The position numbers and the translations under genes are program-made. A DNA stretch of 64,000 nucleotides, from contig OY781964.1 in assembly GCA_963677485.1 (NCBI GenBank), positions 1,312,001 through 1,376,000 on the forward strand, in the 5' to 3' direction. The notes below the pieces were generated by a model that made no database searches, was not told where the DNA came from, and saw nothing but the letters and a program-made list of their open reading frames with translations. Positions 1 to 64,000 of the stretch are shown piece after piece (position 1 is the first letter of the stretch; the number at the start of each line of letters is the position of its first letter). This DNA comes from Armatimonadota bacterium. GTDB taxonomy: Bacteria > Armatimonadota > HRBIN16.

Positions 1-905
1 CTCAGAGCCAAGCGAATATCGTGCAAGACACTGTGGTGATCGTCCAACAGATCAGCGATGACATCAATACGGTAGCAGCCACCGCACAACAGGCTACAGC
101 AGCATCGATGCAGGTTTCAGATGTCGCCCAGATTGGTGGTGTCAGTGTGAAACAGACCGTAGAGGGTATGCTTCACATCAGCGAAACCAGTGGCCGCATG
201 GCAGAAGCCATCAAGCAGCTAGGTGCCCAGAGCCGACAGATTGGCATGATTGTGGAAGCAATAGATGATATAGCCGACCAGACCAACCTGCTGGCCCTAA
301 ATGCCACCATAGAAGCGGCAAGGGCCGGCGAACATGGTAAAGGCTTTGCCGTAGTTGCGGATGAGATTCGCAAACTAGCAGAGCGATCCAGTAATGCCAC
401 CCGCGAGATCGCCGAGTTGATACGCGGCATACAAGAAGGTACCGATAACGCCGTATCAGCCATGAACGAGAACGGTAAGGATGTGGCAACAGGCATGGAA
501 CTCGCTCGAAAAGCAGGCGAGTCCCTGAGCGATATCCAATCAGCGGTCAACAGCATCGTCGGTCAGATCAAGGAAATGGCCACCAGCGCCCACAAGATGA
601 ACGTCAGTAGTAATGATGTGGTGCGTGCTGTGGAAAGCCTGAGCGCGGTCTCTGAGGAAAGCAGTGCCGCCACTGAAGAGATGGCTGCGGTCAGTACCGA
701 AGTGAACCGCTCTATCGAACAGGTTGTCACCGTCAGCGAACAGAATGCTGCAGCCGCTGAAGAGGTGTCGGCAGCCGCTGAAGAGCAGAGTGCCGCAGCC
801 CAGGAGATGGTGGCAGGCGCAGAAGACGCTACTCAGATCGTTGAGAAGCTTCAGCAAATGATAGGCGATTTCAAAATCACCAAAACCGGACAGAGCAGTA
901 AGTAA
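1..905 (+). CDS. Methyl-accepting chemotaxis protein, C-terminal part (5' truncated by window edge)
   Basis: MCP signalling hairpin [40 protein letters not shown]; frame is open to the window start. Confidence 0.95.
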
Positions 906-1417
906 TGGACGCAGCAGCGAAGCTGACCGCGATGGAAGGTATACGGCACCTTGTGCTGTGTGACATCTCAGGGGAAACATACGGGATAGACATCGAGCTG
1001 GTGGATACCGTCATCCGTAACCAGCCTGTCACCTCTGTGCCTTGTATGCCGCACTTCGTCGAGGGGGTTGTCAACCTGAGGGGCAGCATCATTCCCGTCG
1101 TCGATCTTCGCAAGAGATTTAACTTGGTGATCAAGCCCACCCAGCGCGACAGTCGCATTGTTGTCGTGCGGGTGAAACAGCAGTGGGTGGGACTGGTGGT
1201 CGATGCGGTCACTCGAACCTGTCATCTGCCCATCGATCAGATTGAAGCAGCCAGCTCTCTGGTGGTGAATGTCAAACACCGCTACATTGAGGGCGTGGCC
1301 CAACTGGACGAGCAAATCATCATCATGTTGAACCTTGAGCAGAGTTTGTCAAGCGACGAGGCGGCTGATATGGATGAGGCGAGTGAGTTCCTGCAGAAAG
1401 AGGGCATCGAACAATGA
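905..1417 (+). CDS. cheW: Chemotaxis coupling protein CheW
   Basis: VEGVVNLRGSIIPVVDLRKRF and VGLVVDAV motifs; sits between MCP and cheA. Confidence 0.93.
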   Translation: MDAAAKLTAMEGIRHLVLCDISGETYGIDIELVDTVIRNQPVTSVPCMPHFVEGVVNLRGSIIPVVDLRKRFNLVIKPTQRDSRIVVVRVKQQWVGLVVDAVTRTCHLPIDQIEAASSLVVNVKHRYIEGVAQLDEQIIIMLNLEQSLSSDEAADMDEASEFLQKEGIEQ

Positions 1418-3468
1418 GTGACTTTCGCGATGACCCCGCCCTGCTGGAAGTGTTCTGGCAAGAGGCCGAAGAACAGTTGATGTGGCTTGAACAAGGCCTG
1501 ATGAAGATTGAACGAGATGGGCAGAGCTCCGAAGTACTGAACGATGTGTTCCGGGCGGCCCACACCCTGAAAGGCTCAAGCGGCATGATGGGCTTTACGG
1601 CCCTGACCGAGCTGACACACGCTATGGAAGAACTGCTTGACCTGCTGCGTCAAGGCAAGCGTTCCGTAGATTCCGATGTGGTGAATGCTCTGCTCTCCAG
1701 CAACGACTGCCTCAGGGCTATGCTGGAAGCACTCAAAACGGGTAATGAACACCAGCCTGACACGGCACCGGCGATTTTGGCACTCCAACAGGTCAGCATC
1801 AGCGATAACACCGACACACCATCTGGCAACACGCCTTCGGCACCCGCTTCTTTACCTCCGTTGATGGACGGGGCCGTACGCATCTCTGTCACCATCGCAG
1901 AAGACTGCCTGACGCCCACCATCCGGGCATTTATGGTGTTCAATGCTCTGAAGGACAAGTCGGTCATCATCGCCAGTCTACCGGACGAATCCGCCACCGA
2001 GTCGGTATATGCAGGGCAGACGATCACCGTCGATATCTTGCCACAAACAAGCATTGATGAGCTGTTGCATTCACTGAACTTTAGCGAAGTCAGGGTCACG
2101 CTAGTTGAAGACCGTCGGCAAGCTGAAGAGGCGGATATATCCACGCCCGAAATCATACAGCATGATGAAGCGAGAGATACGGATCAAGCTGTCGTAGAAA
2201 CCACGACTGTGCGTGAGGCAAGCCAGACAGAGTCAACCCATTTCCGAGGACTGCAAACCGTCAGGGTGGCTGTAGAACGGCTGGATACCCTGATGAACCT
2301 GGTGGGTGAACTGGTGGTTGGCCGCAGCCGTATAGAGCAACTTGTGAATGAGCTCAAACAATCGGTCGGCGAATCCAGTGTGATCAACGAAATCCGCGAC
2401 ACCAGCGTCTCCTTGGGGCAGTTCACGGCCGACCTGCAGGAGCAGATCATGCGTATCCGCATGTTGCCTGTGGAGCAGGTATTCAACCGCTTCCCCAGAA
2501 TGGTGCGCGACCTTTCGCATCACGCAGGCAAAAGGGTCAACTTCGTCATTACGGGCCAGGATACCGAGCTAGATCGATCGCTGATGGAAGACATCATTGA
2601 CCCGATCACCCATCTGCTGCGAAACGCTATAGACCATGGTGTGGAGATGCCAAACCAGCGTGTCGCCAAAGGGAAAAACCCGGAAGCGACGGTCACTCTG
2701 AGTGCAAAACACGAGGAAAACCACATACTCATATCGGTGAGTGATGACGGGAATGGGATATCCGTTGAGCATGTGCGTCAGGCGGCTGTGAGTCGAGGGA
2801 TCATCACTCTCGAAGCCGCAGACCGCTTAACGGAATCCGAAGCGATGTCCCTCATTTTCCTGCCCTCAGTCACCACAGCCACCGAGGTCACCGATATATC
2901 GGGGCGTGGCGTTGGCATGGATGTTGTGAAAAACAACATTGAACGGCTCGGTGGCTCAGTCGATGTGCAGAGCCAACCTGGGAATGGATCAACAATCACC
3001 ATCCGGCTGCCCCTCACTCTGGCCATCGTGCAAGCACTGCTGGTCCAAGTTGGGAATACCATATTTGCGATACCCCTCAGTGCCATCGTGGAAACAAGTC
3101 GGTGCGGCACAGGCATGTTAACTACGATCGAAGGCCGATCGGTATTGCCCTTCCGGGGCAATGTGCTACCTGTGGCACGATTAGGCGAGCTGCTGCATAT
3201 CCCTGCCGCCATCAACACTCGTAACCATTCCCTGCTGGTGATAGTGAAAACATCAGGACAACAACTCGGTTTGATTGTAGACGGCCTGCTTGGCAGTCAC
3301 GAAATTGTGATCAAGCCGCTAGGTAGTTTCTTCCATAGCTTGAACAGCATTTCGGGTGCCACACTGCTCGGTGATGGGCGTATCGCGCTCGTATTGGATA
3401 TGGGCACGCTGCATCAACTAGTCGAGTCATCCTTTGAAGCATATTCCGCCAGTACGAGGCAAGGATGA
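1414..3468 (+). CDS. cheA: Chemotaxis histidine kinase CheA
   Basis: Hpt FRAAHTLKGSS, dimer domain LDTLMNLVGELV, HATPase HLLRNAIDHG / SGRGVGMDVV, C-terminal CheW domain. Confidence 0.97.
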   Translation: MSDFRDDPALLEVFWQEAEEQLMWLEQGLMKIERDGQSSEVLNDVFRAAHTLKGSSGMMGFTALTELTHAMEELLDLLRQGKRSVDSDVVNALLSSNDCLRAMLEALKTGNEHQPDTAPAILALQQVSISDNTDTPSGNTPSAPASLPPLMDGAVRISVTIAEDCLTPTIRAFMVFNALKDKSVIIASLPDESATESVYAGQTITVDILPQTSIDELLHSLNFSEVRVTLVEDRRQAEEADISTPEIIQHDEARDTDQAVVETTTVREASQTESTHFRGLQTVRVAVERLDTLMNLVGELVVGRSRIEQLVNELKQSVGESSVINEIRDTSVSLGQFTADLQEQIMRIRMLPVEQVFNRFPRMVRDLSHHAGKRVNFVITGQDTELDRSLMEDIIDPITHLLRNAIDHGVEMPNQRVAKGKNPEATVTLSAKHEENHILISVSDDGNGISVEHVRQAAVSRGIITLEAADRLTESEAMSLIFLPSVTTATEVTDISGRGVGMDVVKNNIERLGGSVDVQSQPGNGSTITIRLPLTLAIVQALLVQVGNTIFAIPLSAIVETSRCGTGMLTTIEGRSVLPFRGNVLPVARLGELLHIPAAINTRNHSLLVIVKTSGQQLGLIVDGLLGSHEIVIKPLGSFFHSLNSISGATLLGDGRIALVLDMGTLHQLVESSFEAYSASTRQG

Positions 3469-4277
3469 CCGAAGCACCGGACCTTGATTACAAGCAGTTC
3501 AAACGAAAGGTTCTGACCCTTACCGGACTGGATCTAGATGTGTACAAGCAGAACCAAATGGAACGACGGTTGCGATACCTGCTGGAGCGACACCATTGTC
3601 AGAGCTTTCACAGCTATTTCAAGATGATCGAGGCGGATCCAGAGACTCGACAAAGCTTCATGGACTACATTACCATCAATGTGTCGGAGTTTTTTCGCAA
3701 CCCAGAGTATTTTGAAACACTTGGCACAGTGATACTGCCGGAGTTGTTAAAGCGTAAGCGAGTCTTGCGGATATGGAGTGCCGCTTGCAGTTACGGGCAG
3801 GAACCCTACAGTTTGGCTATACTGTTAAGCGAGCTGGCTCCATTTCGAGTTCACACCATCATCGCTACAGATATTGATGCGCGCAGCCTTGAAAACACCA
3901 AGGCAGGGCAGTATAGCGAATTAGATGTGAAGAATGTATCGGCGGAAAGGCTGTCACGCTGGTTTACCCAGGCTGATGGCACATATACTATCGATGACCG
4001 GCTTCGGTCGATGTTGACGGTAGAACGACACGACCTGCTGAAGGATCCTTACCCGGCAAATATCGACCTGATCGTCTGCCGCAATGTGGCCATCTACTTC
4101 ACCGATGAAGCGAAGAAGCATCTGTTCAAAAGCATGTATCAATCACTGGTACCAGGTGGCTACTTGTTTGTCGGTGGAACAGAACGGATACAAAATGCCG
4201 CCAGCGTGGGATTTGTAAGCCACCACACGCTTTTTTACCAGCACCCGTTCCAATCAGTAACCGAGGAGAGAACCTGA
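3465..4277 (+). CDS. cheR: Chemotaxis methyltransferase CheR
   Basis: TINVSEFFRN, IWSAACSYGQEPYSLA, DLIVCRNVAIYF. Confidence 0.96.
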   Translation: MTEAPDLDYKQFKRKVLTLTGLDLDVYKQNQMERRLRYLLERHHCQSFHSYFKMIEADPETRQSFMDYITINVSEFFRNPEYFETLGTVILPELLKRKRVLRIWSAACSYGQEPYSLAILLSELAPFRVHTIIATDIDARSLENTKAGQYSELDVKNVSAERLSRWFTQADGTYTIDDRLRSMLTVERHDLLKDPYPANIDLIVCRNVAIYFTDEAKKHLFKSMYQSLVPGGYLFVGGTERIQNAASVGFVSHHTLFYQHPFQSVTEERT

Positions 4278-4639
4278 TGCCGAATAAGGTGATGATCGTT
4301 GATGATGCGCTATTCATGCGCGTCTCCATTCGCAAAATTATAACAGGGGCGGGTTATGATGTCGTTGCTGAAGCGGGTGACGGTAACGAAGCAATACGGC
4401 TCTACGAAGCCAGCCAACCAGACGCAGTATTAATGGATATCACTATGCCTGGCAAAGATGGGCTTACGGCTGCCAAAGAGATACTTCAACACTATCCAGA
4501 CGCCAAAATAATCATGTGTACAGCGTTGGGGCAACAGAATATGCTGGCAGAGGCCATAAAAGCAGGTGTGCGAGACTACATCGTAAAGCCATTTCAACCG
4601 GAGCGTGTCATCGAAAGCCTAGCAAAGGTGCTGGAGTAG
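4277..4639 (+). CDS. cheY: Chemotaxis response regulator CheY
   Basis: Single receiver domain VDDALFMR...MDITMP...KPF inside the che operon. Confidence 0.93.
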   Translation: MPNKVMIVDDALFMRVSIRKIITGAGYDVVAEAGDGNEAIRLYEASQPDAVLMDITMPGKDGLTAAKEILQHYPDAKIIMCTALGQQNMLAEAIKAGVRDYIVKPFQPERVIESLAKVLE

Positions 4640-4646
4640 TGCGTTA

Positions 4647-5123
4647 ATGAGAGTTGAATTCATCGAGCCATTTGTGAAGGCAGGACTTCAGGTGATCACA
4701 ACGTACATTGGTGCGCCTCTCAGCAGAGGACCCCTTAGTGTGCGCCGTTCGTCATTCGCTTCCGCTGACGTCAACATCGTAGCCGGAGTGAGTGGTGATG
4801 TCTCTGGTTCCGCCATCTACGCCATGCCGCTTGAAACCGCACTGAACCTGGCGTCATCGATGATGGGTGAGATCGTGCATACAATGGATGAACTGTCCTG
4901 GAGTGCCATTGCTGAGCTCGGAAACATCATCACAGGACACGCCACTCGTCTTCTATATGAAGCAGGCCTGAACTGCCACATGACGCCCCCTACGGTGTTG
5001 CGTGGTGCCAATATAGAGATATCTACCGAGGTTCATGCGCTTGTGGTACCGCTTGATACACCTTCGGGACGGTTTGAAATCAATGTGGCGATCGAGGAAG
5101 CGACTACGAAAGTGAGCGTCTAG
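4647..5123 (+). CDS. cheX: CheY-P phosphatase CheX
   Basis: EFIEPF start, G.SG.V.G motif, SAIAELGNIITG catalytic ExxN, TPPTVLRG. Confidence 0.85.
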   Translation: MRVEFIEPFVKAGLQVITTYIGAPLSRGPLSVRRSSFASADVNIVAGVSGDVSGSAIYAMPLETALNLASSMMGEIVHTMDELSWSAIAELGNIITGHATRLLYEAGLNCHMTPPTVLRGANIEISTEVHALVVPLDTPSGRFEINVAIEEATTKVSV

Positions 5124-5152
5124 CTGACCTCATCTTTATTTCAGGAGAAGCC

Positions 5153-5728
5153 ATGCAAGGATTTGATGTAATCGCCCGTTTAGCTGTTGATACAGCCTCC
5201 GACGCAGTCTACATACTGACAGGCGCTGTGCGTATGGAAGTGCGTTGGGCCGAGGTCATCCCTACACTGCGCATCGCCAGCCGCATCCAACATCCTGAAG
5301 CCCCTGCAACTGCCGCATATGTGAACATCACCGGTGATATCCCAGGACACGGTTTGTTGCTGTTCGAACTAGCGGATGCCTTGTTACTGTGTGACTTATT
5401 ATTAGGGCAGACTGAGGGTTGCGCAAAGGAAATGGGCGAGTTAGAGACGAGTGCTCTTCTTGAACTCGCGAACATTGTGACATCGAGCTACATCAACGCC
5501 ATTGCTGACTATGAAGGTTGCTCGCTGTATCCCAGCCCTCCAGCCTTTGCATTCGATATGGCTGGAGCCATATTACAGCAGACGCTGTGCGCATGCGCGC
5601 ATTTGCAGACACAGACATACAGTATCGCCACCAGATTCATCTACCACCACCGATGCATGGACGGGTTATTCCTATATATACCGGATGATGGCTTCTCAGG
5701 CCATTCCAACTCAATCGCCGATGCGTGA
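5153..5728 (+). CDS. cheC: CheC-family phosphatase
   Basis: SALLELANIV, PSPP...DMAGAIL; directly upstream of cheD. Confidence 0.82.
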   Translation: MQGFDVIARLAVDTASDAVYILTGAVRMEVRWAEVIPTLRIASRIQHPEAPATAAYVNITGDIPGHGLLLFELADALLLCDLLLGQTEGCAKEMGELETSALLELANIVTSSYINAIADYEGCSLYPSPPAFAFDMAGAILQQTLCACAHLQTQTYSIATRFIYHHRCMDGLFLYIPDDGFSGHSNSIADA

Positions 5729-6251
5729 TATTTTAGTTGGTATGGGTGAAACGGTGGCCTCTCAAGACCGCGATGTGGTGCTGACTGCTCTCGGTTTAGG
5801 AAGCTGCATCGGGATATTTGCATATGACTACCGGGCGATGGTGGGCGGATGCGCCCACGTAGTATTGCCCCATGCTACCGGTGCATATGACCCGTTATAT
5901 CCAGCGAAATGCATGAATACTGCCTTTGACAGCCTGATCCAATCTATACAAGATATTACCAAGAGCTCACGCTACCTTAGCTGGGCCCTTGTTGGCGGAG
6001 CCCAGCTGTTCAAGGGGCTGACGCAAATAGGCCTGATGGATATCGGCGCGAGAAACATCAAGGCCGCACAGGAGCAAATGATTATCCGTGATATTAACCC
6101 CATATACACCGATTTTGGCGGCGACAAGGGGCGAACCGCCAAGCTGTATATAACCGATGGACTACTCTACATGAGGGTTCTTGGGCAGCAGGATCAGCCA
6201 TTAGCTGACATGCGGCTAAATAAACGGATCAAGGGTCAAGGCCAATCATGA
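5721..6251 (+). CDS. cheD: Chemoreceptor glutamine deamidase CheD
   Basis: VGMGE, LGLGSCIG, AHVVLP, GGAQLF, IGARN, DFGGDKGR; ATG at 5721 overlapping the cheC end preferred over the track start 5502. Confidence 0.92.
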   Translation: MRDILVGMGETVASQDRDVVLTALGLGSCIGIFAYDYRAMVGGCAHVVLPHATGAYDPLYPAKCMNTAFDSLIQSIQDITKSSRYLSWALVGGAQLFKGLTQIGLMDIGARNIKAAQEQMIIRDINPIYTDFGGDKGRTAKLYITDGLLYMRVLGQQDQPLADMRLNKRIKGQGQS

Positions 6252-7318
6252 AACGGATAATGGTTGTCGATGATAGCGCATTTGCTCGTAAGGTGATCAG
6301 CTCCGTCATTAATAAGGCCTCCGATTTAGAGGTGGTGGTGACAGCCGCCTCTGGTGAAGACGCACTCTCTCGGATCCCGAAGGTGATGCCTGATGTGGTC
6401 ACGATGGATATCGAGATGCCGGGGATGGGTGGAGTGAATGCACTTCAACAGATTGTGGAGCAGTATCACATTCCCGTTGTCGTCCTGAGTGCGGTCGGGT
6501 TCGCGGGTGCTGAGGTAAGCCTTAAGTGCCTGGAGCTGGGTGCCGTGGATGTGGTGTTGAAGCCCATGAGCAAGGGGTTGCCCGACTTAAGCGACGTCTC
6601 TGCTCAGATTGTCAATGCCGTTAGGCAGGCGGCCAGTATCAGCCCTGAACGCCTTCAGCGTCTTAACATCATTGCGGCTCAAAAGAAAGTGCCGGGTCAG
6701 CCCAAGGTCAATCCGCAAGCTAGCAGCGGCGCGTTTCCGATCGTGGTCATCGCAACAAGCACGGGTGGTCCTCGCGCGCTGCGGTATCTACTGCCCAGAT
6801 TGAACCGCTCGCAAGATGCCAGTTACATCGTGGTGCAACACCTTCCTGTCGGTTTCAGCGAAATCCTGGCCCGCGACCTTGACCAGATGTGCTCCCTCTC
6901 CGTCCGCGAAGCACGGCCCAAGGATGTGCCTCAACTACGGGAGATTCTGGTCGCTCCTTCCGGGTTCCATATGGTGATGTCACGTACGGGGCATGTGGAG
7001 CTTAACGAAGATCCTACCGTATGGGGAGTTCGGCCTAGTGCTGATGTCACAATGGCCAGCGTCGCCGCACGGTATCCTGGCCGAGTGATTGGCGTCATCT
7101 TAACGGGGATGGGGCGTGATGGCTCTGAGGGCGCCAGTTTGATACAACAAAGCGGCGGACTTGTGTTGGCTGAGGCTGAGAGCAGTTGTGTGATTTTCGG
7201 AATGCCGCGTGCCGCTATCGAGAAGGGTGCCGTAAACGAGATAGTTGACCTGGAGGCGATGCCAGAGGCGATCGAACGGACAGTAAACCGGATGAGCAAT
7301 GGTGATCTGCATCAGTAA
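6248..7318 (+). CDS. cheB: Chemotaxis methylesterase CheB
   Basis: Receiver domain plus STGGP, QHLP, RPSAD, LTGMGRDG, FGMP. Confidence 0.96.
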   Translation: MKRIMVVDDSAFARKVISSVINKASDLEVVVTAASGEDALSRIPKVMPDVVTMDIEMPGMGGVNALQQIVEQYHIPVVVLSAVGFAGAEVSLKCLELGAVDVVLKPMSKGLPDLSDVSAQIVNAVRQAASISPERLQRLNIIAAQKKVPGQPKVNPQASSGAFPIVVIATSTGGPRALRYLLPRLNRSQDASYIVVQHLPVGFSEILARDLDQMCSLSVREARPKDVPQLREILVAPSGFHMVMSRTGHVELNEDPTVWGVRPSADVTMASVAARYPGRVIGVILTGMGRDGSEGASLIQQSGGLVLAEAESSCVIFGMPRAAIEKGAVNEIVDLEAMPEAIERTVNRMSNGDLHQ

Positions 7319-7322
7319 ATGT

Positions 7323-7355
7323 AAAACACCACCGACTGTTTTCAGTCGGTGGTGT
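7323..7355 (-). terminator. Intrinsic terminator-like hairpin between convergent cheB and capD-like genes
   Basis: Perfect 13-bp stem ACACCACCGACTG (7326-7338) / CAGTCGGTGGTGT (7343-7355); short U-tract on the minus strand. Confidence 0.7.
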
Positions 7356-7424
7356 CTGAATTGATATTACTGCATGTACGCCTCTTACAACATCATGAGC
7401 ACATCAGTAATGTAAAGACAGGGC

Positions 7425-9326
7425 TCAGATAGTTCTGGCCTTGACGTTCTCGCTCCTGGGAGCAACGGATGAGAACTTCACAGCAGGGGCACTAGCCAGA
7501 TCAGCCAGCAAGCATCGTGCCTCTGCCACATTATGGCCCATTGCCAGTTTCAGCAGCTCTTCAATCTTGGCACTAGTCTGTTCCACATCCAGACCATTAC
7601 CCATCACCATGCGTATACTGGGATGCTCTGTGCCACACATTGTTTCGGCATCATACCAAAGCTCTTCGTGCAGCTTTTCGCCCTCACGTATACCCACATA
7701 GGTAATCTGGATATCTTGCCCAGGCACAAATCCACTCAACCGTATCAATTCCTCTGCAAGGAATGATATCTTGACCGGTTCGCCCATATCCAGCACGTAT
7801 ATCTCACCGTTCGATCCGAACACGCCTGCCTGTAATACCAATCGGCATGCTTCAGGTATCGTCATGAAATAGCGGGTCATGTCAGGATGTGTCACCGTAA
7901 CAGGCCCACCGGCAGCTATCTGGCGCTTCATCATAGGCACCACAGAACCCCTGCTGCCCAGCACATTGCCAAATCTCACTATCGCGAAGCGCGTATTTTT
8001 ACTGCGGTGAGCGGCACACTGAATCATCAGTTCAGAAACTCGTTTGGTAGCGCCCATCACACTGGAGGGGTTGACAGCCTTATCGGTAGAAATGCACACG
8101 CAACGTCTGACATCATATTTCATGCACATATTAATCACGTTACGGGTACCCATCACATTATTCAGTATCGCCTCCATTGAGTTGTTTTCCATTAGAGGCA
8201 CATGTTTATGAGCCGCAGCGTGGAAAACTACCGTCGGGTGACACTGCTCAAACACAAATTCCAGCCTGTCAATTTGCTTGATGCTGGCGATATAGCACGT
8301 CGTATTGAGGTCGCGGAAGTTATTACGCAGCTCCTGTTGGATCTCGAATATACTATTTTCACCATGGCCCAAAAGGATAAGCTCCGCTGGCCCCATAGCG
8401 GCGATTTGCCGACAAAGCTCACCGCCGATTGATCCGCCGCCGCCAGTGATCAGAACACGCTGCCCTTTGATGTAGGCGTTGATGCTAGCCTGGTCAATTT
8501 GAACAGGAGCCCGGCGCAGAAGGTCTTCTATCTGCACTTCACGCAGGAATGGACGAATTCCCATCTGCTGAAGCATCTGTGGCAAACCCGGCAGGATACG
8601 TACAGCAGCTTTGGTCTGATTGCAGATGTTCAGGATTCTGCGTATATCATCACCACTCGCGGACGGAATGGCTAGAAGAATGTCATCTACTTTTTGGTCG
8701 GTCACTATACTAGGAATAGAATGGCAATCGCCGATCACTTTCGATCCATGGATGTTGAGGCCATGCTTTTCGGGGTCATCGTCGATATAACCAACGACAT
8801 CGTATCCAGGCACGCGATGGAAATCTCGGCCCATCATTTCGCCAGCATCCCCGGCACCTACGATCAATATCCGACGATTGATCTCTTGTTTTTCAGGGTC
8901 ATTGAGCTTATATGAGGTTCGGTGCATGTTGAAGTCCCACACTCTTAAGATCGCGCGGACACCATATATGCCGAGAAGAGTAATCAGACTCTGTATAATG
9001 GCTACACCGATGGGAAATCCATGACACAGACCCGATAGGCGGAAAATAATACTCATAATCAACGCAGACAAACAGGCCAGGCCGAGGTAAAAGGCATCGC
9101 GTAACCCAGAATAGCGCCATTCAATGCGATAGATTCTAAATGCGATAAACGCCACTAAATAGGCGATCGGCGTAAACACAAACGCCTTCTCGCCGTCAGC
9201 TATCGGCTTGATATCACCCTCGAACCTTATTATATATGCCACGAACAACGCAACTAATACTACAGCCCAGTCTGCGACGACTAAGCCGAGAGTTCTACGC
9301 GTTATCTTCATGCTTGAATACCTCAC
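7425..9326 (-). CDS. Membrane-bound nucleoside-diphosphate sugar 4,6-dehydratase (CapD/PglF/WbpM family)
   Basis: N-terminal TM helices, IVGAGDAG, ITGGGGSIG, HAAAHKHVP, STDKAVNP, MGATKR, RFGNVLGSRGSV. Confidence 0.93.
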   Translation of the reverse strand: MRYSSMKITRRTLGLVVADWAVVLVALFVAYIIRFEGDIKPIADGEKAFVFTPIAYLVAFIAFRIYRIEWRYSGLRDAFYLGLACLSALIMSIIFRLSGLCHGFPIGVAIIQSLITLLGIYGVRAILRVWDFNMHRTSYKLNDPEKQEINRRILIVGAGDAGEMMGRDFHRVPGYDVVGYIDDDPEKHGLNIHGSKVIGDCHSIPSIVTDQKVDDILLAIPSASGDDIRRILNICNQTKAAVRILPGLPQMLQQMGIRPFLREVQIEDLLRRAPVQIDQASINAYIKGQRVLITGGGGSIGGELCRQIAAMGPAELILLGHGENSIFEIQQELRNNFRDLNTTCYIASIKQIDRLEFVFEQCHPTVVFHAAAHKHVPLMENNSMEAILNNVMGTRNVINMCMKYDVRRCVCISTDKAVNPSSVMGATKRVSELMIQCAAHRSKNTRFAIVRFGNVLGSRGSVVPMMKRQIAAGGPVTVTHPDMTRYFMTIPEACRLVLQAGVFGSNGEIYVLDMGEPVKISFLAEELIRLSGFVPGQDIQITYVGIREGEKLHEELWYDAETMCGTEHPSIRMVMGNGLDVEQTSAKIEELLKLAMGHNVAEARCLLADLASAPAVKFSSVAPRSENVKARTI

Positions 9327-9698
9327 CTGCTATGCTTCTTACTTTAAATCCGAAATCAGTTACTACACATGCATTGTACCTGACCAGTGCGCAGGTACTA
9401 CATATTTGACACACACATATGCACCCAGGTTCCTGTAAATTTCCGCAATTTCCGGATATCTATCCATTTGATATGACGACACAGCCATACAGATTGTTCG
9501 TATTTGCTATCATTAGCATATTATGTGATTCTCGTGCGATTAGGTGAAGCAGTATGCACATACCCACATACCCATTTCAACCGTGTACCGGCTCAAGTTA
9601 AGGTTGCAAGGTTCAGCTCATAGCGCAAGCAACCATAAAACGGGTAAACTCTATACACTTGCATACCGCAGCTTACAGTACCACATGGAGGTTTCGCT

Positions 9699-10028
9699 AT
9701 GAAACTCGTGATTACCATTGTCCACGACCGGGATAAAAACCGCATCACAGAAAAACTGCTGCGTAACGGTTACAAGTTTACCAAAGTGGCCTCGACAGGC
9801 GGATTCCTTCGCGAGGGGAATGTCACTCTATTTATTGGTGTCGAAGATGATGACCTTGATAGGCTCATGGAGTTGGTCGACGAAAGCTGCAAAACCCGAG
9901 AACAGTTCGTCAATGTGCTGCCGCCAGATGCATCACCTGTCGGAGCATTTATGCCCAATCCTGTGAAGGTACAAGTCGGTGGTGCCGTTGTTTTCGTGAT
10001 GGATGTCAGCCGGTTTGAGCGCTACTAA
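9699..10028 (+). CDS. darA: PII-like cyclic-di-AMP receptor DarA/PstA (YaaQ family)
   Basis: MKLVITIV, TKVASTGGFLREGN.T, VGGAVVFV; GGAGG RBS; upstream of holB as in Bacillus. Confidence 0.9.
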   Translation: MKLVITIVHDRDKNRITEKLLRNGYKFTKVASTGGFLREGNVTLFIGVEDDDLDRLMELVDESCKTREQFVNVLPPDASPVGAFMPNPVKVQVGGAVVFVMDVSRFERY

Positions 10029-10049
10029 CTATTAAGGGTATCTTCGATT

Positions 10050-11138
10050 TTGATTTTACAACCTGACCAACTGATTGGCCACGAGCGGGCGATCCTGCAG
10101 CTTCAAAACGCCATGGCCGCAGATCAGTGTTCTCAATCTCTCCTTATTACCGGGCCGCCTCAGGTAGGAAAGCAGAGCCTCGCACTATGGCTTGCGGCTT
10201 CGTTGATGTGCCTGGAGCCGGTCAGCACCGGTGCCTGCGGTAAATGCGCAAGCTGTCTTCGGCTACAAAACGACCAGCACCCCGAGCTTCATATCATCGA
10301 GCCGCATACAGAACAGACCCTCATCTGGCAGCTATGGGAAGGCCACACCATCCCTCGCGGGGTAGATCCCGCCTCTGTCGGGATCATTGAGAGAGCGATC
10401 AGCTATTCACCCACCTTCGGACGGCGCACCGTATTCATCATCCCACGGGCCGAAACCCTCACCGATTCGGCGGCTAACAGCCTCTTAAAGACACTTGAGG
10501 AACCACCTGCCCATGCGGTACTGATACTACTGGCTACCTCTGCCGAGGATGTGCTGCAGACAATCCGCAGCCGATGTGCATTGATACCGCTGAGCCGCGT
10601 GCCTGTGCCGGATGTAGTCGAATGGCTTGTTCATAAACACCAGATATCTCCAGAGATCGCCGTCCGGTGTGCGGAGATCAGCCAGGGATGCCCCGGCCGT
10701 GCTTTGAGCATCAGCACAGACCAGGACGCGATGAACCTATGGAACCAAGCTGCGGAGTTAGCCCATGACATCTGCATGAAAACCAGCGTCACTTCATCCT
10801 TAGCCCTCGCAGATCGCCTGCGCCAGATGTCTACTGTGCAGATTGGAAAAAAGGTCCCCACCGTCAATAGGGCAGCCCTGTTAAGTGCCCTGGATAGTGT
10901 GATGGTCTGGCTGCGCGACGCGATGGTCTGCGCGGCCACCAGTGGCGAAGGCCGCGTAGTGTTCCATGGCGACGAGCATCACCTCTCGCAAGCCGCCGAC
11001 AAACTGGGAGCCTCGAGGCTAGCCAACATGTTGGAAACCAGCCTGGAACTCAGACGCGCCATCGACGGGAATGCGAACATTAAGCTGGTCACCGATTTAC
11101 TGTTGATGCGGCTGTTGGAGTGTACTCGACAGTCATGA
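10050..11138 (+). CDS. holB: DNA polymerase III subunit delta'
   Basis: GPPQVGK, zinc module CGKCASC, AANSLLKTLEEP, TIRSRC. Confidence 0.9.
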   Translation: MILQPDQLIGHERAILQLQNAMAADQCSQSLLITGPPQVGKQSLALWLAASLMCLEPVSTGACGKCASCLRLQNDQHPELHIIEPHTEQTLIWQLWEGHTIPRGVDPASVGIIERAISYSPTFGRRTVFIIPRAETLTDSAANSLLKTLEEPPAHAVLILLATSAEDVLQTIRSRCALIPLSRVPVPDVVEWLVHKHQISPEIAVRCAEISQGCPGRALSISTDQDAMNLWNQAAELAHDICMKTSVTSSLALADRLRQMSTVQIGKKVPTVNRAALLSALDSVMVWLRDAMVCAATSGEGRVVFHGDEHHLSQAADKLGASRLANMLETSLELRRAIDGNANIKLVTDLLLMRLLECTRQS

Positions 11139-11701
11139 ACCTCGATGTACAGATACTGAAATGGTGTAATACCGTCGCCGTCAGCCCCTGGGCTGACAAC
11201 CTGATGTTGTTCTTGACCAACCAGCGTAACACCTGGCCGTTCATTCTGTGTGCGTTGATATGGCTGGTATGGAAGGGTGGTAAAACTGGGCGGCGTGTGG
11301 CCCTCATGCTGCCTCTGTGTATACTGCTCACGGACCAGATCAGTGCTCATTTATTAAAGGACCTGATTGGGCGTGACCGTCCCTGCAGCCAACATGATTT
11401 ACAGTCATGGATGCGGTTGCTTGATGGTTGCAGAGATTCACACGGAATGCCGAGTTCCCACGCCACGAACATGTTTGGAGTGGCGACGCTGCTTACCCGC
11501 TATTATCGCAAGTGGTGGCCGGTGTTTTTTGCCATAGCCGCCATCATCAGTTATACCCGTATGTATCTGGGATTGCATTTTCCCTCAGACGTTTTGGTTG
11601 GAGCGATTTTAGGTAGTCTGATTGTTTTAGGGTTTGACGCTATATGGCGAGCGGTAGCTACCAAGCGGTTAACACGTCGAATCACAGATCCCGAATCATA
11701 A
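11135..11701 (+). CDS. PAP2-family membrane phosphatase
   Basis: K..IGRDRP, MPSSHA, TRMYLGLHFPSDV; ATGA overlap with the holB stop. Confidence 0.9.
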   Translation: MNLDVQILKWCNTVAVSPWADNLMLFLTNQRNTWPFILCALIWLVWKGGKTGRRVALMLPLCILLTDQISAHLLKDLIGRDRPCSQHDLQSWMRLLDGCRDSHGMPSSHATNMFGVATLLTRYYRKWWPVFFAIAAIISYTRMYLGLHFPSDVLVGAILGSLIVLGFDAIWRAVATKRLTRRITDPES

Positions 11702-11755
11702 ACCAGTAACCTTAGGTACGAGCCATGAACACCCATTCGCCGAACATTTCCACAC

Positions 11756-12481
11756 TTACCCGGACAACCGTCGGTAGCGTAGAAATAGCTCGCTTTCGTG
11801 CTGATACACCGACACCAGCTCCATATGCCTGGCGGTTTCGCGGTCAAACCCCTCTCCCTCAACCGGTGTGCGGATGTGCTCACCGCCTTTAACCCAGGGA
11901 GCCAGTGTGAGGAACATCTCGTCGATCAGCTCCGCACGAAACATCTCGAAGTTCATGCCCCCACCGCCCTCGCACAACAGCAGCTTAACCCCCCGCTGCT
12001 CTGTCATAATCCGCACAGCTTGCTCCAGTTCCACCCGATTCTCACCTAACAGGTGTAACTCGGCGACGGCTTGAATGGCTTGCTGCTGCGGCAAAGGAAG
12101 GTTTTTAGGAGCAAATACAAGCGCAGGCCGCTGAACGTTGGTGAAGAAGCTGGAGTGCAACGGTAGATCACCGCTGGCGGTAACCACTGCGCGGGCAAGT
12201 GATGGCAGGTATGCGATTTTCCCGGCGCGAAGCGTGCTGGCCCCTATTATCACCCCATCGGCTTGCCGCTGCAGGCGGTGCATCAGCATCTGATCTATCG
12301 AGCTGCCCAACCCTTTGCTGCTGTCACCCAATCCACCTAGCGTGATTTTGCCGTCCAGGCTCATCACCATATTGAGATAGATGTAAGGTCGATCAGTGTG
12401 GGCGGTGGTGGGTACGACCGGGGTATACAAGGTATGCATATCACGGGGTTCACCCGATTTGTCAAACAGGCATTGCATCAA
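11756..12481 (-). CDS. RibD C-terminal/DHFR-like reductase
   Basis: NMVMSLDGKI, IIGASTLR, LLCEGGG, IDEMFLTLAP. Confidence 0.85.
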   Translation of the reverse strand: MMQCLFDKSGEPRDMHTLYTPVVPTTAHTDRPYIYLNMVMSLDGKITLGGLGDSSKGLGSSIDQMLMHRLQRQADGVIIGASTLRAGKIAYLPSLARAVVTASGDLPLHSSFFTNVQRPALVFAPKNLPLPQQQAIQAVAELHLLGENRVELEQAVRIMTEQRGVKLLLCEGGGGMNFEMFRAELIDEMFLTLAPWVKGGEHIRTPVEGEGFDRETARHMELVSVYQHESELFLRYRRLSG

Positions 12482-12504
12482 ACTCCTCCTGCCAAAAGCG
12501 TATC

Positions 12505-12731
12505 ATGGGCAACCACCGGGAGTCACCCCCCGGGCACGCCAATCTCCCGATTGGCATTCCCTCTCCATCCGACCGGTCCGGTTTTCCCTTTCCGGGCCGG
12601 TCTCTTCCCAAGGTGTTTTCCGAAGGGCGGATTCCGACGGATGAGACGGATTCGACCGATAACAATAGTGGGCAACCACGGGAGACCGTGTCGCATGCAT
12701 GAAGGGAGGTTCGCGTACCGCCCCTACGAAT
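12505..12731. repeat. Intergenic repeat cluster: GCCAATC hairpin, 9-nt triplet repeat, GTAG-type REP
   Basis: GCCAATCTCCCGATTGGC (12538-12555) recurs near 20438, 23208 and 56985; REP GAAGGGAGGTTCGCGTACCGCCCCTACGAAT at 12701-12731. Confidence 0.8.
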
Positions 12732-12746
12732 CACATCATACAACGC

Positions 12747-12777
12747 AAAAAGCCCCTTGATTTCATCAAGGGGCTTT
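12747..12777 (-). terminator. Rho-independent terminator of the atp operon
   Basis: AAAGCCCCTTGAT / ATCAAGGGGCTTT stem with a U-tract on the minus strand, just after the atpC stop. Confidence 0.85.
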
Positions 12778-12782
12778 ATCAA

Positions 12783-13193
12783 TTAATGGGGCAGTTCCTG
12801 CCCAGCCGCATGCATTCGTGCCATCGCCTTATCCAGCGACCGGCGCGCTTCGGCTCGGTTGTAATTCGGATCGTCCAGGTGTTCTCGAGCCCGTTCATAG
12901 GCTTCCATCGCACGTTGAACGTCGATGTCCTTCTCGCGTTCTGCACTGTCGGCTAGAATGACCACATGGTTATCCGCCACCTGCAGGAACCCGCCGCCTA
13001 TCGCCACGAGCTCATCGCTCAGGTCAGGATAAGTCACCGTCACCACTCCAGGCGCCAGTTCCGCCATCAACGGTGCATGGTCGTTGAGTATCCCAAATGA
13101 ACCCATCACACCAGGTGCGACCACACTACATGGTTCTTCCACCAGTACGGTATGGTCGGGCACCACGATTTCCAATTTGAAGCTCTTGGCCAT
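12783..13193 (-). CDS. atpC: ATP synthase epsilon subunit
   Basis: FGILNDHAPL, GGFLQV, VILADSAE; last gene of the operon. Confidence 0.95.
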   Translation of the reverse strand: MAKSFKLEIVVPDHTVLVEEPCSVVAPGVMGSFGILNDHAPLMAELAPGVVTVTYPDLSDELVAIGGGFLQVADNHVVILADSAEREKDIDVQRAMEAYERAREHLDDPNYNRAEARRSLDKAMARMHAAGQELPH

Positions 13194-13207
13194 CAGTTAG
13201 TTACCCA

Positions 13208-14653
<1,446 letters not shown>

Positions 14654-14656
14654 CTA

Positions 14657-15517
14657 CTATTCGTTCAGAGCTTCGGCCCCGCTCACCACTTCCGTAATTT
14701 CGGTAGTAATGGCGGACTGCCGTATGCGGTTGAGCTGCAGCGAAAGAGTAGAGATCATCTTTCCTGCGTTTTCGGTTGCACTGCTCATGGCTGTCATGCG
14801 CGCGCCATGCTCACTGGCGTTGCATTCCAACAGAGTTTGAAACACACTGTTGAGAAGGTATCGTGGAAGCAGGTTACCCAGAAGCTGGTCGCGATTGGGC
14901 TCCATGAGAAAGTCCAAATGCTCCTGGCCTATCTCGCTTTTGGGCTGTTCTACCGGTAATAAGCGAACTACTGTGGGTATTTGAACCAGCGCACTTCGGA
15001 AGCGGTTATACACCACGTAGAACTCATCGACTTGACCACTCATGAACATCTCAACAGCCTGATTCGCTATCTTGGTGGCCATGCTGACGTCTGGGCCGCT
15101 ATTGGGAATACTGTATTCCTGTAACGGTCTTAAGCCCCGCTTAGTGAAGTATTTACCGGAACGTAAGCCTACCGAGACTAACTTCACGCTGCCGGCGGGT
15201 TTTGACGCCACAAAAGCCTGCGCTTTACGCAACACGCTAGCGTTGTAACCACCGCACATGCCGCGGTCACTTGCCATGACCACCACACCTGTGTTGCTCA
15301 CTTTTTTCCGTTCTTGCAGCAGCGGATAATCACCCAATCCCGTGCCAGCCAGAAGAGCAATGACGTCACGCATTTTCGTGGCGTAAGGCCTGGCAGCTAA
15401 AGCCCGGTCCTGTGCGCGTTTGAATCGTGCAGCAGCGACCAGCTTCATAGCGCGGGTTATCTGTTGTATATTTCTGGCGATCCGGATTCTCTGCCGAATC
15501 TGCTTGGTTGATGCCAT
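14657..15517 (-). CDS. atpG: ATP synthase gamma subunit
   Basis: QITRAMKLVAA, DRGMCG, SEHGARMTAM, RQSAITTEI. Confidence 0.97.
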   Translation of the reverse strand: MASTKQIRQRIRIARNIQQITRAMKLVAAARFKRAQDRALAARPYATKMRDVIALLAGTGLGDYPLLQERKKVSNTGVVVMASDRGMCGGYNASVLRKAQAFVASKPAGSVKLVSVGLRSGKYFTKRGLRPLQEYSIPNSGPDVSMATKIANQAVEMFMSGQVDEFYVVYNRFRSALVQIPTVVRLLPVEQPKSEIGQEHLDFLMEPNRDQLLGNLLPRYLLNSVFQTLLECNASEHGARMTAMSSATENAGKMISTLSLQLNRIRQSAITTEITEVVSGAEALNE

Positions 15518-15575
15518 TCTGGTTTCCCGTCTTTTTTGTCAGGCCGGAGTATAACCACCCCGGCCAGATGGGCTA

Positions 15576-17102
15576 TTATTTACTGGCGGATTGCGCCTTG
15601 TATTCCTTCAACGCCTTTTCAAGGGCGGTGCGGGTGTTGTCGTCAATCTGCTGGTTACGCTTGATGAACTCAGGGATCTCTGCATATTTTTCATACACAA
15701 AGCTCAAGAAGTTCGCCTCAAAAACTCGCACATCATCGAGGGATAACTCGTCGATATGCCCGTTCGTGGCTGCAAAGAAGATCATGGTTTGATCCACTAC
15801 ATCCATCGGACGGTATTGAGGCTGCTTCAGAAGTTCCATCATCCGCTGACCACGGGCCAGTTGCTGCTGGGTGACTTTGTCAAGGTCGCTGGCAAACTGC
15901 GCGAAGGCTTGCACTTCACGATATTGCGCCAGGTCACCCTTCAAACGTCCGGCTACCTGCTTCATCGCTTTGATCTGCGCCTTGCCGCCTACGCGGGAGA
16001 CCGAGATACCCACGTTCAACGCCGGCCGGAAACCAGCAAAGAACAGGTCGCTCTCCAGATATATCTGTCCGTCGGTGATGGAAATCACGTTCGTCGGGAT
16101 ATAAGCTGAGACGTCACCAGCTTGAGTCTCGATGACTGGCAGTGCGGTTAAGCTTCCACTACCCAGAGCGTCGTTCAGCTTAGCTGCGCGCTCCAGCAGT
16201 CGGCTGTGAAGGTAGAACACGTCTCCAGGATACGCCTCACGCCCCGGGGGACGACGAAGCAGCAAGGATACCTGTCGGTAGGCCACAGCGTGTTTCGACA
16301 GATCATCGTAGACCACAAGTGCATGCATCTTGTTGTCACGGAAATACTCACCCATCGCGGCACCAGCATACGGTGCGATGTACTGCATAGCGGCTGGGTC
16401 AGAGGCTCCTGCGCACACGATGATGGTGTACTGTAGGGCTCCGGCATCTTCCAGCGTCTTCGCGATACGCGCGACCGTGCTTTGGCGCTGGCCAATGGCC
16501 ACGTAAATGCTGAAAATCGGCTTGTTGGTTTCATGGGTGCGTGACTGGTTGATGATCGTATCGATCGCAATTGCCGTTTTACCGGTCTGTCGGTCGCCAA
16601 TTATCAACTCACGCTGTCCCAGACCGATGGGGATCATACTGTCGATGGCTTTGATGCCAGTCTGCAGCGGCTCAGTCACAGGCTGTCGATCGACAACACC
16701 TGGTGCATTACTTTCCAGAAGGCCGAACTCATCCGTAAGAATGGGTCCCTTACCGTCCAGAGGCTGGCCAAGAGGGTTCACAACGCGCCCCAGTAAAGCT
16801 TTACCCACAGGAACCTGCAGGATACGCTCGGTGCGTTTGACTTCGTCACCCTCTTTGATGCCCACATCATTGCCTAAAATGATGACGCCCACGTTGTCCT
16901 CTTCCAGGTTCAGTGCCATTCCATAAACACCGTTTTGGAACTGGACGAGTTCGCTGACCATCACGTCTTTAAGACCGTACACGCGGGCAATACCATCACC
17001 CACCTGCAGTACTCGGCCGACACTCACCTCTTCAAGGTTGCGTCCGTAGTTGAGCAGTTGCTGCTCAATGATCGATGTTATCTCTTCGGGTCGGATAGCC
17101 AA
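15576..17102 (-). CDS. atpA: ATP synthase alpha subunit
   Basis: [29 protein letters not shown]; TTG start. Confidence 0.98.
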
Positions 17103-17167
17103 TTGTATCTATACCCTCCTGCCCCGACATGCTGTATTGCCTTTGCGGGTGCCAGTTGTTTGTGTTC

Positions 17168-17710
17168 TCAGGTGGCGGCTAACAGCCCACGCAGATGCGC
17201 AAGCCGACCGCGGATGCTGCCATCAATGACCGTATCACCGATATTCACGATGATGCCGCCCATAAGTGAAGGCTCTACTTCTGTTGTGAGCTTAATATTT
17301 CGCCCTGTACGTTGTGCCAGGCTGTCAATAAGCTGTTGTTTTTGCTGCTCATCTAATGGCCGGGCTGATTTGGCGGTGACCCGCACTTCGCCAAGTTCCG
17401 CGTCGAAGAGTGCTTCGAACTCTTGCAGCACGGCTTGGATCAGCGTCTCTCGCCTTTTGCGGATCAGCAGAATGGTCAGTGCTTTTACAAGCTCTGGCAT
17501 CTCCGCATGTTCCAGTGCACTCAGAACCGCCGTCTCCTTGACGTCAACCGGTATCATCGGGTTGTGGATGAGCTGCAGGAGCCTGGGATACTGCGCCATC
17601 ATCTCTGCCATCTGAGTCAGTGATTGGTCTACCTCAGACAACAGGTTCTGATGGTGAGCGGCATTGAATATGGCCCTTGCATAACGACGGGCGATTCTTT
17701 CATCCTGCAT
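17168..17710 (-). CDS. atpH: ATP synthase delta subunit
   Basis: IARRYARA, LMGG...GDTVIDGS. Confidence 0.94.
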   Translation of the reverse strand: MQDERIARRYARAIFNAAHHQNLLSEVDQSLTQMAEMMAQYPRLLQLIHNPMIPVDVKETAVLSALEHAEMPELVKALTILLIRKRRETLIQAVLQEFEALFDAELGEVRVTAKSARPLDEQQKQQLIDSLAQRTGRNIKLTTEVEPSLMGGIIVNIGDTVIDGSIRGRLAHLRGLLAAT

Positions 17711-17712
17711 GA

Positions 17713-18234
17713 CTAGTTCTTTGCCACCTGCTCAATGAAATCGGCGACCAGCTCACGGTCCGACGCATCATCAACTTTGTGGTTCAGCAGCTTCTCAGTA
17801 GCCTGAATAGTGATGTCCACTACTTGCGCTTTTAACTGAGCCATCATCTGTTCGCGATCGAATTGTAATGTCTGGCGGGTATCACTCAGGATTTTCTCCG
17901 CCTGCTGTCTGGCCTCGGCAAGGATGGTTTCGCGCATGGCCTGAGCCTCTTGCACGGCGGCTTGTGTTTGCGCACGTGCCTCCGCCTCGATGTTAGTCAG
18001 CCGCTGCTCGTAGTCAGCCTTGAGGCTTTCCATGTTTCTGCGGGTTTCATCCACCTTGTCATACGTCTGCTGAATATCCTCTTTACGGGAATCCAGAAAC
18101 GCAGCTAATGGCAGCCATAAGAACTTCTTGAGCAACAGGAAAAGCAGCAAGAAGCCTACAATCGTCACCAGGATCGTCTTCGGGACGATCTCCAGTGCTT
18201 CCATAATGCTTCCGCCGGACGCTAGAATGAACAA
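17713..18234 (-). CDS. atpF: ATP synthase b subunit
   Basis: Single N-terminal TM (FLLLFLLLKKFLW.P) followed by coiled coil; operon position. Confidence 0.92.
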   Translation of the reverse strand: MFILASGGSIMEALEIVPKTILVTIVGFLLLFLLLKKFLWLPLAAFLDSRKEDIQQTYDKVDETRRNMESLKADYEQRLTNIEAEARAQTQAAVQEAQAMRETILAEARQQAEKILSDTRQTLQFDREQMMAQLKAQVVDITIQATEKLLNHKVDDASDRELVADFIEQVAKN

Positions 18235-18335
18235 GTTGCTCCTCCTATTTGCACGGGGGGAATGCGACAGATTTAGTAGTATTGAGTACTCTCATCCGCC
18301 AAACGCCCCTCTGTGAGTTGGTTTTCGTGTGGAGC

Positions 18336-18611
18336 CTACTTAACTTGCGACTTCAGCAGATCAACGATGGCTGCGGTGTCTGGAAGTTTGCTCTGCAGCA
18401 TGAAGAACATAACCAATGCGTAAATGACCAGTGATTCGATCAGAGCCAAAGCGATGATCATACCGGTCTGGATTTTGCCGGCAGCTTCTGGCTGGCGGCC
18501 CATGGCCTCAAGAGCACTTGCTGCGGCCTTACCCTGGCCGAGACCAGCACCGATGACTGCGATAGGCAGGCCTAAGCCTACGGCGATAGCTAAACCAAAC
18601 AAGTAAAGCAT
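18336..18611 (-). CDS. atpE: ATP synthase c subunit
   Basis: GAGLGQG, RQPEA loop, IESL..Y. Confidence 0.96.
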   Translation of the reverse strand: MLYLFGLAIAVGLGLPIAVIGAGLGQGKAAASALEAMGRQPEAAGKIQTGMIIALALIESLVIYALVMFFMLQSKLPDTAAIVDLLKSQVK

Positions 18612-18661
18612 AGAGGTAACCTCCTGATAGTTGTTATACGGGTGTCTGTAATGTGTGCCGT

Positions 18662-19342
18662 TTAGTGTTCTTCACCGTGCGGCAGAACAAGCGAAATGTA
18701 GATGGCAGCCAGGGTGATGAACACCAAAGACTGCACAAAACCAGTGAACATACCGAACAGAAGCATTGGAAACTGGAACGGAACGGGAAAGAATGGGATA
18801 ACAGTCGCGGCCAACAGAGTCAGCATGGCGATTGAAGTTTCGTCTCCCATCATGTTTCCGTAAAGACGTATGGCAAGGCTTAAAGGCTTAGCAAGCGTGC
18901 CTATGATCTCCAAGGGGACCATCAGCCAGATGAGCCACCAGGGGGCCCCTCCTGTGAAGTGCTTGCAATACTTTACCAGCCCATTCTCCTTGATGCCCAC
19001 ATACTGAACATAGAAGAAAGTGATGATGGCTAAGGCAATGGTGATATTCAAGTTCGATGTTGCCGTTTTCCCGATTACCGGAAACAGCCCCATCCAGTTG
19101 TTGACAAGAATGAACATAAAGAGAGTGGCCAGGAATGGGAAGTGCTTTTCGCCGGCCGGGCCAAGAATGTTGGTGGAGTATGAACGGAAGGCTTCCGTCA
19201 GCAGTTCTGTCATGTTCTGCCAAAAACCCGTAGGGACGCGCTGCATGTTGCGGGTGCCGGCACGAGCCATGAGCAACAGCAGCAACACAGAGATACCCGC
19301 ATAGGCTACCATGACCCAGGGGCTTACGTGATGCACTTCCAA
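18662..19342 (-). CDS. atpB: ATP synthase a subunit
   Basis: SLAIRLYGN, QSLVFITL...Y. Confidence 0.95.
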   Translation of the reverse strand: MEVHHVSPWVMVAYAGISVLLLLLMARAGTRNMQRVPTGFWQNMTELLTEAFRSYSTNILGPAGEKHFPFLATLFMFILVNNWMGLFPVIGKTATSNLNITIALAIITFFYVQYVGIKENGLVKYCKHFTGGAPWWLIWLMVPLEIIGTLAKPLSLAIRLYGNMMGDETSIAMLTLLAATVIPFFPVPFQFPMLLFGMFTGFVQSLVFITLAAIYISLVLPHGEEH

Positions 19343-19354
19343 ACTGATATCTCC

Positions 19355-19837
19355 CTAAGTGGCTTTCTCTTCACGATTCTGTTCGGTATCTTCGTCCGGC
19401 GGGTCACCGATCAAGCGGTCGTGCCAAGCCCGCCTGACTGCCAACGCAGTCATGAGCCATGGAACCATGCTGATGCCGATGATAAACGCCACCCTGTCGG
19501 GCAGATCATAGCGGCACACCCAAGCGACTAAAATTGCAGCCAGCGGGTAGCGCCACCAAACCTTGAACCAAAGAAACTTAGCGGCAGAACTGGTATGGCC
19601 TGGATGCAGGGCACGCACGGCCTGAGTGAGGCTATGAAGCAGCCACCAGGCGAATGCCGAACCTACTACATAGAATGCGATTAGCCTCCAACTGGTAACC
19701 AGTGCGACTATGACCGCAATCACAAGGCAGACGCGGAGGTATATCCGCTTCAATTCGGTCAGGATATCTTGTTCCACCTTATTCGGTATACCAAAAGATG
19801 AGCCGACATGCCATACACATAATGATATCTGTACCAC
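19355..19837 (-). CDS. atpI: ATP synthase protein I-like membrane protein (start uncertain)
   Basis: About four hydrophobic helices, immediately upstream of atpB. Confidence 0.65.
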   Translation of the reverse strand: MVQISLCVWHVGSSFGIPNKVEQDILTELKRIYLRVCLVIAVIVALVTSWRLIAFYVVGSAFAWWLLHSLTQAVRALHPGHTSSAAKFLWFKVWWRYPLAAILVAWVCRYDLPDRVAFIIGISMVPWLMTALAVRRAWHDRLIGDPPDEDTEQNREEKAT

Positions 19838-19922
19838 GGATTGGTATAAATCAGCCCAATAGGCCTCATTATCGGGCTGTTCCTGCCGATCACTCCCAAA
19901 CCATGAGGTTTATCGTGCCGAC

Positions 19923-20360
19923 CTAGGATGCTGTGCTGATAATCCTCCAAGTGGGGTGTACTTCCACATTACCCTTGATCATCGCCCATACAGGACAGAG
20001 AGTCGATTCGGTGATCTTCAACGCCTGCTCCACATGCGTGTCGGTGGCGTCAGGCGATTGAAACTCCATATTAACTTCGATTCGTTCAAAACAGGTCGGG
20101 TGCTCTTCTCGCCTTGTGCCTTGCGCCATGATGCTGCAGCCGGTGATGGTGAGCTGTTGTTTGCGCAGCATCAACAGCATTGAGGTTCCCATACACGAGG
20201 CCAGACTCAGCAAAAACAGCTCCAGGGAGGTGTATCCTTGCCCATCACCCACCGGCGGGGTGTAGTCGATGCTGACAGGCGCGTTAGTGCCTGCGGTGCC
20301 GGAAAAGAATACTTTGTCGTTGATGAGATCAACGCTCACGTTCAAGGGTTCGAATTTCAT
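19923..20360 (-). CDS. OsmC/YhfA-family protein
   Basis: ELFLLSLASC and CPV cysteine pair; AGGAGG RBS. Confidence 0.88.
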   Translation of the reverse strand: MKFEPLNVSVDLINDKVFFSGTAGTNAPVSIDYTPPVGDGQGYTSLELFLLSLASCMGTSMLLMLRKQQLTITGCSIMAQGTRREEHPTCFERIEVNMEFQSPDATDTHVEQALKITESTLCPVWAMIKGNVEVHPTWRIISTAS

Positions 20361-20393
20361 GGGTTATCCTCCTAATGATAAGGTTTCGGTTAT

Positions 20394-20815
20394 GTCTGAA
20401 CCACGGATACCACGGATGGGTTCGGATGGAGAGGGATGCCAATCGGGAGATTAGCATATTGTCCTACTCATCCTACCCATCCTCTTGGGGTTCATATAAA
20501 CCGCGGATGAACGCAGATGAACGCAGATGGGGACTGGGCGGTAGAGGCGACCGGCGATCGCCCTTGTCGGGGGCACGGCACGCCATGCCCCTACGGTTCC
20601 AACAACAAACCCGGACGTTCGCAAGTACTCCGGACACCCACGAAGTGGGTAAGATTCATTATAGCCAGGGGTAAGCGAAGCGCAACCCCTGGAAAAGATG
20701 CAAAAGAACCTTACCCCGAAGTGGGTCGTCCGCCACCGCATGCACAGGCAACCACGGGGACTGCACTACGCCTTCACCGGAAATTCATCTGCGTCATCTG
20801 TGTAATCTGTGGATG
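20394..20815. repeat. Composite intergenic repeat cluster
   Basis: GTCTGAACCACGGAT...GCCAATCGGGAGATT module, 10-nt and 9-nt triplet repeats, GTAG/CTAC REP doublet 20541-20594, ~100-bp unit 20629-20728 also found at 50171. Confidence 0.85.
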
Positions 20816-20846
20816 CTCCCTTCTTTCGCGTGAGGGTGTGCTACTG

Positions 20847-23027
20847 CTACTCCACGCGCAGCAACACCGTGTCCTTTTCCTTCACATTAAGCTTGAGCCT
20901 TTTTGTGTTCGTCGCAATCCTCTCACCGGTCAGCAGATCGAACACGTCGCAGGTTTTGGGCAAATCAATCAGCTTCCAACCACCCTTCGCGGCATGAAGA
21001 CATATGATGCCGCGGTCGGCGAAGAAGCAGTCATTCGATGAGCTGTAGATATGAACGCCAGCATAATCGGCGACCGCCCGAAGTGCCTCAGGAGTGATCA
21101 TGGAGGATGCGTAGTAGACTGACCTCCATCCGTCCATTTGCTTGATCACAAATCCCGGTTTGTGGAGAGGCTCCACCAGGCCCAGCACCTCCGTGCGGGG
21201 ATCATCCGCGTAGAACACCGGACCGGTGCCAATCCCATCACCGTCAGCGCCTTTGACACCGGTTGGGTCCTTTAAACCGCGAAACACTGCCCGCTTTTGT
21301 GAGCCATTCATTTTGATCGTGGATGCTTGCACTTGAGGTATGCACACCAGATTAATGCCGGTGAGTGTTTTCATCCGCTCGGTAGACAGGCCGGTCTCGG
21401 ACACATAACCCGGCGCATACATCCACAGAGCCGTGGCGTGGTCCTTCTTCAGACGTGCATGTATTGCCCTGATTTCGCCGTCAGTAAGCGAGTAGGCGTT
21501 CATGAAAACATAAAGCTTATGCCTGGGAAGCTTCGGATTGGCTATATCCGATAGTAAATAGTAGCTCTGTGATGCTCCCAGACGAGGCCAGTCTGTTTTA
21601 CCGTCCACCTCTACACCGACCCCAGGACGGCACACAGTCCAGCTCTTGTCATCTAGAATGACCGCAATTTCGGCACTACCCAGGCGTGAGCGCAGCATAC
21701 TTTGGTCGCCGGCTGTTTTCAACTGCTTGATGAGGGCCAAGACATCAGGATCATCATACGTGCCGAAGCTCATATCAGCCCACCAGAACGATTGCCCGCG
21801 TGACAGGATATTCCCTAACTCCCGCTTGAGCACCCCTGCCGTTTCAGCCGGAGTGGTGCAGCGGCCGATCGGATCCTGCGTGACATGGGTTCGGATATCC
21901 GACTCGTTGATGTTCATTTTGCCGTGGAGCAGGATCGACTCCACCATGGTCATCGAAACACTAGTTCCACCTGGGCCGCGTCCTCCGTAGTGCGAGGGGC
22001 TGCCCATGAAGTCAAGATCGGGGCATCTCAACAACCGCGTGACAGCATTGTGCTGGCTCTCAAGCTGGTATGGGCCAAACACATTGAGGTAACCGTAAAA
22101 AGAGCCCACCAGCATATTTCCATCGGAAGCCTGCTTCACGATGCGCGCAAAATGGGCAATCGCATCCGCGTTGACTTCGGAGTAGTAAAGATACCAGTCC
22201 GTGATCCGCGTTCCGAGCTTGGCTGGATCACGGAACCGAATTCGGTCTTCGCCGACCTTGCGTTCCTCAACCGTGGGCACGGTGACCCTCGAAAAAGTGA
22301 CCGACGGGTCTTTCCAGGCTCTACGCAACGCAGCCTCAGTCTTATATTTGGCCCGGAGCCACTGGCGGAACGCTTCGGTTGACGCCTCGCTGAAGTCACC
22401 CACCCCACCTTCCCAAAGCAGGGGTCCAAACCATTCGCAGGCCTGCACGTCGCAGACAAACAGGCCCAGCACTCTATCGGCATATGGACCTGACCGGATA
22501 TGTTTCACAAACACCGTCAAGTCTGTAGAGGCATCTTTCAACCACGGCTTTGATGAGCGACTGATGGGCAGCCAGCCTTTGGTATCGAGCGGACCTGTTG
22601 TGCCATCTGCCCACTTGATGACATCCTTCGGGTGTTTCACCAGCCACTTGTTCATACCTTCGACCTCGGTACCGAGCCGTATGACGAAGTAAGCCTGAGG
22701 ATCAACGGCTGTGACCTTCTGAAGCAGGTCATCGCAGTCAGAGTAGTCATACTTTTCTTCAGTCCTGTGTCCGAGTGAGACGCTGTGATCGTATATATGC
22801 ACCCCTGCGTCTGCCATCCCCTTGTTGATTTTGGGGTTCAGGCAATCAATGGCCACAAAGCCGTTGAAAAAGATCGGCTTGCCATTGACAAACACGGCCG
22901 GACTGCCGTTGTGCATCTTCACCTCGGCTCGGACGGGTTTCACCTGCTGGCACGCCGCGGTCGAGCTGAACAGAGCTGCTATTACTGCGCATCCCAGAAC
23001 CCATGCGATTGTTTGCAAAGCTATCAT
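20847..23027 (-). CDS. Secreted glycoside hydrolase-like protein (GH42/beta-galactosidase-like TIM barrel)
   Basis: Signal peptide; DFSEAS..AFRQWLRAKY...LRRAW segment resembling GH42-like enzymes; trimerisation-like C-terminal part. Confidence 0.6.
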   Translation of the reverse strand: MIALQTIAWVLGCAVIAALFSSTAACQQVKPVRAEVKMHNGSPAVFVNGKPIFFNGFVAIDCLNPKINKGMADAGVHIYDHSVSLGHRTEEKYDYSDCDDLLQKVTAVDPQAYFVIRLGTEVEGMNKWLVKHPKDVIKWADGTTGPLDTKGWLPISRSSKPWLKDASTDLTVFVKHIRSGPYADRVLGLFVCDVQACEWFGPLLWEGGVGDFSEASTEAFRQWLRAKYKTEAALRRAWKDPSVTFSRVTVPTVEERKVGEDRIRFRDPAKLGTRITDWYLYYSEVNADAIAHFARIVKQASDGNMLVGSFYGYLNVFGPYQLESQHNAVTRLLRCPDLDFMGSPSHYGGRGPGGTSVSMTMVESILLHGKMNINESDIRTHVTQDPIGRCTTPAETAGVLKRELGNILSRGQSFWWADMSFGTYDDPDVLALIKQLKTAGDQSMLRSRLGSAEIAVILDDKSWTVCRPGVGVEVDGKTDWPRLGASQSYYLLSDIANPKLPRHKLYVFMNAYSLTDGEIRAIHARLKKDHATALWMYAPGYVSETGLSTERMKTLTGINLVCIPQVQASTIKMNGSQKRAVFRGLKDPTGVKGADGDGIGTGPVFYADDPRTEVLGLVEPLHKPGFVIKQMDGWRSVYYASSMITPEALRAVADYAGVHIYSSSNDCFFADRGIICLHAAKGGWKLIDLPKTCDVFDLLTGERIATNTKRLKLNVKEKDTVLLRVE

Positions 23028-23155
23028 TTGGCTGTATCCCCTTCTGGTCGGTTGAACGAAGCACCGGTGTTGGCCTAGTGCATGCTGACACCCATATACT
23101 ACTCTGTCTTACGGTGATATTCCTGGTCGACCTGCGAATCACAAGAGTCCAGATT

Positions 23156-23264
23156 GTCTGAACCACGGATTACGCGGATGACACGGATGGGAAGGGATGG
23201 AGAGGGAGCCAATCGGGAGATTGGCGTTCCCAGGGGTGGCGTTCCCAGGGGTGGCGTTGCCAGG
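23156..23264. repeat. GTCTGAACCACGGAT/GCCAATC module with a 15-nt tandem tail
   Basis: Matches 20394 and 56931; TGGCGTTCCCAGGGG occurs twice plus a partial third copy (23222-23264). Confidence 0.85.
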
Positions 23265-23360
23265 CGCGCATGGTCAACGAATGCCAGTGTGAAATGCATC
23301 TGCGAGTAAAATGAAAGTGAGCAATGAATCATCTCCAGTCAGGAACAAAAACACACCAAA

Positions 23361-26300
23361 ATGACTCCTAAACTTATGAAAACAGCACTCGTATACGCCC
23401 CTTTAGCACTCACGCTGGCTCACTGTCGATGCTTGTGTGCTGCGCCCACCGTCACCGCCGCATCGGCCACCACTGGCCAGATACAGCTTGTGCTGAGCGG
23501 ACCGTCGCAGCAGGTGAAACTGGTGGAAATGCGCCCCTACGAGCAGCCAGATGCCACCGCGGGCTGGAGCATTTCAGCTGCCAGCCTCGCCGCAGCCAAC
23601 GGCTGGCTGAGCGTCACACCCGCCAGCACTGCCAGCCTGGCGGAACCTGACCGTGTGCGTGCGGAGATGGTGCCTTATTTTGCAGCCAGGGTTCGTAACA
23701 CTGGGGCCAGCAGCGTGAATATGTATGTCCAGTTTGTGTTCGGCGGCGTCACCAAACAGGCCACCATCACCGTGCCCGCAGGCGGATGGCAGATTGTGCG
23801 CACCACTCTGTCCTCGTTCGGCACCGATTGGTCGGGCTGGCGCAACCTGAAGATCGTGCTGCCCTTCGGAAGCAAGATCGACTTAAACTGGCTGGCGGTG
23901 ACCGACAACCCCGGCTTCGCCGGCACCGGCAACCGCGGTTATGACCGTCTGTGGAAGTTTGGATGGCCTGACAAAGTCATCTGGGAAGGGCTGAGCCAGC
24001 AGACCGTTGAGGTGCCCCGCTTCAACGGCCAGCAGGACCGCATCTACAACAAGTTCCAGCTGCTTGATGCCGTCACCGGAGCACCGCTTGAGACACCTCA
24101 TTATGTGACCGACTTCTCGCAAGCCGGTGAGGTGGCTGATGACGTAGAGGACGGCTGGTATACCGAGGGCAACGGCAGCAGCTATACCATCAGCGGCGGT
24201 GTGATGAACATCAGCTTCAGCAACCCGACTAATGGACAACCTTTCGACCCCATCATACGCAACGAACGCTATTACGTTCAGGCCAGCAAGGTGAAGTATC
24301 TCACGATGCGCTACCGCATGAGCGCGGAAGTTTCCGGCGGCATGACCCTTGGAGTTTTCGCATGGCCACTCGATGGCGGCAACTACGGCTACACCAGCCT
24401 GAACATCCCGACCACCACCACCTGGCAAACCATCAGGATTCCTCTGACCAATATGGGCGCCAACTGGACCGGCCGGCGCAGTTTTCGGATAGATCCTGTG
24501 GATGGTGAGGTCAACGCCAACAGGTTCCTGAACAGCATCATGATGATCGACTGGATCGCCCTCACCGCCGACAACACCTACACTGGTGGTGACGTGAAGC
24601 CCGGTGAGATAGTATGGGATTTCGCACAGCTGTCTCACCGCGATAAGCAGTTTATCAAGAACACCAATCCTAAGGGTCTGGGGCCGGTCATCGACTACGA
24701 TGATGCTCAGGCGCTGGGAGTTCAGACGATCTCATACCCCTTCCTTTTGAACGGAGTGCTGGCCGATCCGAGCAACAACAAAACCACTTGGACGGTCGAC
24801 GGTGTGAAAGTGCCCATCAACATGGGCTATGTCTACGCCATCGACGACAATGTACAGAAGGCCACCGACCGTGGTATGCGCATATTTCTGTTGCCAATCA
24901 ATGGCATGCCGAGTTCACCCAGCAACGACTGGCCGCTGCTGCACCCCCTCAGCGATGTGGAGAACGCACCGAATCACCTGGGGGCATTCAACACCGGTGA
25001 TGAGCGGTCATTGCTCAGTTTCCGCGCGGCGATGGAGTTCCTGACTCACCGTTACAGCGACCCGCGGGTGACCGTGGGCACCTGCGGCGATATCGTGTTG
25101 GGTAACGAAATACAAAGCCACTGGTGGTGGCACAACATCGGCAATGTCAACCCGGACGTGGTGATTGAAGACTACTATCGGTCGCTGCGGGTCAGCGATA
25201 TCGCCATGCGACGCACCAACCCAAACACCAACCTGTACGTCTGTCTCGACCACTTCTGGGCAGCCAAAATGATGGCCGACACTACCGTCAACATGACCGG
25301 TAAATACCTGCTGGACGGCATCAACGACTGGTGCAAGAACGAGGGTGATCTGCCTTGGGGGATGGCGGCACACCCGTATCCTGCAAATCTGCTGGAGCCA
25401 CGCTTCTGGACCGATGGGGCCGAATCAACCTTCGACCTAAATACTGCGAAGATCAGCGCGAATAACCTCGAGATGTGGCCAGCTGTGCTCAGTCAGCCTC
25501 AGTTGCTGTATAACGGCCGACGGCGGAAGCTTGCGTTTACGGAGCAGGGGATGCACACGCCCAACCAGTCCGATGGGCAGACGATCCAGAGCGCCTGCGT
25601 AGCCCTGGGATACTACAAAGTGGACAGGATCCCCGGTCTGGAGGCGTTCAACTACTTCGCACAAGGTGACTACCTCGACCCCAGCGGGCTGCGCATCGGT
25701 CTGTGGACACACAAAGACGGCAGCAGTGCCACCTTCGACCTGGGCGTGAAGAAACCAAGCTGGACATCTTACCAGATGGGAAGCACAGCCGGTTTCAAGA
25801 GCTACGCCAACTTCGCGCTGGGCCTCGCGGGCTACGGCTCGTGGCTGGATGCGGAGCCCAGACGTACCGAGCTGGCCTTCAAGTTCACCACCGATACCGA
25901 TCTGTGGGCCGCCACCCACGATGTCGGCAACCTACGGGTAGAGGCGGGCATCCTGCGCGGCTCATCGTTAAGCGCTGACCCCTTCATGGAGCGGCCCAAG
26001 ATGTGGCTGCTGCCCAACCTGTTCTCCAAAGTCGTGATCCGCATGAGGGTCAACGGGGGCACGAAAGGGCAGGTCTACTACACCACCACGACAGAACCTG
26101 CTTATTCCGAGGATAAGTCACTGCAGTTTGATATTACAGCCGACGGGATGTGGCACGACTACGTGCAGGACATGGCCAGCCAGCCCAAATGGGCAGGGAA
26201 AACCATCAACGGCCTCCGGCTAGATCCCACAAATGTGAATGGTGCCTCGTTTGACATCGCGTTGATCTCGAGCAGCATCCCCGAGCCGATACCTTCAGCC

Positions 26301-26729
26301 ACCATCGCCGGCGTGATCGGCCTGCTGGACTACAACTATACCAACCCGGCCGTGGTGTCGGGCACTATCGAGCTTCATGATGTCAGCACCAACGCGCTGG
26401 TGGAGACCATCCCGGTGGCTTTGAGCAACTCAGGCACTATCAGCCTGAGCACCCAACAAACAGGCAACTTCAGTGCTGTGGTTAAGGCCCCGCATTTCAT
26501 CAGCATACGGAAGCCGATCACGCTGGCTATTGGGCAGACCAGCTCGCTGTTTGCCAACCTTCCCAACGGCGATGCGAACGGCGACGGAAAAGTGAACCTG
26601 TTCGACATCGTGGCGCTGGACAGGTATTTCGGCACTGCCAACACGATGAGCGACCTAGACGGTGATGGCAAGGTGAACCTATTCGATTATGTGGTGATTG
26701 ACCGCTATTTCGGGCAGCAGTCGCAGTGA
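23361..26729 (+). CDS. Large secreted DUF5722-like glycoside hydrolase with CBM-like modules and a C-terminal dockerin-like domain
   Basis: Signal peptide; LGNE, HPYP and TEQG clan-A-like motifs; R(I/L)DP-ending beta modules; duplicated GDANGDGKVNLFD / DLDGDGKVNLFD. Confidence 0.7.
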   Translation: MTPKLMKTALVYAPLALTLAHCRCLCAAPTVTAASATTGQIQLVLSGPSQQVKLVEMRPYEQPDATAGWSISAASLAAANGWLSVTPASTASLAEPDRVRAEMVPYFAARVRNTGASSVNMYVQFVFGGVTKQATITVPAGGWQIVRTTLSSFGTDWSGWRNLKIVLPFGSKIDLNWLAVTDNPGFAGTGNRGYDRLWKFGWPDKVIWEGLSQQTVEVPRFNGQQDRIYNKFQLLDAVTGAPLETPHYVTDFSQAGEVADDVEDGWYTEGNGSSYTISGGVMNISFSNPTNGQPFDPIIRNERYYVQASKVKYLTMRYRMSAEVSGGMTLGVFAWPLDGGNYGYTSLNIPTTTTWQTIRIPLTNMGANWTGRRSFRIDPVDGEVNANRFLNSIMMIDWIALTADNTYTGGDVKPGEIVWDFAQLSHRDKQFIKNTNPKGLGPVIDYDDAQALGVQTISYPFLLNGVLADPSNNKTTWTVDGVKVPINMGYVYAIDDNVQKATDRGMRIFLLPINGMPSSPSNDWPLLHPLSDVENAPNHLGAFNTGDERSLLSFRAAMEFLTHRYSDPRVTVGTCGDIVLGNEIQSHWWWHNIGNVNPDVVIEDYYRSLRVSDIAMRRTNPNTNLYVCLDHFWAAKMMADTTVNMTGKYLLDGINDWCKNEGDLPWGMAAHPYPANLLEPRFWTDGAESTFDLNTAKISANNLEMWPAVLSQPQLLYNGRRRKLAFTEQGMHTPNQSDGQTIQSACVALGYYKVDRIPGLEAFNYFAQGDYLDPSGLRIGLWTHKDGSSATFDLGVKKPSWTSYQMGSTAGFKSYANFALGLAGYGSWLDAEPRRTELAFKFTTDTDLWAATHDVGNLRVEAGILRGSSLSADPFMERPKMWLLPNLFSKVVIRMRVNGGTKGQVYYTTTTEPAYSEDKSLQFDITADGMWHDYVQDMASQPKWAGKTINGLRLDPTNVNGASFDIALISSSIPEPIPSATIAGVIGLLDYNYTNPAVVSGTIELHDVSTNALVETIPVALSNSGTISLSTQQTGNFSAVVKAPHFISIRKPITLAIGQTSSLFANLPNGDANGDGKVNLFDIVALDRYFGTANTMSDLDGDGKVNLFDYVVIDRYFGQQSQ

Positions 26730-26738
26730 GCCGCCGGA

Positions 26739-26840
26739 TGTAAGGGGCATGACGTGCCGTGCCCGTATTGTCATCGGTCCGATCCGCCTAATCCGTCTGA
26801 TGGAATCGGCGGTAGGGGCGGGGTTTCCCCGCCCCTACGG
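26739..26840. repeat. REP cluster
   Basis: GTAGGGGCGGGGTTTCCCCGCCCCTAC (26812-26838) palindrome plus 9-nt triplet ATCGGTCCG ATCCGCCTA ATCCGTCTG. Confidence 0.75.
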
Positions 26841-26904
26841 TCGCATTACAAACGGGTATAGGGCGCGGGGGCGAGGACGACAATTTCAACCAGGAGATCA
26901 TATC

Positions 26905-27924
26905 ATGAGCACCCGCATATACCCTGTAGAACCAAGGCAGTACGTCGATGGACGGCCTGGGGCCGGTTATCGGCTTGACTTGAAAGATGAAGGCATCGTG
27001 TTCGAACACGGCTCAGGTCCAGAACGCTGTGACTACCTGGGCGCCCGCGAAGCCTCCGCCTTTGAATACAAAGGCAAATATTACCTTCACTACGATGGGG
27101 CTGGTCCCAATGGCTGGGTCGCCTGCCTGGCCACCAGCACGGACCTGCGCCATTGGGAGCGCCGCGGTCCAGTGTTGCCGCTCGGTGATAAGGGAACCAT
27201 CGACAGCGGAAGTGCCTCATCGCCATGGGTCTACAATGATGGCAAGAAGTGGCACATGTTCTATGTAGCCACCCCTACCACCTCGCCTGGGCCGGACTTC
27301 GTTCCAGCGTTGCCATACTACACTTGTAAGGCCGAAGCCAGCACGTCCTCAGGGCCCTGGCACAAACGCTACGACATCATACCATTCCGCACCGTAGCGG
27401 GCACATACTACAGCATCACCGCCTCGCCGGGTCCTGTCATCAAGCACAACGGCGAGTATATGATGTTCTTCAGCACCACCTGTGGCACCGAACGAACCCC
27501 CTATGTGCGCACCCTGTCGATCGCCCGCACCAAGAATCTGGACGGTGCCTGGGCGGTGGATCCAAACCCGATGGTGCCCATCGCAGAACAGGTGGAGAAC
27601 GCATCGGTCTACTTCGAGAGGAAGAGCAGCACCTGGTTCCTGTTCACCAACCATATCGGGATCGATGAGCAAGGCGGCGAATACACCGACGCCATCTGGG
27701 TTTACTGGACGAAGGACATCAACCACTGGGACGCCAGTCATAAGGCGATCGTGCTGGACGGAGCAAACTGCCAGTGGGCGAAAGAGTGCGTTGGTATGCC
27801 CTCCGTGCTGGTAGTCAAAAACAAACTGGCACTGCTGTATGATGCCGCGCCTGGCCGCAGCAAAAGCCATATGCGGCGTAATATCGGCCTCGCCTGGCTG
27901 GAGCTGCCACTGATCACGCCATAA
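26905..27924 (+). CDS. Five-bladed beta-propeller glycosidase-like protein (GH32/43/130-like)
   Basis: Repeated blades YYLHY, WHMFY, YMMFF, WFLF; AGGAG RBS before ATG 26905. Confidence 0.65.
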   Translation: MSTRIYPVEPRQYVDGRPGAGYRLDLKDEGIVFEHGSGPERCDYLGAREASAFEYKGKYYLHYDGAGPNGWVACLATSTDLRHWERRGPVLPLGDKGTIDSGSASSPWVYNDGKKWHMFYVATPTTSPGPDFVPALPYYTCKAEASTSSGPWHKRYDIIPFRTVAGTYYSITASPGPVIKHNGEYMMFFSTTCGTERTPYVRTLSIARTKNLDGAWAVDPNPMVPIAEQVENASVYFERKSSTWFLFTNHIGIDEQGGEYTDAIWVYWTKDINHWDASHKAIVLDGANCQWAKECVGMPSVLVVKNKLALLYDAAPGRSKSHMRRNIGLAWLELPLITP

Positions 27925-28024
27925 GGCCAAGCGATGATACAGCCGTTGATCGGCGCTGATTGTATATTTCTGCACAGAAACTGATATATTGTGTGTATAT
28001 CAGTTTCTGAAGAGGCTTACTGTC

Positions 28025-29092
28025 ATGCCAGAACCAATTAGCAGGGAACGTAGTCAGCAGATTCGCAATGTTGGTTTTTTGACAGCACTCCTCGTCGTGC
28101 TTCTGCACTCAAACAATGTGCAAAGTTACAGCCTGCTACGTTTCGATACAACATGGACCAGGGCGGTAGCCTTGTTCGAGACCATCGTCTCGGAAGGACT
28201 CGCGCTATGTGCTGTGCCGTTTTTCCTGGCGATCGCGGCTTTCCTGTTTTTCCGGGATTATACCCAGACACTCCAATGCATTAAGCAAAAGTACGCACGC
28301 CGCATCCACTCACTTTTGATCCCTTATCTATTCTGGAATGGCTTTCACTACTTGGTGCAGATGGCGGTGGTCAGTATCCCCGCCATACGGGCTCGGATGG
28401 ATGCCAGCACGGAGCCGATCCTGGCCAGCCGGCCAGGGCTTAAAGAGATTGCGCAAGTTCTGCTGTTACACAAATATAACATCCCTTTCTGGTTCATACA
28501 GGCCTTGATAGTGTTTGTGGTGCTCACTCCCATGGTATATGTAGTGATGAAGCACAAGATAGTCGCGATTAGCATACTAGCTATCACAGCCATTGCGGCA
28601 CTTGCAGAGGTGCAGCTGCCCATCATCACAACCGACACCTGGTTCTATCTATTGTTGGGTAGTTTTGTAGCCATACATCCGCAAAGTATACGCAGGTTGT
28701 TGCGCGCTCTGGAGAGCTCCAAACTGGCGTGGGTTTTCATCGGTACATGGCTTCTAGCATCTGTATTTCTTGTGTATTCCAACAACGTCTATACGCAAAA
28801 TGCAGCCATCATGACCGGCATGGCTGCCATTTGGTTTGGATATCCGATCTACAAGCACCTGCTGCCGATTTCCTTTTGGGGACGACACACTTTTCTGATT
28901 TATGCTATTCACCCCACCTTACTGGGAGGCATCAAGATGATTTTGGCATTCGTCGCGGGCAAGTCTGCGATGATGGCACTGGTGAGCTATCTGCTAGCTC
29001 CGGCCATGACGGTGGGTATTATCATATGGTTCTGTAACTTTTGCGGGTTGCGATTACCCAAGGTATACCGCTTTATCTCGGGCGGACGATAG
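28025..29092 (+). CDS. Acyltransferase family 3 membrane protein
   Basis: VVLLH, VPFF..IAAFL, R..SLLIPYLFW, FWFI, IYAIH. Confidence 0.85.
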   Translation: MPEPISRERSQQIRNVGFLTALLVVLLHSNNVQSYSLLRFDTTWTRAVALFETIVSEGLALCAVPFFLAIAAFLFFRDYTQTLQCIKQKYARRIHSLLIPYLFWNGFHYLVQMAVVSIPAIRARMDASTEPILASRPGLKEIAQVLLLHKYNIPFWFIQALIVFVVLTPMVYVVMKHKIVAISILAITAIAALAEVQLPIITTDTWFYLLLGSFVAIHPQSIRRLLRALESSKLAWVFIGTWLLASVFLVYSNNVYTQNAAIMTGMAAIWFGYPIYKHLLPISFWGRHTFLIYAIHPTLLGGIKMILAFVAGKSAMMALVSYLLAPAMTVGIIIWFCNFCGLRLPKVYRFISGGR

Positions 29093-29224
29093 TCGCTATC
29101 AAGCATCCTTGCTCTCGATACAGACGAATCGATGCAAAACCAAGGCAGGTATCAGGGCCAATGCCGGTGTATCTAGCCATGCGTCACCCAATCTTGATTG
29201 ATCTGTCCGCTTAGGAGGCTTTGT

Positions 29225-30112
29225 ATGAAATCACCCGTGTTCCGTATAGGTAATATCGTGCTTTGGACACTCATGGTTGTGCTCATAACCTGTATATCAT
29301 ATGCAGCACCTGCGAATGATACAAATGGTTGGACAAAAGGGGTTTACAGCTCCGTCGTTCAGGTGAAAGCGACGAAACCGACCCTGAAGCTAACACTCGA
29401 AGCAGCCAAAAAGCAAGCCATCACCAGCATCATGACCGCCTTTGGGAAAACTCCGATCAACAGCTTCGTGAGCGGTCAGGACTTACTGAAATATGCGAAA
29501 CTGCGCACTTTGCTGGAGAAGACCATCAGCGAAAATGGGCGATTCAAAAGCGTGTCACTCAAAGTGGCTGGTGTGCCCTACATCAAGATGAGTGCCGAGA
29601 TACCTACGATGAAGTTATTATTACCTGCACTGGATTTTTACCGTAAGCTGGGATCATCGGATGGGAATGCCAAATCGCTGATCATGAAGATCACTTCCCG
29701 GGGCAATGACAGGATCATGGCTGAAAAGTCGATGGATGATAAGTCGATAGAAGAAGAGACCCCTGTCGGCCCTTTTTCATCCTTGATAATAGACGCCTCG
29801 GGGTTGGGTTTGAAAAGAGCCATGAGCCCCAAAATCCGGCGTGAAGATAAATCGGAAGTCTGGGGAACCGTAGAGGTTGACCCCGACTTCGTGCTGGAAA
29901 CAGGCATCGTCTCCTATACGGCGTCGATGGCTGAGGCCGTGCGTGACCCCCGTAGGGGTGATAATCCGCTGGTGATCAAGGCGATCGGCATTTCCGGCGG
30001 GAAGTTCCTCTGCGACCCTGTGATCAGCGATGGGGACGCGATAACCGTGCTGAATGAAGAGAAGAACACGCACTTTTTGGAGAAGTTCAACGTCATCTTC
30101 ATCGCGAACTAG
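29225..30112 (+). CDS. Secreted hypothetical protein with LPP20-like C-terminal domain
   Basis: Signal peptide; LIIDA.G...AMSPKI...GDNPLVIKA; AGGAGG RBS. Confidence 0.55.
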   Translation: MKSPVFRIGNIVLWTLMVVLITCISYAAPANDTNGWTKGVYSSVVQVKATKPTLKLTLEAAKKQAITSIMTAFGKTPINSFVSGQDLLKYAKLRTLLEKTISENGRFKSVSLKVAGVPYIKMSAEIPTMKLLLPALDFYRKLGSSDGNAKSLIMKITSRGNDRIMAEKSMDDKSIEEETPVGPFSSLIIDASGLGLKRAMSPKIRREDKSEVWGTVEVDPDFVLETGIVSYTASMAEAVRDPRRGDNPLVIKAIGISGGKFLCDPVISDGDAITVLNEEKNTHFLEKFNVIFIAN

Positions 30113-30314
30113 GCACAGGTTTTGGTATCAAGGAGGCGGGGGAGTGAGGAGAGTAGGAGGCTCGAGAACGGGCCGGTCTGGCGGAGTTTCTCTCGGGTTT
30201 GGGTTCGAAAACCAGACCTGACACAGGCAACCAAGTTCATTACAGGCAGCACGATTACTGATACTTTGCTAGCTCACCGCTCTCGGCTTACCAACAATCG
30301 CCTGTGTGATCCCC

Positions 30315-31595
30315 TCACTCAGGGCCGGGGAAGGCCTCGCCATAGTCCTTGGTGCTGGCTTGCCAGTCGTGCAGACGTCTGCGCATGGTGTCAAGCACCT
30401 GACGCAGTTTGGGCTCCTGGGCCAGGTTACTCACCTCCCATGGGTCGGTACGCAGGTCATACAGCTCCTCTACAGGCCGCGTGTCAGACATCCAGGCAAG
30501 CTGTTGCTTATTCAGCTTGCCTTCGGCTCTCAACCGTTTGAGTTCGCCCAGTACTGGATACAACGAGATGATATACTGGTTATCCTGTGTGTACGGCCTG
30601 TCCGGGCAGTAGTTCCGTATGTATTTATATCTGTGATCCACTACGGCGCGGATGTGGTCCAGCGTCTCATCGCATCGGTCACGGGCCGCCACACAGTAGT
30701 CGCGCCCCTGGCTGCCGGGCAGCAAAAGCGGTCGGCCTTCCATGTAGGCAGGGGGTGTCACCCCCGCCAGTGCCAAAACGCTGGCGGACACATCGATGGA
30801 GGAGATCAGCCGTTTATCCACCTGACCACCTCGCCACAGCCTGGGGCAATGCACTATCAGCGGTACGCTGACTCCGCCTTCGTATAGCCACTGCTTGCCG
30901 CGCGTGTTACATGAGCCGTTGTCGCCCTGCAGAATGAGAATGGTATTGTCCAGCACACCGTCGGCTTCCAGCCGCTTCATCAAGATGCCAAACTCAATAT
31001 CAAGCAGGTTGCACATATCCATATAACAGGCGTAGTCGTCCCTGGCCACAGGTGTATCCGGGTAATAGGGCGGCAGCTTCAACCGATTGGGATCAACACG
31101 GTAGCCTAGCCGCTTGCGCTCCTCCGGCCACAATCCTCGGTGAACCTGCCAGAAATTCATCTGCTGGAAGAACGGCTGACCAGTTCTGCGCTGGCTGTAG
31201 TGAGTGCCGTCCCACACCTCGTTTCGGTTCGCGAAGTTGAAGTCACTCTTGCCAGGTTCATCAATCGGGTGGTTGGCATTGCCGTTCGCGCAGAAATAGC
31301 CTGCATCCCGTAGATAGCTGGTGATGGGCTTCACAGGGGCCGGCAGACGCCATCCATCGGTCGCGTGGCTGCGATGGTTCTGGCAGTTTATTGAGGTTTG
31401 GTACATACCGGTGATCATGGCGGAACGTGAAGGGGAACAGACAGGTGCCGTGCAGTAGGCGTGATCAAAGCGCACTCCCTGACTGGCAAAGCGGTCGATG
31501 TTCGGCGTGCGGAGTTGCGGTGTTCCGTAACAGCCCAGATGCTTCCCCTGATCTTCGGTCAGCATCCAAATGATGTTTGGTTTATTACCGTCCAT
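30315..31595 (-). CDS. Sulfatase (formylglycine-dependent, Cys type)
   Basis: KPNII, CSPSR..ITG, GDNG, ELYDLRTDPWE. Confidence 0.93.
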   Translation of the reverse strand: MDGNKPNIIWMLTEDQGKHLGCYGTPQLRTPNIDRFASQGVRFDHAYCTAPVCSPSRSAMITGMYQTSINCQNHRSHATDGWRLPAPVKPITSYLRDAGYFCANGNANHPIDEPGKSDFNFANRNEVWDGTHYSQRRTGQPFFQQMNFWQVHRGLWPEERKRLGYRVDPNRLKLPPYYPDTPVARDDYACYMDMCNLLDIEFGILMKRLEADGVLDNTILILQGDNGSCNTRGKQWLYEGGVSVPLIVHCPRLWRGGQVDKRLISSIDVSASVLALAGVTPPAYMEGRPLLLPGSQGRDYCVAARDRCDETLDHIRAVVDHRYKYIRNYCPDRPYTQDNQYIISLYPVLGELKRLRAEGKLNKQQLAWMSDTRPVEELYDLRTDPWEVSNLAQEPKLRQVLDTMRRRLHDWQASTKDYGEAFPGPE

Positions 31596-31660
31596 GGCAG
31601 AAACTATCCCTCAGGTTTGATGATCGATGTATTGCTTACAAATCCCGGTATGAAGGGTGC

Positions 31661-34600
31661 TTATTTCCCCCAGATGCCCTCGATTTTACCCGTTTTCGGC
31701 AGGGCGAACCATATGGTGGTCCCCTCCTCTACCTCACTGTCGATGCCCACACGTCCGCCATGGGCGTGAATCACGCGGCGCACCAGAGCCAGGCCGACGC
31801 CAGTGCGATCTAGCTGGTCGCTAACTTGAGCTCTGCGGAAACCTTGAAACACTTGCTTATGATATTTCGGGTCAATACCGGGGCCATTATCAATCACTTT
31901 CACAATACAGTCAACATCAGTTTCGCTGCCCTCAATCCGAATCTTGCCATCAACCTTATCCATAAAGGTGATACTATTGATCAGTATATTGGTCAGGGCA
32001 TTCACCATCTGCGTCTTCTTAATAGGAACTACCGCCCATTGCCCTAGAACCTGCACATCTATGTCGTCAGGTTTACTGATCGTGCTTAACACTTCGTGAA
32101 CCAGCTCCTCCATGTTTACCATAGTGGTCTCTTCAAATGAGGTATGCACTTTTGCCAACTGTTGATAGGCATCTAGTATTTTGTATAGCCGCTGAGACCG
32201 TTCACGCAGGGTCTCAAGCATTCCCTGTGATTCCTCAGTCAGGATGTCCTTATTGTCAGCATAGACCATTTGAACCAATGAGCCTATCGCGCGTACCGGC
32301 CCTTTCAGCTCATGGGACGTGATGTGTACAAAATCCATCAGGTCTTCGTTAAGGGCGGTCAACTGGCTAAGCAACTGCGTGTTGTGCCGTTGCGACTGAG
32401 CCCGCTCCGTCACATCACGCGCCACGCCTCGATATCCAGTAAATACACCGTCTGATCCGAACACAGGAACACCTGTCAGTTCAATGATGCGTTCACTGCC
32501 ATCCTTGTGCCTAAGGCTGTTATGAAGCTGCCGGATTGGATTAGGCGTTTTCACCATGGCGTCGATGATCGGACGCATACGCTCCACTTCTCCTGGCAAC
32601 ATCAGGTCAAGGATACTTTTTCCAATCAGTTCAGCCGGTTGATATCCCATCACGTGGTCAACTCGGTCACTGATGTATATAAAGTCCATATGCCTGTCGG
32701 ATTCCCACACCCAGTCGGACAGACTATTGACTATCTGCAACAGCCTCTGTTCACTGACGGAAAGCTCCTTTTCCATCAACTTAATGCCCGTAATGTCTGT
32801 CATCAAGCCCACGATACCGATCAGCAACCCAGCATCACTGTAGAAGGCAGCCTTATGAAGCACTATATCGCGTAACTCACCATCGTGCCGCCTGAGCCTT
32901 GTTTGGATTTCCATTGACTCGATACGGCTCTCGAACGAATCTTCGCCACGCAGCAGTTCCGATGAGGCATCCGGCCCCCAGATTTCGCTCACACTGCGTC
33001 CAATAATATCGATCTCTTTGGCGCCCACATAATCCTCAAACGCTCTATTCGCACTTAAGTAATAACCCGAACTGTCGCGGGTAAACACGGGGTTAGGTAT
33101 GGCGTCCATCACCGCCCGTAACTGCCGGTAGTTCTCTCTGCGGCTCTTCAAAGTCGCTTCCAGTTCCGTATTTACTCTTGTCAGAGTTTGCCTGGTCTCA
33201 AGAATCTCAGTCAGGTCTTGCGTCAGCCCTATGATACCTACCACACGGTTTTGCTCGTCCAATATCGGCACTTTAGTAGATACAAAATGTCGATGTCGTG
33301 GATCATTAGGCAGCAACTGCCCATAAAATTGGTGAGTGCTGGTCTTACCAGTTCTGATGACCTGCATGTCATCGGCTTCCACCTCCTCGCCCATCTTTTT
33401 GACGACGAGGTCGGTATCACGCTTGCCGATGATCTGATCCCGTGAGCGCGAATATAACTGGCACAGGTTGTTGTTAACAATGACGTACCGACCTTGCTCA
33501 TCCTTCATAAAAGCCAGAGACGGAAGGTTGTTAACTAAATTTTCTAACTGCTGCTGACGGTGCTGCGTAGCCTTGGTAGCCTCAAGTATCTGTTGTTCTT
33601 TCAACTCAATGGTATAGATGCCAGCTATCAAGAACACCAATAAGCCATTGACACTAAACAGCAGCCAAAGGTTGCGCAGTTGCCCTTGCTTCACCGCGTT
33701 GCGCCATGTATCCGCCGCAACATCAATGCAGAGCATGGCGACCATCTTTTGGCTGTCCTCTAGTTTAATCGGTGCTGCGGCGGTTACCCATGATCCCCAC
33801 CTATCGGTATATGGCCCTACAGTGGCATGATCACCATTGGCATATGCTCTGACTATTTGGGGAGGAACTTCGTCATACTTAGTGCCAGGCTCCAGGAAGT
33901 CCGAGGAATTCTGTGGCGCACTGTCTGCCAAAAACCGCATCGTCCCATCGACAGACCGTAATAGATAGCTGTACCTTGTCGAGGGTGTGCGTGTCTCGAT
34001 CCGTTCCACTATCGAGTGATACCTCTGCCAGTTGGGGTCATTAACTTCACTCGCCGCAGCCTTTAGCTCCGAGATATCCTTGGCATCAATGGCTAATGAG
34101 GTCATTGATACCTTTGACAGCAATGTCTGCCGGTAGTCTGCATCAGCTTTCTGGCCTGAACGTTGTATGATGTATGGTGCCAGACCGACGACAATCGCAA
34201 TCAACGCAATAAGAAACTGAGCAACACGAGGATACTTAACGGTATAGCCTGCCAAGCTTGGTATCATCACGGCACGGATGGTGTAAGACAGACTTGTAGT
34301 CATTAAAAGGCACCCGATCACTTGTGCGACTGATCCCACATCGGCCAGGTGTGACAGATACGGTGCCATCTCAGCTCCATGGCTAGGCTGGTGCCCCAGA
34401 TAGTAACCAAGTCCGGTGATGATAAACGGTAGACTAACGTACAGACGCGTGCGTCTGTTACCCAGGTTCTGCTCTTTTAGGCTCACATACAATGATTGCG
34501 CGACCCATATATATGTGATACACGCCAGAGAGTTTGTCACACTCCGACTGATCAGAGCAAGTATCACAAGGCCGCCTGCATATCGCACGATAGCCCCAAT

Positions 34601-34897
34601 ATCCACGCGCCTTAGCTTGGCAATCTCAAGACACTGCATCCCGAGCAGTCCTAATGCCACTACACTGATGGCGAGTGTAAGACTGCTAACCGCACCATAC
34701 GCAGACTGTCCTCCTGAGCTCAGATAGCTCGCAAGGGAGTAAATAACTTCGGATGCGGCATATATACCAAGAGTCAGCCATGGAATGGCGCGCAGCCGCG
34801 ACCGTATGCCTGCAAAAGATATGGCAATAATGCCTGTATATAGGAAAGCACAGATGAGATGACTGGCTTCATATGTTGATAGGTGAAAAGTGTCCAT
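31661..34897 (-). CDS. Membrane sensor histidine kinase with three PAS domains
   Basis: Multi-TM N-terminus, periplasmic Cache-like GPYTDRWG, three PAS/PAC, SHELKGP, DNGPGI, GVGLA. Confidence 0.92.
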   Translation of the reverse strand: MDTFHLSTYEASHLICAFLYTGIIAISFAGIRSRLRAIPWLTLGIYAASEVIYSLASYLSSGGQSAYGAVSSLTLAISVVALGLLGMQCLEIAKLRRVDIGAIVRYAGGLVILALISRSVTNSLACITYIWVAQSLYVSLKEQNLGNRRTRLYVSLPFIITGLGYYLGHQPSHGAEMAPYLSHLADVGSVAQVIGCLLMTTSLSYTIRAVMIPSLAGYTVKYPRVAQFLIALIAIVVGLAPYIIQRSGQKADADYRQTLLSKVSMTSLAIDAKDISELKAAASEVNDPNWQRYHSIVERIETRTPSTRYSYLLRSVDGTMRFLADSAPQNSSDFLEPGTKYDEVPPQIVRAYANGDHATVGPYTDRWGSWVTAAAPIKLEDSQKMVAMLCIDVAADTWRNAVKQGQLRNLWLLFSVNGLLVFLIAGIYTIELKEQQILEATKATQHRQQQLENLVNNLPSLAFMKDEQGRYVIVNNNLCQLYSRSRDQIIGKRDTDLVVKKMGEEVEADDMQVIRTGKTSTHQFYGQLLPNDPRHRHFVSTKVPILDEQNRVVGIIGLTQDLTEILETRQTLTRVNTELEATLKSRRENYRQLRAVMDAIPNPVFTRDSSGYYLSANRAFEDYVGAKEIDIIGRSVSEIWGPDASSELLRGEDSFESRIESMEIQTRLRRHDGELRDIVLHKAAFYSDAGLLIGIVGLMTDITGIKLMEKELSVSEQRLLQIVNSLSDWVWESDRHMDFIYISDRVDHVMGYQPAELIGKSILDLMLPGEVERMRPIIDAMVKTPNPIRQLHNSLRHKDGSERIIELTGVPVFGSDGVFTGYRGVARDVTERAQSQRHNTQLLSQLTALNEDLMDFVHITSHELKGPVRAIGSLVQMVYADNKDILTEESQGMLETLRERSQRLYKILDAYQQLAKVHTSFEETTMVNMEELVHEVLSTISKPDDIDVQVLGQWAVVPIKKTQMVNALTNILINSITFMDKVDGKIRIEGSETDVDCIVKVIDNGPGIDPKYHKQVFQGFRRAQVSDQLDRTGVGLALVRRVIHAHGGRVGIDSEVEEGTTIWFALPKTGKIEGIWGK

Positions 34898-35084
34898 AGT
34901 GTGTGTGGTTCCATCGAACCAGCAGTTGACTAACCTCTCAATTAATAACCCTACTCGAGATCATTGTTGCATTTTATGGTGCAAATCTGATCATAACTAC
35001 ACGAATCCCATGCATCAATCGGCATAATAACGTAGACAATATTCAGACCGCGACCCAATATGATGTGTCCCCACCCATTCGGGT

Positions 35085-38000
35085 TTATGCACTAGGTTTG
35101 GGGTCTGTCGGCATTATGAACCAGATCATAGTGCCCTGGTTTACATGCGCCTGGATACCAATCTGTCCCCCGTGCAGATCGACCACTCTACGGGCGAATG
35201 ATAGCCCCAGTCCGGCCCCAAGGTTCTCGGTGTTACCCACATCAATTTGCTGAAAGGCCTCAAACGCAATTTCGTGGTAGCGAGGGTCGATTCCTGGCCC
35301 GTTGTCTATCACCGCGAAGTAAAGGCCTCCCGATACTTTACGCCAGTCAAGACAGATCAAACCATCCGCACGGTCCATGAAGTTTATGCTGTTCGCAATA
35401 AGCTGTTTGAACAAGTTCAATGTCAAATTACGTCGGCATTTTAACACCGGCATATCTGGGCTGATGTCGATCGTCACCCAGCGAGGCGGGTTCAGTTCGT
35501 GGATCACCTCTTGCAGAGCTAAAGCCAGATTGACCTCGGTTATCGGCTCATCTGCGGAGTATATCTCAGCCATCAGGCTATAAACATCCATCGTTTGGAA
35601 CAGCTTTTTCGTGCGGCCTTCCATGTTTCTGACAATCTCACGGCCCTCTCCGTCAAGCTGATTGTATTTATCCATTTTCAACATTTGCGCCAGTGTGCTG
35701 ATTGCCCGCAGGGGCTGCTTCAATTCGTGTGAGATAAGGTGAACGACCTCAGTTAGTCCTGAGTTCAGCTTATTCGACATCTCAAGCAAGCGTTGTTGTT
35801 CGTGCTGTGCCTTCAACCGTTCGCTGATATCACGGGCAACACCGCGGAAGCCATCCCATTCGCCAGTGATCGTATAGAGGGGCACAGCAGATAGCTCTAG
35901 ATAGACGATCCTGCCGTCAGCATGACGGAACTGCACCTCACGTTGCTTCACCACTTCATCAACACTGAATAGTTGCCGTATCTCATCTGACTGATCCGCC
36001 GCCAGGTTGTGCAGAGGGGTCTTCATCACGACATCGGGATCATACCCCAGCACCGGTGTGATTCGATCACTGATGAATGTGACGACCATCTCCCGGTCGG
36101 TTTCCCAAACGAGGTCGGACATAACCCCAACAATCTGGCGAAGCCGTTGTTCGCTGACTTCCAGCGAGTGCTCCACCCTCAGCAGGTGGGTGATATCTAC
36201 CAGGCTAGATACAAAACCTGCCACTTCGTCATACTGATCGATGTATGCCGCGGTATGCATGACCATCTGGTGTGCCACCCCGTCAGGATACCTCACTGTG
36301 CCCTCAGCGGTGACAACCTGCCTGTTAGAGATGACTAATGAGTCATTTCGGTTTAACAGTCCGATACGGTCTGCAATGCCTAACTGCTCAGCGGTTTGGC
36401 CCTGCATCTGGTCCATCTTGAGCCCTGCTAATTCCTCAAATGCCTGGTTGCACATCAGCATGTGACCACTCAAAGACTTATAAAAGATGGGGCTAGGTAT
36501 GGTCCGCATGATGGTGTCAATGCGCTTCAGGTTGCGTTGGCCCTCTTCCAGAGCAGCATTGAGAGCCTGGTTCATCTCAGCGAGCTGGCGTCTGGCAGCA
36601 ATGATCTCGGTGACATCTGTGGCTAACCCTACGATACCGGTTAACCTGCCTATCTCGTCATAGACAGGCATGATGCGGTTAACCAATGACATCGTCTGGT
36701 TATTTACCGTTACGTCGCTGGTAAGCTGTTCGACAGGCTGATCTGCTTTATACTCATTGCCAACATCGCATCGTATCACTTTAGCGAGTTCCGGGCTGAG
36801 TAACTCATGACCATACCGACCGACGATTTCGGTAGATGGACGTGCCAGCAAATTAGCCATCGCCGGGTTCACAACCATAAATCGGCTTTCAGCATCCATC
36901 ATATAAGCATATCCTGGCAGGTTGTTCACCAGGCTCTCCAGCATCAGCCTGCTCTTGTTTTCCGCTATGTCTGCTAAATGCTGTACCAGGTTGGCATGCA
37001 TGACACCCACTAGAAGAATAAAGAGAAGCAGTTCGATCAGCCCGAACACCATCATCACAGCGCGTCTCGCTAACATGATGGTATTGGTCCACAGTGTAGC
37101 CGGCACGTCAAACAACAAAGCACCCACGAAAAATCTGGTTCCGGGTTTGTAGATCGGCACGATACCGGTCACCCAACTGCCTAGATCATTTTTGTATGGT
37201 TCCGTGACAGTTTGACGCTGCATCACCAATGCACGCAGGATGACTTGAGGTACTACCCATTGCCCATTCGACAACTCAGCTTTGTCAGCCATGGCATTTG
37301 AACTAGTACCCACAAGGTAGGGCTTATCTGACTTCAAAACCATGATATATGCGGAGCTCGGGAATTCACCGACACTCACAATCTCGGCAAGAGGTCGGCT
37401 GAAGGCTTGCCCTTCGATTGACATGAATGCGACCGGCATATCGGCGTATTCGACGAGTTGTTTTGTGTTGACGTTCAGGCTGCTGATGCGCAACATGCGC
37501 AACAGCTCCTGACGGATCATGTGCTCCGCAGTAGAGCCTACCGATTGCACCGTGATGCAGGCCGCTACTGGTATGAGCACAATAGCCACTTTGATGACGG
37601 TGCTGTAAGCACTGCAGCAGATCGGTTGGCCATAGGCCTTCACTACGCCTATCTTGGTAATATACGCATTCCCACCCAGCAGCAGCAGAATAGAACCGTA
37701 CGCGATGGTTAATATGGAGGGCATCTGGGTGACGTTCAGCAAGATGCTTGCGTGCGAGCCGTCAATTTGGGTCATTTGAGCACCCAGACCATATCCGATA
37801 GCCACAATGCCTGCTGCGATCAGTAGGGCATAGAATCTAGATCGCATATCGTGCCCAGACAGCAACATCCACCAGGCTACAGCAAAACCGATAAAGGAAC
37901 CCCACAGCAGACCATTCAAATACCCCATCGTGCCGATACTGACAATGATACCAACCACTACACTCACTGAGGTAATGGAGATACGGATTAGCTTGTTGTA

Positions 38001-38282
38001 TGATTTCTGGAGCATGACTTGCTGGGCGTATATGAGCAGAACGGTAATCAATGGACCTGCAACATAGTGGTATTCTGAAAGCGTGGCAGTGGAATCACTG
38101 AGGGTTACGATATGAACAATGTCACGCAAAGCCATCAACAGCCAAACACCGGCTAGGGGCATGGCCGGTATCTCGGTCAATTTTAAGCGTGACGAAATGA
38201 TAGCCATAGCGCAGACACCAAAGCTCATCAAAGCCGTGATGAAGAGCGCGATGTCAGCCGCCGAGACGGAAATATTAGTCAT
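35085..38282 (-). CDS. Membrane sensor histidine kinase with three PAS domains (paralog of the neighbour)
   Basis: Same architecture; SHELKQP, DNGPGIDP, GLGLS. Confidence 0.92.
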   Translation of the reverse strand: MTNISVSAADIALFITALMSFGVCAMAIISSRLKLTEIPAMPLAGVWLLMALRDIVHIVTLSDSTATLSEYHYVAGPLITVLLIYAQQVMLQKSYNKLIRISITSVSVVVGIIVSIGTMGYLNGLLWGSFIGFAVAWWMLLSGHDMRSRFYALLIAAGIVAIGYGLGAQMTQIDGSHASILLNVTQMPSILTIAYGSILLLLGGNAYITKIGVVKAYGQPICCSAYSTVIKVAIVLIPVAACITVQSVGSTAEHMIRQELLRMLRISSLNVNTKQLVEYADMPVAFMSIEGQAFSRPLAEIVSVGEFPSSAYIMVLKSDKPYLVGTSSNAMADKAELSNGQWVVPQVILRALVMQRQTVTEPYKNDLGSWVTGIVPIYKPGTRFFVGALLFDVPATLWTNTIMLARRAVMMVFGLIELLLFILLVGVMHANLVQHLADIAENKSRLMLESLVNNLPGYAYMMDAESRFMVVNPAMANLLARPSTEIVGRYGHELLSPELAKVIRCDVGNEYKADQPVEQLTSDVTVNNQTMSLVNRIMPVYDEIGRLTGIVGLATDVTEIIAARRQLAEMNQALNAALEEGQRNLKRIDTIMRTIPSPIFYKSLSGHMLMCNQAFEELAGLKMDQMQGQTAEQLGIADRIGLLNRNDSLVISNRQVVTAEGTVRYPDGVAHQMVMHTAAYIDQYDEVAGFVSSLVDITHLLRVEHSLEVSEQRLRQIVGVMSDLVWETDREMVVTFISDRITPVLGYDPDVVMKTPLHNLAADQSDEIRQLFSVDEVVKQREVQFRHADGRIVYLELSAVPLYTITGEWDGFRGVARDISERLKAQHEQQRLLEMSNKLNSGLTEVVHLISHELKQPLRAISTLAQMLKMDKYNQLDGEGREIVRNMEGRTKKLFQTMDVYSLMAEIYSADEPITEVNLALALQEVIHELNPPRWVTIDISPDMPVLKCRRNLTLNLFKQLIANSINFMDRADGLICLDWRKVSGGLYFAVIDNGPGIDPRYHEIAFEAFQQIDVGNTENLGAGLGLSFARRVVDLHGGQIGIQAHVNQGTMIWFIMPTDPKPSA

Positions 38283-38387
38283 GAAGCCTCACGAAGGCGT
38301 CCCGGCCAAAAAGTTGGAATATCATAAGTTATTTTACCTGTTTTCGGTAGTTAATAATAGTTAAGAACGGGCGACCTACCTGTGACG

Positions 38388-38512
38388 AGCACCTGCCCGT
38401 GCTGACACGGCAGCCCTGGCTGTAACTGGTCGTAGGGGCCACCCTTGTGGTGGCAGTAATCGTTATTCTTTCGATGGTTCTGGTTCCGGGCGCCTACAAG
38501 GGACGTCCCTAC
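38388..38512. repeat. REP doublet plus a 38-bp module shared with 46921-46958
   Basis: GTAGGGGCCAC..GTGGC (38432-38454) and GGGCG..CGTCCCTAC (38488-38512); 33/38 inverted match to 46921-46958. Confidence 0.7.
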
Positions 38513-38606
38513 GACCAGTGATGTACAAGCAGCCCCTGCGGCGTTGAAACATGACGGCGTCACTAACATGTGTCCTGGGGGCAGAGCAGTACGGGGTGGG
38601 TGCATG

Positions 38607-38740
38607 AAAAACCCTCCGAGGTGAGGCGGAGGGTGTTAGGTTCAAATATTAGTGGCACCCGTGGGCTAACGGATACCGGTATTAATAGAGTCCGACAGGG
38701 CTCAGTGAACTACTGAACGGAGGAAACTGTCCTACTCCAT
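38607..38740 (-). ncRNA. Candidate small RNA with its own terminator
   Basis: CATAAT -10-like box (38745-38750, minus), two structured domains, then ACCCTCCG/CGGAGGGT stem with a U-tract; no credible ORF. Confidence 0.4.
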
Positions 38741-38811
38741 CTATATTATGCCCCGGTTTCTGCCTGATAACCATCGATTTAACCGATATAAACCAAATAA
38801 TCGAATGCAAT

Positions 38812-38845
38812 CCTGCAACTGATCTCAGTAGCAACCAGTTGCAGG
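38812..38845 (-). terminator. Hairpin after flxA
   Basis: CCTGCAACTG / CAGTTGCAGG 10-bp stem about 15 nt past the stop; weak U-tract. Confidence 0.5.
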
Positions 38846-38860
38846 CATTTAATATATGGT

Positions 38861-39745
38861 TTATTCCAAGGCGGCCGGTCCGATAGCAGCCAGTTGGGCC
38901 GCACTGAACACAGGCCCGTCGGTGCAGACATAATATGGGCCGATATTGCACCGCCCGCACTTGCCCACGCCGCATTTCATCTTCATCTCCAACGTCGTGT
39001 AGATCTGATCAGGTGTGAAACCAAGATCAGTCAGCGCTTCCATCACGAACTTGATCATGATGGGAGGCCCACAGGTGATGGCAATCGCGTTTTCCGGCGA
39101 TGGGGCCAGCTCCCGAAGGTAGGTCGGCACGAACGCGACATGGCCGCTCCAGTTGGGGTCCTCGCGGTCGATGGTCAGGTGCAAATGGGTATCTGGCATC
39201 GAGCCCCACCGCTCGAACTCATACTGATAGCAAAGATCGTCTGCACTTCGAGCACCATAGAGCGTATCAATCCGAGCATAGTCCGCGCGGTTGTCAAGGC
39301 AGTAGTTCAGTAAAGACCGCACCGGAGCCATGCCGATCCCGCCGCCGATGATCCAAAGGTTCTTGCCCTTCCATTGGTCGGTGGGGAACCAGTTCCCCAT
39401 CGGTGCGCGCACACCGACCACATCACCAGGTTCCAGTTCATGGATCGCCTCAGTGACGATCCCCACCCGCTTCACGCTGAATTCAAAGGAGCCCTTCTGA
39501 CTGGGGCTGCTGGTCAGGCAAAAAGTAGCTTCACCCGCGCCAAACACAGAAACCTGCTGAAACTGACCAGGGAGAAATTCGAATGCTTCTGCCAGCTTCT
39601 CGTCCTGGAACACCGCTTTGAAGGTTTTGGTATCTGAGGTCTCCGAAATGACCTTCTTGACGACGGCCAGATTCGGCAGGTATTGTTCCGTCGAAAAACA
39701 TTCATGCTGCCCTTCGCCGGCGTCGGTATGACATTGGCAACTCAT
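38861..39745 (-). CDS. flxA: FlxA-like FAD/NAD(P)-binding [2Fe-2S] oxidoreductase (AsrB/HydG family)
   Basis: PGQF, GGGIG.AP, CGPPIM, MKCGVGKCGRC, VC.DGPVF. Confidence 0.85.
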   Translation of the reverse strand: MSCQCHTDAGEGQHECFSTEQYLPNLAVVKKVISETSDTKTFKAVFQDEKLAEAFEFLPGQFQQVSVFGAGEATFCLTSSPSQKGSFEFSVKRVGIVTEAIHELEPGDVVGVRAPMGNWFPTDQWKGKNLWIIGGGIGMAPVRSLLNYCLDNRADYARIDTLYGARSADDLCYQYEFERWGSMPDTHLHLTIDREDPNWSGHVAFVPTYLRELAPSPENAIAITCGPPIMIKFVMEALTDLGFTPDQIYTTLEMKMKCGVGKCGRCNIGPYYVCTDGPVFSAAQLAAIGPAALE

Positions 39746-40797
39746 AACTCAACCTCCTGGATCTGATGCAAAATCTGTCTCATATCGATATTGACAGGAC
39801 AGAGCGACACGCAGCGTCCGCACCCGACACAACCCAGCATGTGGTAGCGTTCAATGCTGTAGTCAAACTTATGAAACACGCGCTGCCGTGTTCGGCTGGT
39901 GCGGCTGGGGCGTGGGTTATGCCCTTGGCCCATCAGAGTGAACTTCTCAAACTGGCAGGTGTCCCAGGCCCGATGCCGGCTGCCGTGGTTGCCCTTTACC
40001 TCATCCACCATGTCAAAACAGTGGCAGGTAGGGCAGTTGAAGCTGCAAATGCCACAGCCCAGGCAGCGTTCGGCAAACTCGCTAAACAGCTTTTCGTCCC
40101 ACTCCTTGCGCCAATTAGGGTCGCGATGCACAGGTTCTCCGGTCCCCTCACGCGCTTTGGCGATCATCTGTTGCAGTTGAGCCAACTGAGCTTCGGTAGC
40201 TTCTGGGTAGTCGCCGCCATTCAACAGCAGCTCCCCCGCCGGAGTATAAGCCTCCGCCAGATAGCTCTCGCCCAAATCTGCGAGACGAAGGTCCAGCCCA
40301 GAGACCGCATCAGGCCCTTCGCCCACCAAACTGCAGAAGCAGCTCCACTCGGGCTGATGGCAGAAGAGGCCCACCAGCACTGTGTTCTCGCGGCGCGCGA
40401 AGTAAGGACCGTCTTTGGGAGGCACGAAACTATAGACTGTGTCCATGTAATTCAAAGCCGCCGCATCGCAGGCTCGAACGCCCAGTATGATGCGGGCGGG
40501 TGACTTCACTACCGTCGCCTTGAGGGTAAGCTTGCCATCAAGGCCTTTGTCAAATGCAAACAGCTGCTCGCTGTGCGGAGTAAACCACTCTCGAAGGTTG
40601 GAACCAGGCCCATTAAAGCTGAGGTCCACTTGCGACAGCTCTTTCACCTGCGTATATTTGATGTGCTCGTCGGTTTTGACAGGCGCAATCAGTTGCCTGT
40701 CTTTGGAAATGTCTGCAAGCCATTTGGCCAGTTGCGTTTTGAGTATAATCCTGGGTTGCACGTCTTTGTCCTCTTTTGCCACTAATGCTCTGGGCAT
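39742..40797 (-). CDS. flxB: FlxB-like 4Fe-4S protein (AsrA/HydB family)
   Basis: GVRACD, CLGCGICSFNCPTCHCF, CVGCGRCVSLCP. Confidence 0.85.
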   Translation of the reverse strand: MPRALVAKEDKDVQPRIILKTQLAKWLADISKDRQLIAPVKTDEHIKYTQVKELSQVDLSFNGPGSNLREWFTPHSEQLFAFDKGLDGKLTLKATVVKSPARIILGVRACDAAALNYMDTVYSFVPPKDGPYFARRENTVLVGLFCHQPEWSCFCSLVGEGPDAVSGLDLRLADLGESYLAEAYTPAGELLLNGGDYPEATEAQLAQLQQMIAKAREGTGEPVHRDPNWRKEWDEKLFSEFAERCLGCGICSFNCPTCHCFDMVDEVKGNHGSRHRAWDTCQFEKFTLMGQGHNPRPSRTSRTRQRVFHKFDYSIERYHMLGCVGCGRCVSLCPVNIDMRQILHQIQEVEL

Positions 40798-41573
40798 GGA
40801 TCGGGGTCATTTTCGCGATATTGACCAAGCAGCGGCTTATCCGCAGGCTGATCCCCCGCGCTGCGCCCAAACATCTCCGTTGTATCCTGGCTGACCTTCT
40901 GGGACAGCAGCCCTAGCGGGATACCCACAGGGCAGGCTCGCTCGCATTCACCGCAGCCAATGCAACGGCCGGCGAGGTGCATCATACGGCCCACATGGAA
41001 AAACCAGTTGCTCTTCGCATCTACCTGCTTGTTCACCCATAACTGATCGTTTTTGTCCACAAAGCACTCAGGACAGTAGCAGCTCGGGCAAACCGAACGG
41101 CAACCGTAACAGCGTATGCAGTGTGAGAACTGCTCAGCCCAGAACGCCCTGCGCTCCGCCGGGTTTAGGGCCTCGTAGCTCTCAGTGAGTGGGTGCAGAA
41201 CCCGTTTCATTTCGAGCAGGTTTTCGTCAGAAGGCATTTCCTCGGTCACCGACTGACCGCTGGCGAATATCACCCTGAGACGCTCACCCGATATCTGGTT
41301 CTCCCGCTGCAGCTCCACCACGCTTTTCACGTCGTTCGGGGTCAGCACAACCGCCACACGCTCCGCTTTGAGAGCATTGGGCAGATAGACGGCCAGATTG
41401 TTCACGCAGCTCTCATCCCAGATGAGGCATGAGGCCTTCTCTGCATCGCGAAGGAACACCGGCGCACTTTTATGTGGAGCCGTGCCCCGCTGATATCCGA
41501 TCACCACATCCACGAGCCCATCTTTTAGGAGCCGCGCGGCGGTCTGTTGAATGGTCTGCTGCACTTCACTCAC
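40782..41573 (-). CDS. flxC: FlxC-like 4Fe-4S protein
   Basis: CIRCYGCRSVCPSCYC, HLAGRCIGCGECERACP. Confidence 0.83.
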   Translation of the reverse strand: MSEVQQTIQQTAARLLKDGLVDVVIGYQRGTAPHKSAPVFLRDAEKASCLIWDESCVNNLAVYLPNALKAERVAVVLTPNDVKSVVELQRENQISGERLRVIFASGQSVTEEMPSDENLLEMKRVLHPLTESYEALNPAERRAFWAEQFSHCIRCYGCRSVCPSCYCPECFVDKNDQLWVNKQVDAKSNWFFHVGRMMHLAGRCIGCGECERACPVGIPLGLLSQKVSQDTTEMFGRSAGDQPADKPLLGQYRENDPDPCPEH

Positions 41574-42027
41574 CGCAGTCTACCCCCTTGAACGGGCCCA
41601 GTTCGGTCACGGTGTCCGTGAAAGACTGCATGACGTCTGCGAATTTCTGACCCTCTGCCGCCGATATCCAGTCGAATTTATACCGGCCCTCTTCAATGCC
41701 CATGTAGCCCAGCACGCGCTGAAGCAGCATCAAACGTCGACGGGCGTAGAAATTCCCCTTGGAGTAATGGCAGTCACCTGGGTGACATCCCGCCACCAGC
41801 ACACCGTCCACACCCTTCTCAAACGCCTTCAGAACCATCTGGGGGTTCACTCGGCCGCTGCAGGGCACACGGATCACCCGTACCTCGGCTGGATAGCTCA
41901 TGCGGCTGCTGCCAGCCAGGTCAGCACCAGCATAACTGCACCAGTTGCACAGGAAAGCGACCAAACGAGGCTTCCACTCCGTGGGTGCATGATGCTCCAT
42001 CGCACTTTTCGTTACTGTCTCGCTCAT
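41566..42027 (-). CDS. flxD: MvhD/FlxD [2Fe-2S] protein
   Basis: FLCNWCSYAGAD, RVPCSGR, GCHPGDCHY..GN, WISAAEG. Confidence 0.92.
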   Translation of the reverse strand: MSETVTKSAMEHHAPTEWKPRLVAFLCNWCSYAGADLAGSSRMSYPAEVRVIRVPCSGRVNPQMVLKAFEKGVDGVLVAGCHPGDCHYSKGNFYARRRLMLLQRVLGYMGIEEGRYKFDWISAAEGQKFADVMQSFTDTVTELGPFKGVDCGE

Positions 42028-44054
42028 GCCGGTTCCTCCGCCGTTTTGGCCATCAGGGTTTCGTCTACAATCGTGTTGCCGCTAAAGACGAGTGCGTCTA
42101 GCTCAGCCAACAGTTGATCGTCCCTAAAACCTCGCAGTTGGATACTGGCACTGCGGCACGCGGCCACACAGGTGCCGCATCCATGACACAGCCCTTCATT
42201 CACAGAGGCCACCATCTTAGTGGGGTTGCCCTTGCGGTCGGTCAACTGTTCGGCAGTGATCGCTCCGAATGGGCATACCGCTACGCAGAGCTGGCATCCA
42301 GAGCAGGAGTTGTTGTTCACCTCTGCCACGTTGGCTTCCGATTCGAGATGGTCTTTGCTGAACAGCCCGATCACTTTGGAGGCAGCGGCACTGGCTTGGG
42401 CCACGCTATCGGGGATGTCTTTGGGATACTGGCAGGCACCGGCTAGATACACGCCAGCAGTCAGTACTTCAACGGGTCGGAGTTTCGGGTGCGCTTCACT
42501 AAACCAGTTGTCGCCATCCACGCTGATGCCCAGGGTGCGCGCGGTTTGCTTGGCATCGGTCTGAGCTTCCATGGCGGCGGCCAGCACCACCATATCGGCT
42601 TCGATCTCCACCTGTTTGCCGCTGAGGGTATCAGCACCCTTGACCATCAATTTGTCACCCCTTTGAGTGACCTTACTGACGCGGCCACGCAGATAGATGG
42701 CGCCGTATTTGTCTTGCGTCCTGCGCACGAACTCCTCGTAGCCCTTGCCATTGGCGCGGACGTCCATGTAGAACACATAAGCCTGAGCGTCGGGGCACTT
42801 TTCGCGCAGCAGCAAGGCGTGTTTGGCATTATACATACAGCATACTTTACTGCAGTAACTATGCCCGGTCTCATCATCGCGGCTGCCGATGCAGCTAATG
42901 AATACCACGTTCTTGGGCGGCTTGTGGTCACTGGGGCGCACCAGTTTGCCATCGGTAGGCCCGCTGGCGTTGAACAACCGCTCGAACTGCAGGCTGGTGA
43001 TGACATCTTGATACCGGCCGAAACCCAGGTTGCCGTATGGTGTGGGATCCCACATCTTGAAGCCTGTGGCGGCGACGACCGCACCGAAGCTGTCCTCAAA
43101 CACAGTATCTTCCTGTGTGTAGTCGATCGCACCGGCAGGACATCTCTTTTGGCAGGAGCCGCATTTGTCTTTGAGGAATTTCGTGCAGATAGTGCGGTCA
43201 ATCACGGGCACATTCGGCACCGCTTGCGGGAAGGGCACATAGATCGCCTTGCGCGTGCCCAGCTCGCAGTCAAACTCGTTAGGAGCTTTTGAAGGGCATT
43301 TTTCCCAGCACATACCGCATCCGGTACACTTGCTCTCGTCCACGCTGCGCGCTTTTTTGCGAATCGTCACCGTGAAGTTGCCAACAAACCCCTCCACTTT
43401 TTCGACTTCGCTGTAAGTCAGCATCCGAATGTTGGGATGGCTGGCGCAATCCACCATTTTGGGTGTCAGGATGCAGGCTGCACAGTCCAGTGTGGGGAAT
43501 GTTTTGTCATACTGGGCCATTTTTCCGCCGATACTGGGAGTTCGCTCTACCAGAGTCACGTGATAACCCGCATCTGCGATGTCTAACGCGGCCTGGATGC
43601 CTGCGATACCGCCGCCGACCACAAGTGCCTTACGTGTGATAGGAATTTGGTTCGTGAACAGCGGCTTGTTCGTGTCGGCCTTAGCCACCGCCATCGCCAC
43701 CAGGTCGATCGCCTTACGCGTCGCTTCGCCCATATCGGCGTGTACCCACGAGCAATGTTCGCGGATATTCGCCATCTCAAGCATGTGGGGGTTGAGGCCC
43801 ATCTCTGAGATACACCGGCGGAAGGTCGGCTCATGCAGCCGTGGAGAGCAGCTTGCCACCACCACGCGGTCCAGACGATGCTCTGTAATCGCCTGCTTGA
43901 TCTGATTCTGCCCCGGTTCGGAGCACATATACTTATAGTCAGTAGCGAATACTACGCCTGAGTATCGCTTGCTGACTTCTGCGACGTAGGAACAGTCCAC
44001 TGTGCGAGATATGTTCGTGCCGCAATGACATACAAATACACCAACTCGTGCCAT
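42024..44054 (-). CDS. hdrA: Heterodisulfide reductase subunit A
   Basis: GVFVCHCG.NI, CSPRLHE, GGGIAG, KTFPTLDC..C, CSKVCCMY, PKDIP, ferredoxin motifs. Confidence 0.96.
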   Translation of the reverse strand: MARVGVFVCHCGTNISRTVDCSYVAEVSKRYSGVVFATDYKYMCSEPGQNQIKQAITEHRLDRVVVASCSPRLHEPTFRRCISEMGLNPHMLEMANIREHCSWVHADMGEATRKAIDLVAMAVAKADTNKPLFTNQIPITRKALVVGGGIAGIQAALDIADAGYHVTLVERTPSIGGKMAQYDKTFPTLDCAACILTPKMVDCASHPNIRMLTYSEVEKVEGFVGNFTVTIRKKARSVDESKCTGCGMCWEKCPSKAPNEFDCELGTRKAIYVPFPQAVPNVPVIDRTICTKFLKDKCGSCQKRCPAGAIDYTQEDTVFEDSFGAVVAATGFKMWDPTPYGNLGFGRYQDVITSLQFERLFNASGPTDGKLVRPSDHKPPKNVVFISCIGSRDDETGHSYCSKVCCMYNAKHALLLREKCPDAQAYVFYMDVRANGKGYEEFVRRTQDKYGAIYLRGRVSKVTQRGDKLMVKGADTLSGKQVEIEADMVVLAAAMEAQTDAKQTARTLGISVDGDNWFSEAHPKLRPVEVLTAGVYLAGACQYPKDIPDSVAQASAAASKVIGLFSKDHLESEANVAEVNNNSCSGCQLCVAVCPFGAITAEQLTDRKGNPTKMVASVNEGLCHGCGTCVAACRSASIQLRGFRDDQLLAELDALVFSGNTIVDETLMAKTAEEPA

Positions 44055-44885
44055 CTATGCCACACTCCCTTCTAATACTTTTGCCAACGCGGGATGTGGC
44101 GAAATGAGCAGCCGTTGAAGCCCCAGCTCGTTCGGGCTGAAGCCCATGGCCAGCCCTAGTAATTGGGTGAAATAGAGGATGGGTGTGCGCTGATCACCGA
44201 TTTGGCGAGAGTCCAGGTTGGTCTGACACATTGGACAGGCCGTGATGATGATATCAGCACCCGATTCTCGTGCTGCCGTGGCGATGTCGGTGCTCAGCCG
44301 CTGCACGATGTTTTGCTTCGATAGTGCCAGGCTTCCACCGCAGCACTCGGTTGCGTGCGACCAGGCCACTGGATCCGCACCGGCCAGTTTACTGAGCCGG
44401 TCCAGGCTGGTGGGGTTTTCGGAATCTTCACCATCGGCCACAGACTTCGGTCGAAGCATCATGCAGCCGTAGTAGCAGGCCACCTTCAAGCCGGACAACT
44501 GATGGGATACAGCCTGCTGTATACGCTCGTTGGGTAGACTGGCTATCAATTTCATCATGCTGAGAACCTGCACTGAATGCCCCGCTTGAACCGAAGCCAG
44601 CTTCAGGCGGTTGTAGCATGCAGCGCATGGGGCCACCACATCATTCATGCCCATCTTCTTCGCAATATCCAGATTACGCAACGGCAGTTGCTGCGCCAGT
44701 TCATGGCTGGTGCTGTGTGCTGTGGAGGCTCCACAGCAGTTCCAATCTGGGATCTCTTGAAGTTCGATGTTCAGCTTCTGGCAGATGGCCTTTGTAGAAA
44801 GATCATACTCTTTGGCGGTCGAGTGCAGTGAGCACCCCGGGTAATAGGCATATGTAAGGGTTTTCATGAGCTTTCCTTTACCCAT
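44055..44885 (-). CDS. hdrB: Heterodisulfide reductase subunit B
   Basis: YYPGCS, two CCG motifs, YYGC, ACPMCQ.NLD. Confidence 0.93.
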   Translation of the reverse strand: MGKGKLMKTLTYAYYPGCSLHSTAKEYDLSTKAICQKLNIELQEIPDWNCCGASTAHSTSHELAQQLPLRNLDIAKKMGMNDVVAPCAACYNRLKLASVQAGHSVQVLSMMKLIASLPNERIQQAVSHQLSGLKVACYYGCMMLRPKSVADGEDSENPTSLDRLSKLAGADPVAWSHATECCGGSLALSKQNIVQRLSTDIATAARESGADIIITACPMCQTNLDSRQIGDQRTPILYFTQLLGLAMGFSPNELGLQRLLISPHPALAKVLEGSVA

Positions 44886-45436
44886 TGGCGCAACTGCGAA
44901 AGTCCTTTGATACGCTGTGGGCGGAATGGCAGCTTGCCCTTCTGGAACATGGTGAGTCCCAGTCCAATATCATCCACTAAGCGCCTGGAGCGCAGCTTGT
45001 ATTCCATCACAAGCCCCAATTCAAAAACACGTCCATCGCGGGCGATCGCATTCAGGAAAGATTTATGGAATGCGTGAACCTCAGGCTCAGCCGCTTCAAT
45101 GCCCTGTTTTTCGGCCATTTGTCGCAGCGTGTCCATCACTTCGGCACTGCTTAGTCCTCGCGGACAGCGCAGTTCACAGGTTCCGCAGCCTACACATAGC
45201 CATATCATACGGCTATGAAGAACACTTTCATCGTTTAGCTGCACCAGCCGCATCACCTGGTTAGGGGTGATATCGGCATCATTCACGACCGGACAGCCCG
45301 CAGTACAGTTTCCGCATTGATAACAAGTGGCCATATTTTGACCGCTCTTTTCCTTGACCAAGAGCGAAAACTGACTTTTTGCGGACACCGTTATCCTATT
45401 ATCAGCCAAGAGTACTTCCTCTCTACGAGATATCAT
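44864..45436 (-). CDS. hdrC: Heterodisulfide reductase subunit C
   Basis: CYQCGNCTAGCP, WLCVGCGTCELRCP. Confidence 0.92.
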   Translation of the reverse strand: MISRREEVLLADNRITVSAKSQFSLLVKEKSGQNMATCYQCGNCTAGCPVVNDADITPNQVMRLVQLNDESVLHSRMIWLCVGCGTCELRCPRGLSSAEVMDTLRQMAEKQGIEAAEPEVHAFHKSFLNAIARDGRVFELGLVMEYKLRSRRLVDDIGLGLTMFQKGKLPFRPQRIKGLSQLRQWVKESS

Positions 45437-45563
45437 CAGGTTTTTAGGCCTGATATGAATTTGTCGTTTTGCTGTGTTTTGTTGCGTTTGCTTTTGAATT
45501 GCGGATTATATAATAGATATTATATCAAAATGAAGCATGATGCGCTTGATATAACAAGACAGT

Positions 45564-45581
45564 TTGTGAAATATATCACCG
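45564..45581. promoter_or_regulatory. Candidate Rex operator upstream of the hdr-flx operon
   Basis: TTGTGAAATATATCACCG against the Rex consensus TTGTGAA-N4-TTCACAA (11 of 14 specified positions), in an AT-rich upstream region. Confidence 0.5.
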
Positions 45582-45674
45582 CATATATATAAATATCGTG
45601 CGGTTTCAACTCCTGCAGATGATTCTGAGCACGCCCCAACTACGATCGGGTTATTATTGATTCATCGTCAATCG

Positions 45675-46868
45675 CTAATAGCGGTCTGTGAGGTACATAT
45701 GCTGCTGCCGTTTTGGGAATAAGAGCTGGCATAGCTCAACCACTTCAGCAGAAGCAGGTTCCGGCAACTGAGCAAGAAAGTGCTTGGCCGACACCGCCCC
45801 AAGCACGAGCTGCCCCAATTGGCCGATACTGAGCTTGAGGTGGTTGCGGCTCTCAGATGGCGAGCACATATGCACCCCACCCAAACCGACATGCAGCGAC
45901 TTGCTGCCCAGCTCCGTATCGAACGTGATGCTGCTATCGATGTGCAAAGCACCGTTCCGAGCCAGCCGACGCCACTCAGGCATCATATTCTCAAACAACT
46001 GCTGCATGTTGGCCACACGCACCATACAGTTCGCACAGGCTCTGTGTAGTTGGCTGAATTCGCAGTTTGTGCGCATCAAAGCCGCCGCCACAGCTCCCTC
46101 TTCTGTCACGGCATATGCCATGCGTTTGAGGCTGCGGTTCAGCTTAGCTGCCATCTCCGGCATCCACACCTGGCAAGCCTGTAACAGTGCATCCGCCGCT
46201 GCCGGGCTTTCAGCCAAAGGTTCGCTGATGACGAAAGTTTCCGGCTGCGCCTGCTCCAAAGCGTTCTGGGACCAGCTCCCCCTGCCATGGCAAGCATACG
46301 CGGCTACATGGCCATCCGGTGCGGTCAGCACGATGCACTCATCGTCACGCTCCCCCGTTGCGACGCCACTTAGCCATGACCATGAACGCATGCCTTCAGG
46401 CTTGATACGGGCACCACACACGTTGAGCGACAGGTATTGGGAGTAAATGCGTTGGATATCCGTCAGATCATCCGTCTGCAAGGGCCTCATGTGCCATCCT
46501 GAAGGCAATTCGGGCCCAGAACTGGCAGCATCGACATATACCAGCCGGTTTGGTCCGGCACTGGCGTAGCCGAACTTGTGGTAGTAATTGGGAATTCCAT
46601 AAAGCATCGTCAGCCCCAGCTCCGCCTGCTCCATGAAACGTATCGCTTCTTGCATCACGCGACGGCTCAAGCCTTGATTCCGGCAGTCATCCTCTGTGCC
46701 AACACCAGCGATACCACTCATGTCCACCTGCGAACATCCCACAGCGATAGATTGGACCACAATCCAGCAGCTACTGATAGAGCGCCCATCTCTGACTAGT
46801 TCGACTTTATAGTCGCCATTTTGGTCTTTAATTAAGTTCATTTCCGGATCTTGACAGACGTAGCTCAT
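45675..46868 (-). CDS. Eis-like GNAT acetyltransferase with SCP-like C-terminus
   Basis: GIAGVGT...RNQGLSR, LYGIPNYYHKFGY; AAGGAG RBS before ATG 46868. Confidence 0.85.
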   Translation of the reverse strand: MSYVCQDPEMNLIKDQNGDYKVELVRDGRSISSCWIVVQSIAVGCSQVDMSGIAGVGTEDDCRNQGLSRRVMQEAIRFMEQAELGLTMLYGIPNYYHKFGYASAGPNRLVYVDAASSGPELPSGWHMRPLQTDDLTDIQRIYSQYLSLNVCGARIKPEGMRSWSWLSGVATGERDDECIVLTAPDGHVAAYACHGRGSWSQNALEQAQPETFVISEPLAESPAAADALLQACQVWMPEMAAKLNRSLKRMAYAVTEEGAVAAALMRTNCEFSQLHRACANCMVRVANMQQLFENMMPEWRRLARNGALHIDSSITFDTELGSKSLHVGLGGVHMCSPSESRNHLKLSIGQLGQLVLGAVSAKHFLAQLPEPASAEVVELCQLLFPKRQQHMYLTDRY

Positions 46869-46980
46869 ACTCTCTCCTTGTGAGCAACCAGTCATAGGGA
46901 CGCCCCCACGACAGTATCATTTACAGCCTGGGCAGCCACGTCAGCACGGGCAAGTGCTGTGATGCCGCCCACGTAGCTAA

Positions 46981-47011
46981 TGAGGAGCCGATACTCTCTA
47001 TCGGCTCCTCA
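46981..47011. terminator. Hairpin between the GNAT paralogs
   Basis: Perfect 13-bp stem TGAGGAGCCGATA / TATCGGCTCCTCA. Confidence 0.55.
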
Positions 47012-47021
47012 ACTCATGTAA

Positions 47022-48215
47022 CTAATATCTGTCGGCCAGGAACATGTGTTGCTGGCGTTTTGGGAACAACAGCTTACACGCGGTCACCGCGTCCTCACAA
47101 GGCGGATTCGGCAGTCGGGCCAGCAGGTCTTCAGTCGGCATCGAGCCTATCACCAGCATTGCCAAGTCACCCACGCTCAAGTTCAGTTTATAGCCCGCAT
47201 CCGAGGGGTTACAGAAGCATACTCCACCCATATTGACATGCAGCGCATTCACTCCCGCCGGGGTTTCAAAGCAGATTTTGCTGTCGATGGAACCTGCCGA
47301 CTGCCTTGCCAGCCGACGCCACTCCGGTATCATGAGGTCAAATAGTTGGTCCTGATTGCCCACTCTCACCATGCAGTTCCCGCAGGCACTGTACTGCTGT
47401 CGAAATTCACAGTCCCTGCGCATCAGGGCAGCAGCCACACAGCCCTCTTCCGTGAGAGCGTAGGCGATGCTTGTGATTTCGCGGCTTTCCTTATCGGCAA
47501 TTCCTTTACCCCAGATTTCACAGGCTGACAGCAACACATCGGCCGCTTGCGGGCTTTCAGCCATCGCTTCACTGACCACCAGGGCGGAAGGAATAGCCCG
47601 CTCAAGGCCGTCAGCCACCCAGCTCCCTTTACCATGCCAGGCATATGCAGCGACGTGCCCATCTGGTGCCACGAGAACCAGGCAGTCATCAGCGCGCTCA
47701 CCAGTGGCCACACGGGTCAACTCATTCCATGCGGTTGAGCCTTCTGGACGCACACGGGCACCACAAACATTCTCTGCCAGATACAAAGCATACAACCGCT
47801 TAAGCTCTGAGATATCCTGTACTGTGACAGTACGAATCTGCCAGCCCGCCGGTAACTCAGGAACCTGTTCTTGAGTCTTAATAACTGCACCACGGTTTGG
47901 ACCGGCACTAGCGTATCCAAACTTGTAGTAGTAGTTTGGAATGCCATACAGCATGGTCAGGCCGAAATCCGACTGTTCCATGAAGCGCATCGTCTCCTGC
48001 AGCACACGGCGGCTCAGCCCTTGGTATCGGCACTCTTCTAAGGTGCCGACATCTGCGATACCGCCCATTTCGACCTGTGCGCAGCCAACTGCGATGGGAC
48101 GATTGGCGATTCGAAGTCGGCTGACGGACTTGCCATCACGCATTAAGTCGACACGGTAATTGCCGTCTGGCTCCGACAAAACGATAATCTCAGGGTCACG
48201 GCTTATGTAATTCAC
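47022..48215 (-). CDS. Eis-like GNAT acetyltransferase (paralog)
   Basis: GIADVGT...RYQGLSR, LYGIPNYYYKFGY; GTG at 48215 with AAGGAG RBS aligns with the paralog start. Confidence 0.85.
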   Translation of the reverse strand: MNYISRDPEIIVLSEPDGNYRVDLMRDGKSVSRLRIANRPIAVGCAQVEMGGIADVGTLEECRYQGLSRRVLQETMRFMEQSDFGLTMLYGIPNYYYKFGYASAGPNRGAVIKTQEQVPELPAGWQIRTVTVQDISELKRLYALYLAENVCGARVRPEGSTAWNELTRVATGERADDCLVLVAPDGHVAAYAWHGKGSWVADGLERAIPSALVVSEAMAESPQAADVLLSACEIWGKGIADKESREITSIAYALTEEGCVAAALMRRDCEFRQQYSACGNCMVRVGNQDQLFDLMIPEWRRLARQSAGSIDSKICFETPAGVNALHVNMGGVCFCNPSDAGYKLNLSVGDLAMLVIGSMPTEDLLARLPNPPCEDAVTACKLLFPKRQQHMFLADRY

Positions 48216-48321
48216 GATGGCTCCTTGAACGATCAGATTTTGGGTTGAAGTACGATATTTTAACATGTTTGCCTCACTCAATGCCTGCCCAACCATAAAT
48301 ATACAAAGGTAATTCGGTAGA

Positions 48322-49527
48322 ATGTATGCTATGAAACACCAAAAATTCCTAACACTCGCTGCCTGTCTTTTGATGTCGCTGGCACTTGCTGGCTGCGGTG
48401 GAGGAGGAGGCGGGGCCACCACACCCACTGGTCCTGCCAAGTGGACTGTGTTGGTTTATATGAACGCTGCGAACTCGCTGGACAGTTATGCTGATGCTGA
48501 CATCAATGAGATGGAGCAGGTGGGCTCAACCGACCAGCTGAACGTCATCGTGCAGGTGAAGCGTCGCATTGTAAACTTGCAGAACACTCGACGCCTGCTC
48601 ATTGGTAAGGACAGTCAGCCGAGTACGGTCACATCACCGGTTATACAAGACCTTGGTCTAGGTGTCGACATGGGTGACTGGCAGACACTGAAGAATTTCG
48701 TTCAGTGGGGCATCGCCACATACCCAAGCGAGCACGTGGCGGTGATCATCTGGAACCATGGCGATGGCTGGCGCAGCTTGACGGCTGCAAGCCCTGTCAC
48801 CAAATCGATCAGCGAAGATGACTTAACCGGCAACCACATTGAAGTTTGGCAGTTACCGCAGGCACTGCGTCCGCTGGATACCAGCCCTGTGCTGGATGTG
48901 CTGGCGTATGATGCTTGCTACATGCAGATGGCGGAAGTGGCTCAGGAAGTTCGGCTCTGCACGCAGTATATCTGCGGCAGTGAGGAGTTCTTCCCGGGTG
49001 AAGGCTACCCATATGAGCTGATGCTGGCCCCGCTGCACGACACCCCAACGATCGGAGCCAAGGCATTTGCTGCCACGCTGGTGAACCAGATATTCGCGGG
49101 GTTGAGTTATAACGGCAGCATCACGCAAAGCGCCCTGGATGCATCGACTATCACAACGCTCACTGCGAAGATTGACGCCTTTGCTGGTGCATTGATGAGC
49201 AGCAGCATCACGAAAGATGAAGCAAATGTGGTTCGAACCCAGGCGCAAGCGTATGTCATCCCTGAAAACAAGGATATTATAGATTATGCTAAGCGCATGG
49301 CGGCTCTGAGGCCGTCCGACGCGAACCTTCAATCTGCATATACGCAACTGACGGCCGCGATGGCCAGCACAGTGATTAACGAAAAACACACCAACGATGC
49401 CGTTAAAGATTCGCACGGAGTGGCTATCTATCTGCCCTCTCGGTTGGACTTTAACAACAAATATCTGAGTACAGCCTTCAGCCGAGCGACCCGCTGGGAT
49501 GAATGGATTCAATCACAAGGGCAATAG
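48322..49527 (+). CDS. Clostripain-family (C11) cysteine peptidase lipoprotein
   Basis: Lipobox LAGC, WTVLVYM, WNHG.GW (His), DAC.M (Cys). Confidence 0.88.
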   Translation: MYAMKHQKFLTLAACLLMSLALAGCGGGGGGATTPTGPAKWTVLVYMNAANSLDSYADADINEMEQVGSTDQLNVIVQVKRRIVNLQNTRRLLIGKDSQPSTVTSPVIQDLGLGVDMGDWQTLKNFVQWGIATYPSEHVAVIIWNHGDGWRSLTAASPVTKSISEDDLTGNHIEVWQLPQALRPLDTSPVLDVLAYDACYMQMAEVAQEVRLCTQYICGSEEFFPGEGYPYELMLAPLHDTPTIGAKAFAATLVNQIFAGLSYNGSITQSALDASTITTLTAKIDAFAGALMSSSITKDEANVVRTQAQAYVIPENKDIIDYAKRMAALRPSDANLQSAYTQLTAAMASTVINEKHTNDAVKDSHGVAIYLPSRLDFNNKYLSTAFSRATRWDEWIQSQGQ

Positions 49528-49551
49528 TTCAGTATTAGAGGAGAATAGCCG

Positions 49552-50040
49552 ATGAAACCCATGACATGGATAGCTGCGTTAGCGGCCCTTACGGTATTAG
49601 CCGGATGTGGCGGCGGCGGTGGTGGAGGTGGCGATACCAACCCACCGGTCACTGACATGCTTACAGGCACCCTTAAGACCGATGGCGGTACCGCCGTCGT
49701 CGGTGTGCAGATCGCCATTTTGAAGACCGATGGCAGCGTGGTCATCGCCACCAGCAACTCAAGTGGACAGATCGCGATGGATATTCCCACGAACGCCCGG
49801 GGCTTTGTGGTCAATGCGATGCCCGTCGCTGGCGGTAGTTACTACCCGATCTTCACCTATGGCGGCAAGACTTTCCAGTTGAGCATCAGCAGTTCGGCTG
49901 ACTACAGCAAACTGCCAGAATTGTTTATACTGACGATACCGCCAAGCAAAGACATAAGCGGGCTGACATTTTACAACACCTCAACGCCTCCGCCTCCGCC
50001 ATCTAGCACAGATTACATCTGGCCCACATCGGGCACGTAA
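49552..50040 (+). CDS. Hypothetical lipoprotein
   Basis: Lipobox LAGC followed by poly-Gly; GAGGAG RBS. Confidence 0.75.
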   Translation: MKPMTWIAALAALTVLAGCGGGGGGGGDTNPPVTDMLTGTLKTDGGTAVVGVQIAILKTDGSVVIATSNSSGQIAMDIPTNARGFVVNAMPVAGGSYYPIFTYGGKTFQLSISSSADYSKLPELFILTIPPSKDISGLTFYNTSTPPPPPSSTDYIWPTSGT

Positions 50041-50052
50041 GCATCGACATGC

Positions 50053-50092
50053 ACATCAGGGCAGACCGACTGGTCTGCCCTGATGTTGTTTT
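50053..50092 (+). terminator. Rho-independent terminator
   Basis: 15-bp stem ACATCAGGGCAGACC / GGTCTGCCCTGATGT followed by TGTTTT. Confidence 0.8.
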
Positions 50093-50170
50093 CTGGGTTG
50101 TGTATGACCCGCATATCGTGGTTGGGTTAGCAGGATGTGGTAGAAACAAGCCGATGTGTGTCATTAGGTG

Positions 50171-50266
50171 TCCGGACACCCACGGAGTGGGTAAGATTCT
50201 TATAGCCAGGGGTAAGCGAAGCGCAACCCCTGGTTCAGAGCCCCAATATCTACCCCGAAGGGGTCG
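50171..50266. repeat. ~100-bp REP-like unit, copy of 20629-20728
   Basis: 63-64-bp core differs by one substitution and one indel; both copies end in TACCCCGAAG..GGTCG. Confidence 0.9.
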
Positions 50267-50347
50267 GTCGGGGCGACTCGAATGGTTGGGTTCTGCTGCC
50301 GGATTCTAGCGGCTTTTCGGGTAAGTAGCCGTGTCCTTTAGGGCAGT

Positions 50348-50567
50348 CTATTACCCACAAGTCCAGATTGGGATCGTATCGAGCATGTGCCGCGACATAA
50401 ATGTCTCGGCTATTGAACATCAAGCCCGCTAAACCGGGCTGCGGAGCTCCTTGCCGACAAAGATAACGTTAATGAAGACTGCTTCAGCAGTCTTGGTGTT
50501 CAATAGCCGAGACATTTATGTCGCGGAATCGGTGACCTACTGGCCATGCAATAATTGTGGGTAATAG
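50348..50567. mobile_element. MITE-like non-coding element with nested inverted repeats
   Basis: Perfect 13-bp outer IR CTATTACCCACAA / TTGTGGGTAATAG; 34/35 inner IR 50390-50424 vs 50492-50526. Confidence 0.6.
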
Positions 50568-50650
50568 CCATGTGCTTTAGCGCGTGGTGGAGGCATGCTC
50601 CTGGCTACGCGCGCCCATGATGGTATCAACATTCCGCCGGACGACGAGAA

Positions 50651-51577
50651 CTACGGCATGGGTTGCTGAAACTGGATAATATGCAGCAGTTGAAGCAGCA
50701 GATAAATCGCAGGGATGCCCAGCATCAGGCTATCGAACCGGTCCAACACACCGCCGTGACCCGGAAGAACAGCCCCCGTATCCTTCACACCGGCCTCGCG
50801 CTTCAGCGCGCTTTCAAACAAGTCGCCGATGATGCCTGCCACGGCAGCCACCACACCGATCAGCGTGGCCATACCCATAGGCACCAGGATATCCTTGGAC
50901 GGGTTAAACTGGCTGCCGTAGATCACCGCAAACAGCCAGGCGGTCAGCACAGATCCGATCACACCGGCGGCGGCACCCTCCCAGCTCTTTTTAGGGCTGA
51001 GCCTTACTGCCATCTTGTGTTTGCCATACCGCTTGCCCAGGAAATAGGCGGAGGAATCGCATATCCACACGCACCAGCAGACCAGCAGAAGCATCCATTT
51101 TCCTTCAATGGAGATATTCGGAGCCAGAGGGAAACTCGCAGGATGAAGCTGTAGTGACACCCAGGTGCGGTAGAGCACGCCGGTGTAGAGGGCGATCATC
51201 GCCGCACTGCTCAGGTTGCTCCAGGCGTGGATGCGTTCGCTATGATCGGCAATCCACACTTCATAGACCACACCAAGCACGATAAACAGCGTCAGGATGG
51301 GGTAGGTTAAGCGGGATTCAACTTGCGGGTAGTGAAAGCTAAGCCAGGCATCGAAGGGCAACATGACTCCCAGCAGCACAACCGCCCAGTTTACGCGTGA
51401 ACCGGGATTCTGCTGCTCCCAGATCATGCTTAACTCACCGGCGCAGAGGAAAGCGGCCAATGTGACAAAAAGTGCCCATACGATGTCACCCGGTACCGGC
51501 AGCCATGATATTTCACGCGGCACAAATACACACGCCAGCACGATAGGAATGCCCACCAGTGAAGTAATCAGCCTCAT
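50651..51577 (-). CDS. cdsA: Phosphatidate cytidylyltransferase (start uncertain, frame open to 51640)
   Basis: SPKKSWEG, GDLFESALKR..GVKD...PGHGGVLDRFDS. Confidence 0.93.
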   Translation of the reverse strand: MRLITSLVGIPIVLACVFVPREISWLPVPGDIVWALFVTLAAFLCAGELSMIWEQQNPGSRVNWAVVLLGVMLPFDAWLSFHYPQVESRLTYPILTLFIVLGVVYEVWIADHSERIHAWSNLSSAAMIALYTGVLYRTWVSLQLHPASFPLAPNISIEGKWMLLLVCWCVWICDSSAYFLGKRYGKHKMAVRLSPKKSWEGAAAGVIGSVLTAWLFAVIYGSQFNPSKDILVPMGMATLIGVVAAVAGIIGDLFESALKREAGVKDTGAVLPGHGGVLDRFDSLMLGIPAIYLLLQLLHIIQFQQPMP

Positions 51578-51724
51578 GGCGAGCTCACTAACGATAAAGC
51601 GCTTACGAAAGCCGGTAATATGTTTGTAGGTTCTACTCAAACTGGGCCAGCTCCCTGTTTCTGTTTATATGGCAACATGATATCATACGCAGGCATGCTC
51701 TGCGCAGTTCCTGGAGGTAATTCC

Positions 51725-52249
51725 GTGAATGACTTTGAGATATTCCGTGAAGTGCAATACTTCCCCCGATGGCTTTATTGGCTGCTCTGGCTCTCGCTCG
51801 GTCCAGGCTGTCTCATGTTAGTATACGGAATCTACCAGCAAATGGTGTTACATAAGCCATTTGGTGATAATCCCGGATCCAACATGATGCTGATCATGAC
51901 CTTTATCTTTGAATTCGGAATGCTGGTTCTACTGCTCAAACTGCGGCTGATCACCGTCGTGACCGATCAGGGACTAACCGTTCAGATGCGTCCCTTACAC
52001 CCTCGCCCAGTTCGCATCAAACTGACTGATGTGAAGACCGTGGATGTCATCACCTACAACGCGCTGAGTGACTTCGGTGGATGGGGCATCCGCTACGGAA
52101 CAGGTGGCAAAATCTACAATGCCCAGGGCAACCGCGCGGTTCGTCTCAGCTATGGTTCCGGCACGCATCTTTCGGTGGGCAGTCAACAACCCGAAGAGCT
52201 CTTGACGGCCATTCAAAAACTTTTAAAATCTGGAGTCCAAAATGGATAA
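51725..52249 (+). CDS. Two-TM hypothetical protein with PH-like C-terminus (DUF6141-like)
   Basis: FREVQYF, FGGWGIR, GSQQPEEL; GGAGG RBS before GTG. Confidence 0.65.
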   Translation: MNDFEIFREVQYFPRWLYWLLWLSLGPGCLMLVYGIYQQMVLHKPFGDNPGSNMMLIMTFIFEFGMLVLLLKLRLITVVTDQGLTVQMRPLHPRPVRIKLTDVKTVDVITYNALSDFGGWGIRYGTGGKIYNAQGNRAVRLSYGSGTHLSVGSQQPEELLTAIQKLLKSGVQNG

Positions 52250-52787
52250 TCAACAAGCTAATTTTACCGAAAAACAGAGCTCATTGCTTAGGGTGTTCAC
52301 CAAAGGGGCATGGGTACAACAGGTCTCTATGGGCCTGATACTGGTCATCACCCTCTGGCTGGCGTGGAAAACCTTGTTGCAGGTCGTGCTGGGGCACGTG
52401 GATGCCAGCACGTTCAGCAACCAGATGCTGCTCACGCTGCTAGCGGTATACGTGTTAGGAATGTTCGTCTCATTCTCCATGCGGCTGATATTCACGGTTG
52501 ATGCCGATGGACTGGCCATCACCTGCCCTCCACTGATGTTCAAGCCCTTCCGAGTGGAGACCAAACAGATCAAGAGCCTGCAACTGTGCAGTTACAACGC
52601 TGCGAAAGAGTATGGCGGTTGGGGTATCCGGCGTGGAAACAACGGCCGATGTTTTACCATGGCTGGAACACGGGGCGTGATGATCAGCATGAAAGACGGT
52701 AATCACATCCTCGTCGGCAGCCAGAGGGCTGAGGAGCTCGAAATGGCCCTCTCCGTTCTGCTGCCCACCTCCCGCAAGCGGAAGTAG
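52242..52787 (+). CDS. Paralog of the upstream DUF6141-like protein
   Basis: FTEKQ, YGGWGIR, GSQRAEEL. Confidence 0.65.
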   Translation: MDNQQANFTEKQSSLLRVFTKGAWVQQVSMGLILVITLWLAWKTLLQVVLGHVDASTFSNQMLLTLLAVYVLGMFVSFSMRLIFTVDADGLAITCPPLMFKPFRVETKQIKSLQLCSYNAAKEYGGWGIRRGNNGRCFTMAGTRGVMISMKDGNHILVGSQRAEELEMALSVLLPTSRKRK

Positions 52788-52859
52788 GCATCATTATTCA
52801 AGTTATTGGACAGATCCGTCCGATCTGCCCCATCAGCCCACCTTCGGTAAAATTAAACT

Positions 52860-53633
52860 ATGCTGAACTACATCGACTCGCACTGCCATCTGGGCAGCGA
52901 CCGCTTTGACGACGACCGTGACGGCCGCATCACCCTGGCGAAGGCGCTTGGGGTGACTCGCTGCATAGAGGTCGGCTCCGACCTGCCCTCATCGAAGTTC
53001 GCCATGAAGCTGGCTGAACAACACAAGGGGCTTTCGGCCGCGGTGGGCATACACCCTCACGAGGCATCCAGCCTCACCGCCGAAGTGTTTGAGGAGCTGG
53101 CCTGGCTCTGCACGCAGCCGGGTGCGGTGGCCGTGGGCGAAATCGGGCTGGACTACTATTACAACCACTCACCCCAGGATCAGCAACGTAAGGCGTTCGT
53201 GCAACAGCTTGAGCTGGCGCACAACTACGGTCTGCCTGTGGTGGTGCATTGCCGCGATGCCTGGCAAGAGGTGCTCGAGCTGATGCAGGCCTTCCCGCAC
53301 ATCAATGAAATATGCGGCGTGCTGCACTGCTTCACGGGCAACCTGGAGCAGGCGCAGCTCATGGTAGAGCGCGGCTGGTACCTGGGCGTGGGGGGTATCA
53401 TCACCTTCAATAACGCGCAACCACTTCGCGATGTGGTGCAGCAGATCGATCTGGCCCATCTGCTGCTTGAAACTGACTCGCCCTACCTGGCGCCAGTCCC
53501 CCACCGCGGTAAGCCCAACGCCCCGCAGTATATTCCCGTCATCGCCGCCGCACTGGCGAAACTGAAAGGCGTCAGCCTTGAGGAAGTCGCCGAAGTCACC
53601 ACCCTCAACGCGGAGCGGTTATTCGGGGTGTGA
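52860..53633 (+). CDS. tatD: TatD-family hydrolase
   Basis: DSHCH, GIHPH, GEIGLDY, HCR, HCF, ETDSPYLAP. Confidence 0.95.
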   Translation: MLNYIDSHCHLGSDRFDDDRDGRITLAKALGVTRCIEVGSDLPSSKFAMKLAEQHKGLSAAVGIHPHEASSLTAEVFEELAWLCTQPGAVAVGEIGLDYYYNHSPQDQQRKAFVQQLELAHNYGLPVVVHCRDAWQEVLELMQAFPHINEICGVLHCFTGNLEQAQLMVERGWYLGVGGIITFNNAQPLRDVVQQIDLAHLLLETDSPYLAPVPHRGKPNAPQYIPVIAAALAKLKGVSLEEVAEVTTLNAERLFGV

Positions 53634-54067
53634 CCCGCAAAGGAACTAGTCAGCCTTGAATGACTGTGTCCGGGGCGGTCTGTCAGTACGATAGCGATAG
53701 CAGATAACTATAGACCGCGCCGGTCTGGCGGATAACCGAACCCGTCGACACAGGCCATTGGCGCAGGACGCGGTGATCAGCCCCGATGCCGCGGGTTTAG
53801 TCACCCCACGGGACTGGCGTCCCTATACGGGGTTCCCTCACCGCGCGTCTAACTATTTGCAGCCCGCGAGCGGGCGCAGGGTACCCACCGCCAGCGCCCG
53901 CTGGAGCGAAGCGACGCGGGCAGCCATCTGATCAGCGACGGGTGATGGAGCCCCCTGGGGCGATGGAACCCGTCGACACGGGCCGCTGGTCAACATCTAT
54001 CCTTGGCGCATAGACACCCTGCCACACATCGGGCACCACGAATGACCAGTACCAAGACATGACCGCT

Positions 54068-56812
54068 TTACGCAATAATGATAGAAACCCCCGCCACGCC
54101 CCAGTCGGCGGGCAGGAACAACAGATTTCCGCTGGTGCTGCTCAGGCGGAGCGTCAGCGTATGGTCACCTGCCGCAAGACCGCTCACGTCGAACCGGTAG
54201 GGTGGGGTGACGCGCTTGCCCAGCGACTGACCGTCCACTAGCAGCTCCAGGCAGTCGTGTTTGAGCAGTTCCACATCGAAACCCACGGTCTGGTTGGCCT
54301 GCGGCTCGGAAAGCGAGAAGCGGCCCTCCAAGCCCATCACGCCCATGTACTGCTCCCATCCCTGCTGCATCAGGTTGATCGGCAGGTGCTGAGGGGTGAA
54401 GTTTTCGGCTGTGATGACGCAGTCCACCAGCCGGAAGTCGCCCATCAAGCAGACATCGCATGAGGGCATTACGTCCGCCTCGAAGAAGGCGTCGTTGTGG
54501 ACACTGGTTTCGAACTGCGGATACTCCAACCGCGCCGTCACCTGGTTGGTGCCCACTTTGACCAGACCTAGAATGTCCACGCAGCCCAGCCTGTCCCAAA
54601 CGATCGCCTCTTGTGCCTGCGAAAGATACACACTCTGGCCATTGACGGTCAGGGAGCGCAGATACTCGGTCTCAAACAGCATCCCCAACTGAGTTGGCAG
54701 GCTCTGGCACTCAAACTGAGCACGCATCTCAAAGTGGGTCTCGCCGCGCAGGACGGCAGGGATGCCGGTGCAGTTTCGGGGTAGTTCTGGTATGAACGGG
54801 TCCATACTGGTGGCTGCGATCCAGCCTTCTTGGCCTCTGAACTCCATGTCGGACAGGGTGGCGGTGTTGGCGGTCTCCGGCGTCACACTCCACATCACAT
54901 CCAGAGGCTTCTGATGGCCCAATACGGGCTGAGCTGAGCTGGGCACGGCGGATGAAGTGAGGCTGAGGTATAGACAGCCCTGTGGGGCCATACAGTGCGC
55001 TTCTACGCCCTCCACAGCATACACAGCACCCGACAACGGCTCCCAGCGTGCCATATGCTGGCTTGAGCTGATGTTCACCGACACCGCTTCGGATGTGGTG
55101 TTGCGCAAGGCGAACAACTCACCATCACCGAACTCGTAGCGGGTCACCCGGATGGAACCAGCGGGTGCGTCGGTCTGCAGTGTCAGTCGCTCTGCCCAGC
55201 AGGACTTCTCTGAGGTGATATGTTGGATGATCTGAGCCGCAGGCTGGCGAAGAATCTGCGCGTTTTGTTTCTCCAGTCCGTCCAGCACCGCATCAGTGGC
55301 CTCGAAATATCTGAAATCTGAGGGGGCAATCAGCGCATCATATTCTGCATAAGGGAACTTGATGTGTCCGTCGCACAGCTCAGCCTGTCCCACCATCTCC
55401 GGGAACACAAACTCATAGCTTTCGCCTGCCTCATAGATCGCCCGACATACCTCCTCGGTCAGCGGCATCACCGGTTCCCCAGGCAAGCCAAAGCCGTTCT
55501 GGAAGGGGTTGTTCTGCTCCAGTTGATACTGCGGGTAGAGGACGGCGTAGCGGGCCTGGTGCTGGCCCAGCGAGGGCAGTGCGATGGAACGTGCGAAGGC
55601 ATCGCGGAACTGCGGAAAGAACTCCCACCAGGGGCAGCTTTGGAACAGCGGCGGCCAGTAGGTGCGCTTTCGTACACCGGTCAAGCCCTGATGGAAGCCC
55701 ATCAGCGCGATGTCGTTGATGCCGTAGATGCCGAACATCTGCGCCCGCTGCAGCATATCGGAGAGCCGCAGGTCATATCGCGAGATACCGAACGCCTCGC
55801 AATATACCCGGTCATGCCCGGAATGCCGTGCGATGCTGGGCACCAGCACCTCCTCCATGAACACATGTTCAGGATCGGGCATCATACCCAGGTAGTCGAT
55901 GCCCGGCTCATCCATCAGCGACAGGCACTGGTAGGCACTGCCGGCAAACTTCACCTGCATCAAGAACGCATTCTCCCCCAGATGGCCCGTATACCCCACC
56001 CCGTGAGCGTGGCACCAGTCCGACATCTGGGCGTGGTAGGCCTCCACATGCATCTGCTTCACCACGGCCCAGTAATCCTGGCGGAATTGGCATGGGGCCG
56101 GATCGGTCAGCTCCACATAATGGGCCTGTATGTCGTAGCCATGCATCTTCTCAAACCGCGCAGGCAGCTCGGGTGTCCAGGGCAGTCCGATGGTGTTCCA
56201 GCAGCCCTCCAGCCTCTTCTCGTTGATCACCATTGTGGTGGGCTCATCGGTGAAGAAGCCGCGCACCACCTCATGGAACAGCTCGCCACACTCTTCGTAG
56301 ATTCGCTGGTGGTTCATCTGGATAAAGCAGTTCACCGCGTCGACGGATAGTGTGTCCAGATAGCCGATCTCGTTTTGTGTCCATGGGGCACCAAGCGTGT
56401 TATCAAGCTGCACATCGGGATGAGAGGGCACTGCGGTCACGGCTCCGTGCTCATCCTTGTCGAACTTCAGGAACCAGCCGTTAAACTCCGGGTGCTCGCG
56501 CAGCAGGAAACCGCCAGCCACCCCGCTGGGCCACCCAAACTCGTCATACACCCACACCTTCAGACCGTGCTTCTTAGCAAGTGTCAGCGCATGCCGATAC
56601 CGCTCGAAGAACTCGTCGGACAGGTATGGGATGGTCATACCGTGTACGGGGTGGATCAGGAACTCCCGCAACCCGCTCGCGGCCATTTCAGCCACCACTT
56701 CGTCCATACGGGTATGGTTCATGTCGGCATTCCAGAACCAGAAGGCGCTGGGTCGGTAAGGTTGGCTCATCTCCAACCAGTTTTCGGCAAGGGTGTGCAG
56801 AGAGTTACTCAT
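54068..56812 (-). CDS. Glycoside hydrolase, GH106-like (alpha-L-rhamnosidase-like)
   Basis: FWFWN, YDEFGWPSG.AGG, FFTDEP, PWT, GH..E, PGID, CEAFG; AGGAG RBS before ATG 56812. Confidence 0.7.
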   Translation of the reverse strand: MSNSLHTLAENWLEMSQPYRPSAFWFWNADMNHTRMDEVVAEMAASGLREFLIHPVHGMTIPYLSDEFFERYRHALTLAKKHGLKVWVYDEFGWPSGVAGGFLLREHPEFNGWFLKFDKDEHGAVTAVPSHPDVQLDNTLGAPWTQNEIGYLDTLSVDAVNCFIQMNHQRIYEECGELFHEVVRGFFTDEPTTMVINEKRLEGCWNTIGLPWTPELPARFEKMHGYDIQAHYVELTDPAPCQFRQDYWAVVKQMHVEAYHAQMSDWCHAHGVGYTGHLGENAFLMQVKFAGSAYQCLSLMDEPGIDYLGMMPDPEHVFMEEVLVPSIARHSGHDRVYCEAFGISRYDLRLSDMLQRAQMFGIYGINDIALMGFHQGLTGVRKRTYWPPLFQSCPWWEFFPQFRDAFARSIALPSLGQHQARYAVLYPQYQLEQNNPFQNGFGLPGEPVMPLTEEVCRAIYEAGESYEFVFPEMVGQAELCDGHIKFPYAEYDALIAPSDFRYFEATDAVLDGLEKQNAQILRQPAAQIIQHITSEKSCWAERLTLQTDAPAGSIRVTRYEFGDGELFALRNTTSEAVSVNISSSQHMARWEPLSGAVYAVEGVEAHCMAPQGCLYLSLTSSAVPSSAQPVLGHQKPLDVMWSVTPETANTATLSDMEFRGQEGWIAATSMDPFIPELPRNCTGIPAVLRGETHFEMRAQFECQSLPTQLGMLFETEYLRSLTVNGQSVYLSQAQEAIVWDRLGCVDILGLVKVGTNQVTARLEYPQFETSVHNDAFFEADVMPSCDVCLMGDFRLVDCVITAENFTPQHLPINLMQQGWEQYMGVMGLEGRFSLSEPQANQTVGFDVELLKHDCLELLVDGQSLGKRVTPPYRFDVSGLAAGDHTLTLRLSSTSGNLLFLPADWGVAGVSIIIA

Positions 56813-56880
56813 GATGTCTCCTGAATGATGAACGTATCGGTAATATTTAACCACAACCGCAGTCTTCTGGGCAGACGCAC

Positions 56881-57195
56881 GAAGGGCGGTTCTCGAACCG
56901 CCACGACACGCCAGACCGCGCCAGGGATTTGTCTGAACCACGGATTACACGGATGGGATCGGATAGGTTCGGATGGGAAGGGAGGCCAATCAGGAGATTG
57001 GCGTTCCCAGGGGAATTCCCCCTCTGCGTCCTTGCATCCTTGCGCCTTTGCGTTGGTTGATCGCACCTTTCGTGCCGATAACCAAATCTGCGCAATCTGC
57101 GTCATCTGTGGATTTAAATCCCTTGGTGCCTCATGCCATCAGCTACGGAAATGGCCTTTCCTCGACGCAAGAAGGGCGGTTCGCGAACCGCCCCT
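56881..57195. repeat. Repeat cluster flanking the IS110 left end
   Basis: Two AGGGCGGTTC.CGAACCGCC REPs, GTCTGAACCACGGAT/GCCAATC module, 8-nt and 9-nt tandem triplets. Confidence 0.85.
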
Positions 57196-57209
57196 AGTAC
57201 GCTATATAT

Positions 57210-57410
57210 GGTGAGCTCCCCGGACACCAAAAGCAGTCGGGGAGCTAATCTCACCCCTTAGCTGGGGGTGAAGGAGAAGGATTGGATGCCGGAACCGCCC
57301 CTGGTGGAAAACACCGTGACGTAGATAGGCATCCTTCTCCCAATCAACCCATATCGAACAGTATCTTGGGAGAAAACCCCGTGTTCGCTAGGCTGATTTG
57401 GTTGATTGCA
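57210..57410 (+). ncRNA. Bridge RNA of the IS110 element (ends approximate)
   Basis: Two 5' hairpins; target-binding loop (GAACCGCCCCT 57292-57302, CGTAG 57320-57324) and donor-binding loop (ACAGTATCT 57358-57366, CTAG 57388-57391), each closed by a stem and split by a GAAAA-loop hairpin. Confidence 0.85.
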
Positions 57411-57441
57411 CCATCAATCACTACCAACTGGAGATTACCAC

Positions 57442-58718
57442 ATGCACGAAGTTGAAGACAAAATCTACATCCATTATGTCGGGATCGACATCTCGAAATT
57501 GACGTTTGACGCGTCTGTATTAGGTTCATCGCACAAGCCGATAGACCATAAGGAGTTCAAGAACAACAAGGCCGGATACAAGGAGTTGTTGTCATGGGTG
57601 AAGAAGCTTACCCGAACTCCCGCCTTGTATGCGGCTGAAGCCACCGGGCCTTACAGCCGACCGCTGCTTGATTACCTCTACGAGCACCAGCACGATGCTG
57701 TCCAACTGGAGCCAAAACGGGTTCTCTATCACCGCAAAGCCAAAGGCTGGGAACAAAAGACGGACTGCTCTGACAGCGTGCTAATCGCTGACTATGTGAA
57801 AAGTCACAATGTCTCACTCTATGTCCCTCGTCTAGCATGCTATGATGCGCTTATTGGTTACACCAATGACCGCCGTATGAGGCGATCGCCCAGCGCCAAA
57901 GCTGTCGGCTTACGCGGAGCACAGTGCTGGACGAGATGATCGCTTTTCATGACATGGGCATCAAAAAGCTTGATGTTCAGATCAAAGAGCTTGTGATGAG
58001 TTCACCGCAGATGACCGAAGATATGGCTCTGCTGAAGAGCATTCCGGGTATCGGCGACGTCACAGCAAGCTATTTCCTTGCGAAAATCGGTGATGCTAAA
58101 CGATTTGAAACATCGAAAGCGGTCGCGCGCTATTTCGGAATGAACCCCTGCCCGCAACGGTCAGGAAGCTGCAAGACATACGACGGCTCCATATCCAAGA
58201 TGGGTGACCGATATATGCGGACATTACTCTACTGTGGATCGAGCACTGTGGTGAAGATGGTCAACGGTAAGTCGAAAAAGCTTGGCCAGAGCATGCACGA
58301 CTTCGTGAAGGAACTGCAGCATCCGAATTTGGTAAAGAATCCCAATAAGAAACCGAAGTCCAAGCGAGTTGTCCGGTGCGCAATCATGCGCAAGCAGCTG
58401 GTGCTCATGTGGTCGGTATTAATCAGCCGTCAGCCATATGATCCAAACTTCGGCATCGAACAAGCTTCAAATGCGGCCAACCAGCAACCGCTGACCGACG
58501 CGAACGGACATGTCCAGGATCGTGCCGGAGCGGCCCATGATATAGCCGGTGTAGGCAATGATCCTGGGCTGGACGTGAGCGTTCCAAGACGGGGATGCGT
58601 GGATGGAAATCCCACCAATGAGCCCACTCCTGCCGGCGGTGGTCGGCCCGCATCCCGAAACCGGCCATCGCGCAGTCGGGTGGGCAACAAACCGAGGGTT
58701 CTGACACCAGTATCCTAG
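57442..58718 (+). pseudogene. IS110 recombinase, frameshifted near 57876-57881
   Basis: Frame 1: VGIDISK, EATG.Y, KTD..D; frame 2: SIPGIG, RF....VARYFG..P....SG, ISKMG..Y.R..LY; linker looks shortened. Confidence 0.85.
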
Positions 58719-58970
58719 CTGCGGCAGTCTGCCGATAGCACGCATCGAAGCATAACGATATCTTTCGAAGCCACGAAGATGTCGCACGTCCGTTCGCGAC
58801 TCCGAGCGTCATGTGAGGTGCTACGGACCAACTGATGCCATCTGAGCCTGTTTCTGTCGCGGATCCAGGTTTGGTCTATATGCCACAAACATCACATTAA
58901 CGTTATTCTACGTGGTCTAGAGCCAGTGTCTGATATTCAGGTCCAAATCCCCAGATTTGCCCCTGGGGAC

Positions 58971-58976
58971 TTGACA
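58971..58976 (+). promoter_or_regulatory. -35 box of the circle-junction promoter (partner -10 TACGCT at 57198-57203)
   Basis: TTGACA, then 15 nt to the element end plus AG gives a 17-nt spacer to TACGCT in the circular form. Confidence 0.8.
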
Positions 58977-59030
58977 AAAGCCACAGTATCTACGAATATA
59001 TGCGGTGAGATCGGGTTTTGGGGGCGATGT

Positions 59031-59056
59031 GTAGGGGCGTTTCGAGAAACGCCCTT
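59031..59056 (+). repeat. GTAG-type REP, inverted partner of the interrupted REP
   Basis: GTAGGGGCGTTTCGAGAAACGCCCTT palindrome. Confidence 0.8.
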
Positions 59057-59073
59057 CCCATGCTGCCGACGGT

Positions 59074-60984
59074 TTAGTCTCCCCGCACGGACACAATCCG
59101 AAAGGTGCCGGACTCCACGCTCAGGCTGACCTCGCCGCCCACCAAAGGCATCGCCAGCTCAGGATGCAGCTCATCCTGGCAGCGCAGCGGATTTCGCTCC
59201 GTTATGCCCATCCCACGACGGTGGAAGCTCAAGGCCGTCGTGACCCTGCTGCTGCCCAGATTCGCCACGATGAACAGGGCCCGATGTCCCTTCACCAGAT
59301 AGGCGCTGATCTTGATATTCTCCGTGTTAGAGGAATGGATCAGCTCCTGTGTCTTCCAGTACGGCACCCAGACTGCACCGGTCATCCCGAAAGATCCGAA
59401 GGCTTTCCAGATGTCCGACTGGTGCTCAGGATGCCATATCATCATCACATCGTAGAGTATGGCCAGACTGCGCGCCCGTTCGCGTTCGACCGCATTTCCA
59501 GATATCGGCAATTGGGTGGCGGGTATACCGAAGTTGTGCCCGTGCATCTCTGCACGGAACACATCCTCAGGGTATTCGGGAGTGCCCAGCTTCATCATCG
59601 ACAGCAGATGCTCGCCATCAACGTAGAAATCTGCGAACGAGAGGGCAGGCAGTAGCACGCTAGCCGAGGTGTGGCAGAACAAGATGCCTGGCTTTGCTTG
59701 ATCCTTGACCAGACGATACAGCCCCTTCATCAGCTCCCGCGTGCGCCAGATGGCCATCGTGGGGTGGATTGTGCCATCTTTGCCCCGATACCCGCAACCG
59801 TGCCGGGTGTTAACACACGGCAACGGACAGCTCAAACCGTCGGTGTAAATGCCCCCAAAGCCGTATTCGGCGACTGCCGCGGTGTATTGCTTCAACAGCA
59901 GCTCGGGATAGGGCGTGGCGTTACACACGATACGGCAGATGTCCTGGTTGTCGGGCCTTTGGTACTGGTAGTGATCGCCTATCGGCAGAGAATCCCATCG
60001 GCTCGAATATTCTGGCGATCGAGTGGACATATAGCACCCGGTATAGGGCACAAGCCGCATCCCCTTGGCTCTACAGGCCGCAATCAATGTCCGCAGCTCT
60101 TGAGGGTCTTTCGGCCTGGGCAGGCTCTGCTGGTCGGACCAAGACTCGTGAAACCCCAGATAGTTCACGCCCAGACCAGCCAGCACGTCCAGATAGGCGG
60201 GTTGAGTGGCAGGATCAGGGCTCTTCTCGATGCCGTATCCGCCCATATGGCAATAGCGCATTTGGTAGTAGTCGGCGGGCCACGGCTTCACCGGGGTGGC
60301 CATAAACCCAAAGCACCACTCCCAGTCACCGGTCAACCGATGACGGCTCAGCAGGTTCATCCTGAGGGTCGTCACATTGCAGTCTGGTAGCACCGTGATG
60401 GCACTCTCTGGGTCAGCAGGCGACCAGGGTTCATCGCTTTCGGAAAAGAACTGGATTCCCCTGTCGTCACTGCCCAGCCAAAGATGGTGAACAAACGGCA
60501 GCTTCATCCCCTCAGGCTTGACCGCACCGGCGTTGATGCGCTTTTTGGGCCAGTCCCACACATGAGTCGGGTAGACGGAAGCATGATGGAAATACGAGGC
60601 GTCGCTCCGCTTCAGAGGAATCACCAGATCCAGCGAATCCAGGCTGAGCTCTTTGCCTGCCGAGAGTTTCATGTCGATCCTGGTCATACCATCAAATTCG
60701 GTGGTGATTCGGCAGGTAACGGACAGCTCACGGCTGCTAGCATGGGTCACATACTGCACTGACTCCCTGTCGGAGCTCATTTCTTTGAATTTGATGTTGC
60801 TCCACCGCAGCCTCTTTCCAGCGGTGATGGCGACCAACTGCATCGGCCCAGCAAGGATGTTCTTCTTCTGCGAGATGACTTTCGCCGGAAGCAGCGACAG
60901 GTTGTAGTCGTAAACCCGCCCCCAGCAGTGAACCGACTGCCCCCGTATGACAGGGATGCTCCACGGTGAGATCGTTGCTGCCAT
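59074..60984 (-). CDS. Glycoside hydrolase-like protein (DUF6067-like)
   Basis: EFDG, FGFMATPVKP, GIYTDG, C....HGC, HTS, DGEH motifs. Confidence 0.55.
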   Translation of the reverse strand: MAATISPWSIPVIRGQSVHCWGRVYDYNLSLLPAKVISQKKNILAGPMQLVAITAGKRLRWSNIKFKEMSSDRESVQYVTHASSRELSVTCRITTEFDGMTRIDMKLSAGKELSLDSLDLVIPLKRSDASYFHHASVYPTHVWDWPKKRINAGAVKPEGMKLPFVHHLWLGSDDRGIQFFSESDEPWSPADPESAITVLPDCNVTTLRMNLLSRHRLTGDWEWCFGFMATPVKPWPADYYQMRYCHMGGYGIEKSPDPATQPAYLDVLAGLGVNYLGFHESWSDQQSLPRPKDPQELRTLIAACRAKGMRLVPYTGCYMSTRSPEYSSRWDSLPIGDHYQYQRPDNQDICRIVCNATPYPELLLKQYTAAVAEYGFGGIYTDGLSCPLPCVNTRHGCGYRGKDGTIHPTMAIWRTRELMKGLYRLVKDQAKPGILFCHTSASVLLPALSFADFYVDGEHLLSMMKLGTPEYPEDVFRAEMHGHNFGIPATQLPISGNAVERERARSLAILYDVMMIWHPEHQSDIWKAFGSFGMTGAVWVPYWKTQELIHSSNTENIKISAYLVKGHRALFIVANLGSSRVTTALSFHRRGMGITERNPLRCQDELHPELAMPLVGGEVSLSVESGTFRIVSVRGD

Positions 60985-61017
60985 GACTTAGCTCATCATC
61001 CTTCGCATCGCCTGGTG

Positions 61018-62196
61018 CTAATGTGCCATCCGCTTGTTGGCCTCGGAGATGATGTCCAGCCGGTAGGCCCTTGAGTTGGTGGCGGTGACATTGCAATCCG
61101 CCTCCTGCCAGGTAAAGTCATACACCCACATCATCGAGAGAGGCACTCCGGTCTTTTCGATCCCATCAATGATCTCCTGGAAGAAGACTTTCTCCAGTTC
61201 GGGTGTGCCCTGGTCAGCCGTGCCAAACTCACCGACCACAAACGGCTTGCCCGCCTTGCGTGAGATCGCCATGCTCTCAGTCATGAACTCATCCACGCTC
61301 ATCTTGCGGCCGTATTTATCCAAACATGGGCTGTAGAAGTGCCCGCTTAGTGTGTTGATGGGGTCCGGGTTGTCGTCAACGAACATGATGGCATACTGGT
61401 GCGGCGTGTCGGCTCTCCAGCTCTTTTCGGTCATCTGGTGGAAGGCTGACTGCCTCGGGAAGGCGTTACCGGTGAAGATGAGTCGCGTCTTGTCGTATTT
61501 GCGCACTTCGGCTCCGAACAGCTTGAATGCGGAGCGCATCATGTCATGGCTGATCTCATCTTCTGCACTTCGGCTGGCGGGAGTTCCTAAATCCGTCGCG
61601 ATCTGAGGACGGTGTTCGGTGGCGTTTGGCAGATCGGCCCCCAGATTCATCTCATTGCCAAACTCCCAGCCCCAGGCGGCCTTCGATTTGCCGTATCGAG
61701 TGATCATCTCTTTAACGAATGTGCGCATAAAGGCGGTGGTTTTGCTCTCCGGATTCGCCCATTGGTTCACCGGCTCGCCCACCATGTCGGATACACAGGG
61801 GTGGTTGAAAAACATGCTGAACACGATACCTACATCGGCTTTTTCCGCCGCCTTGACCACCTTATCCATCCGCCGGTAGAACTCAGGCCTGTCTTTGAGG
61901 TAGAGCTTGTTATCTGTGGGCCAGTAGCCCAACGCCCACATGCGCACGAACGGGATACCTTTCTGCTGCAGCACCTTGAAGCCCTCAATGTAGCTGGTGT
62001 CTTCAGGGTTCGCCAGCGCGCGGGTGAATGCCGAGACATAGTTCACACCGATCGCTCGGTATGGCTTACCATCGCGCAGAACCGTGCCCTCCGCGCCCAC
62101 CGTCAAGCCGCGATTTGTGGCTGCGGCAGCAGGAATCGCCATCATCGATATAATGGTGCTGATTGCCGATAACAACACTACCAATTTGATTTCCAT
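61018..62196 (-). CDS. Secreted GH5-like glycoside hydrolase
   Basis: Signal peptide, IGVNY, WEFGNE (acid/base), HFY, VGEFG (nucleophile). Confidence 0.8.
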   Translation of the reverse strand: MEIKLVVLLSAISTIISMMAIPAAAATNRGLTVGAEGTVLRDGKPYRAIGVNYVSAFTRALANPEDTSYIEGFKVLQQKGIPFVRMWALGYWPTDNKLYLKDRPEFYRRMDKVVKAAEKADVGIVFSMFFNHPCVSDMVGEPVNQWANPESKTTAFMRTFVKEMITRYGKSKAAWGWEFGNEMNLGADLPNATEHRPQIATDLGTPASRSAEDEISHDMMRSAFKLFGAEVRKYDKTRLIFTGNAFPRQSAFHQMTEKSWRADTPHQYAIMFVDDNPDPINTLSGHFYSPCLDKYGRKMSVDEFMTESMAISRKAGKPFVVGEFGTADQGTPELEKVFFQEIIDGIEKTGVPLSMMWVYDFTWQEADCNVTATNSRAYRLDIISEANKRMAH

Positions 62197-62356
62197 ACAT
62201 GCTCCCTAAGCTAACTTACGCGTGATTGATATCGTGCCGAATGCACTTCATTATGGCGTGTAATCGCCATTTCGTGCAATAACCCAAACCTCATATCCAT
62301 AACACATACGCCTTTCATGACGTCTCACTAATATAACGACCTACCGGAGGGGTGCC

Positions 62357-63289
62357 ATGCGTCTGTTCATAGCTTCGCTCATCATGTTTGGGTTGATACC
62401 AGCCGGTGTTCACGCCAAAACTGTGGAATATATCAGCTCCGGCAGCTCCTGGAGATATACTCGGAATGATATACCCTCGGAACAGGCTGCCGCTGTGAAA
62501 CTGAATGACTCGCGCTGGCTTATCGGCCACAGCCCGTTCAGTTCGGTGAAATCCGGACCATTCGCAATGCGCACCAAATGGCCAGCAAATACCACCTTCT
62601 GGGTGCGAAAGCATGTGAACATTAAATACCCTTCGGAGCTCAAGGCTTATGTCGCTGTCGACAACGGGTATGAGTTCTACTGGAATGGTGTGCTGATCAA
62701 CAAGGGTTACGACAAACCGAGCGCGAAGTGGCAATATGTGTTCACAATCCCGGCTCCGGCTGTCCGGAAAGGCCGTAATCTCATCGCCATCAGGCTGATT
62801 GACCGCGGGGGCATCGCCGCCTTTGACATGAAGCTGGTCAAGAGCACCGGTATCGTGTCGGAACAGGGCGTCATCTACAACCCAGACAACCAGCACTACT
62901 ACCGCATCGTCACCACACCGCACGGGCTTTCGTGGGACGATGCCAACACCCTCGCCTTGCAAACGCGGTATCGCAATCTGCAGGGACACCTCGCCACCAT
63001 CACCACCGCAAACGAGAACGCGTTCCTCCTTCAGCACCTTCCAGGCAATGCCTGCCCCTTCTGGCTGGGCGGGTTCCAACCTGACGGGAGTCAAGAACCT
63101 GATGGTGGCTGGCGATGGGTCACCCCAGAGAAGTGGAGCTACACCCACTGGGCGCCTCATGAGCCCAGCAACGGAGCCAACCACGAAAACATGCTGGAAT
63201 TTCGCCCTGACGGCCTGTGGAATGACCAGTATGAAGGAACGAATTTGCAGATTGGTTATATTGTGGAGTTCGAACCCGGCCGTTATTAA
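62357..63289 (+). CDS. Secreted protein: galactose-binding-like domain plus C-type lectin-like domain
   Basis: Signal peptide; VDNG..FYWNG..GRNLIAI; SWDDA, GHLATIT..EN.F, WLGG, WRWVT.E, W...EPSN, WND. Confidence 0.8.
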   Translation: MRLFIASLIMFGLIPAGVHAKTVEYISSGSSWRYTRNDIPSEQAAAVKLNDSRWLIGHSPFSSVKSGPFAMRTKWPANTTFWVRKHVNIKYPSELKAYVAVDNGYEFYWNGVLINKGYDKPSAKWQYVFTIPAPAVRKGRNLIAIRLIDRGGIAAFDMKLVKSTGIVSEQGVIYNPDNQHYYRIVTTPHGLSWDDANTLALQTRYRNLQGHLATITTANENAFLLQHLPGNACPFWLGGFQPDGSQEPDGGWRWVTPEKWSYTHWAPHEPSNGANHENMLEFRPDGLWNDQYEGTNLQIGYIVEFEPGRY

Positions 63290-63333
63290 TCAGCCGCGCT
63301 GGTGCAGGCTGCATTACCATGTCATGGATCGTC

Positions 63334-63658
63334 TCACGCGAAGACGCGAAGGCGCGAAGGGTATGTGACCGCGCTGGTTTTCCATTTAACCACAAATGAA
63401 CACGAATAGACACGAATGGCGAACATCAATCCACAGATGACACAGATGGCACAGACGAGGTAATAAATGGCGCGGTTTACCCTCTGTACGCCGACCCGCG
63501 AAGGGTATGTTGCCGCGCTGGTTTTCCATTTAACCACGAATGAACACGAATAGACACGAATGGGTATCATCTATCCACAGATGCCGTCAGACCACCTCGG
63601 ACATAAGCGAACCACCCCGGCTACACCCCAATCTGTGCCATCTGCGTCATCTGTGGAT
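63334..63658. repeat. Repeat cluster with an ~87-bp direct repeat and inverted 9-nt triplets
   Basis: 63353-63439 vs 63497-63583; 63429-63456 inverted to 63631-63658 (26/28). Confidence 0.88.
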
Positions 63659-63794
63659 CATCTACACCATTAATTCCTTGACTGCGCCAAAATAGCCGAA
63701 AATACCCGGGCTAATCACCCGATTACCATCGTCTTATATCTAGTGTTTCAACATCACCTGGTCGACAGACCGCTTTCTGTCAGGAGGACTAGAT

Positions 63795-64000
63795 TTGGCT
63801 AAACATCTATACATGTTTCTCATCGCAGTCATGCTATTTGCTGCAACGTCGGCATTCGCGGCTCTACCCACATACGAGTTCGCTTCACAAGCCGATGTCA
63901 ATACCTGGACGGGCCAGCACAGCATCAGCTCGAAGCTCTATGTGAATGGCAGTATGGAGCTCACCCTCTCTGGGGATGACCCCTACATCACCGGTCCGGC
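63795..64000 (+). CDS. Secreted protein, N-terminus only (runs off the window)
   Basis: AGGAGG RBS, TTG start, MAKHLYMFLIAVMLFAATSAFAA signal peptide, then W...H...G....GDDP module like the one in 23361-26729. Confidence 0.7.
   Translation, partial: MAKHLYMFLIAVMLFAATSAFAALPTYEFASQADVNTWTGQHSISSKLYVNGSMELTLSGDDPYITGP

What the first reader, a model, noticed from the sequence alone, without database searches (positions are those of the whole stretch)
12701..12731. Uninterrupted copy of the IS110 target: the element is aimed at a host REP family
Excising 57196-58991 rebuilds GAAGGGCGGTTCGCGAACCGCCCCTACGAAT, which differs at two positions from 12701-12731. Related GTAG/CTAC REPs lie at 20541-20594, 26812-26838 (contains CCGCCCCTACG), 38432-38512, 56883-56902 and 59031-59056. 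The last would be the inverted partner of the interrupted REP, about 40 bp away. REP targeting is known for IS621 in E. coli; here the guide fits a different REP sequence, giving a multi-copy intergenic safe harbour. The 12701 copy has an A>T change inside the guide-matched stretch, which may explain why it is empty.
Basis: partly seen in the sequence, partly recalled or inferred. Interest (0 to 1): 0.72.

Follow-up and report, generated by a model that had tools for sequence, protein, structure and literature searches.

The report
REP-targeting IS110 element, one empty site
A small jumping gene of the RNA-guided IS110 family has filled almost every perfectly matching copy of one short repeated palindrome in this bacterial genome, and the site at 12701 is a worn-out, still empty copy of that palindrome; this is an ordinary, already known kind of behaviour.

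Summary
The inserted element is an IS621-like IS110-family insertion sequence. It has 12 near-identical copies in the 5.22-Mb genome. The window copy carries a 16-bp frameshifting deletion. All 12 copies sit at the same place, after the CT of the CTAC (GTAG) head of a REP-like palindrome, and 10 of 12 lie in one family. An 11-nt stretch in an internal loop of the element's 5' non-coding RNA is identical to the target. Two sister elements carry different loop sequences that match their own, different REP families. A congener holds the exact empty allele. Of 7 perfect 12-nt sites, 6 are occupied; of 60 one-mismatch sites, 3 are. The 12701 copy is a decayed REP: both changes break stem pairs, and its orthologue in the congener is intact. 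The A>T lies outside the 9-nt guide length defined for IS621, so it is not shown to be the cause of emptiness. No cognate RAYT gene was found. REP targeting by IS110 elements is well documented, so this is a new member of a known kind.

The parts
12701..12731 (+). Empty, decayed copy of the target REP. The stem is at 12704-12723 and the CTAC head at 12724-12727. The two substitutions are at 12707 and 12716.
   Evidence: The DNA fold is -3.8 kcal/mol and 81 of 200 shuffles fold as well, against -8.8 to -9.6 kcal/mol for intact copies. The orthologue in congener G003 is intact and matches the guide perfectly. The copy lies between minus-strand ORFs 11756-12481 and 12783-13193.
56884..56903 (+). 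Headless copy of the same REP stem. It has no CCCCTAC head and is not a target.
   Evidence: genome position 1368884, 1 mismatch.
57171..57195 (+). Left part of the interrupted REP: stem 57174-57193 and core CT 57194-57195. The 11 nt at 57185-57195 are identical to the guide.
   Evidence: The uninterrupted allele is in G003 at L027 3672-3702.
57196..58991 (+). IS110-family insertion sequence, 1796 bp. It is one of 12 genome copies and a defective variant with a 16-bp deletion.
   Evidence: Read-contig depth over the element is about 11-14 times that of the left flank.
57196..57441 (+). 5' non-coding region encoding a bridge-RNA-like transcript. The target-binding stem-loop is at 57273-57340 and the donor-binding stem-loop at 57341-57408.
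   Evidence: The RNA fold is -88 kcal/mol, z = -3.2, and 0 of 200 shuffles fold as well. The consensus fold of three sister elements has 10 of 51 pairs with compensatory change. The region is identical in all 12 copies. No Rfam family matches it.
57292..57302 (+). Left target guide (LTG-like). It is 11 nt and identical to the top strand of the target up to and including the core CT.
57321..57324 (+). Right target guide (RTG-like), GTAG. It is complementary to CTAC, that is the core plus the first two bases of the right target.
   Evidence: It is conserved in all three sister elements.
57358..57366 (+). Left donor guide (LDG-like). It is 9 nt and identical to the last 9 nt of the element's right end (58983-58991).
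57388..57391 (+). Right donor guide (RDG-like), CTAG. It is complementary to the core plus the first two bases of the left end. The sister elements carry a different left end and a matching different RDG.
57442..57939 (+). N-terminal transposase fragment (DEDD RuvC-like domain). It goes out of frame after 57879.
   Evidence: PF01548, E = 6e-20. The deletion point is 57879|57880. tblastn matches residues 1-146.
57879..58718 (+). C-terminal transposase fragment (Transposase_20 domain plus a roughly 95-aa extension). The listed ORF is 57924-58718.
   Evidence: PF02371, E = 1.9e-22. tblastn matches residues 152-430.
58971..58976 (+). TTGACA in the right end. In a circular form it would lie 17 nt upstream of TACGCT at 57198-57203, giving a junction promoter as in IS621.
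   Evidence: Read. The same arrangement is present in the two sister elements. Circles were not observed.
58992..58993 (+). AC, the right target and the rest of the REP head.
   Evidence: AC in 11 of 12 copies, AT in 1 of 12.
59031..59056 (-). Inverted partner REP (T..A stem variant). It is an empty site with a one-mismatch match to the guide.
   Evidence: genome 1371031-1371054. The same doublet is present in G003.
26812..26838 (.). Double-headed REP of another family. It ends in CCCCGCCCCTAC, the same 12-mer as one occupied off-family site.

Best explanation
Window 57196-58991 is a copy of an IS621-like IS110-family insertion sequence. Its recombinase is guided by a bridge RNA encoded in the element's own 5' non-coding end. 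One internal loop of that RNA carries GAACCGCCCCU on its 5' side and GUAG on its 3' side. The first pairs with the bottom strand left of the cut and the second with the top strand right of it. Together they specify the last bases of the stem plus the CTAC (GTAG) head of one host REP family. Recombination occurs at the core CT, so the element lands between CT and AC in a fixed orientation.

The element has spread to 12 sites. It has filled 6 of the 7 perfectly matching REPs and a few mismatched ones. The window copy has lost its reading frame through a 16-bp deletion. The same deleted variant lies at a second site, so it was probably moved in trans by the 10 intact copies.

Window 12701-12731 is an unoccupied, mutationally decayed member of the same REP family.

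Shown: the anatomy, the site identity, guide-target and guide-donor identity and covariation, the empty allele, and the occupancy gradient. Inferred: RNA expression, base-pairing as the cause of site choice, a circular intermediate, and trans-mobilisation.
For: - The protein carries PF01548 and PF02371. It scores 180.6 bits against the NCBIfam 'IS110 family RNA-guided transposase' model, cut-off 140. It matches the IS621 transposase structure 8wt6_A at E = 2.5e-28 over residues 10-274. D16, E66, D108, D111 and S246 are invariant in 8 relatives.
- There are 12 full-length copies. All 12 of 12 left flanks end in CCCCT. Right flanks begin AC in 11 of 12 and AT in 1 of 12. 10 of 12 copies lie in one palindrome family, all in one orientation relative to the REP. 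The sequence beyond the REP is different at every copy.
- The congener G003 matches the left flank up to 57195 and the right flank from 58995 on adjacent bases, at 90-91% identity. It has an uninterrupted REP doublet there.
- An 11-nt stretch in an internal loop of the folded 5' region is identical to the target.
- At the homologous alignment columns, sister element IS-B carries CGCGCCCCT and sits in a REP ending with the same 9 nt. Sister element IS-C has 9 copies in G003 and carries GGGTCATCCCT; 5 of those copies sit after exactly that sequence and 8 of 9 lie in one REP family. The donor guides covary with the element ends in the same way.
- Occupancy falls with mismatch. For the 12-mer: 6 of 7 sites with 0 mismatches, 3 of 60 with 1, 2 of 525 with 2, and 0 of 4361 with 3 (Fisher p = 5.6e-6 for 0 against 1 mismatch). 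Within REP context: 6 of 7 against 4 of 29, p = 6.7e-4.
- IS621 is documented to insert at the CT of ...GGCCTAC in E. coli REPs, with a nine-base LTG, a four-base RTG and a promoter split between RE and LE (Durrant 2024, PMC11208160, passages).
Against: - No RNA, circle or transposition event was observed. The public runs are held as contigs only and show neither an empty-site join nor a circle junction.
- Rfam has no matching family.
- Covariation rests on three elements, two of which are close to each other.
- One of the 12 copies (genome 2863787) lies at a site with more than 3 mismatches to the 12-mer. Four sit at sites mismatched at position -8. So pairing is not strict.
- Occupied and empty sites also differ in hairpin quality, so the occupancy gradient does not isolate base-pairing from recognition of the REP structure.
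- The guide matches the minor stem variant of this genome (7 sites) rather than the commonest one (18 to 19 sites).
Confidence: 0.9

Rival explanations
1. One reading: the 12701 REP is empty because the A>T at 12716 breaks pairing with the guide.
For: The change lies inside the 11-nt stretch of identity between loop and target. REPs with any single mismatch are rarely occupied, 4 of 29 against 6 of 7.
Against: The change is at position -10. By the IS621 rule (nine-base LTG, 11-nt target; Durrant 2024 passages) the 11-mer ACCGCCCCTAC is intact at 12701. Of 9 such sites in the genome, 6 are occupied. One copy of this element (genome 2713096) and one copy of IS-C (L024) sit at sites mismatched at both -10 and -11. 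IS-B matches its target for only 9 nt.
Confidence: 0.2
2. The 12701 REP is empty because its hairpin is destroyed. On this view the recombinase needs the REP stem-loop as a second determinant beside RNA pairing, as reported for ISPpu10.
For: Both substitutions hit stem pairs. The DNA fold is -3.8 kcal/mol (z = -0.24), against -9.6 kcal/mol for the intact orthologue and for the one perfect empty site. Among the 9 sites with an intact 11-mer, 6 of 7 with an intact stem are occupied and 0 of 2 without one. Both off-family insertions are also in palindromic REP-like sequence. The ISPpu10 preprint 10.64898/2026.03.19.712850 (abstract only) reports a target stem-loop as an added specificity determinant.
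Against: The comparison of 6 of 7 against 0 of 2 gives p = 0.083. One IS-C copy (L024) lies outside its REP family. The structural requirement was not tested here, and only the abstract of the preprint was read.
Confidence: 0.3
3. The 12701 REP is empty simply by chance or history. Most imperfect sites are empty, the burst is recent, and nothing specific protects this copy.
For: The 12 copies differ at only 6 columns apart from the deletion, so the expansion is recent. 25 of 29 imperfect CTAC- or CTAT-headed REPs of the family are empty, as are 57 of 60 one-mismatch 12-mers.
Against: Near-saturation of the perfect sites (6 of 7) shows that site quality matters strongly, so 'chance' is not independent of the two changes.
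Confidence: 0.4
4. Site choice is made by the protein alone, which recognises the REP. The match between loop and target is coincidental, or a relic of the element having captured REP sequence.
For: REP-specific insertion without an RNA guide is known for other IS families (recalled, not checked here). The REP head bases CCCCTAC are shared by many REP families in this genome.
Against: Three sister elements with near-identical RNA scaffolds differ precisely in the loop bases, and each matches its own target family. The donor guides covary with the ends as well. 43 intact CCCCGCCCCTAC sites share the head, yet only 1 site with that 12-mer is occupied.
Confidence: 0.04
5. The copies spread together with their REP flanks by segmental duplication or homologous recombination, not by targeted insertion.
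For: None beyond the shared 25-nt left flank.
Against: The sequence beyond the REP is unrelated at all 12 copies. A congener has the same locus without the element. 19 full REPs of the family stand without an element.
Confidence: 0.01

Closest known systems
IS621 of Escherichia coli (IS110 family, bridge-RNA-guided recombinase)
   Same: - DEDD plus Transposase_20 recombinase, matching 8wt6_A at E = 2.5e-28.
- A 5' non-coding RNA with two internal-loop stem-loops.
- An LTG identical to the left target and a 4-nt RTG.
- A CT core.
- Insertion at the CT of the CTAC head of a REP. The IS621 target is ATCAGGCCTAC, within REPs ending ...GGCCTAC (Durrant 2024 passages).
- A -35 box in the right end that would join a -10 box in the left end (for IS621; read here).
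   Different: - Only a distant protein match.
- 430 aa against a 328-residue chain, with a C-terminal extension of about 95 aa that is conserved among close relatives.
- A different REP family and guide.
- Identity with the target runs for 11 nt rather than 9.
- Nothing here has been tested experimentally.
ISPpu9 and ISPpu10 of Pseudomonas putida KT2440, and ISPa11, ISPsy8, ISRm19, ISRm22 (REP-inserting IS elements)
   Same: Multi-copy IS elements whose copies all sit inside REPs: Tobes and Pareja 2006, PMC1525189 (abstract); PMC12288879 (search listing and abstract start). ISPpu10 uses its bridge RNA plus a target stem-loop (preprint abstract).
   Different: A different host, REP sequence and guide. 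Sequence relatedness to those elements was not measured here.
Sister elements found here: IS-B (G000 1296596-1298386, 44% identity) and IS-C (9 copies in congener G003, 42% identity)
   Same: The same RNA scaffold, the same right end, the same RTG, the same CT core and the same junction-promoter layout.
   Different: The guides are reprogrammed to other REP families (CGCGCCCCT and GGGTCATCCCT). The left ends differ, with matching different RDGs. Occupancy is far from saturation: 8 IS-C copies lie in the family against 30 intact GGTCATCCCTAC sites in G003.

Membership tests
IS110 family, IS110 group (bridge-RNA type, IS621-like) | [quoted passage not shown] | tested here: met
   (E = 6e-20 and 1.9e-22). 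(NF033542, 180.6 bits, cut-off 140). (IS621, E = 2.5e-28). D16, E66, D108, D111 and S246 are invariant in 8 sequences. In the window copy the gene is split by a 16-bp deletion.
IS110 family, IS110 group (bridge-RNA type, IS621-like) | No terminal inverted repeats, and no target duplication beyond a short shared core | tested here: met
   The ends read are not inverted repeats of each other. CT stands at both junctions. The empty allele in G003 has a single CT.
IS110 family, IS110 group (bridge-RNA type, IS621-like) | Long non-coding left end that folds into a 5' stem-loop plus two stem-loops with internal loops | tested here: met
   (z = -3.2, 0 of 200 shuffles). (consensus of three elements; compensatory changes in the outer and inner stems of the target-binding loop). 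Expression was not tested.
IS110 family, IS110 group (bridge-RNA type, IS621-like) | Loop sequences match the target (LTG/RTG) and the element ends (LDG/RDG), both including the core | tested here: met
   The LTG is 11 of 11 identical to 57185-57195. The RTG is GTAG against CTAC. The LDG is 9 of 9 identical to 58983-58991. The RDG is CTAG. These covary in IS-B and IS-C.
IS110 family, IS110 group (bridge-RNA type, IS621-like) | Circular double-stranded intermediate with a promoter formed at the RE-LE junction | tested here: inconclusive
   TTGACA at 58971-58976 and TACGCT at 57198-57203 would be 17 nt apart in a circle (read). No circle junction was seen in contigs of 4 runs, and contigs cannot show rare forms.
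REP (repetitive extragenic palindromic) elements | Short imperfect palindrome present in many copies | tested here: met
   There are 41 exact and 13 one-mismatch instances of the 20-nt stem pattern. Full stem plus head occurs 19 times intact in G000, 79 times in G003 and 0 times in G004, with controls at 0.
REP (repetitive extragenic palindromic) elements | Extragenic location | tested here: met
   This is a crude test. 12 of 62 loci lie in an open frame of 200 or more codons, against 1279 of 1500 random positions.
REP (repetitive extragenic palindromic) elements | GTAG head next to the stem | tested here: met
   34 of 122 strand-readings of the stem (62 loci) carry CTAC. Degenerate heads (TTAC 7, CTAG 4 and others) make up part of the rest.
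REP (repetitive extragenic palindromic) elements | A cognate RAYT (REP-associated tyrosine transposase) gene flanked by the REPs | tested here: not met
   Three Y1_Tnp genes were found. Two of them pass the IS200/IS605 model cut-off and the third falls just short of it (53.9 bits, cut-off 55). They reach at most 31 bits on the RAYT model, cut-off 80. One RAYT-like ORF (G000 2151583-2152407, 62.4 bits, below 80) is flanked by a different repeat family, with no GTAGGGG-type head within 400 bp on either side. The flanks of the three others also show other repeats.

The most novel reading that the evidence does not exclude
Target exhaustion with host turnover. Meanwhile the matching REP variant is eight times rarer here (7 sites) than in the element-free congener (57 to 58 sites), and at least one orthologous copy (12701) has decayed. 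If the rarity and decay reflect selection against targetable REPs, this would be a natural case of a host repeat family eroding under pressure from an RNA-guided transposon. The alternative is simply a recent REP burst in the congener.
Probability: 0.12. Interest if true: 0.55.

Novelty: new member of a known kind. Interest (0 to 1): 0.3.

Why it matters
This is a clean natural illustration of bridge-RNA programmability. Two congeneric genomes hold three sister elements with the same RNA scaffold and different guides, each fitted to a different REP family. One of the three has nearly saturated its perfect sites.

That gives three things:
- A natural read-out of mismatch tolerance: position -8 is tolerated, and positions -9 to -11 are dispensable at least once.
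- A small test set for the recently proposed role of the target hairpin.
- Three orthogonal recombinase and guide pairs of a 430-aa subgroup that is only distantly related to IS621.

It does not change what is known about IS110 elements or REPs.

Tried and rejected
- **Single-protein locus scans.** The scans of genome contigs and metagenome contigs found no relative. A scan with an 8-sequence alignment found 305 relatives. Apart from eight loci at 41-42% in one 5.3-Mb record titled only as a metagenome-assembled chromosome, the kept ones were at most 31% identical, with one partial match at 40%. I did not analyse the distant ones for guides.
- **DNA for the closest protein relatives.** Relatives at 95, 84, 83, 68 and 61% identity come from short metagenome contigs, and their DNA could not be fetched. 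Their guides are therefore unknown.
- **Orthologues of the 58 perfect G003 sites in G000.** I tried to place them using 300-bp flanks. Only 26 of 58 could be placed with both flanks together, and many of those placements were through other repeats. I dropped the count. Only three orthologous pairs are used: the window insertion site, 12701, and the 1872954 site.
- **Reads.** Four runs held as contigs show the element at about 11-14 times the depth of the left flank. They show the undeleted variant as the main contig form. No contig joins 57195 to 58992, and no circle junction appears. Contigs cannot show rare forms, so this says nothing about activity.
- **REPs followed by AGTACG without an element.** CCCCTAGTACG occurs 9 times in G000 and 11 times in the element-free G003, with reversed-pattern controls at 4 and 4. 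I considered these as scars or solo left ends and rejected that reading: they occur without the element in G003. Two of them are merely the start of an unrelated repeat of about 195 bp; that query gave 87 BLAST hits, 14 of them covering most of its length.
- **Rfam.** It gave only two chance snoRNA-like hits below threshold in 56000-60000.
- **Supplements.** Supplementary files of the papers were not opened. Durrant's Supplementary Data 2 and Table 1 may already list relatives of this element or this target motif.

Full report
**The observation.** Window 57171-57195 ends with the stem of a palindrome plus CT, and 58992 onward begins with AC. Removing 57196-58991 rebuilds a 31-mer. Window 12701-12731 differs from it at two positions, 12707 (C>A) and 12716 (A>T). 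The partner REP at 59031-59056 is inverted relative to the interrupted one, and its head lies 37 nt from it.

The 11-mer GAACCGCCCCT with up to one mismatch occurs 6 times in the window against 1.14 expected, and 0 of 100 shuffles reach 6. The two exact hits are the target at 57185-57195 and a site inside the element at 57292-57302.

**What the inserted element is.** Its two ORFs carry PF01548 and PF02371. The window lies in a one-contig genome of 5.22 Mb with 54.4% G+C. BLAST finds 12 full-length copies: 10 of 1812 bp and 2 of 1796 bp.

The window copy differs from the copy at 2029089 only by a 16-bp deletion after window 57879. That deletion splits a 430-aa reading frame. The same deletion is present in the copy at 1872954.

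Apart from the deletion, the 12 copies differ at 6 columns, all beyond element position 873. The 5' non-coding region is therefore identical in all copies.

The intact protein scores as follows:
- 180.6 bits on the NCBIfam model 'IS110 family RNA-guided transposase', cut-off 140.
- E = 2.5e-28 against the IS621 transposase structure 8wt6_A over residues 10-274.

Close relatives at 95 to 61% identity exist only on short metagenome contigs. Next comes a group at 41-42%, and everything else is at 32% or less.

**Where the copies sit.**
- All 12 of 12 left flanks end in CCCCT.
- Right flanks begin with AC in 11 of 12 copies and with AT in 1 of 12.
- 10 of 12 copies lie in one palindrome family, GGGCG-N-TTC-NN-GAA-N-CGCCC, always on the same side and in the same orientation.
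- The other two copies lie in other palindromic, REP-like sequences ending in CCCCT.
- Beyond the REP, all 12 flanks are unrelated.

This rules out spread by duplication of a larger segment.

**The empty allele.** In the same-genus genome G003, the 2196 bases left of the element match up to the base equivalent to 57195 at 91% identity. The bases from 58995 onward match from three bases further on at 90% identity. The G003 sequence shows an uninterrupted REP followed by the same inverted partner REP. The boundaries of the element are therefore exact, with CT as the shared core.

**The guide.** The 247-nt 5' region folds at -88 kcal/mol, with z = -3.2 and 0 of 200 shuffles folding as well. The fold has a 5' hairpin and two stem-loops with large internal loops.

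- In the first stem-loop (57273-57340), the 5' side of the loop holds the 11 nt identical to the target. The 3' side holds GTAG, the complement of CTAC.
- In the second stem-loop (57341-57408), the 5' side holds 9 nt identical to the last 9 nt of the element. The 3' side holds CTAG, the complement of the core plus the first two bases of the left end.

[quoted passage not shown] IS621 has a nine-base LTG, a four-base RTG and an 11-nt target (Durrant 2024, PMC11208160, passages).

**Covariation.** The genome holds a second element, IS-B, at 44% protein identity. G003 holds nine copies of a third, IS-C, at 42% identity. The three 5' regions align well, and their consensus fold keeps the stems, with 10 of 51 pairs showing compensatory change. 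They differ exactly in the loop bases:
- **IS-B** carries CGCGCCCCT and sits after the same 9 nt in a different REP.
- **IS-C** carries GGGTCATCCCT. Five of its 9 copies sit after exactly that 11-mer and 8 of 9 lie in one further REP family. All 9 left flanks end in TCCCT. Right flanks begin with AC in 8 of 9 and with AT in 1 of 9.

IS-B and IS-C have a different left end from the window element and a correspondingly different 3' side in the donor loop.

All three have TTGACA near the right end. In a circle, that would place it 17 nt upstream of a TA..CT hexamer in the left end. This matches the split promoter described for IS621.

**Occupancy.** I cut the 12 copies out in silico and scanned for the 12-mer AACCGCCCCTAC.

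| Mismatches to the 12-mer | Sites | Occupied |
|---|---|---|
| 0 | 7 | 6 |
| 1 | 60 | 3 |
| 2 | 525 | 2 |
| 3 | 4361 | 0 |

The twelfth copy sits at a site with more than 3 mismatches. Fisher p = 5.6e-6 for 0 against 1 mismatch.

Within the REP family the counts by 13-mer are as follows.

| 13-mer | Sites | Occupied |
|---|---|---|
| GAACCGCCCCTAC | 7 | 6 |
| GAATCGCCCCTAC | 18 | 2 |
| The same with TAT | 1 | 1 |
| GAAACGCCCCTAC | 4 | 1 |
| Five other single-mismatch CTAC-headed copies, including 12701 | 5 | 0 |

That is 6 of 7 against 4 of 29, p = 6.7e-4.

The intact 12-mer is not enriched in this genome, with 1 found against 0.83 expected. That is because its copies are nearly all occupied.

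**The 12701 copy.**
- By the IS621 rule its 11-mer is intact. Of 9 such sites in the genome, 6 are occupied. The three empty ones are a perfect REP at G000 3624466, the 12701 copy, and a site outside any REP.
- The A>T is at position -10. One copy of this element and one copy of IS-C sit at sites mismatched at both -10 and -11.
- Both substitutions fall on stem pairs. The copy folds at -3.8 kcal/mol and 81 of 200 shuffles do as well, against -8.8 to -9.6 kcal/mol for three intact copies.
- The orthologous REP in G003 is intact and matches the guide fully, so the G000 changes look derived.

A preprint on ISPpu10 (abstract only) reports that a target stem-loop adds specificity beyond pairing. 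That would fit, but 6 of 7 against 0 of 2 is not significant (p = 0.083). I leave the cause of emptiness open between hairpin decay, the edge mismatch, and chance.

**Is it a REP family?**
- The stem pattern occurs 41 times exactly and 13 times with one mismatch.
- Full stem plus head occurs 19 times intact in G000, 79 times in G003 and 0 times in a third congener, with controls at 0.
- 12 of 62 loci lie in open frames of 200 or more codons, against 1279 of 1500 random positions.
- 34 of 122 strand-readings carry the CTAC head.

No cognate RAYT was found:
- Three Y1 transposase genes were found. Two pass the IS200/IS605 model cut-off and the third falls just short of it. All three are far below the RAYT cut-off.
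- One RAYT-like ORF at 62 bits, below the cut-off of 80, is flanked by another repeat family.

**Comparison of the two genomes.** G003 lacks the window element. It has 58 perfect 13-mers against 1 intact plus 6 occupied in G000.
- In G003 the G..C stem variant dominates, with 57 of 79 full REPs.
- In G000 the A..T variant dominates, with 16 of 19 intact REPs.

The guide therefore fits the variant that is rare in its present host. A recent REP burst in G003 is the simplest reading. Loss or decay in G000 is the bolder one, and I could not test it.

**What is known.**
- IS621 was described as REP-specific in 2003, as cited in Durrant 2024 (reference list seen).
- Tobes and Pareja 2006 listed several REP-inserting IS elements (abstract).
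- ISPpu9 has seven copies in REPs (abstract start).
- Durrant 2024 showed the RNA-guided mechanism and mapped 144 of 173 IS621 insertions to REPs (passage).

This finding is therefore a new member of a known kind. It is well supported by sequence evidence and untested at the bench.

Noticed in passing
window 56909-57054: A repeat of about 145 bp, rich in CGGAT-like words, lies just left of the insertion site. It has 77 matches in the congener G003. Its contig depth in the public runs is about 80-100 times that of the flank. Similar words stand at 12630-12660 next to the 12701 REP. It looks like a high-copy MITE-like element of unknown kind.
   Followed up: no
window 57879|57880 and genome G000 1871159-1872954: The same 16-bp frameshifting deletion is present in two copies at two different perfect REP sites. 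Either a defective copy was moved in trans by the intact copies, or the deletion spread by gene conversion.
   Followed up: partly
G000 C1 1296596-1298386, and 2667680-2672040 (outside the window): A second IS110-family element (IS-B) aimed at another REP family. Its second copy is interrupted by about 2.5 kb of other DNA between the two halves of the transposase gene.
   Followed up: partly
G000 C1 2151583-2152407, minus strand (outside the window): A RAYT-like ORF (62 bits on the RAYT model, below the cut-off of 80). It sits in the middle of arrays of a different repeat of about 100 bp that contains GTCCGGGGCGGTCTG. It is likely the mobilising enzyme of that other repeat family.
   Followed up: partly
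G003 C1, the 58 sites: The orientation of the perfect REPs follows genome position. They are mostly on the plus strand from 0.23 to 1.8 Mb and from 4.5 to 5.3 Mb, and mostly on the minus strand from 1.7 to 4.0 Mb. This suggests a strand bias tied to the direction of replication.
   Followed up: no
G000 C1, 9 sites such as 2010706, 2851059 and 1990837; 11 sites in G003: REP heads followed by AGTACG, the first bases of the element's left end, occur without any element in both genomes, with reversed-pattern controls at 4 and 4. The element's left end thus resembles a natural REP flank variant. The reason is unknown.
   Followed up: partly
G000 C1 1990842-1991035 and at least 13 other places: A repeat of about 195 bp. 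It gave 87 BLAST hits, 14 of which cover most of its length, and typical copies start after ...CTTATCATCTGGC. Its kind is unknown.
   Followed up: no
protein P0001, residues about 336-430: The recombinase has a C-terminal extension of about 95 aa that is absent from IS621. It has invariant positions across 8 relatives as far as G406. Its function is unknown.
   Followed up: no

What the first reader, a model, noticed from the sequence alone, without database searches (positions are those of the whole stretch)
57185..58994. IS110 bridge RNA whose target and donor guides can both be decoded from the window
Seen: the non-coding left end folds into stem GGAGAAGG..GGATGCC / GGCATCCTTCTCC, enclosing GAACCGCCCCT (57292-57302; identical to the 11 nt left of the insertion, 57185-57195), a GGTG-GAAAA-CACC hairpin, and CGTAG (reverse complement of the right flank CTACG, 58990-58994). 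A second stem CAATCAACC / GGTTGATTG encloses ACAGTATCT (57358-57366; identical to the element's last 9 nt, 58983-58991), a GGG-AGAAAA-CCC hairpin, and (G)CTAG (complement of the junction CT-AG(T)). Known: this is the two-loop LTG/RTG + LDG/RDG layout with a CT core described for IS621 bridge recombinases; as I recall, ACAGTATCT is also the IS621 left donor. Inference: a natural ortholog from a distant lineage with a conserved donor guide and a reprogrammed target guide, and so a candidate new programmable recombinase scaffold.
Basis: partly seen in the sequence, partly recalled or inferred. Interest (0 to 1): 0.92.

Follow-up and report, generated by a model that had tools for sequence, protein, structure and literature searches.

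The report
IS621-like bridge-RNA insertion sequence, broken copy
This is one of twelve copies of a small mobile element whose own RNA reads both its insertion site and its own ends, as in the known IS621 bridge recombinases, so it is a well-supported new example of a known system, not a new kind of one.

Summary
Window 57196-58991 is a 1796-bp IS110-family element. The same site is empty in a genome of the same genus.

The left end folds into the two-loop bridge-RNA layout. The target loop holds GAACCGCCCCU, which equals the left flank, and GUAG, which pairs with CT-AC. The donor loop holds ACAGUAUCU, which equals the element's last 9 nt, and GUGU[UC]GCUAG, which pairs with CT-AGTACGC.

The genome has 12 copies with identical ends, 10 of them beside one REP-like hairpin. 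Sites that match the guide perfectly are filled in 6 of 7 cases. One-mismatch sites are filled in 3 of 22.

Six related elements have different target guides that track their different flanks. The RNA helices covary: 29 of 30 pairs show compensatory change.

The recombinase aligns with IS621 (E 2.5e-28) and has all five catalytic residues. The window copy lacks 16 bp and is frameshifted. Ten intact copies exist, so nothing needs repairing.

No transcript or activity has been shown. Verdict: a new member of a known kind, of moderate interest.

The parts
57172..57195 (+). Target site. It is a REP-like hairpin, AGGGCGGTT-CGCG-AACCGCCC, followed by the core CT. The left target plus core is ACCGCCC-CT at 57187-57195.
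   Evidence: Read. As DNA it folds into an 8-bp stem that ends directly before CT. The palindrome GGGCGNTTCGCGAANCGCCC occurs 37 times in the genome, against 0 for the reversed control. The empty orthologous site is shown.
57196..58991 (+). The whole IS110-family element, 1796 bp. This is the deleted variant of an 1812-bp element. The CT could equally be assigned to the left end (57194-58989).
   Evidence: Twelve copies share identical ends. The flanks are contiguous in G001.
57198..57203 (+). Candidate -10 box (TACGCT) of a promoter that would form only across the right-end/left-end circle junction. It lies 17 nt after the -35 box in the right end.
   Evidence: By reading only. The corresponding hexamer is TATGCT in elements B and C. 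PMC11208160 describes such a junction promoter for IS621 (passages). Not tested.
57208..57268 (+). 5' stem-loops that precede the two guide loops.
   Evidence: Fold. Related elements have a hairpin at the same place.
57273..57340 (+). Target-binding loop. Outer stem: 57273-57281 with 57332-57340. Inner stem: 57287-57290 with 57328-57331. Internal hairpin: 57303-57315.
   Evidence: Fold. Helices 1-3 are 95-98% paired, and 16 of their 17 pairs show compensatory change across 14 sequences.
57292..57302 (+). Left target guide, GAACCGCCCCU. The last 9 nt are the firm part: 7 nt plus the core-binding CU.
   Evidence: Identical to 57185-57195. It tracks the flank in six other element types. Perfect-match sites are occupied in 6 of 7 cases against 3 of 22 for mismatched ones.
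57320..57326 (+). Right target guide (C)GUAG, which pairs with CT-AC(G), followed by the handshake bases AU, which could pair with the donor AT that precedes its CT.
   Evidence: Read. CT-AC is found at 11 of 12 copies and the third base is G in 4 of 12. The handshake positions are defined in PMC11208158 (passage). The assignment here is inference.
57341..57408 (+). Donor-binding loop. Stem: 57341-57349 with 57400-57408. Internal hairpin: 57368-57380.
   Evidence: Fold. Helices 4-5 are 85-96% paired, and all 13 of their pairs show compensatory change.
57358..57366 (+). Left donor guide, ACAGUAUCU.
   Evidence: Identical to the element's last 9 nt. The motif CGAACAGUAUC is conserved in distant relatives.
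57381..57392 (+). Right donor guide GUGU[UC]GCUAG, which pairs with CT-AGTACGC if UC bulges out, followed by the handshake base G, which could pair with the last C of the left target.
   Evidence: Read. It covaries with the left-end sequence: elements B and C have AUUUACAAG or AUAUACAAG and a left end TGTATGC. The bulged geometry is taken from PMC11208158 (passage).
57442..57939 (+). N-terminal fragment of the recombinase (RuvC-like DEDD domain), ended by a frameshift. Relative to intact copies, 16 bp are missing after 57879.
   Evidence: Pfam PF01548, E 4.9e-20. The deletion is seen in the alignment of the 12 copies and in assembled contigs (table 4).
57924..58718 (+). C-terminal fragment of the recombinase in another frame. 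It holds the Tnp domain with the catalytic serine and a clade-specific tail.
   Evidence: Pfam PF02371, E 1.9e-22. The intact 430-aa form is P0001. The tail is conserved in 8 clade proteins.
58971..58976 (+). TTGACA, the candidate -35 box in the right end, 15 nt before the end of the element.
   Evidence: Read. TTGACAAA-N3-CACAGTATCT sits at the same distance from the end in elements A, B, C, L061 and L062.
58983..58991 (+). Left donor plus core, ACAGTAT-CT, at the right end of the element.
58992..58994 (+). Right target, ACG, in the right flank.

Best explanation
Window 57196-58991 is a copy of an IS110-family (IS110 subgroup, IS621-like) insertion sequence. Its left end encodes a bridge RNA.

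Inferred life cycle, by analogy with IS621:
1. The element excises as a circle.
2. The joined right and left ends bring a TTGACA in the right end to 17 nt from a TA(C/T)GCT in the left end. This makes a promoter that transcribes about 200 nt of the left end.
3. That RNA has 5' stem-loops, a target-binding loop and a donor-binding loop.
4. [quoted passage not shown]
5. In the donor loop, ACAGUAUCU and GUGU[UC]GCUAG do the same at the circle junction ACAGTAT-CT-AGTACGC.
6. A tetramer of the DEDD/serine recombinase exchanges strands at the CT core. The element ends up just 3' of a REP-like hairpin whose 3' arm is the left target.

What is shown here:
- the anatomy and the exact boundaries;
- the guide/flank and guide/end identities;
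- guide-flank covariation across relatives;
- covariation in the RNA helices;
- homology of the recombinase to IS621, with intact catalytic residues in 10 of the 12 copies;
- a preference for sites that match the guide perfectly.

What is inferred: transcription, the junction promoter, RNA-protein binding and the chemistry.

The window copy itself carries a 16-bp deletion and cannot make the recombinase. It keeps an intact bridge RNA and intact ends, so it could move only with enzyme supplied by the 10 intact copies. A second copy at another site (L002) has the same deletion. That fits such mobilisation in trans, although gene conversion between copies could also explain it.
For: Anatomy and chance.
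- Strings and fold.

Copies.
- The genome has 12 full copies with identical ends.
- No substitutions occur in the first 246 nt of any copy, and each copy differs from the majority by at most 2 substitutions.
- The covariance model finds 14 bridge RNAs in the genome (12 of type A, 2 of paralogue B) and no orphans.

Empty site.
- G001 has the two flanks contiguous with a single CT.

Target.
- 10 of 12 copies follow the REP-like hairpin ...CGAANCGCCC-CT, and 11 of 12 are followed by AC.
- Unoccupied GAANCGCCCCTAC sites number 20: 1 with C, 16 with T and 3 with A at the variable position.
- Occupancy among sites followed by AC is therefore 6 of 7 for the perfect guide match, 2 of 18 for the T variant and 1 of 4 for the A variant.
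- My hand-computed hypergeometric tail is P about 0.001. This is my arithmetic, not a tool result.

Guide-flank covariation (guide / flank).
- A: ACCGCCC / ACCGCCC.
- B: CGCGCCC / CGCGCCC in one copy and CCTGCCC in the other.
- C: GUCAUCC / GTCATCC in 6 of 9 copies, with one mismatch in the other 3.
- L061: GUGGCCC / GTTGCCC. L062: CGUGCCC / CATGCCC.
- G140: GGUGUCU / GGTGTCT. G095: UAAGAGC / TAAGAGC.
- B, C, L061 and L062 are otherwise nearly identical RNAs. The 5-sequence alignment that also includes A has 89% mean column identity.

Donor covariation.
- The right donor guide changes at two positions together with the left-end sequence, AGTACGC against TGTATGC.

RNA structure.
- Across 14 sequences, 93.6% of cells are paired and 29 of 30 pairs show compensatory change.
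- Slid controls give 37-47% paired, and 0 of 500 shuffles reach the observed values.
- The covariance model matches 11 of 41 distant IS110 loci at E <= 1, 7 of them at E <= 0.0013. Where I checked the position (L019, L056, L057, L059 and L060; L070, L071 and L083), the match lies just upstream of the recombinase gene.

Protein.
- Pfam PF01548 plus PF02371.
- IS621 (8wt6) E 2.5e-28 and ISCro4 (9t56) E 5e-26.
- D16, E66, D108, D111 and S246 align with the IS621 catalytic residues and are invariant in 8 clade proteins.

Assemblies.
- Two runs hold an 1820-nt repeat contig at word depth 117-154, against about 10 for the flanks.
Against: - No RNA has been shown. The only RNA-library data are metatranscriptome contigs of a relative about 95% identical. 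They run from the flank through the left end into the gene. The tool itself warns that such contigs do not show transcription.
- The linear sequence has no sigma-70-like promoter on the + strand. The junction promoter is read by eye, and its -10 box in this element (TACGCT) matches only 3 of 6 consensus positions.
- Two of the 12 insertions (L003, L004) match the 9-nt guide poorly: 5 of 9 and 8 of 9. The third base of the right target matches in only 4 of 12.
- The right target guide and the left donor guide do not vary among the close relatives, so they give no covariation. Element C has a mismatch at left-donor position 7.
- Rfam has no matching family. It also finds nothing in four other left ends where my model places a bridge RNA (L041, L018, L019) or in IS110 loci of Brenneria and Pectobacterium (L104, L107), so this negative says little.
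- My model found nothing in 6 further distant loci.
- The 14-sequence alignment is fitted to the model, which inflates pair counts.
- The window copy is frameshifted.
Confidence: 0.9

Rival explanations
1. The recombinase recognises the REP hairpin and the element ends directly, as a protein. The copies of flank and end sequence in the left end are subterminal protein-binding repeats or a regulatory 5' leader, not RNA guides.
For: The left target is always the 3' arm of a hairpin in elements A, B, C and G140, so the protein could be reading structure. Two off-consensus insertions (L003, L004) still lie beside GC-rich hairpin-like sequence. No RNA has been shown.
Against: The guide strings sit in internal loops of helices that covary (29 of 30 pairs). 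Near-identical RNAs differ mainly in the 7-nt guide, and their flanks differ in step. A single-base mismatch in the guide region goes with a drop in occupancy from 6 of 7 to 3 of 22. The enzyme is homologous to IS621, whose RNA guidance has been shown experimentally (PMC11208160, passages).
Confidence: 0.04
2. The family is a decodable fossil. The copies are alike because of gene conversion or segmental duplication, and nothing moves any more. The bridge RNA can be read from the sequence but is not in use.
For: The window copy and L002 are frameshifted. One perfect target and 19 one-mismatch targets remain empty. No circle junction or transcript was seen, though contigs cannot show them.
Against: 10 of 12 copies keep a full 430/442-aa reading frame with all catalytic residues. 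The 12 copies lie in 12 different flanks and differ from the majority by at most 2 substitutions each. The site is empty in the sister genome G001, which is 90-95% identical in the flanks, so the insertion is recent.
Confidence: 0.06

Closest known systems
IS621 of Escherichia coli (bridge recombinase and bridge RNA; PDB 8wt6)
   Same: - Same two protein domains and catalytic residues.
- The RNA is encoded in the left end, with 5' stem-loop, target loop and donor loop.
- CT core.
- The left donor plus core ACAGTAT-CT is identical to the IS621 donor oligo printed in PMC13396178.
- The right target begins AC, as in the wild-type IS621 target ATCAGGCCTAC (PMC11208160, figure legend read).
- The right donor guide fits with a 2-nt bulge and a G-T wobble at the same place. 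The handshake bases are A and G (PMC11208158 passages; mapping by my reading).
- Both target REP-type palindromes (reference list of PMC11208160).
   Different: - Protein identity is only roughly 30% over about 265 residues by my reading of the alignment (E 2.5e-28).
- The protein has 430 aa against 326 native residues in IS621 (328 in the PDB chain), with a conserved C-terminal tail of no known family.
- The non-coding right end is 273 nt long.
- The left target is ACCGCCC, not ATCAGGC.
- The right donor is AGTAC, not TGTAT, with matching changes in the guide.
- No experimental data exist for this element.
ISCro4 (PDB 9t56) and IS622, engineered orthologues of IS621
   Same: Same family. ISCro4 aligns at E 5e-26.
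   Different: They are close relatives of IS621 from enterobacteria. This element belongs to a rare separate clade: only 7 protein clusters at 41% identity or more among 5.8 billion proteins. IS622 is known to me only from a search listing (10.1101/2025.05.14.653916).
ISPpu10 of Pseudomonas putida (target stem-loop as a second specificity layer; preprint 10.64898/2026.03.19.712850, abstract and outline read)
   Same: Insertions lie beside copies of one conserved intergenic GC-rich stem-loop. Here an 8-bp hairpin ends directly at the CT core in elements A, B and C.
   Different: Here the left target itself is the 3' arm of the hairpin. Whether the structure contributes to recognition is untested. 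I did not compare the sequences.
IS1111 subgroup of the IS110 family (seekRNA elements)
   Same: Same recombinase family and RNA-guided logic.
   Different: In that subgroup the RNA lies in a long right end and the subterminal inverted repeats are long (PMC11208160, passages). Here the RNA is in the left end.

Membership tests
IS110-family bridge recombinase element, IS110 subgroup (IS621-like) | A recombinase with an N-terminal RuvC-like DEDD domain and a C-terminal Tnp domain carrying a catalytic serine. | tested here: met
   PF01548 (E 4.9e-20) and PF02371 (E 1.9e-22). D16, E66, D108, D111 and S246 of the intact copy align with the IS621 catalytic residues and are invariant in 8 clade proteins. 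In the window copy the two domains are separated by a frameshift.
IS110-family bridge recombinase element, IS110 subgroup (IS621-like) | The same core dinucleotide (CT) at both junctions, with no target duplication beyond it and precise boundaries. | tested here: met
   All 12 copies read ...CT|AGTACGC...ACAGTATCT|A.... The empty site in G001 has a single CT.
IS110-family bridge recombinase element, IS110 subgroup (IS621-like) | A long left end encoding a structured RNA with two internal loops. | tested here: met
   The left end is 246 nt. Fold z = -3.45. Covariation is seen in 29 of 30 pairs over 14 sequences, with the caveat that the alignment is fitted to the model.
IS110-family bridge recombinase element, IS110 subgroup (IS621-like) | The first loop carries a left guide identical to the left target plus core and a right guide complementary to core plus right target, and these covary with the targets. 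| tested here: met
   The left guide matches in A and tracks the flanks in six other element types. Occupancy is 6 of 7 against 3 of 22. The right guide GUAG matches CT-AC in 11 of 12 copies, but it is invariant among relatives, so it gives no covariation.
IS110-family bridge recombinase element, IS110 subgroup (IS621-like) | The second loop carries guides that match the right-end/left-end junction (the donor). | tested here: met
   The left donor guide matches 9 of 9. The right donor guide matches CT-AGTACGC with a 2-nt bulge and covaries with the left end in B and C.
IS110-family bridge recombinase element, IS110 subgroup (IS621-like) | A promoter rebuilt across the circle junction that drives the RNA. 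| tested here: inconclusive
   TTGACA is conserved 15 nt from the right end in five element types. The -10 candidates TACGCT and TATGCT are read by eye. The scan of the linear sequence finds no + strand promoter. The junction itself could not be scanned.
IS110-family bridge recombinase element, IS110 subgroup (IS621-like) | The RNA is made, is bound by the recombinase, and reprogramming its guides changes specificity. | not testable with these tools
   Only contigs from RNA libraries of a relative about 95% identical were available, and these do not show transcription.
IS110-family bridge recombinase element, IS110 subgroup (IS621-like) | A match to a curated RNA family model. | tested here: inconclusive
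   Rfam 15 gives no hit at E <= 1 here. It also finds nothing in five other IS110 loci, apart from one unrelated weak hit elsewhere in L019. The library therefore seems to hold no usable model.
IS1111 subgroup (RNA in the right end) | The guide RNA is encoded in a long right end and the left end is short. | tested here: not met
   The only structured-RNA match lies in the left end at 57270-57410. All 14 genomic matches lie upstream of the recombinase gene.
Stem-loop-gated IS110 targets (ISPpu10 type) | The target is flanked 5' by a GC-rich stem-loop that contributes to recognition. | tested here: inconclusive
   An 8-bp hairpin ends at the core in A, B and C, and a similar palindrome is present in G140. 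I saw none in G095. The functional contribution was not tested.

The most novel reading that the evidence does not exclude
Elements A, B and C form a rare, separate subfamily of bridge recombinases. Only 7 protein clusters at 41% identity or more were found among 5.8 billion proteins. The subfamily has a conserved C-terminal tail absent from IS621 and ISCro4: about 65 residues in all 8 clade proteins and up to about 90 in the six closest. Its left target is the 3' arm of an 8-bp hairpin that ends exactly at the core. In this reading the hairpin, extruded or single-stranded, is part of recognition, and the tail or the longer 11-nt guide match seen in A and C reads it. That would give tighter natural specificity than IS621.
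Probability: 0.15. Interest if true: 0.55.

Novelty: new member of a known kind. Interest (0 to 1): 0.35.

Why it matters
Bridge recombinases are being developed as programmable tools for inserting, inverting and excising DNA, and new orthologues are screened for activity. This element offers a clean natural data set.

- It has 12 copies with exact boundaries and an empty site in a sister genome.
- Its target family shows a single-base preference in the genome: 6 of 7 perfect sites are filled, against 3 of 22 mismatched ones.
- Close relatives have reprogrammed target guides.
- A recombinase-dead copy sits at two sites, which may reflect mobilisation in trans.

That makes it a reasonable candidate for testing and a useful case for studying mismatch tolerance and hairpin targets. 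It does not change what is known about how these systems work.

Tried and rejected
- **Rfam.** No hit for 56900-59300 at E <= 1. Five other IS110 loci also gave nothing, apart from one unrelated weak hit. I read this as the library lacking a usable model, not as evidence against the RNA.

- **Close-relative scan of genome contigs with one protein.** Nothing found. The repeat with an alignment found the G001 copies and relatives at 31% identity or less over comparable lengths. One short 40% segment came from L156.

- **Covariance model R1 on six further distant loci** (L103, L104, L107, L156, L167, L173). 0 of 6 matched. Several of these contigs are short upstream of the gene.

- **Reads.** Only assembled contigs were available. 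They cannot show a transcript start, a circle junction or an expression level.
  - The metatranscriptome contigs of a relative about 95% identical cover 57172-57561. They carry G57292T and C57320T; the second would make the right target guide UGUAG.
  - One loose end puts AAAGCC... after 58993, that is CT-ACA. This is a single hint, not evidence of transcription. I draw no conclusion about habitat from the small shares.

- **REP copies followed by CT-AGTACGC without the element** (L046, L047). I considered solo left ends or excision scars. I rejected this because the bases belong to another repeat family of about 190 bp with more than 50 matches, whose consensus there is GTCCGCTGAAGCGGAC.

- **Third ACAGTATCT at 43102.** It has no element features, and R1 matches the window only once.

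- **C-terminal tail (residues 336-430).** No Pfam family and only unnamed clusters in the protein atlas.

- **Phylum-wide scan.** Relatives at 42% identity or more were found in 2 of 401 genomes searched, namely G000 and G001. This means not found in those searched, not absent.

- **Not done.**
  - Structure and complex prediction were not needed.
  - I made no search for a prior description of this particular element. The supplementary tables of PMC11208160 list its predicted orthologues and may already include this one. Supplements are closed and I did not request them.
  - I did not try to name the organism or the source of any unnamed record.

- **Papers.**
  - PMC11208160: passages.
  - PMC11208158: passages.
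  - PMC13396178: one Methods passage.
  - 10.64898/2026.03.19.712850 and PMC13626964: abstract and outline.
  - All others: search listing only.
Full report
**1. The observation**

- GAACCGCCCCT occurs twice in the 64-kb window, at 57185-57195 and 57292-57302. Chance expectation is 0.02.
- ACAGTATCT occurs at 57358-57366 and 58983-58991. A third match at 43102 is unrelated. Expectation is 0.38.
- The RNA fold of 57196-57441 gives the two stems with internal loops and small hairpins that were described: -88 kcal/mol, z = -3.45, 0 of 200 shuffles as stable.

**2. What the element is**

The two reading frames 57442-57939 and 57924-58718 carry Pfam DEDD_Tnp_IS110 (E 4.9e-20) and Transposase_20 (E 1.9e-22).

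The window's genome is one 5.22-Mb contig. It holds 12 full copies, and all begin AGTACGC and end ACAGTATCT.
- Ten copies are 1812 bp long with an open frame of 442 aa, or 430 aa from the ATG at the window-equivalent of 57442.
- The window copy and one other (L002) lack the same 16 bp after 57879 and are frameshifted (table 4).
- The first 246 nt are identical in all 12 copies, and each copy differs from the majority by at most 2 substitutions.

The intact protein matches IS621 (8wt6, E 2.5e-28) and ISCro4 (9t56, E 5e-26). D16, E66, D108, D111 and S246 lie opposite the IS621 catalytic residues.

**3. Boundaries**

In same-genus genome G001 the left flank matches up to the last base before the element at 95% identity. 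The right flank resumes three bases later at 90% identity. The G001 sequence reads ...GAACCGCCC-CT-ATCAAT... with one CT. The element is therefore 57196-58991, with the usual ambiguity about which CT belongs to it.

**4. The target**

Ten of the 12 copies lie directly 3' of a REP-like hairpin, AGGGCGNTTC(G/T)CGAANCGCCC-CT. Eleven of the 12 are followed by AC. The perfect 20-bp palindrome occurs 37 times in the genome, against 0 for the reversed control.

The base N is the one position inside the guide match that varies among sites, so it gives a natural test.
- Among unoccupied GAANCGCCCCTAC sites, 1 has C (the guide's base), 16 have T and 3 have A.
- Among occupied sites followed by AC, 6 have C, 2 have T and 1 has A.
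- Occupancy is thus 6 of 7 for perfect matches, against 3 of 22 for single mismatches.
- My hand calculation of the hypergeometric tail gives about 0.001.
- Left out of this count: L005 (T variant followed by AT), and L003 and L004 (other GC-rich sites that match the 9-nt guide at 5 and 8 positions).

The third base after CT-AC is G in 4, A in 4, T in 2 and C in 1 of the 11 copies followed by AC. Only GUAG of the right target guide is supported.

**5. Relatives and covariation**

The genome also holds a paralogue B (45% protein identity, two copies). G001 holds nine copies of element C (42%). Metagenome contigs L061 and L062, and two-copy elements in genomes G140 and G095, add four more types.

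Guide against left flank, for the 7 nt before CT:

| Element | Guide | Flank |
|---|---|---|
| A | ACCGCCC | ACCGCCC |
| B | CGCGCCC | CGCGCCC; CCTGCCC in the second copy |
| C | GUCAUCC | GTCATCC in 6 of 9; GTCGTCC in 2; GCCATCC in 1 |
| L061 | GUGGCCC | GTTGCCC |
| L062 | CGUGCCC | CATGCCC |
| G140 | GGUGUCU | GGTGTCT |
| G095 | UAAGAGC | TAAGAGC |

- B, C, L061 and L062 are otherwise near-identical RNAs, and G140 and G095 have near-identical left ends. The differences are concentrated in the guide and follow the flank.
- The right flank is ACG in B, in C (8 of 9), in L061 and in L062. This matches the invariant CGUAG.
- On the donor side all types end ACAGTATCT. A begins AGTACGC and the others begin TGTATGC. 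The right donor guide differs at the two matching positions: GUGU[UC]GCUAG against AUUUACAAG or AUAUACAAG.
- The bulged pairing and the G-T wobble follow the IS621 structure paper (PMC11208158, passage).
- By the same paper's definition, the bases after each right guide are handshake guides. AU in the target loop could pair with the donor's AT. G in the donor loop could pair with the target's last C. This mapping is my inference.

**6. RNA family**

A covariance model of the two loops was built from A, B, C, L061 and L062.
- On those five sequences the structure I specified is 95.3% paired with 6 compensatory pairs.
- The model matches 11 of 41 distant IS110 loci at E <= 1, 7 of them at E <= 0.0013. 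Where I checked, the match lies just upstream of the recombinase gene. The printed alignments show the conserved motif CGAACAGUAUC, with small variations.
- The 14-sequence alignment is 93.6% paired, with compensatory change in 29 of 30 pairs. Slid controls give 37-47%, and 0 of 500 shuffles reach the observed values. This alignment is fitted to the model, which favours the structure.
- In the own genome the model finds exactly 14 copies, 12 of A and 2 of B.

**7. Promoter and expression**

TTGACA lies 15 nt before the right end in five element types. After circularisation it would stand 17 nt from TACGCT (A) or TATGCT (B, C) in the left end.

This fits the junction promoter reported for IS621 (PMC11208160, passages). 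It also fits the weak expression from integrated copies reported for IS621 (PMC13626964, abstract). It is read by eye only. The linear scan finds no + strand promoter, and no transcript evidence could be obtained.

**8. Comparison with what is known**

The element meets every sequence-level criterion of the IS621-type bridge system. It is not of the IS1111 type.
- Its left donor plus core is the same as in an IS621 donor oligo printed in PMC13396178.
- B and C share 16 nt of that donor.
- Such donor conservation is stated for IS621 relatives in PMC11208160.
- Hairpin-flanked targets are described for ISPpu10 (preprint abstract).

What differs is the clade.
- Only 7 protein clusters at 41% identity or more were found among 5.8 billion proteins.
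- Close relatives were found in 2 of 401 genomes of the phylum that were searched.
- The clade has a conserved C-terminal tail of no known family.
- The non-coding right end is 273 nt long.

**9. Verdict**

This is a new member of a known kind. The window copy is a non-autonomous, recombinase-dead copy with an intact bridge RNA. Interest is moderate, because thousands of such orthologues have been predicted and the mechanism is established. The locus does offer an unusually complete natural data set.

Noticed in passing
window 59031-59043 (minus strand); also G000:C1:1371031-1371043: An unoccupied one-mismatch target (GAAACGCCCCTAC, within a second REP-like hairpin) lies 40 bp to the right of the element, in the opposite orientation.
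   Followed up: partly
G000 genome-wide; window 57172-57195: The REP-like palindrome GGGCGNTTCGCGAANCGCCC occurs 37 times, against 0 for the reversed control. Nine of these perfect copies carry the element.
   Followed up: yes
L046 144-336 (G000:C1:1990843-1991035), L047, L048-L054: A separate intergenic repeat family of about 190 bp has more than 50 matches in the genome and often abuts the REP hairpin. In L046 and L047 it follows CT with AGTACGC, the same 7 nt as the element's left end. This is apparently coincidence, since the family consensus there is GTCCGC.
   Followed up: partly
window about 56909-57054: The intergenic stretch to the left of the element holds another short repeat of about 85 bp. 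It matches dozens of places in sister genome G001 at 80-94% identity.
   Followed up: no
G000:C1:1296855-1298066 (L041) and 2667936-2671719 (L044/L045): Paralogue B (45% protein identity) has its own bridge RNA and its own target, CGCGCCC-CT. One copy has a 387-aa frame. In the other, the protein match is split by about 2.5 kb that I did not examine.
   Followed up: partly
P0001 residues about 336-430 (window 58447-58718): The C-terminal tail is conserved across the 8 clade proteins (for example ANQ..SD..G.VQ.RAGAA..AG.GN). It is absent from IS621 and ISCro4, has no Pfam family and gives no informative atlas hit.
   Followed up: partly
L001 and L002 (window copy and G000:C1:1871159-1872954): The same 16-bp deletion is present in two copies that sit in different flanks. 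Either a recombinase-dead copy was mobilised in trans, or gene conversion spread the deletion.
   Followed up: partly
runs X15 and X16, laid on window 57172-57561 and 58930-58993: Metatranscriptome contigs hold a relative about 95% identical whose right target guide would read UGUAG (C57320T). One loose end shows a right flank ACA, which would match that changed guide. This is a single observation.
   Followed up: no
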